From the NCBI GenBank assembly GCA_047495785.1, contig JBLDXI010000009.1:4526001-4590000 (forward strand): a stretch of 64,000 nucleotides of DNA. Reading direction: 5' to 3'. The notes below the pieces were generated by a model, which saw only the letters and a program-made list of their open reading frames with translations, was not told the DNA's origin and searched no databases. This stretch comes from Lepidodermella squamata (lineage: Eukaryota > Animalia > Gastrotricha). Both the position numbers and the translations under genes were made by a program. Shown piece by piece: positions 1-64,000 of the stretch (its first letter is position 1; each line of letters begins with the position of its first letter).

Positions 1-1325
1 GGCCACCGGGTTACCTTTGATAACACCGGAAAACGTAACACCCTTAACACACCTATAACACGGAAACCTGCAACTTGACTTACGCGCGATATTTACTTTT
101 TCAATTGTCTTCTTTTCATTTCACATTGCAAATGAATGATTAGAGCTAGTTTTTAGCAAGGAGCCCTTTCTATGCAGCAGCGCTTACGAGCGAATCGACT
201 GATTTGCATATGCACTAGGCTGAGTTCAGCCATTTTTTAGAATTCGGCTGATTTGAGTCATGAGATTGAATGCAAGTCATTTCGCAAAGCAAATCGATAA
301 AGTTGATACTCCAAAGTTGCACCACCGAATAGCACTAGCTCAATTGGGAAGCCACTGCTGATTGAGTGGAGGTGATATTTTAAAGGTGAAACCGACTTGA
401 CTATTGACTAGGTGGAGCTTCTTAATTGCTTTGATTAATTGCTTAGGAATTGCAGTTAAATTGAGTTGAACCAGTCATTTCATTTAGATTTATTTGATTA
501 AGATTTAGCGAGGACCCTGTTACTAATTGAGAGCTATAATCTAGAATCCAATTGAAGAACGATTTTAGAGAGTTGGCGATGCTAGCCACGTTGCCGGCAC
601 TAAAATTAGCTGAAATTTTGCGTCATCCCATAGATCTTGACAATTAGCTGCGATTATTGGTTATTTTTGTTTATGTTTAAAATCCAACCCTGAAATAACT
701 CGGCTACGGTATACCGTATCTACCGTATTATCAGGGAGGGACTTCTAATTTATTAAGGGACCTTTTTTGCCTGGCTCAGGTGGCTGCAAAATCGATATCA
801 AAATCTCTGAAAGGATCTTACTGCGCATCATATCAGCGCTGCACATACGAAGGTATACGGTAAAATTCAGACTCAGGATGTCATTGTGTTTTGACCATCC
901 TCGACCATGAGACATTTACCAGAGTTTATCCTCAACTTTTTTTACTTATGCTAACATGTTTTAGAGGTTTATAACACTAATATTTCATAATTAAAAATCA
1001 AATAAATAATTTATTTATTGAAATAGAATTAACAAATTTGCGCGAGGGTGATTGCCCTTAGATTGCCACCCAAGAAAAGAATTGCCACAGTTAATTACCA
1101 CCCAAGGGTATTTACCCCACTTTTACCTTGGAGCGAATTACCACAAAGGAATAGGCGAGAGCATTTACCCCTCAAAAAATTGAAAAAGGGTAAATACCCA
1201 GGGTAATCAGCACCCTATTTTTTACAGTGTACCTTTCCCAAACACGCCCACGAAATTCAGATATGAAAGAATTAAGCGCACAGTTGCAATAGATACCTAG
1301 TTATATCTCTGTTTTGTAATTGTAT

Positions 1326-3074
1326 ATGGTCATGGGTTGGGGTCCACGTGATAATAACAAGAGTGGTAATATCACGTAGTCACCCCTGCTATATATTAAG
1401 CATATAAAAACCTAATTTTGTTAAAACCAGCCCTCATTTTTACTATAGGTTATACTACGATGAATATATTCAGCTCACAAGTGAAACCACCGTCTTTTGA
1501 AGGGAATGATCCGGTTGGTGAATTATATATTTAATATATTATCTCATTTCATAATATTAAATTTAGCTGTCACAACTGGCTAATTCACAGCTAGCGGTCT
1601 GGTTATTAACACAAAGCGAAACGGTAAAATATCGGTCGCAGTTTACATCATTAACCCCATTGGGTAGAGGATCGTTCAGTCAGACTTATTCAACATTCCA
1701 TCATATAGGCAATCGTCAAGTCGTGCTAAAGCAAATGATTTACAAGGACGATGGTAGCGAAAAAGGTCGCGATGTCGTTAGGAGAGCTGAACGAGAGGTT
1801 TGATGTGAACGAAAATTATCATTTACATTCAGCATAAAAGACTTGAACAGATGGAAATCATGTACGGCGTCGACCATAAGAATATCGTGAAGATATTCAG
1901 CCACCATTTTCAGGCCTATGATAAGGTCAAGATGCAGAAACTATGCGTCATAGAACTCGAGTACTGCTCTGGGGGTCCGCTGTATGAAATGATTCGACAC
2001 TGCAAGTTTGATGGTTCAAAATTGGACGAGGGGCAACACGTACGTTTGCGAATAATTATACAACTTGATGCAATTTTAGGGAAGCGGTGGTAATTCAAAG
2101 AATGATGCAATCTTCCTTATATCTTTCCAAGCTTTGTTTTGTTTTCCATAAAGAAGTAAAGAATCCACCTTTTGCCTCGTTGAATAATTCGGATTTAGGC
2201 TTGTTTACGAGGTTATCCGGCGTTAAAGATTGCTCCGCCTCAGTCCCTATGAATAAGAACTGGCCGTAAAACTGTTGCTTATAGAATTGTAAAGAAACAA
2301 CGCAAATGTTAGGTGTTAGGACCTTGTGAAAGTTTTACAGTTTTTGCAATATCTCAACTTTTGTAACGGAGATTCTGCAACCATTTTCAGATCATACCAT
2401 GGCTCAAGCAAATAGCTTTAGGGCTCACCTACCTCCACTCGAAGAAAATCGTTCATCGAGATCTGCATCCCGGCGTAAGTTTCTAAAGCTTTCATAGCTT
2501 GGAAAAGTAATTATTCGAACCTCCAGAACGTGCTGATCGCGGATGCAGGCCACAAGGTTGTTAAAATCGCTGATTTCGGCCTTTCCCGTGTCTACAAACC
2601 TGGGTATGATATGCCCCGCTCACGAAATGCCCGCTATTATAAATATTGTTCAGATCTGAGGAAGGCATGGTGATATCAACGAATGGCAACGGTGAAGTTG
2701 GCGCCCCTCACTATCGCGCGCCTGAAGTTTGGCAAGGCAACCATGTGCTTGGCGATAATCCTAAAAGAGATATTTGGGCGCTTGGGCTCATTGCTTACGA
2801 GTTGATGGCTCTGAAGCTGCCCATCGACTTCCCCAATGGAATTGACTGCGAAGGTGTTCGCAGACATGTTCGACAATGGTATGAAATCCTATCAAAATTT
2901 AAAGTCAATGTCACCAAAAAGTCATCTTATCGTGTTTCATTTCATAGGGATGGAAAATGTGACTTCTCGAAATGCACCAACTATTCCGATAACTTGCGTC
3001 AAAATGTTGTGAAGATGCTGGATCGCGACTTCAACAGTCGACCGTCATCACAAGATGTGTTAGGGATGCTGTGA
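1326..3074 (+). CDS. Divergent NEK-like Ser/Thr protein kinase (multi-exon; 5' end uncertain)
   Basis: Spliced translation gives LGRGSFS (Gly loop), VVLK, AERE|MEI, IELEYCSGGPL, W..QIALGLTYLHSKKIVHRDLHPG|NVLI, KIADFGLSR, YRAPEV, DIWALGLIAYELM and RPSSQDVL. Introns lie at about 1798-1850, 2040-2390, 2475-2527, 2604-2653 and 2879-2947. Confidence 0.88.
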
Positions 3075-3298
3075 GGACATCTAAACGACATCTTGCCAAA
3101 TTGGTACTGCGACAAAACGGCAACTTTGCAGAACATCGAATGCGACAGAACAGCGAAAACTTACTATGTAAAAGATGCACCGTGTTACTGCTGTTATGTC
3201 GCAAGTTGCTGCTATGACGGTCTGCGCTTAAACTTTGCGAGACCTCTTTCAATTAGCTGATGAAATGAAGAGTTGTGAACAATAACTTGTTCGCTTTT

Positions 3299-4514
3299 TT
3301 ATATGGCTGTGGAGAATTTATAAACCACGAAATGCAGTAGAAGATATCCAAGAGTTGAGCCTATTATAGAAGATGAGTTCATTATGATCATTTGCATTCG
3401 TTCGCGGGCACAAATGAAGCGCCTGCTCTCGCTACTTTTCGTTCCATTGATCGCCAACATCCCGCAATCCTTGCAAATGAAAGGCGGTGAGCAGTAGCGT
3501 TGCTTCTCGAATAGCTGTTGCCTCTGCTGCTTGGCCATTTCCTCGGTCAAAATTTCGACGTAGAGCGACTCGTAGGGCGTGCATGTTTTGCCTTCGCCTA
3601 GCAATTCGTCTTCGTTTGGGATGCAAGTTTTGGCGATTTTCGCTGATCGATGCGTGAAGCGAAGCGCGGACTGGGATACCTCGGCTTCTTTCTCGAAGCC
3701 AGTCCAAAAAGATACGTTTTTAAAGCCGGGAAGACAAGAGCAAACGCTAAAAGAAAACATCAAAGAATTATTTTCAAACAATTAAACAAAGAAATACCCA
3801 TCAATACATGCTGAGTTAGGAATCAACGCGCAATCTTCTGGGCTCGAACATTCGTCCGTAATAATTCCTGAAAAATTCATTAAAAATAATGTTATTTTCT
3901 TAAATTTTGGAAATTTAAAAAAAATTCAACTTTTCACACATTCAGAATTTTCGCTGACTCTGTAGCCAGGCGCGCAGTTGCATCGGTTTTCAACGCAGTG
4001 AAGCGAGTAGTAGCATTCATGGTCGTCTTCGCAATAATTGCCGGCTTTTTTAGTCTATATATGGAAAATAACAAGTTCAGGGATCGAAAGAACCACATCG
4101 AAATCTCACCATCGATAACGGAACGCAATCGTCCTTAAGGCCCGGCTTGAACATGGCTGGGCACTTGCATGTCCCACTTTCAGGATCGCAGGTCACATTG
4201 GTGCCGATGCAAAATTCCGATTTAGGGTCACAAATAGACCCTACTCCAGATATTGCTGGTAAAATGAAGAAAAATAAAGGAAATTTAATAAAACAAATTT
4301 GGAGAAAATCACCTCTTCTGCAAGATTGAGAGGCTTCGTGGAACGAGAATCCTGGCACGCACTCACAGGTGCCGGATCGGCAACCAGGTGAGTCGATTTT
4401 GCAGTACGTTTTGGCACCTGGGCAGTCGGCATTTTTCAAACAAGGCCTATCAATAATATTTTCACCAGCATTCGCTGCTACGACGAATAACATGGAAATT
4501 AACAAAATTTCCAT
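3299..4514 (-). CDS. Cys-rich EB/EGF-like-module secreted or GPI-anchored protein, paralog 1 (5 exons)
   Basis: Signal peptide MEILLISMLFVVAANA, repeated C-x5-C...C-x-C-x-PG[FY] modules, a C-terminal 6-Cys domain and a hydrophobic tail. Exons about 4514-4312, 4256-4110, 4055-3932, 3867-3799, 3746-3299, with canonical GT-AG. Confidence 0.82.
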
Positions 4515-4758
4515 TTTTTTCTGGAAATTTCAATTTTAATTGTAGAATAAGGTATTAGGTATTTGCAAGGTTTTTTCACTTATTACTATTTACAACACGT
4601 TCACGTTTTCCTTGTTGACAGTCCAGCCGTGGTGGTCACGTAATAAAACAATGCGCCCAAAAATATGCATCCTTTATTCTAAAACATGTGTATCAGCGAT
4701 GAAAACATGACAAAAAATTAATGAAAGGACCGTTGAAAATAAGGAAAATACGCGCTGT

Positions 4759-4910
4759 GCGACATTTCAGCAAACGACAACTCAGCTAAAGATAATTATA
4801 GTGAGGTAAATTGACTTACAAGACAGCTGAAATTACTCAGCTGAAATCAAGGTAATTTCTATTTTTCCTCTATTTCGAGGCGACATTTCAGCAACGACAG
4901 TTCAGCAAAA
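4759..4910. repeat. Relic of Mutator-type TIR subrepeats (GCGACATTTCAGCAA(A)CGACA, two copies)
   Basis: Two direct copies at ~4759 and ~4880 resemble the ACGACAACTGAGCAAA subrepeats of the MULE TIR at ~58100-58300. Confidence 0.4.
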
Positions 4911-5048
4911 TTTAACTGCAACCCCGAAATGACTAATAACGCAATTCCTATATTTGTGGTTATCAGTGTTTATTAGTAAGCTGCGATTTTAATTGAGGAA
5001 ATTAAAACTAAAAAGTGTGAAATATAACAAATTTCTGTCTCACAAAGT

Positions 5049-6479
5049 TCAAAATGAGAGAAGAGCAATCAAAGCGAAGATGTGGATGTAGCTATACATG
5101 AGCACATCTTCGACGCCAGCCGCCGAATCCGTAAGCGCCAGCTGAGCCCGTCCACACACGTAGCGGTTCTGCCCAGCCGCTTCCGTGCGCCCGCACGACG
5201 TGCAAACGTAAGGCTGTGAGCACAACTTCTGATTTTTTGTCCTCGCCGTATCGTCGCCGTACTGTGGAGGCGAGTAAGGCGTGCATGTGTCACCCTCGCT
5301 GCCAGTTTTGTCGCCCGTTGCTATGCACGCTGTATTGGTCACCCCGACGCGGTAGTAGTACTTGACGTTGCGAGCGTTAACGTCCATTTCTGTCGAATCG
5401 CCGATCCAATACGTCACATTTTTGTAGCCAGAGTTGCACTGGCAAGTACTGAAAAAATTTGAAAAAATGGTATTTCTTTTCTGAAAATTCTAGAATTTTC
5501 TTCTTAATTTTCAACAATTTTTTCAATTAATTTTTTGCTTGAAAATTAGAGAAAGTTTAATTTAATAGTTAACTTGTTTTTCGATAGTTTGAGTAAAAAT
5601 GTAATTCTTAAATTTTTCAATTTTCAATAATTTCGGGGAGAATTTTAAAATTTTCCGAAAATTCCCGAAAAAAACTAATAAATTGTTGGCCTGGTTTTAA
5701 GAATTACCCATTTTTGCAGACTGCGTTGCCAATGTAGTTGCAGTCTTCTTGCGAGGCGCAAGCATCGCCTATCTTTCCTGGAAAAAAAGTAAAAAAAAAA
5801 TATTGCAATAAAGGTTAAATTCGAAAACTTTACTTACTGACAATACATTTTGTGGCATTTGCAGACACCCTGAATCCGCCTTGGCAGCTGCATACTGCGG
5901 CCAAGCAGCGAAAGGCTGGCCGACATTCAACGTCATCCGTACATGGAACGCCAGCTTTTTTCACCTGGAAAATTTTGTTACAAAAAATAACCATGTTTCT
6001 CAAAAAAACTGTACTCGAGTTTTAGCGACGCAATCGCCTTCTTCCGTCGCGTTGAACAGCGGATCCACGCATTTGCAGACACTCTTAACCGGGTCGCAAT
6101 AGACATTGGCACCCGTGCATATCTCAGTTTTATTATTGCAGCTAGACCCAACTCCTGGAATGCCTGGAAACAAATCAATTTTTATTAATTTAATTTGTTT
6201 ACGAATTACGAATAAAATATTTCTAATACCTTTGCGGCATGAACTCGAAGCGTTGACGTACACAAATCCGGGAATGCATTGGCAAGTTCCGGAGCCACAT
6301 GTTGGCGATGCGATTTTGCAGTACGTATTCTCCGTCGGGCAATCAGAGTTGCTTTTACAAATTTTCTCAACTACCGGCGTCTTGGCGGTCGTTTTTTCAT
6401 CGCCTTCATCCCCGCGCGATGTCCCAATAATCAAGGTGGATATAATGAAGACAACCGCCAGTGAAAAATTGCGCAACAT
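5049..6479 (-). CDS. Cys-rich EB/EGF-like-module protein, paralog 2 (5 exons)
   Basis: Signal peptide MLRNFSLAVVFIISTLIIG; YCKIASPTCGSGTCQCIPGF; same intron positions and phases as paralog 1; hydrophobic tail YSYIHIFALIALLSF. Confidence 0.85.
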
Positions 6480-6727
6480 TTTTTCGGAAAAAAATATTCT
6501 GAACAGCTTTGCGCGGATAAATAAGAAAATATAATCCCGGAAGTTTTTAATTAATTTTTCAGCCAGGGATGCTTGCCAAAATAAAGGTGTGAGTCAATGC
6601 GTGGGTAAAACTTGTTTTTCTCGATTTATTTACTCTTTTGTGTACCTGACAGTGAAGTGTTGGAACTGAAGAGAATTTTCTTTGATTTTATTCGAGACAT
6701 TGTTGCAAAAATTCAAGTTTTATTAAA

Positions 6728-7964
6728 TCAGAAGAAAAAATTCGCTAACAAATTCATGATGCATATGATAATTAGACCGATGTAGCCTTCGATTCGGTAC
6801 CAACTTGGCGCCGAAGCCATGAGATCGAGCTGTGGCCGGGCGCAAACGTACCGCTGCGGGCCATTTTTCGTAGAACTTCCGCATGACGAACAGATGTAAG
6901 GCTGTTCGCACAGCGTTGGGTTGGTATTTTCCGTCGAAGTGTCGCCCGGCTTGTAGCCCTGGTAATTTGTGCATGATTCACCCTCCTTGGCTAGCGCCGC
7001 ATCTGATCGAATGCAGGTTTTTGCTGTCACCCCGATGCGGTAGGTGGTTTTGATGTTATCTGTCGTGTTGGTACTAGTTGAATCAGCCACCCAATACGAG
7101 ACATTGCGATAGCCAGACTGGCAAAGGCAGGCTCTGAGAAATTTTAGATTTCAATCTCAAATTTAAATAGTAGTATTTTTCAAATACCCATTTGAGCAAA
7201 TCGAATTCGCGACATATGCGCAATCTTCTGTTTTCGAGCATGAATCGCCTACAGTTTCTGTGAAAAATATGAAAATAATTTAAAAATTAATAAATTCCCA
7301 ATTCTTAAGTATTTGATTAAATAGACATGAAAAATTAACATCAAACGAACTTGGAACGCATTTTGTCCGTTTGTAGACCTTGAGCCCAGTTAAACAGCCA
7401 CATAGTTGATTGATGCATTTCAATGAGTAGTAGCACTGTGAATCATCGCTGCACTTTTCGCCACTCGATTGGGTCTGAAATGATGGAAAATTATGAATTT
7501 ATTCGAAATTATAACGGGATTTTTCACCATTGTGTTTGGAACGCAATCGCCTTCGAGGCCTTCTCGATAGGACGGCGGGCACTTGCATGTGCTCGTATCT
7601 CGGTCGCAAACCGTATTTTTGCCCGAGCAAACTTCGATCTGATAGTTGCATTTCAAACCGATACCAGCAACACCTGAAGATAGGGAAATCGTCGGAAGAA
7701 GCATGATATAAAAAAACTGTCCGAAATGAGGTCATTACTTTTGCGGCACGCATTTGCGTTGTTGTCGAACGAAAATCCAGGTATGCATTTGCAGGAACCG
7801 CCGCCACAAGACGGCGAGCTGATTTTGCAGTACAAATTTTCGCCTGAACAGTCGGCGCTGCTTCGACACGCTACATCTATAGACGTCATCGACGATGTAG
7901 TCTGAGCGCTTGCGATTGAGAGCAAATCGAACATGAGTACTGCAAAGATGATACTTTTCGCCAT
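6728..7964 (-). CDS. Cys-rich EB/EGF-like-module protein, paralog 3 (5 exons)
   Basis: Signal peptide MAKSIIFAVLMFDLLSIASA; YCKISSPSCGGGSCKCIPGF; C-terminal CEQPYICSSCG...RYVCAR domain and hydrophobic tail GYIGLIIICIMNLLANFFF. Confidence 0.85.
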
Positions 7965-9404
7965 TTCTTAGCTTGGTTGTCAAGGTGGTTTTCGGGTTTT
8001 TAGTGGGTGGATTTTTGTGAGAGATGTAATTATTTCGTAGCGTTGATTAAACTTAGCGACCGCCATGTTTTTGTTTACCTGTGGTTGTCACCTTCAGCTT
8101 TTCAATGTCGCACTTTCGCAGTTTTAAGACAATTTCTCACCTCAATTATACCATGGGATATGAGCATATAAATTTGGAGAAGAATATTCTGGATTACTGA
8201 AAAATAACTAGAAACTTCGCATGATAAAATTGAAGTGAATTCTCATCTCCAAACGAAATCGCTGCCCTTGCTCTAAATATTTGAAATTGAAAACTCCTTC
8301 TTAATTTAAATATGGACGCGTTAAAATTTCCTGCAGTTTCTTTCAAGTTTCTCCAATTCCATTTTCTGAATTCGATCACCTTTCAACTCGGCATATATTT
8401 TGAATTATCTTCCCAGCTTCAAACTAAGAACTCTGTTGCAGTACAAAAATGCAGGTATCTTTGTCTCTTTTGAATTTTTTATTGAAATATCTTCTATCAC
8501 TTTCATTATTTTTTCCATCATACAACCCGCGGCGCCCGACGAGCGGCCGTGGTTTTTTGCTTTTCTTTTCTCATCGTTCTTATTATATCAACACATCATC
8601 CTCGATTGTTGCTGACTTGGGCAGTGAAATCGTTTGTATTTCCATCTTCACAAAAAATTACAATTTTTGTTCAAAAAAAGAAGAAGAGCATACACTGATA
8701 TTATTATAATTCACGACATGTGGTAACAGTAAAATGACGAAAACGGCCCAAGTTCTTTTTAAGAAGAAGAAGAGGACGAGGCCGTTAAAAAAGATAGGAA
8801 CACAAAAACTTGATTTTTTCATCTATCATCACCGCCAGAAAAAACTCGCTATCATCGTAAGATTCGAGGCGGGACAAATCGAGAACGAAAAAACGACTGA
8901 GTGATCAACAAATTTATTTCATTAACATAACCCGAATTTACTGCGTGTCAATCATCCTCGATTTATTCCAGCCGTCGTTTCTCGGCGTACACATGCTCAG
9001 TAAATTATATATATATATAGATATATTTTTACGTATTTTAATAATAATCATCGAATCAAGTTTTGTTACGAAGAAGAATAGGAAAAATGTAGTAACGAAA
9101 CGAAGAAGAAGAAAAAGAATCACCACGGAATAGTCGCGAAAAAAGCGCGATTTCTCAACACGCGTGATCATCATAATCGTAATATAATCAATGGGCTGTG
9201 ACGTGACTGACTATTACCGTCTATAATATGTGTTTTATATCGACACTGCGGCGCTTCACCGGGCCTGCTTTCAACTTGACGACAGCTCTCTTGCGTATCT
9301 TCGCAGTGATGATCCTGATCTGATATGTTTAGTATCTGATGTGCGGCGGTTTTGGTGGATGATTGGTATAAAAAAGGGGCGGACGAGGGTGGGTGAGCGG
9401 GCGA

Positions 9405-12351
9405 TCACGACGCCGACGGTTCCACGACGACGACAGCCGGCGGCGGTCGGACGGGCGACACCGCGGCCGAACCGGGTAGCAGGGTGACTGCCGGGGTCGG
9501 GAACACGAGACCGCTCGTGGCTGACGTTGTGGCGATGTGGAGCGAGGGCGGCAGCACGACCAGCGGCGTGTTGGGCCGCAGCGTCGGGCACGGCGTCGCC
9601 GAGTTGGACGACTGGGTCGAGGCGCCGTTGCTGAGCAGCGCTGGTGCAGGGTCGAGGGCCCGCGCCGGGCAGGCACTTGTTGCTGATACGTGGTTACGTT
9701 GAGAGTAATGTGATCTGAAAGCAATAAAATCAGTATATTAATTAATATTGAATTTCGAAAAAATGAAATAATAGAAAAAATTAACAGCTCAATTGTTGTA
9801 ATCAATTTAAATCAATTTTGTCCCCATTCAAATTCAAAAGTATCAGCTCTCATTTTCTTCAATTTCTGAATGTATTTCTTAATTAAATATATTTTAACTC
9901 GAATTCTATTACTTGAAATTAGAATTAGTCGCCAAGAAAAAATCGAATTTGCCTAAAACTAAACCCCTAAACCCAGTTATCAGTTCTGCTAGGTTTCCTT
10001 GGCGCAATAAAGAAAATCAAATGACTGTACGATTTCAATGCTTCAGGTGAAAATGGCGAATTTATCGCTCAATTCATGGAAGAGGCCCTGATGCTATATT
10101 CGGGGATTGCAGTTTTGAATCAAAATGTAAAATCCTAGTAGCGTCATTTTCTAAATTTACAGGAATTTTAGTGATGAATTAGTAAAATTTCCAAATGTTC
10201 TCCACGAAATTGTCTATTTTCCGTCTATTTAGCGTCTATTTGCAGCATAAATTTTCATTTTTTGAGACTACTGACACTGACTAGAAAAGTAACTTGAATT
10301 GAGAAGAATCAGAGGCTGAGTAACTTACATATGGTTGCTTTGAATATAGTCTTTGTAAGATTGGGCCAGTCGACCAGCGAGCGGCTCCTCGGACTGCCAG
10401 TCCGAAATCTGATTGAGCGACGCCGACCAGCGGTCCGCCGGGGCCCGGTCGATGACCACGCGGGACGCGCCGCCCCGCCCGCGTCTCAACCGCGCGAACC
10501 CGACGCAGGCGGACGACTTCGAGTCGGCGGCGTCCGGCGACGTCGGGGTCTGAATCGAGGCGAGGCAGAAGCGGCCGCGAGCCGCGTGACGAGACGCGTG
10601 CAACCGCGCGAATAACGCCGGGTCGTGCGGCACTCCGATCGGCGGCTCGAGGCGCGACCGCAGCGGGTGGGGGGCGAGGTAGACGGCGCCGGCCATGCGC
10701 TTGAACGCAAACCGGCCTTCCGGCACCGGCGGTAGCAACTGCTTGGGCGCGGCAGGTACGACCGGCTCGGGTTCGGGGACAGGCGGCACAGGCGCGGGTG
10801 CGACCACCGGCGCCTGTTCGGCCTTCGAGATCTTGCGGAGGTGCGACAGCTGCATGTCATCGGGAATCGACGAGGCCGGGATGAAGCCGTTCTCGCGCAT
10901 CCGCTGCCGCTTATTATTGACACGAGACGCCGCATCGGGTAGATGCCGCTTCGCCGGCCTGAATTCTTGATCTTCCTTCTTCACATTCTGTTGTTGTTGC
11001 TGCTGCAGGAACTTCGGCGTCATGTACGCTGGCCGCCTATCCTTCAACCGTTCCGCCTCAGCTTCCATCGCGACTCGGCCATCAAAGTCGTTCAACTCGT
11101 ATCGTTTACCAAAAATCTCACGAGCTAGTTGAATCAGCTCCTTCTTACTCTTCTCGCGCCGCCTGATCAACTCTAACAATGTGACCAATTTGCCGCAATC
11201 CCGCTTCAGCTTGACCATCCTCTCGTAACTAACTTCGTCAGACTTCCGGTTCTTCCTAGTCTGCATCTTCTCCGCTCGTCGCCTAAACGCGACGTACGGA
11301 TCGTTGACTGATAAACCATCTCGCTTGTCTGTTTTCACGTGAAGAAGTAACGGATGATGGAGGCGTAACCGTTTGGCAAGCCAGTAGTTGTAGACAACTG
11401 TTGATAGATCGTCATCTTCCTGCAACAACGCCTTGGCCTCACTCAGTTGAAGAACTTGCTGTTGGCCACAGTTCTTCTCCAACCGGTCAATCATAGACTC
11501 AAACTTGAGTGCAGTCAAGTCATGACGGGGACCGTTTTCGTTCAGCCACTTCTCGTCGTCAGCGTCGAGGTCATAATCAGGAAACTCAGTCTCCGCACCG
11601 AATGCTACAAGTAATCAATCTGTGAATCAATCATTCATCCAAGCAAGCAATCACTCACTTTGAATGCGGATAAGATGTTTTGTGAGCTTGAATTCTTTCG
11701 AGTAAAAATCATTGTACTCTTCATCGGTCAACTCGATGACCTCGGGAATTGGAATGACTGAATCGGCTGTTGTGCCATGTTTTTCTTGAGTAGAAAGCGC
11801 CCATTGCAGATGTTGTTCCTACAAGTATCAGAAAAAACATTGATAAGTTATCAAGCCAATTCATCGATACAGCCTAGCGGCGATAAAATTCTACACACCC
11901 ATTCGCAGATACTAGTATATAGTGGTACTATGGCTATACGCTATACACGTGGTCATTTGCATACGTATGCAAATGCGCAAGTACATTCATGCTACGTAGT
12001 ACTTGCATGCTAGCGTATTGACGACAAATAGTCTGATATTGATATGGGCCAAAAATGGCCGAGTTTGACAAGTTTTCGAAAAATTCTTTGGAAATTGCTT
12101 AAACTAAGACTAAATGAGAGAGAAACAAAGGAAAAGAGGTGAAAAGGCTACAAACTTAGAGTTAACTATTTTGCAAAGAAATGAATCAGCAAGCATACCG
12201 ATTCCTCCTCCTTCTCCATACCACTGGGTATGTAGGGAATAGCTCGAGTGACGACGCTTGGATCGGACAACTCCGCGGATTCCTCGCACCAGTAGATGGG
12301 CACTGGCTTGTGGAAGTCGAGCTGCTTCGATCGGAAGGCAACCTTCGACAT
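9405..12351 (-). CDS. EPC1: Enhancer of polycomb (EPC1/EPC2 family, NuA4/TIP60 subunit)
   Basis: MSKVAFRSKQLD..KP, PSGMEKEEES|EQHLQ, PDYDLDADDEKWL, YNYWLAKR and DPYVAFRRRAEKMQTRKNRKSDEVSYERMVKL are EPcA-domain hallmarks. Exons 12351-12199, 11818-11659, 11604-10329, 9714-9405; the last exon is inferred from phase. Confidence 0.95.
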
Positions 12352-15300
12352 GGCCGATCAGGGATAGGTGCCAAACGAGGCGACTGAAAAGTTGTGGGAC
12401 TCGTTTTCTTGTCTTCGTCTTCAAGTTGGGAAAGTAGATCGGAGAAGCATAATTCACCTGCCTCTGTAATAAACCTGTTGCCATTGCATTCTACTTCCAA
12501 CAAAAATGGCCCGATTTTAGTCAATTTCCATTATTGAAAAAACAATCACATGAAACGTTACATCCACACAGAGCCTCACATAACGCCATTCAATCACTCC
12601 GGCAAACAGAAAACGTTAGCCAAGACAAGTTCGGCGTACAAATCTCCAGGTCGACGCTGATTGGTGGAACATATTTTTATTAAAATTTTCACACATAAAA
12701 TAATTTTAATCTAATTTCGCTAACAAAATAATAATTTTAATAATATTTATTTCTTTGATACAAAATTGCAGTTTTTAGCTGCATGCTAAAAATCGCGCGC
12801 TGAAATTTTTCAGTGTTTTTTGGACGACATCGTGGGGCTTCAGGTCGATTGTCCCGGAGATCTAGGTGCAAAATTGGTCTTATTTTTCCAGAAATTAGTA
12901 GCTCGATACTCCAGGAAGATAATTGTACAATATTAGCAAAAGCCTCATCCATATGTTGGCGTGCAAAATCGTTCTTATCCTTCCGAATGTCGCCGACCCT
13001 AAGACGTCATCGCACTAGGCTTTCAGAAAATGCGTACCTTAGTGTCTTCTCTAACCGAGCGCCATTTCTTTACCTTTGTTGCCGATTCAGGCTTCTTCTC
13101 TTCTGCTCAGACTGATCAACTCTGACACTTAACACCGTCTGGAATGGCTCGAGCGTTCCACACATCGCGAATCGACTCACAAAAAGAGTTTGCATGATCA
13201 TGAATAAATATTTCAGGGTTAATCTTAGCTTCCAGTTCGACTCATCGATTTTATGAGGTGTTGGAAGTTGCACTGGACAATCCGTTTTTGAACTTTCATG
13301 CATGTTATGTGCAAGTTCGCGCGCCAGTGCTATTGCACCAGTCAATGATTCAACCATTTGTTTACGAAAATAAGGCCTTGAATTTCCAGCGAATTTCCAA
13401 TCTACCTATGGAAAGTATTCTCACACAGGTACTTCTGCTTGAAATGTGGTCGCAATGCGGATCGATAAACAATACATTGATCAGTATATTGCTGCAATAA
13501 AAATGACGTGAATAACGAATAAAATCATGGAATCGGCGGTGCTTTTTTGCAGTGGCATTTCCGCTACGCTGCTTGTTCTGCCTTTCATAATAATTCTTAA
13601 TCGGAAGTCCAAGTCGTATTGAGGTTACGTTTACGAGTTTTCGTCGTCTAAGAGATCACGTGAACTCTGTCTGCGAGCTGCGGCATTCAAGACCTCCAAG
13701 AAATAACTAGGCGACTAGTTTTAGCGATGGAAATAGGAAATCGATTAAATGCATCAGACGAATGAATAAAATACGAGCTGCCAGCTGCATTATAGCGTCA
13801 ACGCCGCCGCTAAATGCAGCGGTCACTTACTCCTTTCGCGCCACTGTTTGTTTACCGCTGTTAGACCAGTTGTTTATGATAAACTCGCACAATCAATCCG
13901 GCGCCTTATACAGCTGATCGTGATTATGAACTGGTTCTCGGGACACCGAAAAGTTGAAAAAAGTCAAGGAATTTGCTTTCATGTTCGCTTTTACTTTTTG
14001 CAGTATTTATTATAATTTTATAGAAAAGAACAAGAACACATCGTTATCGTTAGCAATAACATTATATCGTAGAAGATGCTGTTATAATAAAAGTCAGTCG
14101 CTTCATCTGGCCGTTTCTTTCTTTTGCTAATTTCTGATTCTCATTCTCTTATCATCATCATCATAGAATATATTTATGTATAACACACACAGGGACTGAC
14201 CACAAAGTTGTAAATTACATAATATAGCGCTGTTACTGTTATCGTTTTACAACACTCAGTACTTTTAATTAGTAAGGTAAATCTATAGAAAAAATTACAC
14301 AGCTTCCGTGTATTTTTACGCTTTGTTCAGAGAGCACATTATCCCCACACGAATAAACAATAAGAACAATAATCGTGCGCTCGAAATTCCTCTCATTGAA
14401 ACTGAACAAATACGACACAGTACAATCAAAATAGTTCAAAATTTACACGCAACAAAACGGCAAACGCGAGGCTGTGGGATGAGAGCGAGAAAACCAAGAA
14501 GAGAGAGGACGCAGCACACTTCAGAATTCATAAAAATTCATCAATTTATCATTACTTTTTGCGTATAAAAAAAAACTTCCAACAAGAGGTAAAACGCGCT
14601 TTCCTCCTCATCTGCTTCATGTCAATATTTTCAAATATAATATTATTTTCATATAATAACGTTCGAGAAACGGTAAAAGAGATAAAAGCCAATGCGTTGT
14701 CCGGTTTTTTCATGTTTAAAACAACTTGGCGCGGCGGTGATGGAAAAAAATGAAGTGAATGATTAAAGTCAATCCGATTTCATAGGTAATCTACCAATCA
14801 TCTCTGCAAAAATAAGCCAACAATATTAAAGAAAAAAGCGCGGAAAAAATCAAATCGTCGATGAAAATTATAGAACTGATTTTTACACCTAATACTTAGG
14901 AACGGAAAAAAACCGAGGGGCGAATTAGCTTCGTGGTAATTTTTACCATCTTACCAAAGTATTTACAACAGTCTCCAGAGTTACAAATCATAACAACTAT
15001 TTTCAATAGTCGAATTGTTAGAAAAATAACGAAATTTTTGTATTTAGCAGCTCGAATTTTGCGGTGTGTTTGTGAATTTCCGACACAGAAACACGTGAAT
15101 CAAATTTGCTGTTACAAAACAAACCAGCTCCATGAACCCTATACTTACATTGAGAGAGATAGAGAGCGAGCGATCGAGCGAGCGAGACAAAAACTGAGCA
15201 GTCTTTCAATCTTTAGGCCACATTTAGGTAATGAATCGCGAGAAGTTGCTATTCCTCATGAGATATCAGTGATGAACAATGATGACGTATCATTTCATGT

Positions 15301-15476
15301 GCCTCTAATCCACCTTTACTACTACGCAAAAAATACTCGAGCAGAGAGTATCGAAATGTTGTGTGTTAACTTAGCCTGGTTTTATTAAGGTGGATTTATT
15401 ATTATTACCGTGATTTTTATTATTATGACGTTAATTTGTGTGGTTTTATAACTAGTATTTCTTTTCCGCGCTCCTG

Positions 15477-18400
15477 CTACTGTTGGTACATGGTACGCGA
15501 ATTGACGCCCGCCTGTTGGCTAGGCGGGTGGTGGTGCATCGTCGTCGGCATTTGCTGCCCGGGCCCTGCTTGAAACTGTTGTTGCTGTTGCAAAAATTGT
15601 TGCTGCTGCTGTTGCTGCTGCAGATACATTTGTTGCTGTTGCTGTTGCTGCTGCTGAAATTGTTGGTGGTGCAGCCAGTTTTGCTGGGCCTGATGGTACT
15701 GCTGCTGTTGCTGCTGCTGTGGCGGGACTTGCGACCCAGTGCTGGGCGCTGCCGCGACGAAACCGCCCTGTTGCGCTTGCATAGTCTGGGCAAAGTGGCC
15801 GCCGGGTCGCTGTTGCTGCATAGCCATGTGATGCTGAGCCATTTCGATCTTGAAAAATAAAATTGAAAATTAATATCACCGTAAATTAGGAGATTCTCAA
15901 GCTTGAAATTTCAAGATCCAATTCTTTCATTCGTGCTTCCAGGATCCCATTCAACTTAGCTATTAAACGTTATGGCTTTATTGGATCATTTTATCAACAG
16001 ATTTCCGGGAAAAATAATTCACATAAATTTCAATTTTGCTGAACCAATTATTAACATTGGTCTTAATCCTTATCATTTCCGTTCATCAAATAATGGAAAT
16101 ATATGCCATGATGGACGTAGAATTTTGAACTGATCGATTTCTTGCATGCATAAGGTAGCATAGGATCGAGTTTTATGTTGCAGCATCTCTCAGCAATGGA
16201 CATGTCTGGGATGCTACATTGCTCCGCGATGAGTCATTCACATGACGCACTATTAATACTATAATCGCTGTTACTTATGCTTTGGACTTTAGAAGCATTC
16301 TTTGCTGACAAATTACTCTAAAACGCTAGTTACAAAGCAGAGTGGTATTTGTATCGAGGAGCAAATACTTTTCCCTAATTTTAAAAATTTAGAGACTGAT
16401 CTAGGACAATTAATTATTAATTATCGATCTTTTTGGCAGAATAATCCAAGTTTTTGGATACAATTCGAGAGATAAATTGACACATGACTAGATTTTGAGT
16501 TTTTCAATAAATCTGATTAAAGTTACCCACCAATTTTTGAGAAGGAATATGAACATTTATATAAAAATTAAAAAAGTGGACTTGACATGTGTACCTGAGA
16601 CTGTTGAGGGGGCTGCGAGAAGGTGCGGTGAAGGCCCGCCCCAGGACCGCCAACGTACTGCTGCTGCTGCGGCTGGCCCGGTTGTTGCACCTGGCCCGGC
16701 TGCTGCTGCATGAACGCGTGCTGCGCCATCACCTGCGCCCCGTTCGGGTTCAGCGACTGGCTCTTCATCAACGCCGCGTGATGCACCGGGGTCTGCTGTT
16801 GCTGTTGTTGTTGTTGTTGCTGCTGCTGTTGCTGAGCCGCAGCTCCGGGGTAGAACGAAGGCGACGCCTGCGGGCCGGGCGACACGAAGCCGTTCTGCTG
16901 CGGCTGACCAGACCACGCCGGCGAGTTGAGGCCGCCCTGTTGCCGCGGCGACTGGGGCGGGAAGTCCGCGGCCGAGTTCTGCGCCTGCTGACTCACCGGC
17001 CCGTTCGGCGACCACGGCGGCGGCATCATGTACTGCTGCTGCTGGTACGAGGCCGAGTTCGGTGCCGACGACGCCGCCGCCGCCGGGTTGTTCTGCCCGC
17101 CCGGGCTCAACACCGGCCACGGCCGGTTCGACGGCGGGTTCGAAGCCGGGCTCTGAAACTGGCTGCTCGCCGCTTGATTCTGAGGCACAAAATTCGACGA
17201 CGATTCCGCCGGCGTTTCGCCCAGCAACATCGCCACGTCCGGGTTCGAGGCGGCCGAACTCTCCGCCGGCGGTTGAGACGCCGCCGGCGCCGCTGTCCCG
17301 TTATTACCCGACTCCGCAGTTGGGCCAAACGGGTCGAGCTCGGTATTGCGGTCATGCTGCGAGTCCTGGAGGATGCGGTGGAAGTCGCGCGAGTCCGCCG
17401 GGAGGGTCGATAGGAAGTCGTCGATCATGTTGTCGTCGAACAGTTGCATATCCTGGCCGACATCGCCGAGGTGGTTCTCATGGCTAGCGTTTAAAATGTC
17501 GTTGAAATCAACGCCAGACTCGTTGTTGTTCGTCGCTGAGCTGTCGAAGTTCGGCTGCGACGACTGCGGCTGCTGTTGTTGATTTTGGTGCCCGGGCGAG
17601 TTGAACGTCGACGAGGAAACGAGGCCGGACGTGGTTGAGGAAGATTCACCCGGCGGTTTCGCCGCTTCGGCAGCTGCCGCCCCTGTTGCCGGTTTCTTCT
17701 TCGTCCGATTGCGCTTTTTCTTCGATTTCGACGCGTCGGGCGCCGCGTTTTGCAGCGCGTCCGAGCCGGCACCCAGCGCCTGGGCGCCGCTGCTGGGCGC
17801 CATGGCCGGGGCGCCGTTCCACGACTGGACGGAGGCGCCGCCGCCGGCGTGTTCGGCGCACAGGGGCGCCTGGGGCCGGCGGACGTCGAAGGCGGGCCGC
17901 GGGCACCGCTGCAGGCCGTTCGCCGTCTGCCGCGCCGTGCAGTGCTCGAACAGCTTCTGGTCCACCGAGTACGTGATGTGCAGCGGGCAGTGGTTGGCGA
18001 ACGGCAGCGCCGGGTTCGCGCACCGCTGACAATTCGCACCTTGTGCAGCATCTTCAATGAAAACAAAATGGACAATTAACATTCGGCTCAAGTTGAGAAA
18101 AATTTAGATGAAAATCTTTCACTCGGTCTGGATGATAAAACGACATGGGATTCGATCTAATTCGAAGCAATTCCTCTAGATATCCGAAATTTTGTTTTGA
18201 GCTTCCGAGAATGTTGGAAATCAAGCGAATCGTTGAATAAATTAGAGTGAAATGCCGAGAAATCACAATTTTCTGGAGAAAATCTACCGATTTAGTTTGC
18301 TGGCACCGCTGGGTCCAGTTTCGAAATTTAAATGATCAACATGTCATAGAGCTGAAAACTCAAGAGCCCAGGACCCAGTACTTGATAGCGGAAAATCTCG

Positions 18401-21400
18401 CCATTCCGCCAGTTTATTATTGCTAGCAACTTTTTTATTCCCATTTCATTGAGATTTTCAACTCGAAAAATGATTAAACTTTTGAAAATGTGGAAAACCA
18501 CATGAATCCTTGAATAATATCCAAGTTAAGCATGAAGAGAAATAACAAAAAAATGTGACAGTTAACCGTCTCTTTTCGGAAGCGTAACAGTCACGCGGTT
18601 TCCCGTAACAAAATCTACTGAAAAAAGTTAATTTATTCCGATTTTTATTGCTTGCGCCGCTGAAATTTCAATCAACTGCAAGCGTAATTTGAGTCAAAAT
18701 TAAAAATTCAAATTATCACATTTTTTTAATAGCGAATATCTCGCCATTTCGTCAGTTTCTCATTGCTAGCAGATAGCAGAGGTTTGCTATTGAGATTTTG
18801 GATTATTTCGGCATTCGGATGACCAGAAATATTTTGTGTTACAAAACATATAAAAAAGCATCAATTTTATACTTGAATCCTGACTTGAAATTTAAATTAA
18901 ACATGAATTTTTCGATCCAATCATTATAAGCCTATGGAAACGACCATGTGCTGTACAAGCTAGTTTGTAGGCTACAGACACGGTTTCTCAAACAATTAGG
19001 CCGAAATTCAAGTCTGCTTCGCTTCTTTCATGACTAAATTTCGATCAATCTTATAAAAAATGACTAAAATGACTAGGGAAATGAAAAAACATACCATTTT
19101 GAGTCGATGAGTTGGCCGCGCCTGTTGCATCTGTCGTCGCAGCACCACCAGTAGCAACATCACAGGCACAGCGTTTGCGATTCTGCGGGCTGAACACGTC
19201 GGCGCCGCCCGCGCGCCGCAACAGCCGCTTCACCAGCGACCTGTCCGGCGCCGATATCCGCGTGCGGTGCAGCAACCGGTACAGCAGACGCCGGTCTTCG
19301 GCGAACAACTGCGCGAGCTGCTGCGCCTCGAGCGCGTTGTGCCCGCGCGGCATTGTGTTGGTTTTGAAGGCGGACCGCCGCAACACCACGGCTTGCTTCA
19401 GACTCGCTCGCAACCGCTCAATCGCTATCCGCCGATTTTCTGAAAAATCAAACAAAAATTCATGAGAAGAGATCTCAAACATTTCGATTTTCCCTTGGAA
19501 ATTTCACATTTTCGCAAATGACATTAAGACCATTCAGCCAATCACGAAAAATTCTCAACTTCCTAACCAGCAAACCAATTTTCGACAATTCTACGCTGCA
19601 TTGATTCGAAAACAAAGGCGAATAACGCAAAAATTCCTCACAATAGCGTAAAACGTGATAATTAACGTTTTTGTAAAATTTTGCCCAGGGCTGTTACATG
19701 TTAATTCCACGACTAACGCGATATGCAAAATAGGTCACACGAAACAAAAGAAAGTAATATCAGCTTGTTTTCCTGAAAAATCCTGATAGGTATTTTAAAC
19801 CTAGAACTGAATAAGACATCCTGATTTCACAATTTCCGGAAGGCTCATCACCCAGAAACGGCCAAGCTTAATCGAGATATAATCCTACTGTATGGATTTT
19901 GAGCAAAGTTTTGCAGTACTATTACTGTTACTCTTTGAACAACTTTTCTAACCCTTTTTCAAATGGTTAATAGCTCATAGCTCATTGTCAATATCAAGCA
20001 AATTTTAAAGAATACCGCTAGATTGAAGAAAGAAAACGTACCATTCGCTCTGAGTATATGCTCGCCTTCCATTTTAGACGGTGAGATAGTCGCAGGGATC
20101 GGAAGCTCGTCATCAGTAACAAACCACTCTGACCGCATAGGCATCTCCGCGATTTCAGTATCAACATCCTCGACAACGGGGCTCTTCTTGTCGATCGCCA
20201 TAAGGCCAGCCTCGTCCTCCAGTACCCCGTCGCCGTGACCGAGAATGTCAGAATGAAACATCCGCCGACTCGCCCAGTAGGCGTAGGCCATGAAGGCAGC
20301 TTCGCTAGGGAAGTAAGATCTCGCAGCGCACTGCTGAATTATGCCTTTATTCCGAGTGGCCGGTCGCTCTTTACCGACACAGGCCGGTAGCCGAGAACTG
20401 ACCTGGCCGAGGGAAACGCGGGCTAGAACCGGCAGCCGGTTGTCTAGCAGCTCATCCGTCGACAAAATCGGCAGCTCAGGCTGTAGATCGACTGGTTTCA
20501 ACACGATGGGGCTCGGGATAGACGGGCCGTTCTGGAGATTTGTCGACGAAATCTTCCGTCTCGGCTGGTCTTTGATCACGACCGGTTCCATTTTCCGTTG
20601 TTGAGGCGGGGCGATGAATTGAGGTTGATTCTGAGCAAAAAAGGCCTGTTGTTGCTGCGGTTGTTGATCTTGCATGGCGAATTGCTGCCTGACAGACTGC
20701 GCTGTTTGTTGCCTTTGTTCGTATGTAGCAATAGGTAACTGAGGAGTGAACGGCTGCCTTTGCTGAGCCTGAACTGGTGGCCGGATTTGTTGTTGCTGTT
20801 GTTGCCAAGAAGTCGGACCGTTTTGTTGCTGGTCGCTAGGCTGAGATTGAGGTTGAGGTATCGATGCCGGGATCGGTGGCGGAGGCGGTAGTGCGATGTA
20901 GTGACCACCGGTCGAACTCCGCGGCTGAAAATGCTGGGGCTGCTGAGTAGAATTCGGAATATGCTGCTGTGATTGGTAGCTCATTTGACCATTATATTGC
21001 ACGGGAGGGCCATTCGGCCGCATGCCACCACTAAACTGAGACGGACCGTTAGTAGCTAAAGGAAGACGAGCACCTGCATTCTGCATATTCATCTGCGGTT
21101 GTCTTTGATAAGAAGGTTCCACAGAAGAATTGTTATTATTCAAATCCTCCGAGCTACCATGCCGCACATTGGCTAATTTCCTATTTTTGGCAAGTCTGTG
21201 CTGAGCGGGCAGCACTGGAATATTGTTGTCATTCTCCGGGTCGACGAATGTGTAAGGATCGCCATTCGTCGCCGGATTACTTGTAGGGGCCGCTGCGGTT
21301 GCAGGCCCTACATCGTTCGAGTTAACCATTTTGGACAGCGGAGAGGAAGCAAGACCCACTCCTCCGCTGTAATCAGAAGATGAAGAACCACCGCAAGTTG

Positions 21401-21431
21401 GCTGCTGCTTCACCGGAGAACACGGAAGCAT
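15477..21431 (-). CDS. INO80D: INO80 complex subunit D-like protein (zf-C3Hc3H domain, Q-rich low-complexity regions)
   Basis: CANPALPFANHCPLHITYSVDQKLFEHCTA...QRCPRPAFD..PLCAEH matches the INO80D/KANSL2 zinc finger and is closest to INO80D. Exons about 21431-20042, 19439-19095, 18051-16595, 15848-15477 with consistent phases. Confidence 0.8.
15577..15720 (-). repeat. CAG/CAA poly-glutamine tracts in the last INO80D-like exon
   Basis: Runs of tgc/tgt triplets on the + strand; a further polyQ tract lies at 16793-16832. Confidence 0.85.
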
Positions 21432-23972
21432 GCCAACGAAGTATTGGTGGCGATACCCGGAGGAATCTGCCACATTTCCAATCAATTAAACTAATAACAG
21501 CATCCTATTAAGAGAACGTTTCAGTATAAGCATCATGAGCTCAAAGGAGACAAAAACTGCTGTTCAGGATCAAAAACGAATAAATTCCGGAAAAAACTGA
21601 TGAAAAATCATGCATGCTAGCTGCCTCAGCTATTATGCTCTTCCGTGTTCCATGATTATGGTTCATTGGGATACGCAGATAAAAAAGCATAACTCATGTC
21701 TCTTGCTCAATGGCAAAGCAAAGCTTTTCTGCGATGATTAATTAGGAGCAATAGTGCGAAGGGAAACTCAGAGGAGACAGCGCGACAGATGACGCATAGT
21801 AAAACATAGGTAGCAGAAGTCTTCATAACTACATTCGCTATCTCAAGTTCCTCAGATGGACTGTGCCTAATGTAGAGCATATGAAAGCATTCCGCAACGC
21901 AGGGCCTGGGGTGGAAGGCATTCGTAATATAATAAATAGTTCAAGAAAGTAGATGCTCTACAATTAGGAACGTAGGAAGTTAAGGTCATTATGCATTGTA
22001 GAGGAGGGAAGCAGCATTGGGATCTAGAGCAAGTGACATTGAGATCGCGTAGCTAATGCGGGAGCAAAATATGGACAACTAATGGCGCTGAATGTATTTC
22101 CAGGTAATTGTAACATCCTAGAATGGTCCTAGAAAAAGAAAAACGTAAAAAAATGAAAAAAACACAAAAGCGCAAGCTGTGATCAGCAGAGTGAGCCTAA
22201 TCAGCGCACGGCCCGAGAGCACCGTCGGACTTTCATCTTTCAGCCGCGCGGCCTTTCAACAGTAAGGGATGGCTCCAGAATCATTGAAATGAATCAGAGC
22301 CATATAAGTTGCATCAAATGTCTAGAGTCCCGGAAAAACATTGAATTTCATCAGTTTTTTCACAGCTGAACCCATGTCCCAAAGCTTCGCTACGCGAAAA
22401 ACGGCAAGCGCAAAGCCGAAAAAAACGCGACGCTGAAAACTGAATTCAGCGATGTTTTTCACAGTTAAAAATTAATAAACACGTAATATTAATTAATTAA
22501 AATAAAACATATTTTTACATAAATATAAATTGCCGCAGGAGAAAAATTCATTTTAAAAAGTTCAAAAAATGCGTGTTTTTTCCAGATGCACCGAGCCGCT
22601 TATCAGCCGGTTCGCTTGTCGCTGCCAAAAAAAACACGTGAGGCGTCATTCGCGCTTGTCGAAAATGGGTACGAATACGGTGATCACATTCATTCACGTT
22701 TCAAGTTCGCTCGTGTGGTGCACTCTTCGCCGAACTTGAACTCCGTGCTCCGTGGCAAGTTTCACGGCTACAGTTGTCCCATCTCAAGAGATGTCCAAGT
22801 AATAAGGTCAAACAACGGTATTGTTCCCGCTTCGATAATTTTTTACTGCTCTGGATTCCGGACACTCACTCTCTCTAGGCCGAAGCCCCGCCGTCATTCA
22901 GGCAGCGCAGACTGCTAGCAGTAAGTTATGAATCAAGACTGCAGTATGATTTCGGTGACCGCTGCTTCGTTAACACTTGAAAATTCAAAAAGTCATCAAA
23001 TTTTCAGTTTTAAATGACCATTTTATTGTTTCAAACCTGGAGAAATTATTTTGGGTGAGAATAAAGACATCAAAAGAAGGGCGATGATAGAGATAGAGAG
23101 AGAAGAGTAGTCAAAGGATCAAGACGATCGCGCGCGCAAATGGGAGGATGAAGAAATCGAAGTATCAAGTAACGAACTCAAATGAATGATGATGCTGCGG
23201 AAATAAAAGGACAAGACGCTCATGATCATTATCGTACACATGTATAGCAACATTCATTTCAATCTTGATATCGCGTAAGAAGAATAAGGACTTTTATCAT
23301 CTCTGCAAGATCAACGTCCGCAAATATATATAATATATTTATTTCTTATAATTAGTCAACAATTAATTAATTACATATTTTATCAGCTACACATAACACA
23401 TTGCTTCGTTCAAATTTTTGCTGAGTAGTCGGCAAATATTAACAAGTAATGGTCATTAGTCGTGTTAGGTGTAACAACTAGGGAACAAAGAAGGAGGAAC
23501 AAAATTTGAACAAAACTACGCCGAGTCGACTGACTTGTGAACTCGCGATTGAAAAAACCACAACGCTGACGAGATAAATTCAGGAAGAAAACAAAGCGGT
23601 CTTTAGCTATCGTTTTCCATCAATCAAACGCATTCCTGGCAAGATAAGAACAGGTTCCTTCATCAATGAAGTCGTCTACAAGAAAAAACAAGCTATTTTT
23701 GTTGCATCTAATTGACAATTTTACAGAGCATCACCAAAAATTATTATTTATAATATTAACAAGCTAGAGAGTCGAACAAACAGTAGTAGTAGTAGCAGTA
23801 AAAAGCAAACAAAAAAATGGCCCACTTTTTGCAGTTTCATCAAATCGCCTTACATAGCATGTACAAAAAACGACGCGAAAAAAATTGCCGGTATTTTGAA
23901 TTTTTCTCAGAAAGAAAATGCTGTACAAGTTCGAGTTGTTTGTTTCATTATCTACACGAAGCGCGCGTCAAC

Positions 23973-24002
23973 AAGAGAGAGAGAGAGAGAGCGAGAGAGA
24001 GA
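23973..24002. repeat. (AG)n microsatellite in the 3' region of the GKAP-domain gene
   Basis: agagagagagagagagagcgagagaga read directly. Confidence 0.8.
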
Positions 24003-24603
24003 ATAAGAAGATGATATAAAGAGAAATATGGGCCGGGCCAGCTGCTTTTGGGTCGCGGATTCAAGCGGTAACAGATATCCGAAAAAGTCAAACAAGAGTT
24101 AACCAGCGTTACAAAAGCGGCGGCCGAGCAAGACACGGACAATGTTGTGTTGTTGGTAGTGTTTTGCCGTTCGAGAAATACATTATTTTCATTTATTTAT
24201 GATGATGATTATAAGTATGAATTAGCACAATATATTGCCTCGATATATTCAAACTACTCGCAATATTTACTCCAGGTTTATCATTATTTATTCATTTATT
24301 TTTGATGACAGGCACATTGAATGTGTAATTGATGGATGGTATGAAGATGATGTTTTGCGCAGGTTTTTACACTGACTATAGAATCGTCCTTAGAAATTCA
24401 TCAATTTTTCACGACACGAAAAGCCAACATTGAGAAAATTTCGTACCAAAAAAACGAACGAACAGAAAACTGATGAACAACAAATCGCGTCGACGGCAGG
24501 CTGATGTAGCGATTTTTTTCATTATATAATCAATCAAAAATTTAGATACTTGTTTAGTAGCGAGATAGAGAGATTAGAGGACTCATTTAGTGTCATTTCG
24601 CTT

Positions 24604-27600
24604 TCACGACGATTTGGCCTCGACTGCTTCCTCGGCTGATGTGACTGCAGACTCGCCGTTGCTATTGCCATTTGTTGTCGCGGCTACTCCGTTTGTTGTC
24701 GAGTCGCCGTTTGTCGCCGAGTCGGCCTTGTCGCCCTTGCCCTTGAACATCCGCTGCTTGAAGTCAGCGAACCGAGATTTAGCTTTCGCTTCTGCTGCGT
24801 CGCCTTCGGCCTGCAAAACAAATAACATCCAAAAATCGTAAAAATAAAATTAAAATGGAAATTAAAAAAATACTGATGATATTAAAATATAATTCGATTT
24901 CGAAGTTAAAAAATCGTAAAAATAGGTCATTTTTCGAATAATTCGAACGAAGGAAGACCCAACGGGAATAATAAGAGATACTAGAAATAATCTAATTTGA
25001 CATTTGAAAACTGAAAATAGGGGTCTTACATCTAGCGGCGCCAAATTTTGAATAGTTAAGTCGCTCAAAATGCTTTATCAAAACTTCCATATAAGGGGTT
25101 AGAAAGGGTTAGAAAGGGGTTAGAAGGGGTCCTTACCTCCTTCAATTATTAGCTTACTAATAGCTAAAAAAAGCCAAGTCAGTATTCGCTAAATATCAGA
25201 TCATATAATTATAATTTTCTGAAAAATTCTCCAAGTTCGAGACCAAAAAAAAAACAAATGTAGATAGAGGTATAAAAGAATTCAGAGGAAATAATTATGA
25301 AAAATAAAAAAGAAATGGCTAAATTTTCGAATTTTGCATTTCCTAAAAATTCTAAAATAAAGATATTTCATTGAATTTCATATTTCATTCTTGGAAGAAA
25401 ATTAGTCCTATTTAACCAAAATAGCATGAAAATGCTTGATTGCTCAAAATAAAGAGAAGAAAAGAAAAATTCGTTAAATCGGTACACACCTTGGGCTTGG
25501 ATTTCGACTTGTCGGCCTTCTTTTTCTTCTGCTTCTTCGAGTCGGCCGACTCAGCACCAGATGTCGCCGAGGCGCTGCCGTTCGTCGCCGCAGCGTCCGC
25601 CGCGCTTGCCGCCGGCGCCTGCCACGCGTTCGCCCGCATCGCCTCGATGCGGTCGAAGCCGCCGTCTAAATCGTGCACTTGAATGAGTACCAAGTCCCAA
25701 AACCCGGCGAGATCCGTCGCGCTCGGCGGCGCCGGCTGCCCGTCGACGGCCGGCTTCGACGACTCGTGGCACAGATCGCGAAACTGCTTGAACTTTTGCG
25801 TCAACAGCAAGTTGGTCTTGCCGAGCGTCGCCTCGATCTGCCCGCGGCCTTCCGCAGTCAGCTCGGGCGCGTCCAGGTACGACCGCACCGCATCGCAGCG
25901 CGCCTCGAGCCGCGCCTGCTCCGCGTCCGCCGTCGCCAGACACGCGTGCGCATCGCCGGTTGCCGAGGTCGACGCGCAAACCTGTAGCGAACACGATAAA
26001 AATATCATCGTCATTAAACTCGGCGAAAATGGCGAAAATGGATGGAACAAAGTGAAAGAAAGTAGTGCGTACCATTGTAAAATTACGATCTCGTAATAAA
26101 TATATTCACCTTGTAGGTATTATTCTAGCAATTATAATAAGATATATTATGCGGCCTTTGATTCGTAGAGAGATGTTTCCACGCTTTGATGGCGAAATAC
26201 AATAAATAGCCCTCTATAACGTGGCCTTATAGCAGTGATGGTGATGATACGCTGTTTTAGTGCTAGTAGTTAAGTTTATTAATATAATAATAAAGCATAA
26301 ACAACAATAACGCCGCCCTGTTTCAGGCCATATGTTTGTTTATCACTCCCGAAACCGGGCACACCTATACTACCAACCAACTCTCGATCCGTAGTCGAGA
26401 GGCGAAGCTGCGAGCGGTACACAACGCGGCAATTAACACGCGCGCGGGTAATACATGCGACTGACTACTGTTGTAAATATAAACACTTTGCGTTGATGGG
26501 CGGCGATAACGTTCGACGCCACCGCGAGAAGCTGTTGATACTTTTTTATTGCGAGTTGTCAGGCTAGCGAATTTTAGTAGCTATATTACATACATGGGTA
26601 CATAGAGGCACAACAACCCGGATGTCGGGGTCAAATTTCCGAGAAATTTCTTGAAGAAAAAATCGATTTCTCACAGTTGATAAGCTTACTTCTGCTTACG
26701 CGATAAATTCCTTTGAGAGTGATAGCAAGAGACTTTTGAAAAATTTCAGAACGCTAAGAGAAAATGCTCGAAATAATAGGAAAATTGGGCTTGTAACATT
26801 TGGAAAATTTTCATAAAAAATCCAGCTTAATATACAAAATGATGAAAATTATTCCATAAATTGAGCAGAAAATTATTGATGTTGTTCAAAATTTTCCCAG
26901 CCTATCTACCCTAATAATGAGGATTTTTACTATTAGGAGTCAGCATATTAAATGAGAGGATAGTATCATTTTTCTAAAAATATGTGGCGTAGTCTGAAAA
27001 CTGGGTAGCAAGTGGCACGCAACTCGAATATTAATATCATTTTTATTAAAAAAATGTAGCGATTATTATTTATTGCGCTGCCGAGATTACTGTATGGGTA
27101 GGTAGGTACTAGTACTGTGGTGCTACAACCCGTTTTTGTAATAGCAGTAAAGCCAAGTAGCGAAAAAACAACTCACACTGGTGTTATGTTTTTATGCAAA
27201 AATGCCAATCCACGTGCATAAACAAACAAATAATAGTAAGGCTATGCTGCTGCTAGTTAGTACTCAGGATACGCTTGACTTGCTATCAAAAATAGCGTAG
27301 AGATAACTCGCAGCGTTATAATTGTAATACGATAATTAATTACCACGTCCACGTGTGATTAGTCACCTTTTTCACGTCAACTACTACTACTACATCTTAT
27401 AGGTAAGTGAAGCGCGCCAAAAACATGACATGTTATTTGATGTAGCGACACATCATCCAAGCGGTGTTAATCGCATTTCACACAGCGGAAATTTTGATTT
27501 AGCGCTAAATATAGCGTGAGGGACATTCGGAAGACGGATAAAAAAGAGGGCAAATTGAGCAAATGTAAATGAAGTAGTTGAAAATCCGGAAAATTGTTTC

Positions 27601-30600
27601 TCCAGAAAATCGAGTCATAACAAGGGAATGCCAATGGAATATAAAGTCCTTAAGAATGGCACAAGTCGCACATGATTAACCGAATAGCTAATTGGCTCTG
27701 AATTTATTGCCGATAATTACTTATTCCAGTCACATCGTTTTGTAAACAGAGACGATCTATGATCTGATTATTAAGAGCCCGAACGCTGCGAAGAGCAAGA
27801 TCGATATATCTATGGAGACTAGTTTCACACAGACTGCGGAGAAGTTAAGAGCAACTTACAACCATGCAAGTTCGCTAATGGATTTACCTAATAATTGCTC
27901 TGGCTGCGGTTTAGTTTAACAAGATGGGGATAGAAAATCAATAAATATCAGAGGACTACTACTAATTTTTTATTGAAATCATAGACGAATGAAACGAATG
28001 ACGGGAAACGCCAAAAAATGGAGAAAAAAATAACCTTAATTTTCCAAATTTTGACGGTCTATCAGTACCAATTTTTATTAGGTATAAGTAAGTAAAAAAG
28101 CAATCATCATTGAATTACTGTCCTAAATTTGTGACGTTCTTCTTACAAATTTCTCCTTACAATTCTTACCTATTCATAATATTACCATTCATAATGTAAA
28201 TTCGGCGGCAAAATCCTAATTCTTTTGACCATTTCGTGGTAGGTTTATCTAACTGAATTAACTTTCGGATAAAAAAATCGATTTTCTTTATTTTTCGGAA
28301 AAAAACCCAAGTACAAGAATTTTCCCGCTTATTCTAAGGTCAGTGAAATTAGGTTAAAAAAACATGAACTTCTGACTTCTGACTTCTGATTACTGTATGA
28401 AGAAAACTTATTCAAGATGAATCGTTTTGAAAACTAACTTGAACAAAGGCGGTAGTTTAAGATAGTTTAGCGTGATTAGTGTTTTAAATTTTAATAAAAT
28501 TAGTAGGTGTACCGAAGAATTCAACTTACGATAGTGGTGGTGGTCGTGGTCGTGGTGGACTGCGTGACGGTCTGCAAGAGCGAGCCGCCGTCGACGCCCA
28601 GCTCGGGCACGTCGAGGCACGCCGTCACCGTTCCACCGGGGCTTTTGTGCGAGGCCTGCGACGACGCGCCGCTGCGCTTCGTCGGCGAGTTGTACTCGGC
28701 GTAGCCGTTCAGCACGCGCGAGATGCCGATGTACGTCGGCGAGTGGTCGTTCGGCGAGTGCGGCGGCAGGCGCGCCAGGATCGCGCCCAGGTCCACGGAG
28801 GGCGCCGCTTCGCCCGCCTTCGGCACGTCGTGCAGCGTCGCCGATTTGTTGACCAGCGACGTGTTGACAATGAGGGACGTGTCGTCGTGCGAGGTGCCGT
28901 CCAGCGTCGAGTTCTTGTCGCCTTTCCTGCGGAACTTGCCCGCGCCGCCCGACGCGCGCCAGTTCGACCAGAACTTGAACCCGCCCGGCTGCCGGCCAGG
29001 CGTCGAGGTCACGTCAGAGTCCGCCGTTTTGCGACTCACCGGGGTCGTAAGCGACGTGGTATGCGGCGCGCTCGGGAGCGTCTGACTGTGACTGGGCGGC
29101 GGGGTCGACGGCGCCTTGGGCGACTGGGTCACCTCCTCACCCAGCGCCCCCGACACGGTCGTCGTGCGGTGCCGCGGGCCGAGGAAGCGGAAGAAGCGCG
29201 ACAAACTCGACGGCATGCGTAGCGAGGCCGACCGTCTCATCGGCGAGCCCTCGTTCGCCGCCTTAATGGCCGTTGAAGACGAGGCCGGCGGCTCGGCGAA
29301 CGCGACCTGGACCTCATGGGACGCGACACCCGGCGCCTCGTCACCCGGGCACCCCTCCGCCGCCCACTTCTCCGACGCGGTCACGTGCTTCTCCGGGGTC
29401 AAATGCGGCATCGATTTCGACGGGGTTACTTCACTGCTATCCGCCGGCTTTTTCTCCGCGGTCTTCTTTTTCCGTTGCAGGAGCCCGGAGAAGAAGGGCT
29501 TGCCGGGCGAGTAGGGCTGTTTCGCGGGTTCTGGGTGCAGGGCAGGCGGGGCTTCCTTCGGCTGTTGGCCCAGCGTCGCGGATTTGCCCATTTTTTCATC
29601 CTCCGTCTGGCTGCGATTCATGCGGAACGTCCACGATTTGCGGACAGTCGACGACTTTTTCGGCTTTTTCGCCTCCTCAGGCTTGGCTTCGGCTGCCACA
29701 ACAACAGCCGCCGCCGGTGCCTCTTCCGCAACCACTTTCACCTCCTTGTGGGGGGACAACGGCTCGGCACACGACTCGGCCAGCCACTTTTCAGTCGCCG
29801 ATAAGTTGTGTTGTTCTTCCGTTTTCGCCGCTACTTCAACATCGATCGCTTTTTCTGAGGTCACTGCTACTTCAGGCTCAACTTTATTCTCAGTTGTTTC
29901 CTGGTTCGAGTTATCCTCCTTAACTTCAGGCTCTGTTTCCTTCTTGTGCTCAGCTGGCTCGGGCTCGGAGCACTTCTCAGCCTGCCACTTCTCCGTCGCC
30001 GAGTTATCTGCGACTTTCTCTGTTTTTTCAGGCTTCGCCGGCGAGTTTGTGGTGGATTTCGACTTTTTCATCAGGCCCAGGCGCAGTTTCTTCTTCGGGC
30101 TCGCCACCTTCTCCTCGGCCTTCTCCTCAGCAGTCGCCGCTGCTGCTGCCGTTTCCCCGGTTGCTTCGACTAGAACTGGCTCGTCCTTGGATTTGCCCTT
30201 CTTAGCTGCTTTCGACTTGGTCGGAGGCAACGCCGCTGGCGAATCTGCGATCGCATCGGCGCTGTTCTCCTCAGTTTTCGCCTTCTTACCACGGCTGGGA
30301 CTAAAAAATAAAGAAAGACTTTCATCAAAGAATGACCTCGATTTTTTATGATTAATTTTAATAATTCGCTAATTTTTTGGACTCATCCATCGATTTATCA
30401 AGCCGTTTACTCATCAAATATTTGAAATTGCAAGACTAACATTGCCAAAAATGCACAATATCCGGCAATACAGGCTAAGCGAACTCACTCAAAGATTGGA
30501 ACAAAAAACTGAGTGGAAAAACGCTTTGAACGCGCAGGATTTTTTGCGAAAAACAATAATTTTTTATGTCTCTACTGGATAGAAAAAAATAACGTAATTT

Positions 30601-33374
30601 GATGCGAAATAACCAGAATTAACGCTGAAAGTCTAAACCGAGTCGAAGCCCGTGGGGGTAATCTAAGAAGACTCACTAAAATGCTAATTTTACAGCCTTT
30701 TATCGATTTGAAATCCCCAATATCACGCAATGACATTATCCCAGAAAATGACAAAAAATTCCTTAAAAACTTCAAAATATGAGAAAAATAATGTTATAAT
30801 CGAAATTTGTTGGTGATAAGAAATTGAAAAATTAAAATCGTCGGGGCATACACAAAATGATCATGTCGTACTTTCGTAAATAGCTTTTTCGATTTTCAAC
30901 TAATTTGATGAGCATATTTAGATGAAAAATTGTGAATTTTCGATACTCGAAATCGAAATTTTCAATATTACTTTGCTCTTGAAATTTTCGAGTCTACTAA
31001 CAAAATATTGCTTAAAAAGCTTACCGATCGGGTTTTTCCTCCTCGCCATCCTCTTTTTTCTCCTCCTCACCAGCCGCAGCCGGCTTCTCAGGCGTCCACG
31101 TTTTCCGCCAGCCGAACAGCTTCCGCTGATGCGACGGTGATTTCGCCTTCGCCTCTGCAGCCGCCGCCGCTTTCGTCGCGTCCTTCTCAGCCGAAGCGGC
31201 CACCTGCGTCGGATCGTCAACGCTCTTCTGCTTAGCCGGCGATCGGACAAAATTGAACAACCGCCTAGCAGTCGACTGCTTCTTCTCCGCCGTAGTCGGC
31301 ACTGACGATGCAGCCACCGCTTCGGCTTTCGGCGGCGAATTCGGCTCGACACAAGTCTCAGCCTGCCACTTTTCAGTCGGCGACTTCGACCGGTTCGAAT
31401 CCTCCTCCGACTTCTCGGCAACAGACGGCAGCGGCTCCTTGGTCGGCGAATCGCCCGGCTCGCCGCTCTCGGTGATCACCGCCAGCTCGTGGGCCTGCAC
31501 CGGCTGCTGATTCGGGTCGTTCAGCCCGCCGACCTCCACGACCAGCTCCGAGGTGTGGTACGAAACAGTCGTGGTTCGAACCGTCGTCGTCACGACCTGC
31601 GATTCGCCCTCCTCGGACTCGTCCACCTTAACGACGGTTGTCGTCGTGGTCGCGACAATATCGCCCTCGGGCGTCGTCGTTTCTTGCGAGTTTACGACGA
31701 CGGTTTCCGTGTGCCGATGGCCGTTGGTCTGCTCTTCTAGCTGGTCGCTGTCAGCGACAATAACTTCAGTTGGCTCGACGTTTTCCGTCTCGCTTGAATG
31801 GCCGTTTTCATGCCCGTTGCCGTTGCCGTTCTCGTGGCCGTTCGAATGCCCGTTTTCTGAAATTCATTCATTCAATTTTGATATTTTCACGCTTTCTAGA
31901 TTCCTAGTGCACTTGTTTGAAGCGTCACTAATTTTACGAACGATTCTGAAATTGAATTTTACGCATCGCTAACTAAGCGTATTTCGCTATTGTTTCCTGT
32001 TATGGCGCTGTAGCCAGGTCATCTTTGATACAATTTTATTAGCAAAAAATCTACTTCAAGACGAATTTTGCTGGCGAGGAGATGGAGAGCCTATAATAGG
32101 ATTTTGGAGATATTCTACGAATAGAAATTATTCGAAATTATTGGTTTATTCACACAAATTTCATTAAATAAACAAGCCCCTGAAATCATACATTTCAACG
32201 ATCTGAAGAAGTGAAATATATGGAAGAAATTTGCAGCAAAACGTTTCATTCATGTCTCATGATTTGATCAATTCTGAACTCATTTATAATATTTTACCTA
32301 ATCTGATACTGTTTGAAGCTTTGAAGCTTTGAAAAATACTCTAAAGAGAAGCCTAGAAAATGTACTCAACCAAAAATAAAATATTAACCTCGAAAAAAGA
32401 AAACTAATTGGGGGAATTTCACGCGATCCAAACGAGGCTGTCAGTCGAAGAAATTCGACATTCAAAGAAAAATTCGATGAGGCCAATTAAACAGCAAACG
32501 TAGTTCATTAGTAGTCTCCTACACCTCCATCGTCATAGGTAAAAACACGTCATTTTCCATCTCAAAAATCGCTCAGAATTCCCGATGGTCATCGAAAATA
32601 GTCCAACTTTCACAACTTTTGAATACTACAGAAAAACCGAAATTCTCTTATTTTTCGATTTTTTGAGTTTTTGGATGTGGCGCATGCTCGCACTAAATTT
32701 ACGGTTCAAACGCCAAATTTTAGGCTCGAGTACTAAATTTCCTTAAAATATGGTTTCTCGACATTTTTCTCAATCGATATCGATTTTACAAATCAGTGAT
32801 TTTTACGATATCGACAGTATTAGAAGCTAAAATGAAAAATTGATCCAAATTTCTTACGTGTCAGGCAAATAAAATAAAAAATCCAAATGTGATACCATTT
32901 TCGATCCAGGAAAAATTTAGCGATAGAAACTATTTTTCGTGGTGAAAATAATTTGACCTGAGTTTTCCAATTAAAAAGTTGATGAACATTTGAAATATGT
33001 ATTAAATCGCTAAAATTCATCACAGAAGTCGAATTGCATCTTACGGATATAGAATATTAATTAATCAAAAGTATTAATTATTGTTTACCTGTATGCTCGT
33101 GGCCATTCGCCTCGGCCAGGGCCAGTTTGAGCAACTTGGACGGCGTAACGTGTTCGGCGACAATTTCCTGTTCTTCATCCGCCGACGATTTAACGGCGGC
33201 GTTGTCGGACGACGACGACACTTCCGACGTCTCCGATGACGTGGCGCCGTTCGCCGGCGACGCCAGCAGGTCGACAACCTGGTGCTCCTGCATCTGGTCG
33301 CCGTTCGAGCTGGTCATAATGTCAAATTCGTTGTTCGAGGCTAGCGTCTCCGAGACGAGCACATCACTGGCCAT
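24604..33374 (-). CDS. GKAP/SAPAP-domain protein (DLGAP family: SAPAP/vulcan or HURP/mars-like) with long disordered N-terminus
   Basis: LTAEGRGQIEATLGKTNLLLTQKFKQFRDLC...DLAGFWDLVLIQVHDLDGGFDRIEAMRANAW is the GKAP (GH1) domain. Exons 33374-33089, 31857-31026, 30300-28530, 25981-25490, 24810-24604, joined with phases 1, 2, 0, 0. Confidence 0.85.
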
Positions 33375-36300
33375 AATAACCGCGTGAGATTGGTGAGATT
33401 GGTTTGATATGGGTGGAACGAGATTCGCGTTGCTACTAACAAACTCACACTAAGCAATGAGATTCACACCCGGGGCACAGCAGCTGAGTAGAAAAAGCGA
33501 ACGCCGCGCTTGCACTACTTACTTCCAAGTAACAAAAAACAGAGATTCCTAGACAAAAAACAATAAATCGAATGAGTACATTGCGAAAGGTTAAGTGGCT
33601 AAAAAGCGATTTTCATCGCGTGAGGAGTCAATAGAGAGAGATGGGCAAAAAATCGCACTTTTGGTCGAACGATTGATAGAAAGATAACACGTAAAATGCT
33701 CAAGTAGCCATAATCTATTTCTCATTCATTTGTTTCATCGTATGCCGGGCCTGTTTTCATGTAGTATTTTGATCAGAATAGAAAGTTAAGTGAAACCCAA
33801 AAGAAAATTCGAAGGAAACCTCGCAGTAGAACATTCCATAGTAAATAGTAAAATGGCTCGAACTAGCTTTAAACTAGAAAGCAAAGAGACAGAATAATAA
33901 CGATGAAATCGCAAATAAAAACCTACGCAAAAAATTAAAAAATCCACCTTAATAAAACTTATTAAACCCATTTTTCACACTGGGCAGAAAATACATCAGT
34001 TTTTCATATAAAAATGGCTTTTCGCATCAGTTATAAGGAAATTTCAGTTAATATCCAAGAAAAACCAGAAATTTTCGGAACATGAAAAAAAAAGTTTTCT
34101 AACGAATATTTGTCAATTCTGGGGTCCTAAAGAAATTCCTAACATTCCACAACTTGGAAATTATCCGAAAAAAACATTCCAAGTAAATTATACCGAGTTC
34201 AGTTATAATGCAAAAGTGGTAAAAATGCGAATAATACTGCCTGTTGTAAGCGATTAACACCTAAAAATCGTCAAAAAATAATAGAAATAACGATTCCACC
34301 TCCACGTGATTTCTAAAACAAACGCAATCGAAGCGATACATCATCGCAGCCGCTAAAAAAATGAAGCGCGCGGCTAATGGCTGAAATCACGAAAACGCTG
34401 TAGTTTTTTTTCTACATCCAATAATTTTCTACCTATATTGAGCAAGTATTAGGCTATGCCTATCGCATGGCTAATGCAGTGTTGCAAGAGCAACACGCGC
34501 GCGATTTGATGGCTGATGCCGTTTCGCGAGTGAGCCGACAGTGACAGCAACGCGAAACAGTTAGCCGAGCGCGCATGATGAAGATGCGAATTCTTCCCAT
34601 ATACCAACTAGCCACACGCGGCTATAAAGGTAATGACGATGATTAAGGCGGCCGTAAAAACAAGACAGTAGCGGCGAGCGGCGCTGACAGAAGAAAAGAA
34701 ACGGCAGCAGCAGCAAAAACGAAGGGCGTTTAGTGAGTAAGTATTTGCCCACCGTGTCCATCCAGGTAGTAAACAACAACCGGGCATATCACTCGCCGGC
34801 TGGGTAAATACTACAACAGCACAACAGTAGCAGCAGCAGCAACAAGTAATAGCCGAATAATGACCAGAATGATGATGATAATGATGGTAATATAACAACA
34901 ACATCCGAAAATGAAGCCCGCCAGCTTTTTGTTGCTAGAACAATAGTCGGTCGCGGCTCCACCTACTGCCTACAACTTTCGGTAAAAATTGCGGCCGGTC
35001 GGACCCTTCTCGAACGATGACGTGGTAGGTACTAATGATAAAAGCAAGCGATTAGTAAGAAGACGGCACCATCGATCCGGCAGAGGACACGTGAAAAAAA
35101 CACAAGAATACCACCGCCGACCAATCGAATATAAGGTTATTAATTTTTCACGCGGTTTACGTGGAAAAAAACAACTGATAAATTATGCGAAGAGATCTTT
35201 CGTTTGCCTACTAAAGGTTTCGGTACGATGGTCAAGCGTCGATACTACGAGGCTATTAGCTCAAACCGGCAATGAAATCAAATTGACTTAAAATTAAGTA
35301 AAAGAGGTCGAAAAATCTACAAAACTTTAAATAAAAGTAAAAATTCCACCTAAAATCGAAAATTGAGGTTAGAAATAAATCAGCCCTATAATTTCATAAT
35401 TGAATTTTTTCCAAAAAAATAAAGAAAATTCGATTGATGCGGAAAAAAGTCGAAAAAATCGTGAATTTTGTGCCTTTTCCAGCGGGCGGATTGTGCGTGG
35501 TGCGTGTTTCAAGGCTATAAAACACCCAAGCGACGCTTTCAGCCAACAGTCTGGGCGCAACAACTATAGTGGGAGGTGTTGTAGTGAATTGTGGCCAGTG
35601 TAATAGTAAGAGCGCATTAGCCAGTACCAAGCACATACTTTTATTGCCTATCCGTGACCCGTGCGATTACGCCAGACGCCGAGTGTGTAGCCCTCTTAAT
35701 TAGTCCGAAAATCCGATATATAAGTATATAAGGTGCCACAAGTAGTAGTAGTATTACCACACTTAATTGGCGCGCATGTGGTTTCAACAGAGCGTCTAGC
35801 ACCCTCACCAAACAACGGCCGCTAAAATCAAACGCACCTGCTACAATATAAATCAACAGGAAATAAATTTTATGATGATTTTACTTAATAAATATCATCA
35901 TCATCATCACGAGAGATACACACATCATTGAGCTAAAATAGATGCGATTTTTCCCTTCGACTCGCTGCAGCAAATTCGATGAGATAAAGTGCTTGCACAT
36001 GATAATAATAATAATAATAATAATAAAAGTCACATGTAGCGTTGCTTCTATTAGGTGAAGAGACGGCGACAAAACGAAGCCCGAGAGACCTTAGCCGGTC
36101 TATCCGACGCGCGCGCGCTTATTAGACAGGCGCGCTCATATTAGCGACGTGTAAGCGTCTCTATCTATTTTTATTTAGCGCAATCGATCGATGAAGCCTC
36201 AGCAGTGAGTAGATAGATAGATAGATGGATGGATGACACACGAGAAGCCCCGATGACATTCGAGCCATGTGTTGCGCGCCTGGCCGACCGGCCGGCGGTG

Positions 36301-39300
36301 CCTCGCGCGCATTGCGGCGCGCGAAAAAATGCGGCGAATCTCGCGCTGAATTCGAGCTATTTTTTTCTCGCTTGTTTAACATCATTTGAAAATTATCATT
36401 ACAGCGAGATAACAAAAAACAATGAGCGAAAACGCAGCGAAAAAACAGAGTGTAATGAACTGCCAGAATCCTCACAAATGAGCCGGATGAAAATCAGTCG
36501 AACTTGAAGCTCATTAAATTAAGAACGAGAAAAAAATCGAAAAAATCCACCTTAATGCTAATTTTACGCTGCAAAAGCTGAATTTTGCTACATTTTTAAT
36601 TGAATGACTGTCCTGATTTAAGAAAAACGTTCTGAAAACGTTAGAAACTTTTGAGAAATTTGCAGGTAAAATTCCTCTAAAATCAAATAAAATTTCACGA
36701 GAAAGTAATTTCTGAAATGATGATAAATTTCGCGAAAAAACGCACCAAATCAAGGACAATTAAGCTAGATGCCTCGTTCTTTCACAGGAGTGTTTACTAC
36801 TCGGAAACAAAACGTCCAATACATTAATTTTTTGAATTTTTTGAATGCAAAATATATCGCTAAAATGAGCTGATTAGGAGTTCCTGCACTCGTTTATAGA
36901 AATTGAATATAACAAGTCGGACATTTCCTGGCAAGAAAACGTTAATCGAACGTGACAATGTCTATTGCGCTTCGTCCTAACAAAAGATAGGCGGAAAAAA
37001 ACGAAAGAAACATTCGCACCTGGGGCGTGAAAAAACCGCAAACTCCCACCTTAATCACGCCGGTTAATACAAAAGAGCGGCTACCAACTAACGACGCTTC
37101 GGCAGTAATAATCGGGTGACAACAATAATGCCATATAGCAGTAAAGTAGTAGTCTTCGTCGTAGTAGTCGCAGTTGTAAGTAAACAGCGTATAGCACGAG
37201 CGTGCGCGCGCATTTAGCCGGAAGGTAGAGAGCAGCGGGCCGATCGATTGATCAGGTCGCCGGGGCAGCTAATATTTGTCCTAGCGTGTTATTATCATGT
37301 TATTTTTACAACGCCACGCCTGCTGCCACTACAATGAGAATCGTAAATGAAAGCGGCAACGGCGGCAGCGTCGACGACGACGACTCGCCCTTTTACCTAT
37401 ACTACAATAATAATAATAATAACAATAATAATCGTAAAACCTCAATCACACCTCGCCATTTTTTTCGGCCGGGATAAAATAATAATACAGAGCTAAAATC
37501 AATCACGTTAAAAAACGCCGCCAGAGAATTACGTGCACTAAATATAATGTGTCAATAAAGCGAAAGAGTAAATAAAACGAACGAAAAAAATGACATGAAA
37601 ATCGATTTTAAAACACCGCTAATCACTGAACAAAGGGAGAAAAAATTCAGGGGTAGATACGATATTATCAGCGTCATTGCGACAAATAATAGCCATGACA
37701 AGCACGCGAGTGGGGGCGTTGTTAAACGAAGCTAATAAAGGCCAAGCAAACACCCTTCACACGTGTTGTGTGTAGCCTTGAACGACAAATTCTTGTTGGG
37801 CCACATCATCGTCGTCATCATCATCATCATCATCAATGAATGAATGGGCGCGGCCTAGTAATAATAAATGCGCGTGTGCCGCGGCTAATATATCGCTGCA
37901 GGTAAACGCAATTGTGTCGAACGCGGCGATGCGACCGACAACAACAACAGAGCGTGATGAGTGGTGGCTGATACATAAGAAAAATCAATAACAAGCCACG
38001 TGCGGCAGATGTGACCGGCCACCTAGGCACTTGAACACACATACACACGTCGTCGGTCGTCGTCGTCGTTGCAAAAGTAGTTTCTTCCCTTTCCCTTTTC
38101 AGCCAGCCAGCCTACCAACGAACCAACGTAATAAATGAAACAAACGTGCCTTTATTTGCGTTATAGCGTTCGTCAAACAACAAAACCGCGCCCGCGTACT
38201 AGTAAACAGCAATCTCACAAGTGCGAGGACCTCAAAACCTCAACTCGCAACTCACTCGCGTAATAAAAATTCTTGCAAGCCGCAGTAGAAGCAATTAAAA
38301 ACGCGCGATTTTTTCTTCGTTCGTTCGCTTGCATTTGAATCTCACACACACACAACACAGCACACAAAGTTTGCACGAAGCTTGACCCCGGCGAAATGAA
38401 CAGCAGTCACACGTGCGGCGCGCGTCACTTAATTGCATTAAGGTAGACGCGCTATCACGCGGCCACGAGATCAAGATGATGAGCTACTTGCTGCTACTTG
38501 CTAATAATAAAACTAGATAACAACGCGTCCCGTAAACGACAAGAATTTCGCTGTGAATGAACATTAGTTATTAAATATTGTTATTATAAAGCCACAACGC
38601 CTCTTATTACAGTTGAGCTAGCTAGCGAGTGAAGTAAAGAAAAGACTGCGTGAAAATTGCATTACATCAGGCAAAATTACAACGTTACTTATGAGTGACA
38701 GAATCGAATTCAAGGCCTAGCCTAGTTTCGACCGGCGTCGTCCACTCGGCGTCCGGCTTTACGCGAGCGCGCGAAAACAAAGGCGCGCGACATCCGCTGC
38801 CCGGCAGTCGCGCCGGCCATTTGCCGTAATTACCACCGTCATACACTTCTGCCGCGAAGTAAACTCACAAACAGGCGAGGTCAATTGCGCATTTCTTTTT
38901 TACCAATTTAGCTTCATCGCAAACCAATTAAAGCAAAAACAAAGCTATTTTTTTTCAAAAAATCAGAAAAACAATCAAAGCGTTAAGATGAGAAAAAACT
39001 TTCGGGAATTGAAAAAATCCTCCTTAATACTAGTTTTTGTTGGCTTCGCAACAGATTGAAACTCTGACAGCAAGAAAACCCGCAGTTTTTTGGTCTCAAT
39101 GTAATACTCATTAGTAAAGCCGTTTCTTGTTTAAGCGAAAAAAATTGAATTAGCAAGATTTTCTCATTCGTAAAACGCACAAGCCTGAATATTATTTTTT
39201 CGCAACAAGCTTTCGAGGCGAGAGAAGATCAGATTAGATGGATGCTCGGAGGAATTACTGTCTCCATTTTTTTCTCATTCCATTCTTGAGCCGCTGCTGC

Positions 39301-41235
39301 TGTTGCTGTCTGAGTTTCCGAGCCGTGATTATTATCATTAATAACGTGCGTGTTTTTTTCGAGTAATGCGTTGGGCTACAACAGATTTTACCAACGCTAA
39401 TATGATATTGAACGGCCATGGAATATTATTATTACTTTGCAATGCCACATATTTTTTTATGGCCATGTGTGGTAAGGCGACCCCGCTTTGTTGCGTTTAT
39501 GACATGCACTTGAGGGGTGTATGTGCCGAGGAGGGGCGAAAAAACCACGCCGCTGCATCTTGAAAGTGAGTACTACCAATTTTTGGTAATAAAACGTGAA
39601 TAATGAAGCGCGGATTAGTTCTTGATGCTATAAAAAACCACGTGGAATAAGGCTAAAAAACAACAACACCTGATGCCAGTGCACTATTCGATCGCGAAGA
39701 TAAGAAATAAATACTCGGCAAGTTGCCAGCGTTAAAACAACAAAAAAATGACATTATACCGGCCTTGTTTGCCGATGAGATCACTCACACTTTTGACAAT
39801 CAATCATAAGCTGATTCAGCGACGCAAAATCGATAGAATATCAAGGGCTGAGCCGGCGCGTGAAAATAGAACGATTCTATGCATGACTTATTCATCAAAC
39901 TCTACTTTCAATGAATCACAGGATGACTCGACTGGTAAACAGCAGAAAATGAATGTACCAGGCCAGCTATAAAACGAAAGAAAACTAATTCGCACTGATG
40001 CAAGTGAGAAGAAAATATTAGAGAAGCGTTATATGAAGAGCAGGTGAACAAATTTGGTTCTGAACAGCTCATAAAATCAACAAGGGATATGCGCCAAACA
40101 TTTTCCAGCCACTTCAAACTGCTAGAGCGATGAGATGATATCGCTAGGCGCTAGGTAACCCTAGCAAAGACTATATTCAAAATTGTATGGTTTAGCTCGA
40201 TAGTCATATATGATTTAAGATACTTATGATAGTGTTAAATGGATTATAATAAATAACAAATGGATTAGGGAAACTAGATTTAACAGGCAATATATAGGTT
40301 GCCAAAGCCGATTTCTTCATGCCAACTTACATAAAATATAATTCAATCTTAAAGCATGAATCATTTCATAGGGAATAGGGCAATTTCATACGGCAACAAA
40401 ATTTGGCGAATAATCAAGCTCAGTTAACTTACAAAGAGGTGTGTGAAATGTAAATTAACTGACGGAAACTGGTCAAAAAAGATATATACAACATAATATA
40501 TGTATTTTTGTGAGTCGAACAAGCGAAAAATTCCTTGAAACACTGCCCGGTCTGTTTTCAATGTGCCAGATATATTCAAGGCGGTAGAATTTGGCAAAAG
40601 ATAATAATTGATAACTGACAAACTCTACTATTCTGATGCTTCGGGTTCAGCAATGTTCAACGTGGAAGATGCAACAAGAATTATAAATGCGCAGTTCTCG
40701 ATCAATATTGTATATAAAAGCCTGAGGCGTGACACCAAAAACTGTAAAAAACAAAGATTAAACAAGTTCAAATATTAAGCTCTTTCGCTAGTATACTTCT
40801 TCAGGATTACGTACGGTAAGTTTAATGGTACTTTGCATGGTAATAGGCTGTATAACACACATCTCACGTTCTAAGAGTAAAGACTTCACAGTTATGCACA
40901 ACGCATCTCATTGAACGGGTAACATCGTACGAAAAAGCAATCAGCAAGGCAGAAATCTTGTTGCTCATAAAAAATACTAAATACCGGTAAAGGGCTAATT
41001 CAAAGGCTCAAAAATAGCAGAAGTATGAGAAGTGACCACCGCTTTTCGAGGATTGAAGTTTGAAGTTTGAACTCTTAGTGATCACGATACCTAGCTGAAG
41101 AAACTATTCAGCTGCCAGATTAACAAATCACAAAGAAGTACAGATGTCGAACAGTTAGAGAGCAATCAGCTGGGATTTGGTCCACGTGAAGAAAAAACAT
41201 TGCTAAGCTGCGCAAGAACATCTCCTGAGATTTCA

Positions 41236-41252
41236 GCGCGCCAAAATTCGAA
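41236..41252 (+). promoter_or_regulatory. Candidate E2F/CDE-CHR-like element in the promoter region upstream of PSMD3
   Basis: GCGCGCC-AAAA-TTCGAA (GC box, 4-nt spacer, TTYGAA), next to E-boxes CAGCTG (41167) and CACGTG (41183) and an AT-rich block. Motif match only. Confidence 0.35.
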
Positions 41253-41700
41253 AATTTTCTATTATGTAATCACCAATTCTTCCATAGTGCTGTTATTACG
41301 TGAATTATATATTATTTTTAATTATTTTATATATTGTTTGGCGGTCAGCCAGAGATTATGTAATACGAATTTTACGCGCCACAGCTTTTTTGACAGGTTT
41401 TCTCAAAGAGATAGCCGATCTATGCAAGACAGCGACAGGTAGATTACCGCCGGACATCTTACACTTTTACTCATTCGGTTTTACAAAGCGACGGAGGTCA
41501 GGAAGTCTAGACTGTATTTTATGAGACCGATTCACGATTCAGGTTAACTTGAATCTATTTGATTTTACATTGCCTCTTTATTCAGAGTTGCACTTCGAAC
41601 TTGGCACTCATCGCCTGGATTTTATTATTAACTTCTGTCAATCTATCCAAGTATATAGGTTTCATTTTGAGAAATGGTGTCAGCTGTTGTTCAGCCTCCA

Positions 41701-43363
41701 ATGTCGAAAACCGCCGAACCTATGGCAGTCGATTCGGCTGACCCTAAAAAAGACGTCGATCAACTCACTCTTGAAGGTAAATTGCTTAATTATTAATGCT
41801 CAGCTTCTCATTAAAGTGCTTTCTCAGACATTCGAGAGCAAATCCGCTTCATCGAGAAGGGTCTGATGACAAAAGACATGCGATTTATCAGCCGAGTTGC
41901 TCGCATGTTGTCTCGAACTCGTCGTCATTTGACAGGGAGCGTCTTGCGCCGTGCTCTTACTACATTCTTGCCGTCTATTCAGTCTTCTGAGGCTGAGTGC
42001 CGCTCTTTATTAGCATTTGTTCCTGAGGGACCAGCTGGTGAAACTGCCACTACTCCTGAGGCTCCGGTGAAGCAGGGTTTGTTGATGTGAAAATATCTTA
42101 CTCAGCAATGCATCTATTGTTTTTTTAGCTGGAACTCCCGGCAGAACTCGCTTGCAGAAGTTGCAGAGCGGCATTGGCTCACCAGCAAGCTTGGCTGGAG
42201 CTACGGCTGAAATTGAGGTCTACCTTCACCTATTAGTACTGGTGTGGCTGTTGGATCAACCCACGAGGCCAGATGATGCTCTGGCTTGCTCTGCCGAACT
42301 TGTCCGCAAACTGAGCGTTTTCAACCGCCGTAGCCTCGACCCATTGGCAGCCAGGGCTTACTACTTCTTCTCCTTGGCCCACGAGCGTCGTGAGAAGTTA
42401 CAAGCCGACTCGGCTGCACCGTTCCGTGCTATTCGCCTCACTCTGCACGCCGCTTATCGAACTGCCGTTCTCCATGGCGATCTTTACCGCCAAGCTTCGT
42501 TGATGACCCTTCTGCTCAGAAACTACTTAGCCCACGGCCAATTCGCACAAGCCGCTCGTTTCATGCAACAAACTACCTTCCCGTTGACTGCCCCTAACAA
42601 CGAACAAGCTCGTTATCACTACTATGTCGGCTACATTTCAGCGATCCGTCTCGAGTACTCGGCCGCTCAACGTCATTTGACCACTGCGCTGAGGAAGGCG
42701 CCGCAAAATGGAGCCGTCGGTTTCCGCCAGGCTACCCAGAAAATGTTGACCGTCGTCACCCTGCTTCTTGGTGACATCCCGGATCGCATCACCTTCCGCG
42801 AGGCAGTTTACCGAAAACCTCTGCGGGCTTACTTTGAGCTGTCATCAGCTGTCCGTACTGGTAACTTGAGCCGTTTCGCCGAAGTTGTGACCCGCTACGA
42901 AGCTCAATTCACCCGGGATAAAACTGCTTCGTTGGTCTCCCGTTTGCGCCATAACGTCATCAAGGCGGGTATGAGGCGTATTGCCCTGGCCTATTCCCGA
43001 ATTTCCCTGGCTGATATTGCAAAGAAGTTGGATCTGGACTCGGCCGTTGACGCTGAGTACATCGTTGGCAAGGCGATTCGCGACGGCGTCATCGAGGCTG
43101 TGATTGTTCCGGGTAAGAACGGCGGCGTTTCCTACCTGCAGTCGCGTGAGGTTGTCGATATCTATTCGACGCCTGAGCCGACGTCTGCCCTGCACCAGCG
43201 CACGGCGTTCTGCCTCGAATTGCATGAGCAATCGGTGAAAGCGATGCGTTTCGAGCTGAAGCAGTACCACAAGTTCGAATCGGCTGAGGAGCGACGAATT
43301 CGCGAGGAACAGGAGCTGGAATCGGCGCGCGAAATGGCCGATGATTTTGATGATTTCATGTGA
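41701..43363 (+). CDS. PSMD3: 26S proteasome non-ATPase regulatory subunit 3 (RPN3)
   Basis: FNRRSLD..AARAYYF, LLLRNYL, NNEQARYHYYVG.I.AIRLEYS, ALRKAPQ..AVGF, RLRHNVIKAG.R.I..AYSRISL, PCI domain, FCLELH..SVKAMRF, ESAEERR.REEQELE. Exons 41701-41776, 41828-42076, 42130-43363. Confidence 0.97.
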
Positions 43364-44508
43364 AATCTGAAACTAACAACTAACCAAAAAAACACGGTCT
43401 CTTTTATTCTTGGTTTAAAACGCAAGGCGAAAAATTGTATAAGTGTATGTATGATGGCTTAGTAAGGCAGAAAAATTGGATCTAGGAAGGCTGAAAATGA
43501 AATTTTCTCCTCATTTTTCTTGTGCGTATTATAATTATTATTGCATCGTAACTTTGCTGCTTGAGACTTTTCGAATTCCATGAATTAGAAAGCGCTTGAA
43601 TGGCTAATAATGAGTTGGCTGAAAGTCGTTTGCCCAATATCTACTTGATACCTGAACGTTGTGATCATTTAAAATGATAGCGAAAATGATAATAACAATA
43701 ATGATGATAAAATAAATACAGAAAAAACCGAAGGCGACTGTTTTTCATTCAATGCAGAATTATATGCTGAATTTGGAAAAGAAACTGAGGGACATTGAGA
43801 CGTAAAATTTATTCGGCTCTTAAATTTAAATTTTGTTCTCATTTCGAGCCAGATTTTGCTGTGGAAATTCGAAGAAAATTTTATAATTGAAAATTGAAAC
43901 CATATTCTTTTCGAGGTTGAGGAAGTTTGAAGCTGTATCGGAAACTAAATGTAAAAATCGACTCCAAGACAGCTTTCGTTAATCCAGTGATCACCATCTA
44001 ATTCGTTTTTTTCTGCAGCACTATTGATAAAATGCTAATAAATTCCAAAATTGACCGATTCATGACATTTTTGACCAGGCAAAAGACGAAAGGTGTTTCG
44101 ATTTTTTTCAGAGTTTATTCGCCTTGCAAGCGCGTTTCGCACGTTAAAAATTCAGCATTCATAAAAAATGTCGCCATATGAGTCGTTGGTGTTATAATTT
44201 CGAATAATATTGTAATAAAATTGTCAAACAATTACGACAGCACAAACGATGAATTCAGGTCAGGATGTTGTGTATCAGGATATCGGAGCGCCTGTGCTCG
44301 CTTTCTCGCTAAAAAATGATTATTTACAAAGTTGCTTCATAAAATTTGAACATCCAGCAAGCAGACTTTCGCAGTCATTACAACATTAGGTGGTAGCTTC
44401 ACACAGCACGCAATCAGCAGTCAAGAATAAATTATCAATAATAATTATTATATAATATTTGCGATATATTATAATAATTATATAAATTTGACCGTAACAT
44501 TTTTGTTT

Positions 44509-47500
44509 CTACAAGCGGAGACCTGCGAGGACGATTGTAACAGCCGCGAAAATGACCGCACTTGACGACACCAGATTTGAAGAATGGCTGATTAGTAGCG
44601 GCTTGTTACCTATACGAAGACAAACAATGGAATTTACTCGAAAATCTTTCCCATGAGACTTTGGAACACTAGCCCTCAGTGGGACACTTGATTTTGAATT
44701 TCCGTACATTTTACCAAGAGGTCCCCCATTAAGGAACATGTTCTTCGAAAGGTTTTTAAATATTTTGAAGTTCGAAACAAGGGGATTCGTGATTTTCTTG
44801 AAAATTTTGAGAACGTTGACTGATTTTACCTTAATTTTGACAATGTAACGTATTGCCATCACCTACCATATTAGGGCAATAATTGTTTGGAATTTTCGTA
44901 AGCTCATTTGCATATGTAACGTCCTCATGAATTTCGAGATTCTCCCTAGAAATTTGATTCGAATTTTGAAGTAAAGCAGGGATCTTAATTTTAACGGAAA
45001 CAAATTTGCCTGTCAGCAGAACCAAGTTTTGGAACTTGCTATGAAACCACTTTTCGAACTTTCGAGGATGCAATGATTGATCAGCATATTTCGAAATAAA
45101 TCAAAAAATTATTTATAGCTTTTAGTCCTAGTGAAAAAATACCCGATTTTAAACTTGAACAAGGCAGACCACCATAAGAATTGAAAAAAGTGGACGCACA
45201 TTTCTAGCTCGAATCTTGAAACTCATGGGCGTCAAAAAACGTTAGACCAACACCAAAAATAGGTATGAAAAGAATTTTCTCAAATTTTGGAGGAAAATTC
45301 ATGGAAAATGAGATAACCTTGTCCAGCTTTGTTTTAAATTTCACAATTGTTTGAGCTAACCTTGGAAGAACATGGTTTTGTCTAAAATACCTCTTCCTTT
45401 GCATCCTTATTATTCGTTAACTTATTATGGATTTCTGAGAGAAGAACGGGCGATTTTGGAAAACTTGGCAACTTACGAATGCAGACCGTGGCTTCGCCGC
45501 AACTCGAGCAGACAAACGGCATTTTGCAGTAGCCAATCGAGCCCTTCATCGAGTCGACGTTGCACGTGCCGCCCTCGTTCGAAATCGAGTCGGACGGCGC
45601 GACGCAGGCGAAGGCCTTCGTCGCAATGTCGGCCTGGTATTGAATGGCCCGGTAGCCGCTGATGCAGTCGCAGCGGCCGTTCGAGCACACCGTGTTAGCC
45701 GCCATCTGGCAGTCCTCGTTCGACGAGCACGAGTCGTAGACTTGGCGCGGCGAGCACGAGTACTTGCCGTACGGCTTGTAGCCCGAGTAACAGCCGCACC
45801 GGTTCGAAATGCACACCATCGAGTAGTAGCACTGCGCCGAATCGTGGCAGGTATCGCCTGCGGTTTGTGTCTAAAAATCAAATGATAGCATGAATTAAAA
45901 TAACTAATTAATCTGACGATATTTTTTTATCGAAAAACTACTCAACCATAAGAATTTTTCCCGGCTATATTATTAATAAAAAGACGTGAATTCAAAGTTC
46001 ACTAACTTAGAGTGAAAAGTGATTTCTCGTAAATGACTTATTAGCAGTATACGGATAGGATCGGAACCGATAAAATCCGATAGATTTTGCTATAACTCAT
46101 GATATTTCGAAAGGTGTAAATTTGTCAAGATAATTGGAAATTTATTTCCTTTTCAATTTACCCCGATTCCAGAGTGGACCAGTTACAGAGCTCGCCCAAA
46201 AAATGAAAAAAAACCCGAAAAAACCGTTGACTTTGGCTGACTTTGGTCCTCAGGCCGCTGAGTCAAAATTTCCGCAGAAAAAGGAAAGGATAACTAAAAA
46301 ACAAATGATAGGATTTCCTAAGGATAGGAAAGGAAAATAAGACAGGACAAATAAGATCAGGACGATTAAGATTCAAGGTAATTAATTATTAATAGTATAA
46401 CGGGAAAATTAAGACAAGGACAAATAAGACTAACCCTGATCCTAACCCTAACCCAAACACAACCCCAATAATACCATTATTTTTTAATTCGGAATATCTT
46501 TTACCGGAACCAAATTTACGGTGAGCGGAACCCAATTTGCTGTAGCGGAACCAAACTCGAAATATGCCAAGATTCCTTTTTTGAATAATTCTACGAATTT
46601 TGGGCGAAACATGAGTTCTGAATTGAACACTCTGTCTTATAGAGAATGGTACGCTGAATTTACCGGTGATTTTTGTAGAATTATCGTGCTCAATCTTGAC
46701 CCGCGAAAAATATGCAAGAAGTGATTTCAGGCCATTAGAAAATTCCAAAATTTGGTTCTGCTAACAGCAAATTTGGTTCCGCTCACCGTACGGTTAAAGG
46801 AGGACCCTTTATAATTTACTTATTTGTCCCGTCGCATTTGCCCTCGTCTTATTATTTGTCCCCTTACGAATTAAACCACCAATACCATACGCTAATGCAT
46901 TGAAATTCCCTAAAGAATAAAAATTTTAGCTTTAAAATCAGCGAAATTCAATCCCGAAATGAAAATATTTCTTCATCTTTTCGCGCAAAAAAGAATCTCG
47001 AGTGGGGCAAGGAATGATAGGAGAATTTTTCCATGCGACTTCTGAGATCACGACCTTAATCATTAATGTCAAACGCCCAGTTCCAAAATAAAAATATTCA
47101 GCTTCAAGGATGATGTACCAAGTACAAAGAAATTCGGGAATAATCCTTAAAAGAAACTGCGGGCTAAATTGAAAAAAACCGCAAACAAGTGAAGAAAAGC
47201 ATGATCGTATTTAGATAAATTAAATTGCTCACCATGAGATTTGGTACGCAATCGGTACCCTGAAGGCCAGCCTTGTAGCCGAAAATGCACGAGCACACGC
47301 CCGAGCCGGAGCAGATCAAATTGTCGCCGACGCACAAGTCCGCGTTCGGGTTGCACGCTCCGCCCAGGTAGACGGCCCGTTTACAGTCGCCACTCACCGA
47401 GTCGTAGGTGTAGCCAGGCAGGCAGGTGCAAACGCCGCCGCAAGTCGGTGACGGGATGCTGCACATTGAACTCTTAGCGCTACAATCCGAGTTTCTTGTA

Positions 47501-47589
47501 CACGTCTGGTTAACGGCTTTGCTTTGAGCGAAATCAACGAGAAACGCCGAGGCGATGACGAGGAATAAAAACCGGAAATCAGGACTCAT
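44509..47589 (-). CDS. Cys-rich EB/EGF-like-module protein, paralog 4 (3 exons)
   Basis: Signal peptide MSPDFRFLFLVIASAFLVDFAQS and the same Cys spacing as the 3.3-8 kb cluster. Exons 47589-47233, 45870-45477 (donor C|gtaagt) and 44609-44509 give the tail RNKPLLISHSSNLVSSSAVIFAAVTIVLAGLRL*. Confidence 0.82.
46519..46788. mobile_element. MITE with ~40-bp imperfect TIRs and TA target duplication (Tc1/mariner-type)
   Basis: ta|CGGTGAGCGGAACCCAATTTGCTGTAGCGGAACCAAA ... TTTGGTTCTGCTAACAGCAAATTTGGTTCCGCTCACCG|ta. Confidence 0.75.
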
Positions 47590-50164
47590 TTTTTATGTGT
47601 TGATCGAAACGAGGCGATAAAGCCGATGAAATAACAATTCAGGTAAAAAATTGCGTTTATAGCAACAAAACTGTCTTTAAGAGTGTCTATATCGCGTAAA
47701 TTGGGTGAGAAAAGTTGTAATATTGAAAAATGAAAAATTTCGAAACATGTCAAGGCGCGTGCGGCGAAACTGCTGGCGGCTGCTGCCTTAACATGATGGC
47801 TCACAAGTAGCGTAACTGCCAAGAAAAATCGCGTGCTCATAACTTTGGAAAAAATGAGGAAAAATATTCAAGGCGAACAAAATTTGTTCCCGAGAATAGA
47901 AAGAAAAGTTTTATACTTCGTAAAACTTAGGCCAGGTGAAAAGCAATAATAATTTATCTCAATTGTCTTGATTAATTGCCCAAAATTTTGAAAAAAATGG
48001 AAAAAAACTTTCCTCAAACGAATTGAACTTCTTCAATTTGTAAATTTGCTTTCTTTCAAATTTCTACTGAGCATTTTCAAATTTTATTATAGTGACAATT
48101 TAGCATTGCGGCAAATCCTTACATATTAAAATTAGCCAATTTGATTGGGTTGCGCAGAGTAATATTTTGAAAATTGAAAAATTATTAAAATTTATTATTG
48201 AAATTTGAAAAAGGTAAAACTACATTTTTAGGCTCCGAAAAAATTTGAAAATATTTTTTTTGCTAAGAAGTTTATTTTCCCGAATTTTGTTATTGTTTAT
48301 TGAGAGAAATTTTGTCACAAAAGTTATTTTTATTTGCTTATTTTTCTGCTATAATCCTGGGTATAACAGGTTCAGGAGTGTTATTTAAAAACGGCTTCTG
48401 AATGTTTACCTTTTTTTCTACGGAAGAAAGTGAGGAAGTCTGGTGGTTTTTAGGAAAAAAGGTGCATGGTTTTGCGAGCATTTTTTGAAAATTATGTTGA
48501 CGCGGCACATCTCATCGCCATCATTATAATATCCATAGCTCGCACCTAAATTTTGTTGAAAAATAACCGCGCGCGAAAAAAGGGTCACCGCAGCAGGTTT
48601 TTCTGCTATTTAACAACAAAGCGCCTATAGCCACTGGAATACTACGAAAAAAGGCAAACACGAAGCCGTGTAAATATTATACGCGCGTAATGAGCCGTCT
48701 GACTGACCTCTGTCGATGCGCGAAAATGTGCCGAAAAGTCACATCGCGTATACAGCTCATTGCTATAAATTGTCAGAAATTTCTAAATACTGAAAGAAAG
48801 TTGCAAAAATAAACTGACAAATTCTGCAGGTACGGCCAGTGCCAGTCGCAATAATGTCAACGCAGTGACCAAACAACGCTATATTATAAAAAAATGTAAA
48901 CTTTACCTAAGTAAAATTACCTAAATCGCGATTTTCTAACAATGTTACGCATGAGTGAGCGTGAGACTCGTAGTTACCTGTTTTTTTGAACTCCGAACTG
49001 CGCCCAGTAACAGCGCAGTCGTCACAACAGAAAAAAACACGTTTCAGGTAACAAAAAGGTTAAGCAACGGGGCGTGTGAATTTTGACCATTGTTTAACGT
49101 TTACGACTCGCAACCCACGTGCGCCATTCATTTTTCCCAAAATTTATAATCGGTGGAAAAAATGACGCCTCATAATTTGATTTTTTTATCGATGCATATT
49201 TGTAAGCGAATTAGCAACATTTTTTCTCTACATTAACAAAAAATTGCTGCTGTTCGATAGCATCAGGTTCGGAATACTATTGCGGTTGTAATCGTTTCAT
49301 GATGGCGACAGAATTTTCGCCTGTTCCCGATGTCTGTTGATTTTTCTGCGTGTTTACATAACCCTTCCGACTGCATAAAACTGGTTGCCAAAAGCGTGAC
49401 AGCCCTATTCAATATTCAGAAGGGCTGTGACCTCGCCTCATCTTCAACCGCAGGTAAACACTTGTGGGATGTGGTGATACGCGCATATTATAAGTCAGTA
49501 TCTATTGTAGCGCCACAGGCGATTTTTCGAAATTTTATTTGCAAATATGTTTTTCCCTCACATTCTGTTGCGACGGCTTTTCGTATGAAGACATGAACTG
49601 ATGATATCATTACATGTATGACAAAATATCATTTTCCTCCCAACAATTCAATAACGCGCATCCGTAGAATTTACAAATTTGTAGAAAAAATAAAATAAAT
49701 TACATGTTATAGGCAACATTATGGCACGTGGTGAAAAAGGTAATGTAAAAGCGTTGCGTTGATTCAAGACGGAGGAAACTATTCGATAGGCGTGGGTGTT
49801 AGATTCACTGAAGCGTAACAGGCGTCGATGCGTGTGTATAGTAAAAATCATAAGGCAGTGAATATAACTATAGCATTATCGCCAATATAATACCATATTA
49901 CCGTCATTCAAATTCGAGGTTTTGAAATAATGGCAGTGGAAGCGGTGTGACAAGGGAGCAATGCATAAAGGAGGGTGAAGACACGGCGAAAAACTGTCGC
50001 TCACATATTCAATTTTGCCAAAATTGTGCATACCTTAGACACAAATAAGGTCAAATGATCAGAGAAACATCAGAAAATCATCGAATTCGATCATTATTCT
50101 GATTTCGTTACATACCTTAGACACAATTATGGCATAAAAATATGTGAGAGACATGTTTGCTGAA

Positions 50165-53100
50165 TCAGTAACTGCGAAAGTCGCATCTTAAAATGCGTAA
50201 GAAGGCCTTTTTAAATTGCTTATTTGCAAAGGCGTAACAAAAAGGGTTCAGAGGCGATGCGACGTAGCACAACCAGTAAGAAATTGCGTAGAGACCATCG
50301 TCGACACATTCGTTGCAGAAGCCTTTGATAATCGCGAAAATGTGGTACGGCGTCCACGTCAGCACAAACGCGCCTAAAATGAAGGTTATCGTCCTCAGCG
50401 CCTTAGTCGCCCGATTTTCCTGCTTCCGCATAGATCGCCTTGGCTTAGCCGCTGGAGCTGCAGGGGCAGTGACAGCCGCCCTGCCAGCCCCCGAGTCATC
50501 CCCGCTTATCGTTGCGGCAGTTGACCGTCGATTGCGTTCGTTACCAAAAAAGAGATGCCGAACATCGGTGATGAACCTTTGAGCCTTCCCACCCCCACCA
50601 CCAGGGCTCAGCCCACCTCCCATCACTGCCGGGGTTGAAAAGTGCCTTGTCGGCGTAGTAGGACTGAACCCAGTGATCTGAGGAATTTCAAGCGGAGTGC
50701 TGACCACGATTTTCTCCTCAGTGACTTGCAGCTGGAACTGTTGCATACTCTCAGTTTTGGCCAGGAGTATTTCAACATGTTGCCCAGCAGCGGCGAGCAA
50801 AGGTTGCGCAAGCCCTACACCAGGCGCTCCCGAGTCTGTTGGCTCTGTCGATGTAACCGTCGGGGTGTTCGGTGACTCAGCCTTCTTAACTTCAACCACG
50901 CTTTTGCGCCTCTCTTCGAAAAAAGTCGACGCCGGGGCTGAGACGGGTGTTAGCTCGCTTTTCGATAGGGGTAACGAAGTTTCAGCCGACTGGGTAACGT
51001 TCGGCTCAGATTTCGTGTTGACCATCATCGGAACAACGTCCAGTTGCTCCTCCTCAACGGCGGATTCATCTTCGGCAGCAGTTGTAACAGCAGTTGTAGC
51101 AGGAAGCGGGGATGACGTTGATTTTCGCGGACTGGGCGTTTGCAAGTGGCTGCATTCACTGGTTGTTTTGCGAATACTTGGCGACCGACTTCGTTCGGAT
51201 TCGTCCGGCTCGGCGGGGATCACACTCACCTGGAGTTGTTCGACGCCGATCAGATTCGAAAAATGCCGGTTGTAAAACTTCAAGCGCCGCGAATTCCAAC
51301 CAGCGGCTTTCAGCGCGTTTGGCCGTGGCGGAGGCCGATAGGATGGGGAAGCTCCGAGGGTGGTAACCAAAGGGGGCCCTGAGGTTGCGAGGGGTAACGG
51401 AGCGTAAAGAGTGGACAACCGACTCCCGACCGGGTAATTCGTCGAAATAGGACCGCCTTGCTCAGGAATTTCATGCAGCGCATGTAATGTGCTCTAGAAA
51501 AGAGATCAAAGTTAAAAGAGGTCTTTAGAATGTCTCCCTTACCATTTTATGACCACTATTGCGCCGAATCCAAACTGGGGAGGAAGGCTCGTCGTAGTCG
51601 CCTCGAACAAACCCGGCCAGGGATGAAGTCCCGGTTGAGATGCTTCCGCTGTGAATCGACGATATGTCATCCATAAACTCGGGCAGTATGCGTACGGTAT
51701 CTTGCGAATTGAAAGACAAATTAGACTCGGAATCGGCGTAGCGAATGCCGCACAACGCCTCGGGCGGGGCTCGTATGACGATGTCCAACTTGGGCGGCTT
51801 GACTGCCCGTTGGAACTTCTCCTTTTCGATAAGGCGAAGCTGAGTCCGGCTTACCTGTGTCGCCATCGAGTTGGCAACTTGATGCCGCTGTGGGTTGAAC
51901 AGAACGGCCTGGGCGACACTGGCGATAGACGACCGCGAGGTTTGCTTTGTTGAAGTTGACGAGTGCGAGAATTGAGGCGATGAAGATTTTGAGCTATCTG
52001 TCGAGGCAGATTGAGACTGAGCCGCTGCAGCAGCTGCTGCTAATTCCGCCTCCCTTTCCGCCCGGCATTGGCTGCAGTTATCGTACGAAGACGAAGCGAC
52101 AGAGCTGGGCCTGGTTGATTCTAGGGTGTCTAGCAGCCGGTCAATCACCCTGCTACCCAACTCTTCCTCAGCCGATGTGATGCGTTGTATAGATTCAGAT
52201 TTCGGGAAAGACGGCGCTTTACATCTGGAAGATAGCGAGGTATGGCTCATACTCCGGATTGAGAGATCGGTGGACGAGTCATCATCAGCTAGTTGGCGCA
52301 GCTCGGTTGTTGTGCCAGTGGACGGTCGGGGTTCTGCCTGAAGGGTTGCGTCGTCATCGCCCGAGTTCAGTTCGAGATGAGTTGAAAGCGCTTCGGCAAG
52401 CTTCAGCGAGGCAGACCGGGATGAAGCCTTCGAACTTAGTGGTTCTCGGAAGAGTGACGACGGTCTTCTAGGCCGCGTGTCCACGTCGACGACCCCAGGT
52501 GAAGTCGGCTCTGGCGTTTTCATTTCTTCAATCTCATGCAACGGCTCTGTCAGTTCGGTTCTTGTTGCTTTCATCTCAACCTCGATTTTCTGCTTCTCAG
52601 CAGCTAGGAATTTTTCGGCAGTCGGGCCCAGATAGATACCGCCGAAGTCGGAAGGATCGAAGGCTTTTTTGAGCGGAGGGGCCGGGCTCGACGACGGAAT
52701 GAGCGATGACAACTGACCGGCGCGTAGAGAAGAACTCGGACGGTCGACCAAAGGAACTTGTTCGACTTGAATTGTAGGGGTCGCTTGGCGAGAAGGGGAG
52801 GTGTTTGTAGCGCGGAGCCGCCGGAATACGCTTGCCATTAGCTTAACGCGGAACCAGCCAACGCTAGCGCGCTTCCGCAAGGCTGCGTGGCCGTCGCCTG
52901 AAATATGGCCACCGGTTCTGGACGCTGGAGACTCGCCGGAGTAGTTGCTTGATGAATGAGCCTGAAAGCAGGAAATAGTTGGGACATCTTAGAGTCTACT
53001 CTTAATAAAGGCCTGAGTAGGAATCCTCTGAGAAGGTCCGTTTCAATTTCTGCCCAGCTTACTCCTACACCTATAAAAATCATAGCGTATTCTCTTATTG

Positions 53101-56100
53101 CTCCTACGAGAATCCAATTCCTATTTTAACCCCTATTCCTATTCCTATCCCATCCCAATCCCATTTCTATTCCTATTCCTGTTCCTATTCCTATTCCTAT
53201 CCCATCCCAGTCCCATTTCTATTCCTATTCCTGTTCCTATTCCTATTCCTATCCCATCCCAATCCCATTTCTATTCCTATTCCTATTCCTATTACTATTC
53301 CTATTCCATCATATTCCTATTCCTATTCCTATTCCATCCTATTCCTATTCCTCGTCAACCCCTATTCCTATTCCTGTTAGCCAATCCTGTTACTCCCAGC
53401 CCTGATACTTACCCTACCTATCTCCTTTCCATCATCTCACTCCTCTATTTCCTTTCCTACTCGACTTCTTGCCCTTGAACGGCTGTTCCCAGCTATAACA
53501 CAAAGGGCAAACAATTCCTTCCAGCTTCATTTCCTTTTACTCCTTCTTAAACTCGGACGGCAGCGAACTAACAGCATCCTAATCCTCAAAGTAGGTACTA
53601 GTTCCTTACTACTGTATTGCCCGAAAGAGTTGCTCTACAGCCAAGTGACCTTTAGGAGCCTGTAAATAGCAAACCTTATCTCCTTCAGACTCGCAACCAA
53701 TCGTGAGACTTGTCTCAGACGTTTTCATGTGATGGCTTTTCTTCGCGCTACTAGCACGACTAGCCTTAGACGAGGCTCGCCGTTCGCTTTTCCGTACCGA
53801 ATCCTGTAACCGGCTGCCCAAGGCCGTCGACCGTTTCGGAGTCGGGTGGTCAGAATCCGACGGCGTGTCATCACTTTGATGAGCTGTATTTCACATCAGC
53901 AAAGAAAGACATGTTAATATCGGAAGATTCGCTAAAACAGGCTAAAAACTTGACAAGCTACTTTGTGCGTTGAAAGGATGTTCAGGGATCAGATCGTGCG
54001 CTTTTTCTCAAATCGAGACATGACAAACGAACCGCAAACGGTTGCCAAGGTAAACAAAATGCACACTACGGCAGCCGTTGCTAGGGACAAAAAGACGCCT
54101 AAAGCCTACGCGTCCCTAGCAACGGTTGCTGTAACCCGTTTGCGGCTGTTTATCGAGTGAAGCTGAAGGAAAAAAGTGTATTAAGCTCACAATATTTACG
54201 GTCGGCGTTACGAGCCGGCCTAGCACTGGCTTTCGGAACATGCCGGCTACCTGGCGTTATGCTGCGCTTCGGTGGCGCCGAATACAGGTGCTTGCCACCC
54301 GAAGACGCCTGCTGGTGGCTTGTCATGTCCATATCTGTAGGAAACGCACTCGGCGAGCCAACGGCTGTATCACTGTTCGGCAGACCCTTTTGAGGTAGAG
54401 TCGGGCTTTTGCCGCCCTTGCCCTCAGCGGCTTGGAGAACATTCTCGGCTAGTTTGCGCTTGGCCTGTGACTTTCGCGCCATTTCCAGCGCGATGCGGTA
54501 GATGCCGACGTAGAGCACGGTGATGACAACGAGTGTGGTCCAGTAGTAGGATATGACGAGCGCCGTGTTGAACATGGGGTTGTCCATGAACTGGACGTAG
54601 CACATGTTGAAGGGCACGGTGCGCTCGCCGACAAAGTAAGGCCAGCCGATGATTGAAACGAAAAATATTACCGCAGGTAAAATCCACGTCAGCAGCACCA
54701 TGACCTACATAATTATGAGCATTGTAGCCAACATTTAAAAAAATGCATAAATATTGCGCTTTCGAATAATGTACCAAGCATGAAGAACATTTTCCTACAT
54801 CCTAAAACGGTAAAACAAATTTTTGTTGAAAATCGTATAGTTGTAGGAAACGTTTGGTGAAGCTACAAACTGCAAAATGGAACTGAAAGCTACCCCATAA
54901 AGTAGGCCATTATTTTCGGACTGAAATCCTTATGAAAATATACGTCTTTCTTAGGCCTAAACTGGGCCCAAACTGCCAAATTTCATAATTTTGGGCTTCA
55001 TTCCGGAATTTCAGAATTTAGATATTTAGGATTATCCGATTCAGGAATTCCGGGTACTGAAATTCCGGAATGAAGCCCAAAATTATGAAATTTGGCAGTT
55101 TGGGCCCAGTTTAGGCCTAAGAAAGACGTATATTTACATGATTTCATGGCCTACTTCAGTCTCCAGATTTATACGAAATTAATTCTCAATAATTCATGTC
55201 AATTGTTAGGAAAGTTTTCGCATTTAATCGATAATTTGGCTTAATCAATTTCCAGAAAATTATTGAAAACCAAAAACCAAGTTCCAGGCTGTTTCGGAAT
55301 TTTTCGGAAAACTCCAGCTTTCCATTCATAGCTGAGGCCTGGCCAATCAAGGCCTCTCATACCCGAACATCTGGCGGGAGCCAAATTAAATTTGTAGGCA
55401 CGCCGAGACCCCGCGTCATTCATCAATTTTACATAATTTTATTGATCAGAAGGCATTGTTCTCCTTCTCCATTAACTGAATTTATTCACCGCATCTAGGA
55501 GCGTCTGAGGATACCTAGTAGTAAGAGACGCAATTGAGACAAATAATCAGCCAAGCGTGAAATCCCGCCGATAAGGTCAACTGATCAATTAGACCCACGT
55601 TTTTCATTGATAGACCTCAAATTAGGACCATTAACCCACTCACCTTGAGCTTCTTTTCGGTGCGCCACGCCCGGTAGCGCGCTGGGTACGTTACGGAGCA
55701 GAAGCGGTCGAGCGTGATGAAGAAGACCGTGTACTGGCTCGTTAGACACACCGTGTAGTCTAGACTGAGCCACAAATCACAGATGAGCGTGCCGAGGGGC
55801 CAGCGGAAGCCCAGCAACAGGTACATGGTGTACAACGGCATCGAGAATAGGCCGATCAAAAAGTCTGTAACCGCCAACGAAGCGATGAAATAATTACCCG
55901 GCTGGCGAATTTGCCGGTCGAGGACGAATGACACTAACACCATGAGGTTGCCAAGCACCGTGACGACACTCGTCGAGCCGGCCAGCGAGGCGAGGATGAT
56001 GGTGATGGGTAGGTTGAACTGGCTGGCGAAGACGAACGGCGGTTCCAGCGTGGTGACGTTGCAATCCGCGGTGGCCGTGCAGTTGATGCCGAAAAGGGGC

Positions 56101-56243
56101 GGAGCTTCGGTCTCATCCGCGCCGAATTCGATGGCGCCGAAACTCGAGCCGGACGGGCCGACGCCGATGGCGCTGATGGCGTCATGAGCAGCCGGCGGCA
56201 CCGACGGCGGCAACAGGCTGCGCAGCAGCTGCTGCTGCGACAT
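50165..56243 (-). CDS. Muscarinic acetylcholine receptor, B-type (mAChR-B / GAR-1/2-like), ~1353 aa
   Basis: GNLMV, NYFIASLAVTD, WPLGTLICDLWLSLDY, ITLDRFCSV..PARYRAWRT, CYVQF, KALRTITFILGAFVLTWTPYH, YWLCY..SPLNPFCYAFAN. Exons 56243-55644, 54704-54200, 53883-53675, 52961-51543, 51493-50165 sum to 4062 nt in frame. Confidence 0.93.
53115..53375. repeat. (ATTCCT)n degenerate hexamer microsatellite in receptor intron 3
   Basis: About 260 bp of attcct/atccc variants read directly. Confidence 0.9.
54900..55156. repeat. Long inverted repeat / foldback element in receptor intron 1
   Basis: Perfect 79-bp arms at 54936-55014 and 55057-55135 with a 42-nt spacer, plus outer arms AGTAGGCCAT / ATGGCCTACT. 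Confidence 0.9.
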
Positions 56244-58762
56244 GGTGGCGGCGCTGCGCCGCGCGCCTCGTCACGCCGGTTGAGCAGGAAAAGCGCGATG
56301 CGGCGTGGCAGTAGTGATCAGCGGTTTTTACCACGTGGCGGCACTGATTATTAGTGGGGGCGGAAATAATAACGAAACACGCCGAACGGTTACGCTTCGA
56401 TGATTGATTCAGTTGTTGTTCGATTTCGGTTTCACCAGGTAAAAGGGGTAATATCATCCTGTGTAAAAGCCTATCAAATATTTTCAATGAATATTTAAAA
56501 TTATTAAATTATTTAATAATCGGAAATTCCAGGTAAATTGGTTAATTTTTTTATAAAATATTTGCATGGCATTATTTTCCAGCGGAAAGGCTGGCAACCG
56601 ATCGGAATTTAAATCGGAAGGATAGGAAATTCGAACATAGCGCAGTCGCTTACTATACCGCGTAAATTGAACAATGGAGCGCGGTATTGTTCGGTCAATA
56701 TTATCATTTCGACAAAAATCATGCACATTTTTCAAGTTTTTTTCCTAAAAAGAGGATAGGCTGCGGTTTGAAATTATTCAAATTTTTCAGTAAAATTTAT
56801 ATTAGCATTCTACAAAATTGTTGCCTCATTGAGACTTTTAACGTTTCGTAGGATTTATTCGGAAATTAATCCACATTTTTCGCCTTGAAATATAGTGAAG
56901 AAATAAATTCGAAAAATTTTAGATCGAATTCAGCTTTCCTCTCTCGATTGCTGTGTCCCTACTATGAGAAAGAGAAAAAAAATATTTGAAATTATTAGAA
57001 TTTTTCTAGGTAAGAGAAATAGTTAATTAAGCTCCGTTCATTATCTAGGCCTCTGCGGCTTAGTTTCAAGAAATTATTCAATAATTCCCAATGATCTTGC
57101 GATAATCGCGTTTCGAAGAGCAACGAAAGGTCACATTGCGGTAGAGCAGACAGTAATTAAGCAAAACTGCTCGAAAGGGGCAATTTATTGCTACGAGTGT
57201 GCGTGTGCGAGTGTTCGCCATTTTGCCCCGTGATGAGTGTAATTTTGAATACGGCCGCGCCTGCAATCAATGACCGAGCTCTAAATTGAACATCACGCGT
57301 GCTTATTGTAATGATGAGATGGAGCCTCCCTCGAATGAGCAGTGCGTATCTATATATTTAAGGCTAATAAATTTTTAACCGACCCGCGGCCTGTTTATTT
57401 TTACACGCGATGATGTCGCGGCTTAAAACAACAATACGACACGCCGAAATCACGGATAAAACAAACAATAATACAACTCTATTTTTAGCAGAAAATAAAA
57501 TTGCATAAAATTCATAGAAAAATTCAGTATAAATGCAGATCAAATTAATTATTAGGTGAAATCAATGAAAAAATCAGGCGAAAAAATTAAAATTTTACAT
57601 AAAGGTGTGAAATTGTGAAATCAAGCCGTAATAGAAGTAATTTTGTACAGACGGATCAAAAATAAATTTATGAATAAACATGATTTGTTTTCGAAATTAA
57701 ATTTTTCAACACCTATAAGGCCCTGTAGTTGTGAAGAAGTTTACAAGGGTTATTTTAGTAGAAAAGACGGCGTGTATTCTATGTGCTTTATTACGACGGC
57801 GCTAGATTCCGTCCGGCCTTGCTTCTGGACACCTTACTATAATAAAACCTTATTTGGCGACGAAAATTATAATGAAACGAGCAGCACGTGCCAGCAGGAT
57901 TACATGGCGATATTTCCTGTTCGCGAAATTTTTACGCGTAGTATAAAAAAATGGAAATCGAACCAAGGAAGTTCGTGCTTGTAAAACCCCTCCAGACGGC
58001 ATATAGGTATCATTTTCCATAATTTTCGCGACCACTTGGCTAGTAGTGAGGGGGCTAAAAGCGGAACGAAAAAATTAGAAGTTTTTTGGTGCAAAATGGA
58101 CGGTTCTACGACATTTGCGCAAAAAGAACTGAGCAAAACGACAAGTGAGCACGACAATTGATCAAACGACAACTGAGCAAAATAAATTTTTAAATTTAAA
58201 AGCGACAAGTGATCAAACGACAACTGAGCAAATTGTAAATTAAATAATTAGTTATTTATTTTTAAATTTAAAAGCGACATTTGATCAAACGACAACTGAG
58301 CAAAATTTAATAAAAATTATTTAATAAAATTTAAAAACATTAGGAATAATTTTTTATTTGCTAAATTAGTTATAATAATTATAATTTTTATGACGTTTTT
58401 ATAATTACTTTTGCCAGGTGTCACTAAAATTATGGCAATTAAATTGTTTTATTGCCATAATTTAAGCAATATTTAAGTAATATTTCTCCGTCATTTAAAC
58501 TAACCAATCGGTGAGTTCGTGCTACCGCGAAAGAAAGCTGATTGGCTAAACTCATGGAAGCAACGCATTCATTGGTTGTTTTCTGATTAAGTACTGATTA
58601 AGAGTTTAGTAGAAGTCACTCGTGCCTATAGCCTCGTTTTGTTTACTTTTGGTCTAATTAAAGGCTGTTAGCTGTAAGCTGTGGAATATTTATTCGAACT
58701 TTTTTACGATAGAAATAACGTATTACATACTTTTATTCAACCTTGAAATTATTTATTAATTA

Positions 58763-59382
58763 CCGTCAAACGGGGCGACTTTGCCAGTCGGGGTCACTTT
58801 GCCACGGAAAAATGGGGCGACTTTCGCATAGCCATATCTCAGAGGTATCAAGATAAAGGCCCCTTGAGTGGGGTACCGTTGGAAAGCCCAAGAAAAGACC
58901 AGCTGGAATTCCTTGAACATACTTCAGCCCTTCACAATACCTGGTGATTAAACACAGGTAAAGTTGAGCTAAAAAATAGAGTTTTCGGCAGAATTTAGAT
59001 GACTCTAAAGTCGACCAGGTGTGATCAAAAAGAAAAATTATTGTCATTATCGAGCAATCTCCGACACAAGCTATCCAGCGGTACCCCACTTGAGAGGTAT
59101 CTGCCTTTCCACCTGCGGTTGGAGTTAGGGCAAAGTCGCCCCATCTGCATCTAAACCGTCCGCGGGGTGACTTTGCCAGTATCAAACGTCAGTTTGTGAA
59201 TTGGATACTGTTCAAACAGCAACACAAGGTATATAATTAAATTCAGCATACTCAGGGCTTTCCGTTGACATCCTATTTCACATACATCATGCATGAGATA
59301 TGGACAGCGTGTGCGATCTAAACTCGATCGCAAAAACCTATGGCAATGTCGCCCCACTGGCTAAAGTCGCCCCATTTGACGG
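58763..59382. mobile_element. Nested 620-bp MITE (pogo/Tc1-type, TA TSD) inside the MULE
   Basis: ta|CCGTCAAACGGGGCGACTTTGCCAGT ... ACTGGCTAAAGTCGCCCCATTTGACGG|ta, with internal GGGG(C/T)GACTTT subrepeats. Confidence 0.85.
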
Positions 59383-59718
59383 TATGTATTAAACGCTTTT
59401 CAAGAGATTATTTACATTAATCAAGTCAAGCCAAAGACACATTAGCAAATTTCAATTTTCAATTACACTGAAGTATGTATGAAAATTCAAAAAATGTAAT
59501 TGTCTAAGAAAACGGGTTACCTGAAGGTAGAGAAAATTGTGAAAACACAACAAAGCGTAAAAACATGAACACAATTTTACGTGAAACTCAACAAGAAATT
59601 TTTTTGGGTGATGAAACCCATCAGTTTTAAAAAATATCGAATGCTAACGTAATGTAAGGCTATAAGTCAAACTGAAAACGTCGCAGCTTGCCCGAGGGGA
59701 CAAGGCTGTAGTTAGCTA

Positions 59719-62700
59719 CTATTGACGTCGGGGGCCAATAAACTCATCCTCGTCATCAGTTTGACCATCGATCTCGATGTCGCCCATGTCGTAACGGGGG
59801 CCGAGCCTCTCGAAGGCCGACGCAATAGATTGCAAGTAGTCGATATTGTAGTTGCGAGTTATCCCAGCCTGCTGGACGAGATTGAAGAGCTCTCGGTCGA
59901 GGCGCGCGTAATCTGCATTCTGGCTTCTAATCGCTTGCTGGCCTCGTTGGAGTCGATACACAAGACCTTCTGACCTTTCCAGTTGAAAGTTGAGCCTTGC
60001 CATGAAAGATATCAGTGGCAAATGGCAGCCAAAAGTTTGCCTCGAGCCGTGATGATAACTTAAGATGTAAGAAAATACATCTTCTATATTTTATAAAAGC
60101 GTTTATCCTGATACTCACCCTTCGAGCCCAGCGTCCGATCGAGGAAGGCCATTCCGGGTACGGTCGTGTTGCGACCACTCCCTCGGATGATACCGGGGGC
60201 GATGGTACTCACCGAAGTCATCATAATAGCCAATATAAATCCGCCGAAAATAAAAAAATAAATCTCTTAGCCTAGGGCACCGCAAGAAAACCGGGTGAAC
60301 TGCCCGAACCAATTGTACGAAAATGCTTCCAACTAAGTTATGTGGCACGAATGCGAGCGCAGCTAGCAGCCTAACCGCCTGTTGAATCGAAGCGTTTTGC
60401 AAATATTGCACCCATAAGTTCAGTTTTTTAACCTAAAATGCAAGGACCGTTAATTAGTTGATCGATAATAACCAAATAATTTATCTTTTTCAAATTAGAA
60501 ACCTAATTTAACAGTACGAGACTAACCCGTTTGAGTAAGCTCTGCATGAGATGGAAGAGGCAGCCTCCAAGCCTTGCTGATGGGTAAACTTCATGAAACG
60601 CCTGCCTCGCTGCTAGCTCGAAATCTGCCATGAAAGATTCCGGCTGGAAACCGGGGAAAAGGCGCCGAATTTCGCGAAACAGCCTCAAATAAGTTTGCGA
60701 TCTGCGGTCGGGCAGTAAACAGTAGAGAGCGGGCACTGCTTTGACCCGTCTTTCTCCGTTCTGATACGCTTCCACGAAAAAGTGAAGAGTGAAGAGCTGA
60801 TGAAAGCCCATGGGAGCGCTGGCAAAAGTGCCGTTTGCAGCCATGTGACGGTATCGCTGTAGCTGAGCGATTAGCCTTCTTGAACCCAAAATGACGATTC
60901 GCTCGGGATCCTCAATGCCAGAGTCAAACAAAGTGAAGTCATTCGAGTTGTTTTGACCACGATTTTCTAAAGAACCGCGTAGAGCTTCAGAACGATAACG
61001 CTGAACAGAGCGTTGCAAAGCCATCTCCGACGGCAAATAGTCTTGAATTTCTATCGGGGTATTACGAAGAGTAGAGGAAATAATAAAATTAGTTTGATCC
61101 AAAGTTGCGCTTTGCGATCTCAAGCGTAATTCATGTCGAACGGACTGAGCGAGCAGGGCGTTGCCAGTAGGCGCTACATGTGCATGAGGCTGACCTTGTT
61201 GACCCGGTAGAACCCGATAAGGATAATTGCAACTTGTTATAATTGCGCACTTGCAGCCTCTACGCTCATTACAGCGCCAAGAAAAATGCCCTTCAGCGGT
61301 CCTGCGAACGAATCTAAAACGCATACCTTCATATACTCGCAATGGCTGACCCCTCTGCGAGAATACAATATCCGGCATTGTATCACGGCTGTTATTCGAA
61401 GTCGGTCGGTGAGCGGAGGTTGGACGTGAAGGCGTATCAGTTCGCCTGGAAAAATCCGAATTAAACGAGGTTCGCTGGCCGAGGCTTGATCGATTACTAG
61501 GATCATTTTCTGACGGTAAAGGCCTTTGGGAAGACGACGTTGATAAAGGGCGCTGAATCTGGCTGGAGCTAACACGTGAGTCATATGCTGATGATGAGGG
61601 CCTTTGAGAAAACGAGGACATTGAACTAGACGAAGGACGCTGACTGAAACTGTAGCGAAGAAGCGAGTCACTTTCCGCGGTTATTGGCCTATGCGAGGAC
61701 GAAGAAGATAGAGGACGCTGACTGGAACCGGAGCGAAGAAGCGAGTCACTTCTTTGGGAAGACGTGGACGGCCGAAGGAGATTTTGAGGAGGTTGTTGAC
61801 CTTGATCAAATTCAAAAACATCTATGCTCGAATTGTAATGTTCGAGGAATGGGTTATCACCCAAATCATCAAATTCGGAACCAGGATCGCTGTCGTCAGT
61901 ATTATACTCCAGCGCAATGTCAAGAAGCCCTGTAGACGCTCGGCGATTGGTCAGTGGCCTTGGAAATATCTCCTCGCCACCAGCGGCTACGTCTAGCAGT
62001 CCTTCTTCAGGGTCTGGATTAGAAGCGGCTTCTGCATAGCGTTCGTCTTCGCGGCGGACCATCTGTGAAGCACTCGGTTCATTTACGTTAAAACGTGAGT
62101 TATCAGGATCAGAATCATTCGAGCGAGGTAAGCTACGTCTTAATGGACTTCTTGACCGATCGGTATTGTCCAGCTGTAAAACGGATGCTTCCGGGGATGG
62201 TATACTCGGTAGATCATCCATTTCACTATTTCCATCGTGAGTTACCGGAGGCTCCTGGAGTAAAACGGCCTGAACGTCATTCACGCGGCCTCGACCTCGA
62301 AATCCTCCACGACCGATTCCACGACTTCGTGATCCTCGCGGTCGACCCCTGCTACGCCCTCGAACTACAACATTAGCAGCTTCAGTAACAGCAACAGGGC
62401 TTCGAGACGGTCTCGATAATGCAGGGGCTCGACCACGATTGCGACCTGTCCCCCTCGGCCTGCCGCGACGACGAACTGCCGGGGCAACAACTAGCGACTG
62501 AGCAGGCAAAGGATCCTCTGGAGGAAAACCACCAGGCCTCATGAGACGTACCAGACGTACGTCTCATGCCAGGCCTTTGATCAGGTTGATCATCATCGTC
62601 ATCGTCGAAATATAAGCGAATCAATCTCGGGTTCGCATCGGATAAATCGTCTCGGCAAGATGGACAATTTTCCTGGTCTTTTGAGGAGAAAATTGAAAGG

Positions 62701-63221
62701 CTATTTCCTATTTCTCAATTTTAAATATAATAATCCTGGGCATCAGATTATGTGATATATTCTACATTGAGTTGGATAAGCCAATAAAGCCCACCCAATA
62801 TAATCTAAACTAATCTAAACCCTAAGATTCGTGTATGAACTCAAATTAGAATTTGTGCCATAAATTAAAAATTCGGAATCATTATGACTGGTGAGCTCAA
62901 TTTGTTCGCCAGACTGCTTAACTCTCAATTAAAAAAATTTCTAGATTTTTCAAGTTTTTCAAGAAGTTTTTGCGCGCTTTTCTAACTATTTTACAATAAT
63001 TCCTATTCCTTATTAGCTAGTACAAACCTTAAAACTACAGTTAAACCAAAATAGAAAGAATACGAACCTTCCAGCCATCTTTGAATACACGTTTCGCAAA
63101 ATACGTGGCCGCAGAGCGTTGCGGTCGGATTATTAACCCTTTCTTTACAGATAGGGCACCGGACTGCTGTGGCGACATTTAAGAACAAGAGACAAAGCAA
63201 AGCTACCACCAGTGGTCGCAT
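59719..63221 (-). pseudogene. RING-finger + AT-hook-like + FLYWCH-like + MULE transposase fusion gene, frameshifted
   Basis: Exons 63221-63068, 62677-60527, 60432-60119, 60058-59719. RING: CPIC..CGHVFC..C...W.E|DQENCPSCR. Finger: SQRG..L.VYEG.RF...WRC....C....H.H. MULE: (N)GTF..P..F.QLFTLH, YCLLP...Q.Y, FMADFELA, GCLFHL, LAALAFVP, YFRRIYIG, R...LEG|YH. A 37-bp insertion (62540-62576) breaks the frame. Confidence 0.85.
62540..62568. mobile_element. 29-bp palindromic insertion with 12-bp TIRs and 8-bp TSD (hAT-like remnant)
   Basis: CCAGGCCT|CATGAGACGTAC-CAGAC-GTACGTCTCATG|CCAGGCCT. Confidence 0.75.
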
Positions 63222-63830
63222 TGCGATATCAATTAACAGTAATGAAAAGTTGAGTGGATAATTTGTTCACGAATTAATTTTCAAAAATTTCAAAAAGTGG
63301 GAGAGATGGAATTTTGCGTTCGGAGCGGCGCCCATTTTCTCGAACTTTCTCAAATTGTCACTTGGCGTCATGTGGCTATATACGTCATGTTTATGACGTC
63401 TCGCGCCAGCGAGGTTTCGAGAAGGCAATTCCAAAGCGATAATTTTACTGAGTCATTTGCTACTTGAACCTTTAGATTGGCATTCTAATTTCTCCTTTGC
63501 CAACGCAAAAGCAAATGTAACCAATTGGTAACCATTGAATATGTTGCTTAGCCAATCCGCTTTCTTTCGCGGTAGCACCAATACACCGATTGGCCAGTTT
63601 ATACGACGAACAATAAGTATTACAGAAATATTAATTGAATAGCAATATACCGACAAAATAATAACATAATTTAAATGTCATAATTTTGTTAAGACCTGGT
63701 AAGACTAATTATAAGAACTTCATAAAAATTATAATTATTATAACTAATTTAGCAAATAAAAAATTATTTCTAATTTTTTTTAATTTTATTAAATAATTTT
63801 TATTAAATTTTGCTCAGTTGTCGTTTGATC

Positions 63831-64000
63831 CGTGGGGCGTCAACTCATCCGCGGTCAACTCGTCCGCGACAACTCATCCGCGACAACTCGTCCAGCGACA
63901 ACTCATCCGAAATTAAATAAATATTTAAATAATTATTTTTAGTGACAACTCATCCGGTGACAACTGGCCCGGCCCGGCCGACGTGTCGCGGATGAGTTGT
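63831..64000. mobile_element. Second non-autonomous element with tandem CAACTC(A/G)TCC subrepeats inserted in the right MULE TIR; runs off the window
   Basis: GGGGCGTCAACTCATCCGCGGTCAACTCGTCCGCGACAACTCATCCGCGAC...; an inverted copy (GTCGCGGATGAGTTGT) begins at ~63985. Confidence 0.7.

What the first reader, a model, noticed from the sequence alone, without database searches (positions are those of the whole stretch)
59719..63221. Mutator transposase fused in frame to a signal-peptide-like leader and a C3HC4 RING finger
Seen: inside the MULE TIRs, exon 63221-63068 encodes MRPLVVALLCLLFLNVATA (hydrophobic, AxA cleavage-like) followed by most of a RING finger. It splices in phase 1 to an exon that completes the RING (CPSCR). 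After removing one 37-bp insertion, the frame continues through RGRPRG AT-hook-like motifs, an acidic/Ser-rich linker, a FLYWCH-like finger and the full MULE core (2922 nt, ~973 aa). Established: MULEs capture host sequences and some carry Ulp1 protease or zinc-finger extras; C3HC4 RINGs are usually E3 ligases. Inference: this is a MULE family whose transposase carries its own E3 ligase, possibly for anti-silencing or self-turnover. A secretion-like leader on a nuclear enzyme is paradoxical and could mean capture of a secreted RING gene's first exon, or ER targeting/export of the protein. I do not know of this architecture being described, but cannot search.
Basis: partly seen in the sequence, partly recalled or inferred. 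Interest (0 to 1): 0.8.

Follow-up and report, generated by a model that had tools for sequence, protein, structure and literature searches.

The report
Mutator transposase with leader and RING finger
A dead copy of a cut-and-paste (Mutator-type) jumping gene shows that a whole group of such elements starts its transposase with an export-signal-like greasy leader and a RING finger of the ubiquitin-ligase type, a layout reported for other transposon groups (RAG1, Chapaev) but not for animal Mutator elements in the papers I could search.

Summary
On the minus strand, four GT..AG exons (63221-63068, 62677-60527, 60432-60119, 60058-59719) encode a signal-peptide-like leader, a C3HC4 RING split by intron 1, AT-hook-like motifs, a Ser/acidic linker, FLYWCH and the MULE DDE core. 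They add up to 2922 nt once a 37-bp insert is discounted.

The element is larger than reported: about 58103-64555, running past the window end. It has a 9-bp target duplication and long TIRs.

This copy is dead. The insert is a MITE footprint that frameshifts the gene, the first catalytic Asp is Asn, and MITEs are nested in it. It is single-copy.

The architecture is not a one-off capture. At least six further RING-first loci in the same genome (C23, C29 with its deleted copy on C3, C32 twice, C38, C43) and two environmental contig families share it. Five N-termini carry a leader and three lack one. In one relative, leader, RING and AT-hooks lie in one uninterrupted ORF.

E3 activity, splicing and the leader's role are untested.

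In the papers I searched, RING fingers in transposons are reported for Chapaev/RAG1, one oomycete MuDR, and a diatom MULE with a separate UBR-type ligase ORF.

The scan met this leader-RING exon before on other DNA of this genome (s1-410320).

The parts
58094..58102 (.). Left copy of the candidate 9-bp target-site duplication AAATGGACG. The right copy is at 64556-64564, outside the window.
   Evidence: Read from L026 (window coordinate = L026 position + 55999). The same 9-mer directly flanks both ends.
58103..58549 (+). Left terminal inverted repeat. It consists of three tandem sub-repeat units of about 50-70 bp (core CGACAACTGAGC) followed by an inner unique part.
   Evidence: arm pairs 58283-58453/63660-63830 (171 nt, 91%) and 58484-58549/63548-63613 (66 nt, 85%); the outer 141 nt are 98% complementary to L026 8367-8507.
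58752..59393 (.). Probable nested MITE in the 3' non-coding part of the element.
   Evidence: pair I3: 53-nt arms, 75% complementary, with GGGGCGACTTTGCC sub-repeats. Not followed up further.
59719..60058 (-). Exon 4, the C-terminal region with the stop codon.
   Evidence: It has 52% identity to the matching part of L045.
60119..60432 (-). Exon 3, the rest of the DDE domain. The catalytic Glu codon lies at 60123-60121, in the motif R-S-D-A-G-L-E-G.
   Evidence: It has 37-58% identity to relatives. In one search the motif R-T-N-N-x-x-E-G/A-x-H of longer homologues marks the place; exon 3 itself was not in that alignment.
60527..62677 (-). Exon 2: the end of the RING, the post-RING motif, AT-hooks, the Ser/acidic linker, FLYWCH and most of the MULE core. 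Its frame is broken by the 37-bp insert.
62532..62568 (.). The 37-bp frameshifting insert: fused termini of a MITE family plus one copy of its 8-bp target duplication AGGCCTGG. Its last three bases supply the ATG of the long ORF.
   Evidence: for the sequence. In one search the terminal 12-mer occurs 233 times in the genome against 4 for the control, often in +/- pairs 375-405 bp apart.
62318..62473 (-). Two AT-hook-like motifs with a G-R-P core in Arg-rich context.
   Evidence: translation. The same motifs follow the RING in all relatives. Pfam does not score them.
61226..61366 (-). FLYWCH zinc finger, the DNA-binding domain.
   Evidence: PF04500, E 1.7e-6, 28.5 bits against a cut-off of 23.6.
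60542..60748 (-). Pfam MULE match. The first catalytic position lies just upstream at 60835-60833 and reads AAC (Asn, not Asp). The second Asp is at 60625-60623.
   Evidence: PF10551, 34.3 bits against 27.6, profile positions 26-98 only; the motif A-A-D-G-T-F of relatives reads A-A-N-G-T-F here. The D1-D2 spacing of 70 compares with 69 in Muta1.
63068..63221 (-). Exon 1: the leader (63221-63165, 19 residues) and RING ligands 1-6.
62652..62677 (-). Start of exon 2, which completes the RING (C-P-S-C followed by Arg).
   Evidence: alignment A2.
63548..63830 (-). Inner part of the right TIR. The outer sub-repeat part lies at 64366-64555, beyond the window.
63831..64000 (.). Foldback-type MITE (535 bp, running to 64365) inserted into the right TIR, with the 9-bp duplication GATCAAACG.

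Best explanation
Shown: the window holds one defective copy of an autonomous Mutator-like (Phantom/Muta-type, FLYWCH-bearing) DNA transposon of about 6.45 kb. Its spliced transposase gene begins with a signal-peptide-like hydrophobic leader and a canonical C3HC4 RING. It then continues in frame through AT-hooks, a disordered linker, FLYWCH and the DDE core.

Shown: this RING-first layout is the ancestral gene plan of a clade of such elements in this invertebrate and in at least one other, unidentified organism. It is not a captured host fragment.

Inferred: the RING works in cis as an E2-recruiting ubiquitin ligase and/or dimerisation module of the transposase. It would modify the transposase itself, chromatin or host factors at the transposition site, as the RING of RAG1 does.

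Inferred: the leader is a selected feature that brings the nascent protein to the ER membrane. What follows is unknown.

Shown: this copy cannot work as such. A MITE footprint frameshifts the gene between the RING and the AT-hooks. The first catalytic Asp is Asn. Two MITEs are nested in it, one of them in a TIR.
For: Gene model and domains.

Element limits, 9-bp duplication and TIRs.

Single copy.

Recurrence of RING then AT-hooks then FLYWCH then MULE, inside TIRs where both ends were read:
- C23 (509-nt TIRs, 98% identical), C29, and its 99.4% identical deleted copy on C3 with different flanks; C32:2143362 also sits inside TIRs.
- C32:32311 and C38.
- C43, a deleted derivative that keeps leader plus RING.
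- Environmental contig L046: RING plus AT-hooks in one ORF, directly upstream of the MULE ORF.
- Environmental contigs L063/L064: leader, RING and AT-hooks in one 210-residue ORF, followed by FLYWCH and MULE.

The six RING ligands that all aligned rows cover are invariant, together with the Ile after the first Cys.

The model of the L063 N-terminus matches RNF4, TRIM and TRAF6 RINGs at about 2 Å over 50-58 residues.

Five leaders have a basic start and a best 10-residue hydropathy of 2.6-3.45. Three leaderless relatives score 0.8-1.5.

In the tree, the window groups with P0001 (support 94/92), and the two leaderless ones form their own pair (92/91) among leader-bearing lineages.

The 37-bp insert is a MITE footprint.

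Asp to Asn. In Muta1, changing D214 to Ala abolished transposition (PMC5225508).
Against: There is no transcript evidence for any splice junction.

No E3 assay was done. A RING can serve as a structural or dimerisation module only.

A cleaved signal peptide would put an AT-hook/FLYWCH DNA-binding enzyme into the ER lumen, which makes no obvious sense. Three lineages do without the leader.

In L046 the last Cys pair of the RING is atypical.

In several relatives (C23, L046, L063) the RING ORF and the next ORF are separated by a stop or a frame change. I assume these are short introns or decay.

The tree rests on only 125 residues. It does not resolve whether the two RING groups (window/C23 type and C29/C32 type) are sisters.

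Among the 150 best library representatives, none of the 10 with an N-terminal extension has a RING in the same called protein.
Confidence: 0.8

Rival explanations
1. The RING serves only as a zinc-dependent dimerisation or protein-contact module of the transposase, like the zinc-binding dimerisation region of RAG1. It has no ligase activity. In elements where the hydrophobic N-terminus abuts the RING, that N-terminus is a flanking helix of a TRIM/BRCA1-style helical bundle rather than a targeting signal.
For: The model of L063 places a helix (residues 3-12) before the RING and another (69-84) after it. Foldseek finds long alignments to the TRIM69, BRCA1 and TRIM21 RING-plus-helix dimers and to the RAG1 dimerisation domain. 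TRIM5 aligns to window residues 12-47, so the alignment includes part of the leader.
Against: The leaders are uninterrupted hydrophobic runs of 10-14 residues and are not amphipathic. In C29 and C43 a Pro/Gln/acidic spacer of about 35-40 residues separates leader and RING, which does not fit a packed flanking helix. The residues usually needed for E2 contact are kept: Ile after Cys1, Trp in the helix, Pro after Cys7 and Arg after Cys8. The long Foldseek alignments have rmsd of 7-13 Å.
Confidence: 0.2
2. Exon 1 is not part of the transposase gene. It would be a captured host fragment (Pack-MULE style) or a small separate gene that happens to lie upstream in the element.
For: MULEs are known to capture host fragments (PMC6446971). 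This copy shows no continuous ORF from the RING to the transposase. Host RINGs reach 44-55% identity over about 30 residues.
Against: Position, orientation and order are the same in nine or more loci of lineages that are only 30-50% identical. RING and AT-hooks share one ORF in L046, L063 and C38. The split RING is completed exactly, in phase, by exon 2. The frame break is a secondary MITE footprint. The similarity to host RINGs is limited to the generic RING core.
Confidence: 0.05
3. The locus is a domesticated or repressor-type derivative. A catalytically dead protein (Asn at the first catalytic position) would be translated from the ATG that the footprint supplies. It would lack the RING, keep AT-hooks and FLYWCH, and bind element ends to damp transposition.
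For: Apart from the 37-bp insert, the 2.9-kb reading frame has no stop, although the inner TIR arms are only 85-91% alike. Asn at the first catalytic position recurs in three other families: L063, L004, and L003/L006. The long ORF has its own ATG.
Against: The locus keeps TIRs and a target duplication, and carries nested MITEs. There is no evidence for a promoter or transcript for the internal ATG. No orthologue could be examined in another genome. The TIR arms need not have been identical at insertion, so the age argument is weak.
Confidence: 0.07

Closest known systems
Phantom / Muta-type animal MULEs (e.g. Muta1 of Aedes aegypti; PMC5225508, PMC6446971)
   Same: Both have an N-terminal FLYWCH finger and a DDE core, with a D1-D2 spacing of 70 here against 69 in Muta1. 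Both make 8-9-bp target duplications. Both have long TIRs built of subterminal tandem repeats and a spliced transposase gene.
   Different: Muta transposases are 416-554 residues long and start with FLYWCH. Here about 390 extra residues precede it: leader, RING, AT-hooks and a Ser/acidic linker. I did not place the element in a tree with named Phantom sequences.
RAG1 and the RING-bearing Chapaev transposases (PMC4411706)
   Same: Both carry a C3HC4 RING N-terminal to a DDE cut-and-paste catalytic core in one protein. The RAG1 RING is a documented E3 that ubiquitylates itself (citations within PMC4411706). The RAG1 RING is among the sequence and fold matches.
   Different: The transposase superfamily differs (Transib/Chapaev versus Mutator). 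There is no Chapa domain. The RING sits at the very N-terminus behind a hydrophobic leader. The 2015 paper stated that RING fingers are encoded by no other known transposable elements.
MuDR-37_PI of Phytophthora infestans (C3HC4 noted in Table 1 of PMC6446971) and the diatom MULE with a UBR-type E3 ORF (bioRxiv 10.1101/2023.01.02.522487)
   Same: All are Mutator-superfamily elements that carry a ubiquitin-ligase-type zinc finger.
   Different: The Phytophthora case belongs to the SWIM-type MuDR group and appears only as a table entry. The diatom element encodes the ligase as a separate ORF of a different (UBR) type. Neither has a FLYWCH finger, AT-hooks or a leader.
MULEs that carry ubiquitin-system proteases (the OTU domain of MuDR-6_HM in PMC6446971; Ulp1-bearing plant MULEs, from my own knowledge)
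   Same: In both, a Mutator element carries an enzyme domain of the ubiquitin/SUMO system besides the transposase.
   Different: Those are proteases that remove the modifier. This one is a ligase-type domain that would add it, and it is fused at the N-terminus.
Herpesvirus ICP0-type RING proteins (EHV-1 RING, PDB 1chc)
   Same: Both are RING-HC domains encoded by a genetic parasite. 1chc is among the best sequence matches to exon 1 (E 1.5e-6).
   Different: ICP0 is not fused to a recombinase. The similarity is at the level of the generic RING only.
NFE2L1 / SKN-1A, DNA-binding proteins with an N-terminal ER anchor (from my own knowledge, not tested here)
   Same: Both are nuclear DNA-binding proteins that start with an ER-targeting hydrophobic segment. 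NFE2L1 and SKN-1A are released through the ER-associated degradation pathway, which is driven by RING ligases.
   Different: There is no sequence relationship. The parallel is purely mechanistic and offered as a lead.

Membership tests
Mutator-like element (MULE) superfamily | Transposase matches the MULE DDE domain model above the curated threshold | tested here: met
   PF10551 scores 34.3 bits against a cut-off of 27.6. The library search found 4757 homologues at E<=1e-3, and the best are FLYWCH+MULE proteins.
Mutator-like element (MULE) superfamily | Target-site duplication of 8-11 bp (typically 9 bp) and long terminal inverted repeats | tested here: met
   The 9-mer AAATGGACG flanks both ends. 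The TIRs are about 450 bp with arms 85-98% identical. The outermost 6-7 nt of the two ends are not complementary.
Mutator-like element (MULE) superfamily | Intact DDE catalytic triad | tested here: not met
   This copy reads Asn-Asp-Glu (AAC at 60835-60833). In alignment A3, 8 of 10 rows have Asp there (codons). This marks a defective member; it does not argue against membership.
Phantom/Muta group of animal MULEs | FLYWCH-type finger N-terminal to the DDE core | tested here: met
   PF04500 scores 28.5 bits against 23.6, at residues 393-439 of the long ORF.
Phantom/Muta group of animal MULEs | Phylogenetic grouping with named Phantom/Muta reference transposases | not tested
   No named reference sequences were available to the tools. 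The tree holds only unnamed homologues.
RING-HC (C3HC4) E3 ligase domain | Eight zinc ligands C-x2-C-x(9-39)-C-x-H-x2-C-x2-C-x(4-48)-C-x2-C | tested here: met
   Six ligands lie in exon 1 and two at the start of exon 2, with spacings of 11 and 11. The six ligands covered by all rows are invariant. Pfam RING models score above their cut-offs in the window and in five relatives.
RING-HC (C3HC4) E3 ligase domain | Cross-brace RING fold | tested here: met
   Tested on the relative L063 only, because the window's RING is split by an intron and was not joined. The AlphaFold model (pLDDT 81-88 over the core) matches RNF4, TRIM31/32 and TRAF6 RINGs at 1.3-2.9 Å over 50-60 columns with probability 1.00. 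E-values are only 1.6e-3 to 6e-2 because the domain is small.
RING-HC (C3HC4) E3 ligase domain | E2-dependent ubiquitin transfer | not testable with these tools
   This needs a biochemical assay. By sequence, the usual E2-contact residues are present: Ile after Cys1, Trp in the helix, Pro after Cys7 and Arg after Cys8.
Cleavable ER signal peptide | Basic n-region, hydrophobic h-region of 7-15 residues, and small residues at -3/-1 | tested here: met
   All five leaders start with M plus R/K/H-K and have hydrophobic runs of 10-14 residues, with a best 10-residue hydropathy of 2.6-3.45. The window (A-T-A), L063 (T-T-A), C43 (I-Q-A) and C29 (G-N-C) have candidate cleavage sites; none was identified in the C32:32311 leader. 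This check is descriptive only.
Cleavable ER signal peptide | Positive call by a trained predictor, and actual translocation or cleavage | not testable with these tools
   No SignalP, Phobius or DeepTMHMM was available, and no experiment was possible.
Pack-MULE (captured host fragment) | Non-autonomous element whose cargo has a clear host donor gene | tested here: not met
   The element encodes its own transposase. The best host RINGs (PEX10-like, RNF5/185-like) reach 44-55% identity over about 30 residues only. The RING is conserved across divergent element lineages.
Domesticated MULE transposase gene | Loss of TIRs and target duplication, with an intact conserved ORF | tested here: not met
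   TIRs and the duplication are present. The ORF is frameshifted and the element carries nested MITEs.

The most novel reading that the evidence does not exclude
The leader is a working ER signal or signal-anchor that has been kept since the origin of this RING-MULE clade. The transposase would first be delivered to the ER membrane or lumen. It would reach the nucleus only after RING-dependent handling by the ER-associated degradation machinery, in the manner of NFE2L1/SKN-1A, or it would be exported from the cell. Transposition would then be coupled to proteostasis stress or to passage between cells. That would be a control principle not described for any DNA transposon.
Probability: 0.15. 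Interest if true: 0.85.

Novelty: new variant of a known kind. Interest (0 to 1): 0.6.

Why it matters
RAG1, the recombinase behind vertebrate adaptive immunity, is the textbook case of a DDE transposase fused to a RING ubiquitin ligase. A 2015 analysis stated that RING fingers occur in no transposons other than its Chapaev/Transib kin.

A second, independent RING-transposase fusion, in the unrelated Mutator superfamily of a small invertebrate, has been kept through divergence down to 30-45% identity. This suggests that bringing a ubiquitin ligase to the transposition complex pays off repeatedly. It also offers a simpler system for asking what such a RING does: self-turnover, chromatin marking or attack on host silencing factors.

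The conserved export-signal-like leader on a DNA-binding nuclear enzyme is unexplained. It can be tested directly with reporter fusions.

Tried and rejected
- Word-based protein searches. The FLYWCH-MULE part found nothing. The C29 leader-RING ORF found nothing. The L046 RING ORF found only itself.

- Library search. The 150 best representatives are mostly FLYWCH-MULE proteins of about 460 residues. The ten with N-terminal extensions have no RING. Spliced upstream exons are not captured by ORF-style gene calls, so I had to read the contigs themselves.

- The closest relative, L045 (53% identity), is 5'-truncated and carries a nested Tc1-like element, so it says nothing about the RING.

- L050, L051, L052 and L065 are too short upstream to judge. 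L066 has about 4 kb of upstream sequence and no RING, so it belongs with the negatives.

- Host donor for the RING. The apparent 'leader plus RING' hits in tandem host gene clusters are TRIM-like genes whose 'leader' is the translated polypyrimidine tract of an intron acceptor. Rejected.

- PDB sequence searches give only generic RING matches and no specific donor family.

- A 16-mer of the 37-bp insert matched only locally. The 12-mer terminus was needed to reveal the MITE family.

- The 37 bases cannot be a short intron: there is no GT..AG pair of suitable length and phase.

RING absence in them is therefore judged from 1.5-kb flanks only.

- The ESM Atlas gave only generic RING and FLYWCH/MULE clusters.

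All searches used single exons or single ORFs by reference.
Full report
OBSERVATION

Exon 1 (63221-63068) starts at the only in-frame ATG after a stop. It encodes M-R-P, an 11-residue hydrophobic run and N-V-A-T-A. Next come C-P-I-C, an 11-residue spacer, C-G-H, and two more Cys in C-x2-C spacing. Pfam calls a RING (zf-C3HC4_2, E 1.6e-11) that covers profile positions 1-32 of 40, so the domain is cut off at the exon end.

A GT..AG intron of 390 nt follows. In phase 1, exon 2 (from 62677) supplies D-Q-E-N-C-P-S-C-R, the missing last ligand pair at the right spacing.

The RING frame then meets a 37-bp insert: a 29-bp palindrome plus the second copy of an 8-bp direct repeat, AGGCCTGG. Beyond the insert, the long ORF 62542-60527 is in the frame that would continue the RING frame if the 37 bases were absent. 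It holds two AT-hook-like G-R-P motifs, a Ser-rich and acidic linker, FLYWCH and the MULE domain.

Introns of 94 and 60 nt lead to exons 3 and 4. The exon lengths give 2922 nt, as reported. I did not build or search the joined protein. Every search used single exons or ORFs by reference.

THE ELEMENT

The element is bigger than the finding's coordinates. Using the genome piece L026 (window coordinate = L026 position + 55999), the TIRs consist of an outer block of tandem 50-70-bp units (core CGACAACTGAGC; 141 nt, 98% complementary) and an inner part (171 nt at 91%, 66 nt at 85%).

The same 9-mer, AAATGGACG, flanks both ends. The element therefore spans about 58103-64555, which is 555 bp beyond the window.

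The right TIR is split by a 535-bp foldback MITE with its own 9-bp duplication. A second probable MITE sits at 58752-59393.

The family is effectively single-copy. The next best transposase match in the 121-Mb assembly is 43% identical. The TIR finds only its own two arms plus short fragments of about 80% identity at two other sites.

WHY THIS COPY IS DEAD

- The 12-nt terminus of the 37-bp palindrome occurs 233 times in the genome against 4 for the control, often as +/- pairs 375-405 bp apart. The insert is therefore the fused ends of a MITE plus its 8-bp target duplication, that is, an excision footprint or minimal derivative. This shows that the frame break is secondary. The footprint also supplies the ATG of the long ORF.
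- In the motif A-A-D-G-T-F, which holds the first catalytic Asp, the window reads A-A-N-G-T-F (codon AAC, 60835-60833). The spacing to the second Asp is 70, against 69 between D214 and D283 of Muta1, where changing D214 to Ala abolished transposition (PMC5225508).

IS THE RING PART OF THE TRANSPOSASE?

Searching the genome with exon 1 placed RING hits just upstream of MULE hits, on the same strand, at several other sites. Reading those loci gave the following.

- C23: an element with 509-nt TIRs, 98% identical. The gene starts M-S-D-L-S-F-T-C-P-I-C about 55 bp after a TATA-like box. AT-hooks, FLYWCH and MULE follow.
- C29: a 4.5-kb element whose first exon holds a leader, a spacer of about 40 residues and a complete RING. 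AT-hooks, FLYWCH and MULE follow, and Asp is present at the first catalytic position.
- C3: a 99.4% identical copy of the C29 element with a 1.2-kb internal deletion and different flanks, so that family moved recently.
- C32:2143362: a RING exon that abuts the TIR; its 5' part is missing.
- C43: leader plus RING without a transposase, that is, a deleted derivative.
- C32:32311: leader plus RING.
- C38: M-A-N-C-A-D-C, then RING and AT-hooks in one 218-residue frame, followed by FLYWCH.

After the RING, several members share the motif basic-hydrophobic-hydrophobic-basic-Leu-aromatic followed by acidic residues. In the C29 and C32 elements this motif lies across the exon boundary.

EVIDENCE FROM OUTSIDE THE GENOME

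The full library search found 4757 homologues but only five at E<=1e-30, all ORF-called pieces on environmental contigs.

- L046: a 193-residue ORF starts M-F-C-S-I-C. It carries a RING (57% identical to exon 1 over 30 residues) and AT-hooks, and ends 18 nt before the FLYWCH-MULE ORF.
- L063/L064, from two samples: one 210-residue ORF encodes a 17-residue leader ending T-T-A, then V-C-P-I-C, the RING and a run of AT-hooks. FLYWCH and MULE follow.

These contigs share no DNA-level similarity with this genome, and their element proteins are only 37-53% identical to it. They therefore come from another organism, whose identity I could not establish.

Other FLYWCH-MULE families of this genome start with a C2H2 finger or with AT-hooks only, as far as the 1.5-kb flanks show. 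A tree of 125 core residues puts the window next to P0001 (support 94/92) within a weakly supported group that also holds P0004 and the C23/P0002 pair (84/79). C29 and C32 pair separately (99/98). The two leaderless members, C23 and P0002, form one pair among leader-bearing lineages. One loss of an ancestral leader is the most economical reading, but the tree is short and weakly resolved.

THE RING

The six ligands covered by all seven aligned rows are invariant, as is the Ile after the first Cys. Trp in the helix, Pro after Cys7 and Arg after Cys8 are also kept in the window.

Sequence matches are to active RING-HC ligases in general: TRIM5, BRCA1, EHV-1 ICP0-type, RNF4, PEX10, RNF125, and also RAG1. 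No specific donor family stands out.

A model of the L063 N-terminus (mean pLDDT 73; 81-88 over the core) superposes on RNF4, TRIM and TRAF6 RINGs at about 2 Å.

THE LEADER

Five N-termini begin with M plus a basic residue and a hydrophobic run of 10-14 residues. These are the window, L063, C29, C43 and C32:32311. In four of them small residues follow at the -3/-1 positions; I did not identify such a site in the C32:32311 leader. Their best 10-residue hydropathy is 2.6-3.45, against 0.8-1.5 in the three leaderless relatives.

The leaders share no sequence beyond this character, which argues that the property itself is selected. In C29 and C43 the segment after the leader is acidic, which by the positive-inside rule (established knowledge) favours translocation of what follows.

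I could not run a signal-peptide predictor. How an AT-hook/FLYWCH enzyme would profit from ER targeting is open.

MECHANISM

Shown:
- The gene plan, its conservation, and the defects of this copy.

Inferred:
- The RING recruits an E2 to the transposase, as in RAG1, whose RING is an E3 that ubiquitylates itself (citations within PMC4411706). Likely substrates are the transposase itself, nearby chromatin or host factors. I put about 0.5 on real ligase activity and about 0.2 on a purely structural or dimerising role.
- For the leader, I put about 0.5 on ER or membrane targeting of some kind, about 0.2 on a non-secretory structural role, and the rest on unknown or none.

COMPARISON WITH THE LITERATURE

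- Kapitonov and Koonin (PMC4411706) found RING fingers only in two Chapaev subgroups and RAG1, and stated that no other known transposable elements encode them.
- The MULE survey of Dupeyron et al. (PMC6446971) lists a C3HC4 finger for one Phytophthora MuDR (37_Pi). For the animal Phantom group it lists FLYWCH, SWIM or none.
- A diatom MULE carries a separate ORF for a UBR-type ligase (bioRxiv 10.1101/2023.01.02.522487).
- I found no description of a leader-RING-AT-hook-FLYWCH-MULE transposase. Repbase and Dfam could not be searched.

EARLIER NOTES OF THIS SCAN

Note s1-410320 reached the same reading from a deleted element that keeps the leader-RING exon, and it mentions a second animal. My results agree and add intact relatives.

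Another note suggests the genome is the gastrotrich Lepidodermella squamata. I did not check this.

VERDICT

This is a new variant of a known kind: a MULE with an added N-terminal RING and leader, convergent with RAG1/Chapaev. The window holds a broken example of it.

Noticed in passing
window 62532-62568; also G000:C13:1465020-1465057: A MITE family with termini CATGAGACGTAC and 8-bp target duplications. The terminus occurs 233 times in the genome, often as inverted pairs 375-405 bp apart. It leaves tiny 'both ends fused' footprints. The footprint in the window supplies the ATG of the long transposase ORF.
   Followed up: partly
window 60833-60835; L063, L004 (C32:2189618), L003/L006 (C74, C13): Asn replaces the first catalytic Asp of the DDE triad in four separate FLYWCH-MULE families (codons AAC or AAT against GAT in relatives), and none is in a CpG context. 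Two copies on different contigs share it. This could be chance decay, or a recurrent catalytically dead and possibly repressor-like form.
   Followed up: partly
window 63831-64000, continuing to 64365 (L026 7832-8366): A 535-bp foldback MITE sits inside the right TIR, flanked by the 9-bp duplication GATCAAACG. It is built of GACAACTCATCCG repeats that resemble the host element's own sub-repeat.
   Followed up: partly
window 58135-58321; L023 6480-6700; L027 6540-7047: The subterminal repeats of divergent RING-MULE elements share a core: CGACAACTGAGC in C9, GACAACCGAGAC or CGACAACTGAGAC in C32, and GGACAATTAAGAC in C23. This core is a candidate transposase (FLYWCH) binding site that is conserved although the transposases are only 30-45% identical.
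   Followed up: no
L024 (G000:C3:371113-374393) versus L025 (G000:C29:3548223-3552720): The C3 element is a 99.4% identical copy of the C29 RING-MULE with a 1.2-kb internal deletion (AT-hook to FLYWCH region) and different flanks. That family has therefore transposed recently.
   Followed up: partly
L045 3148-4488: The closest environmental relative of the window's transposase carries a nested Tc1/mariner-like element. It has perfect 28-nt TIRs and an ORF with a CENP-B-type helix-turn-helix, and it sits exactly where the exon 2/exon 3 intron lies.
   Followed up: no
L010 (G000:C54:351628-355059) and L007 (G000:C7:2402172-2405552): Other FLYWCH-MULE families of the same genome have different N-terminal add-ons: a C2H2 finger (C54 and C7:905546) or AT-hooks alone (C7:2403672). 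The N-terminus of these transposases seems to be a hot spot for domain gain.
   Followed up: no
window 58752-59393: A probable nested MITE of about 640 bp (53-nt arms, 75% complementary, GGGGCGACTTTGCC repeats) lies in the 3' non-coding part of the element.
   Followed up: no
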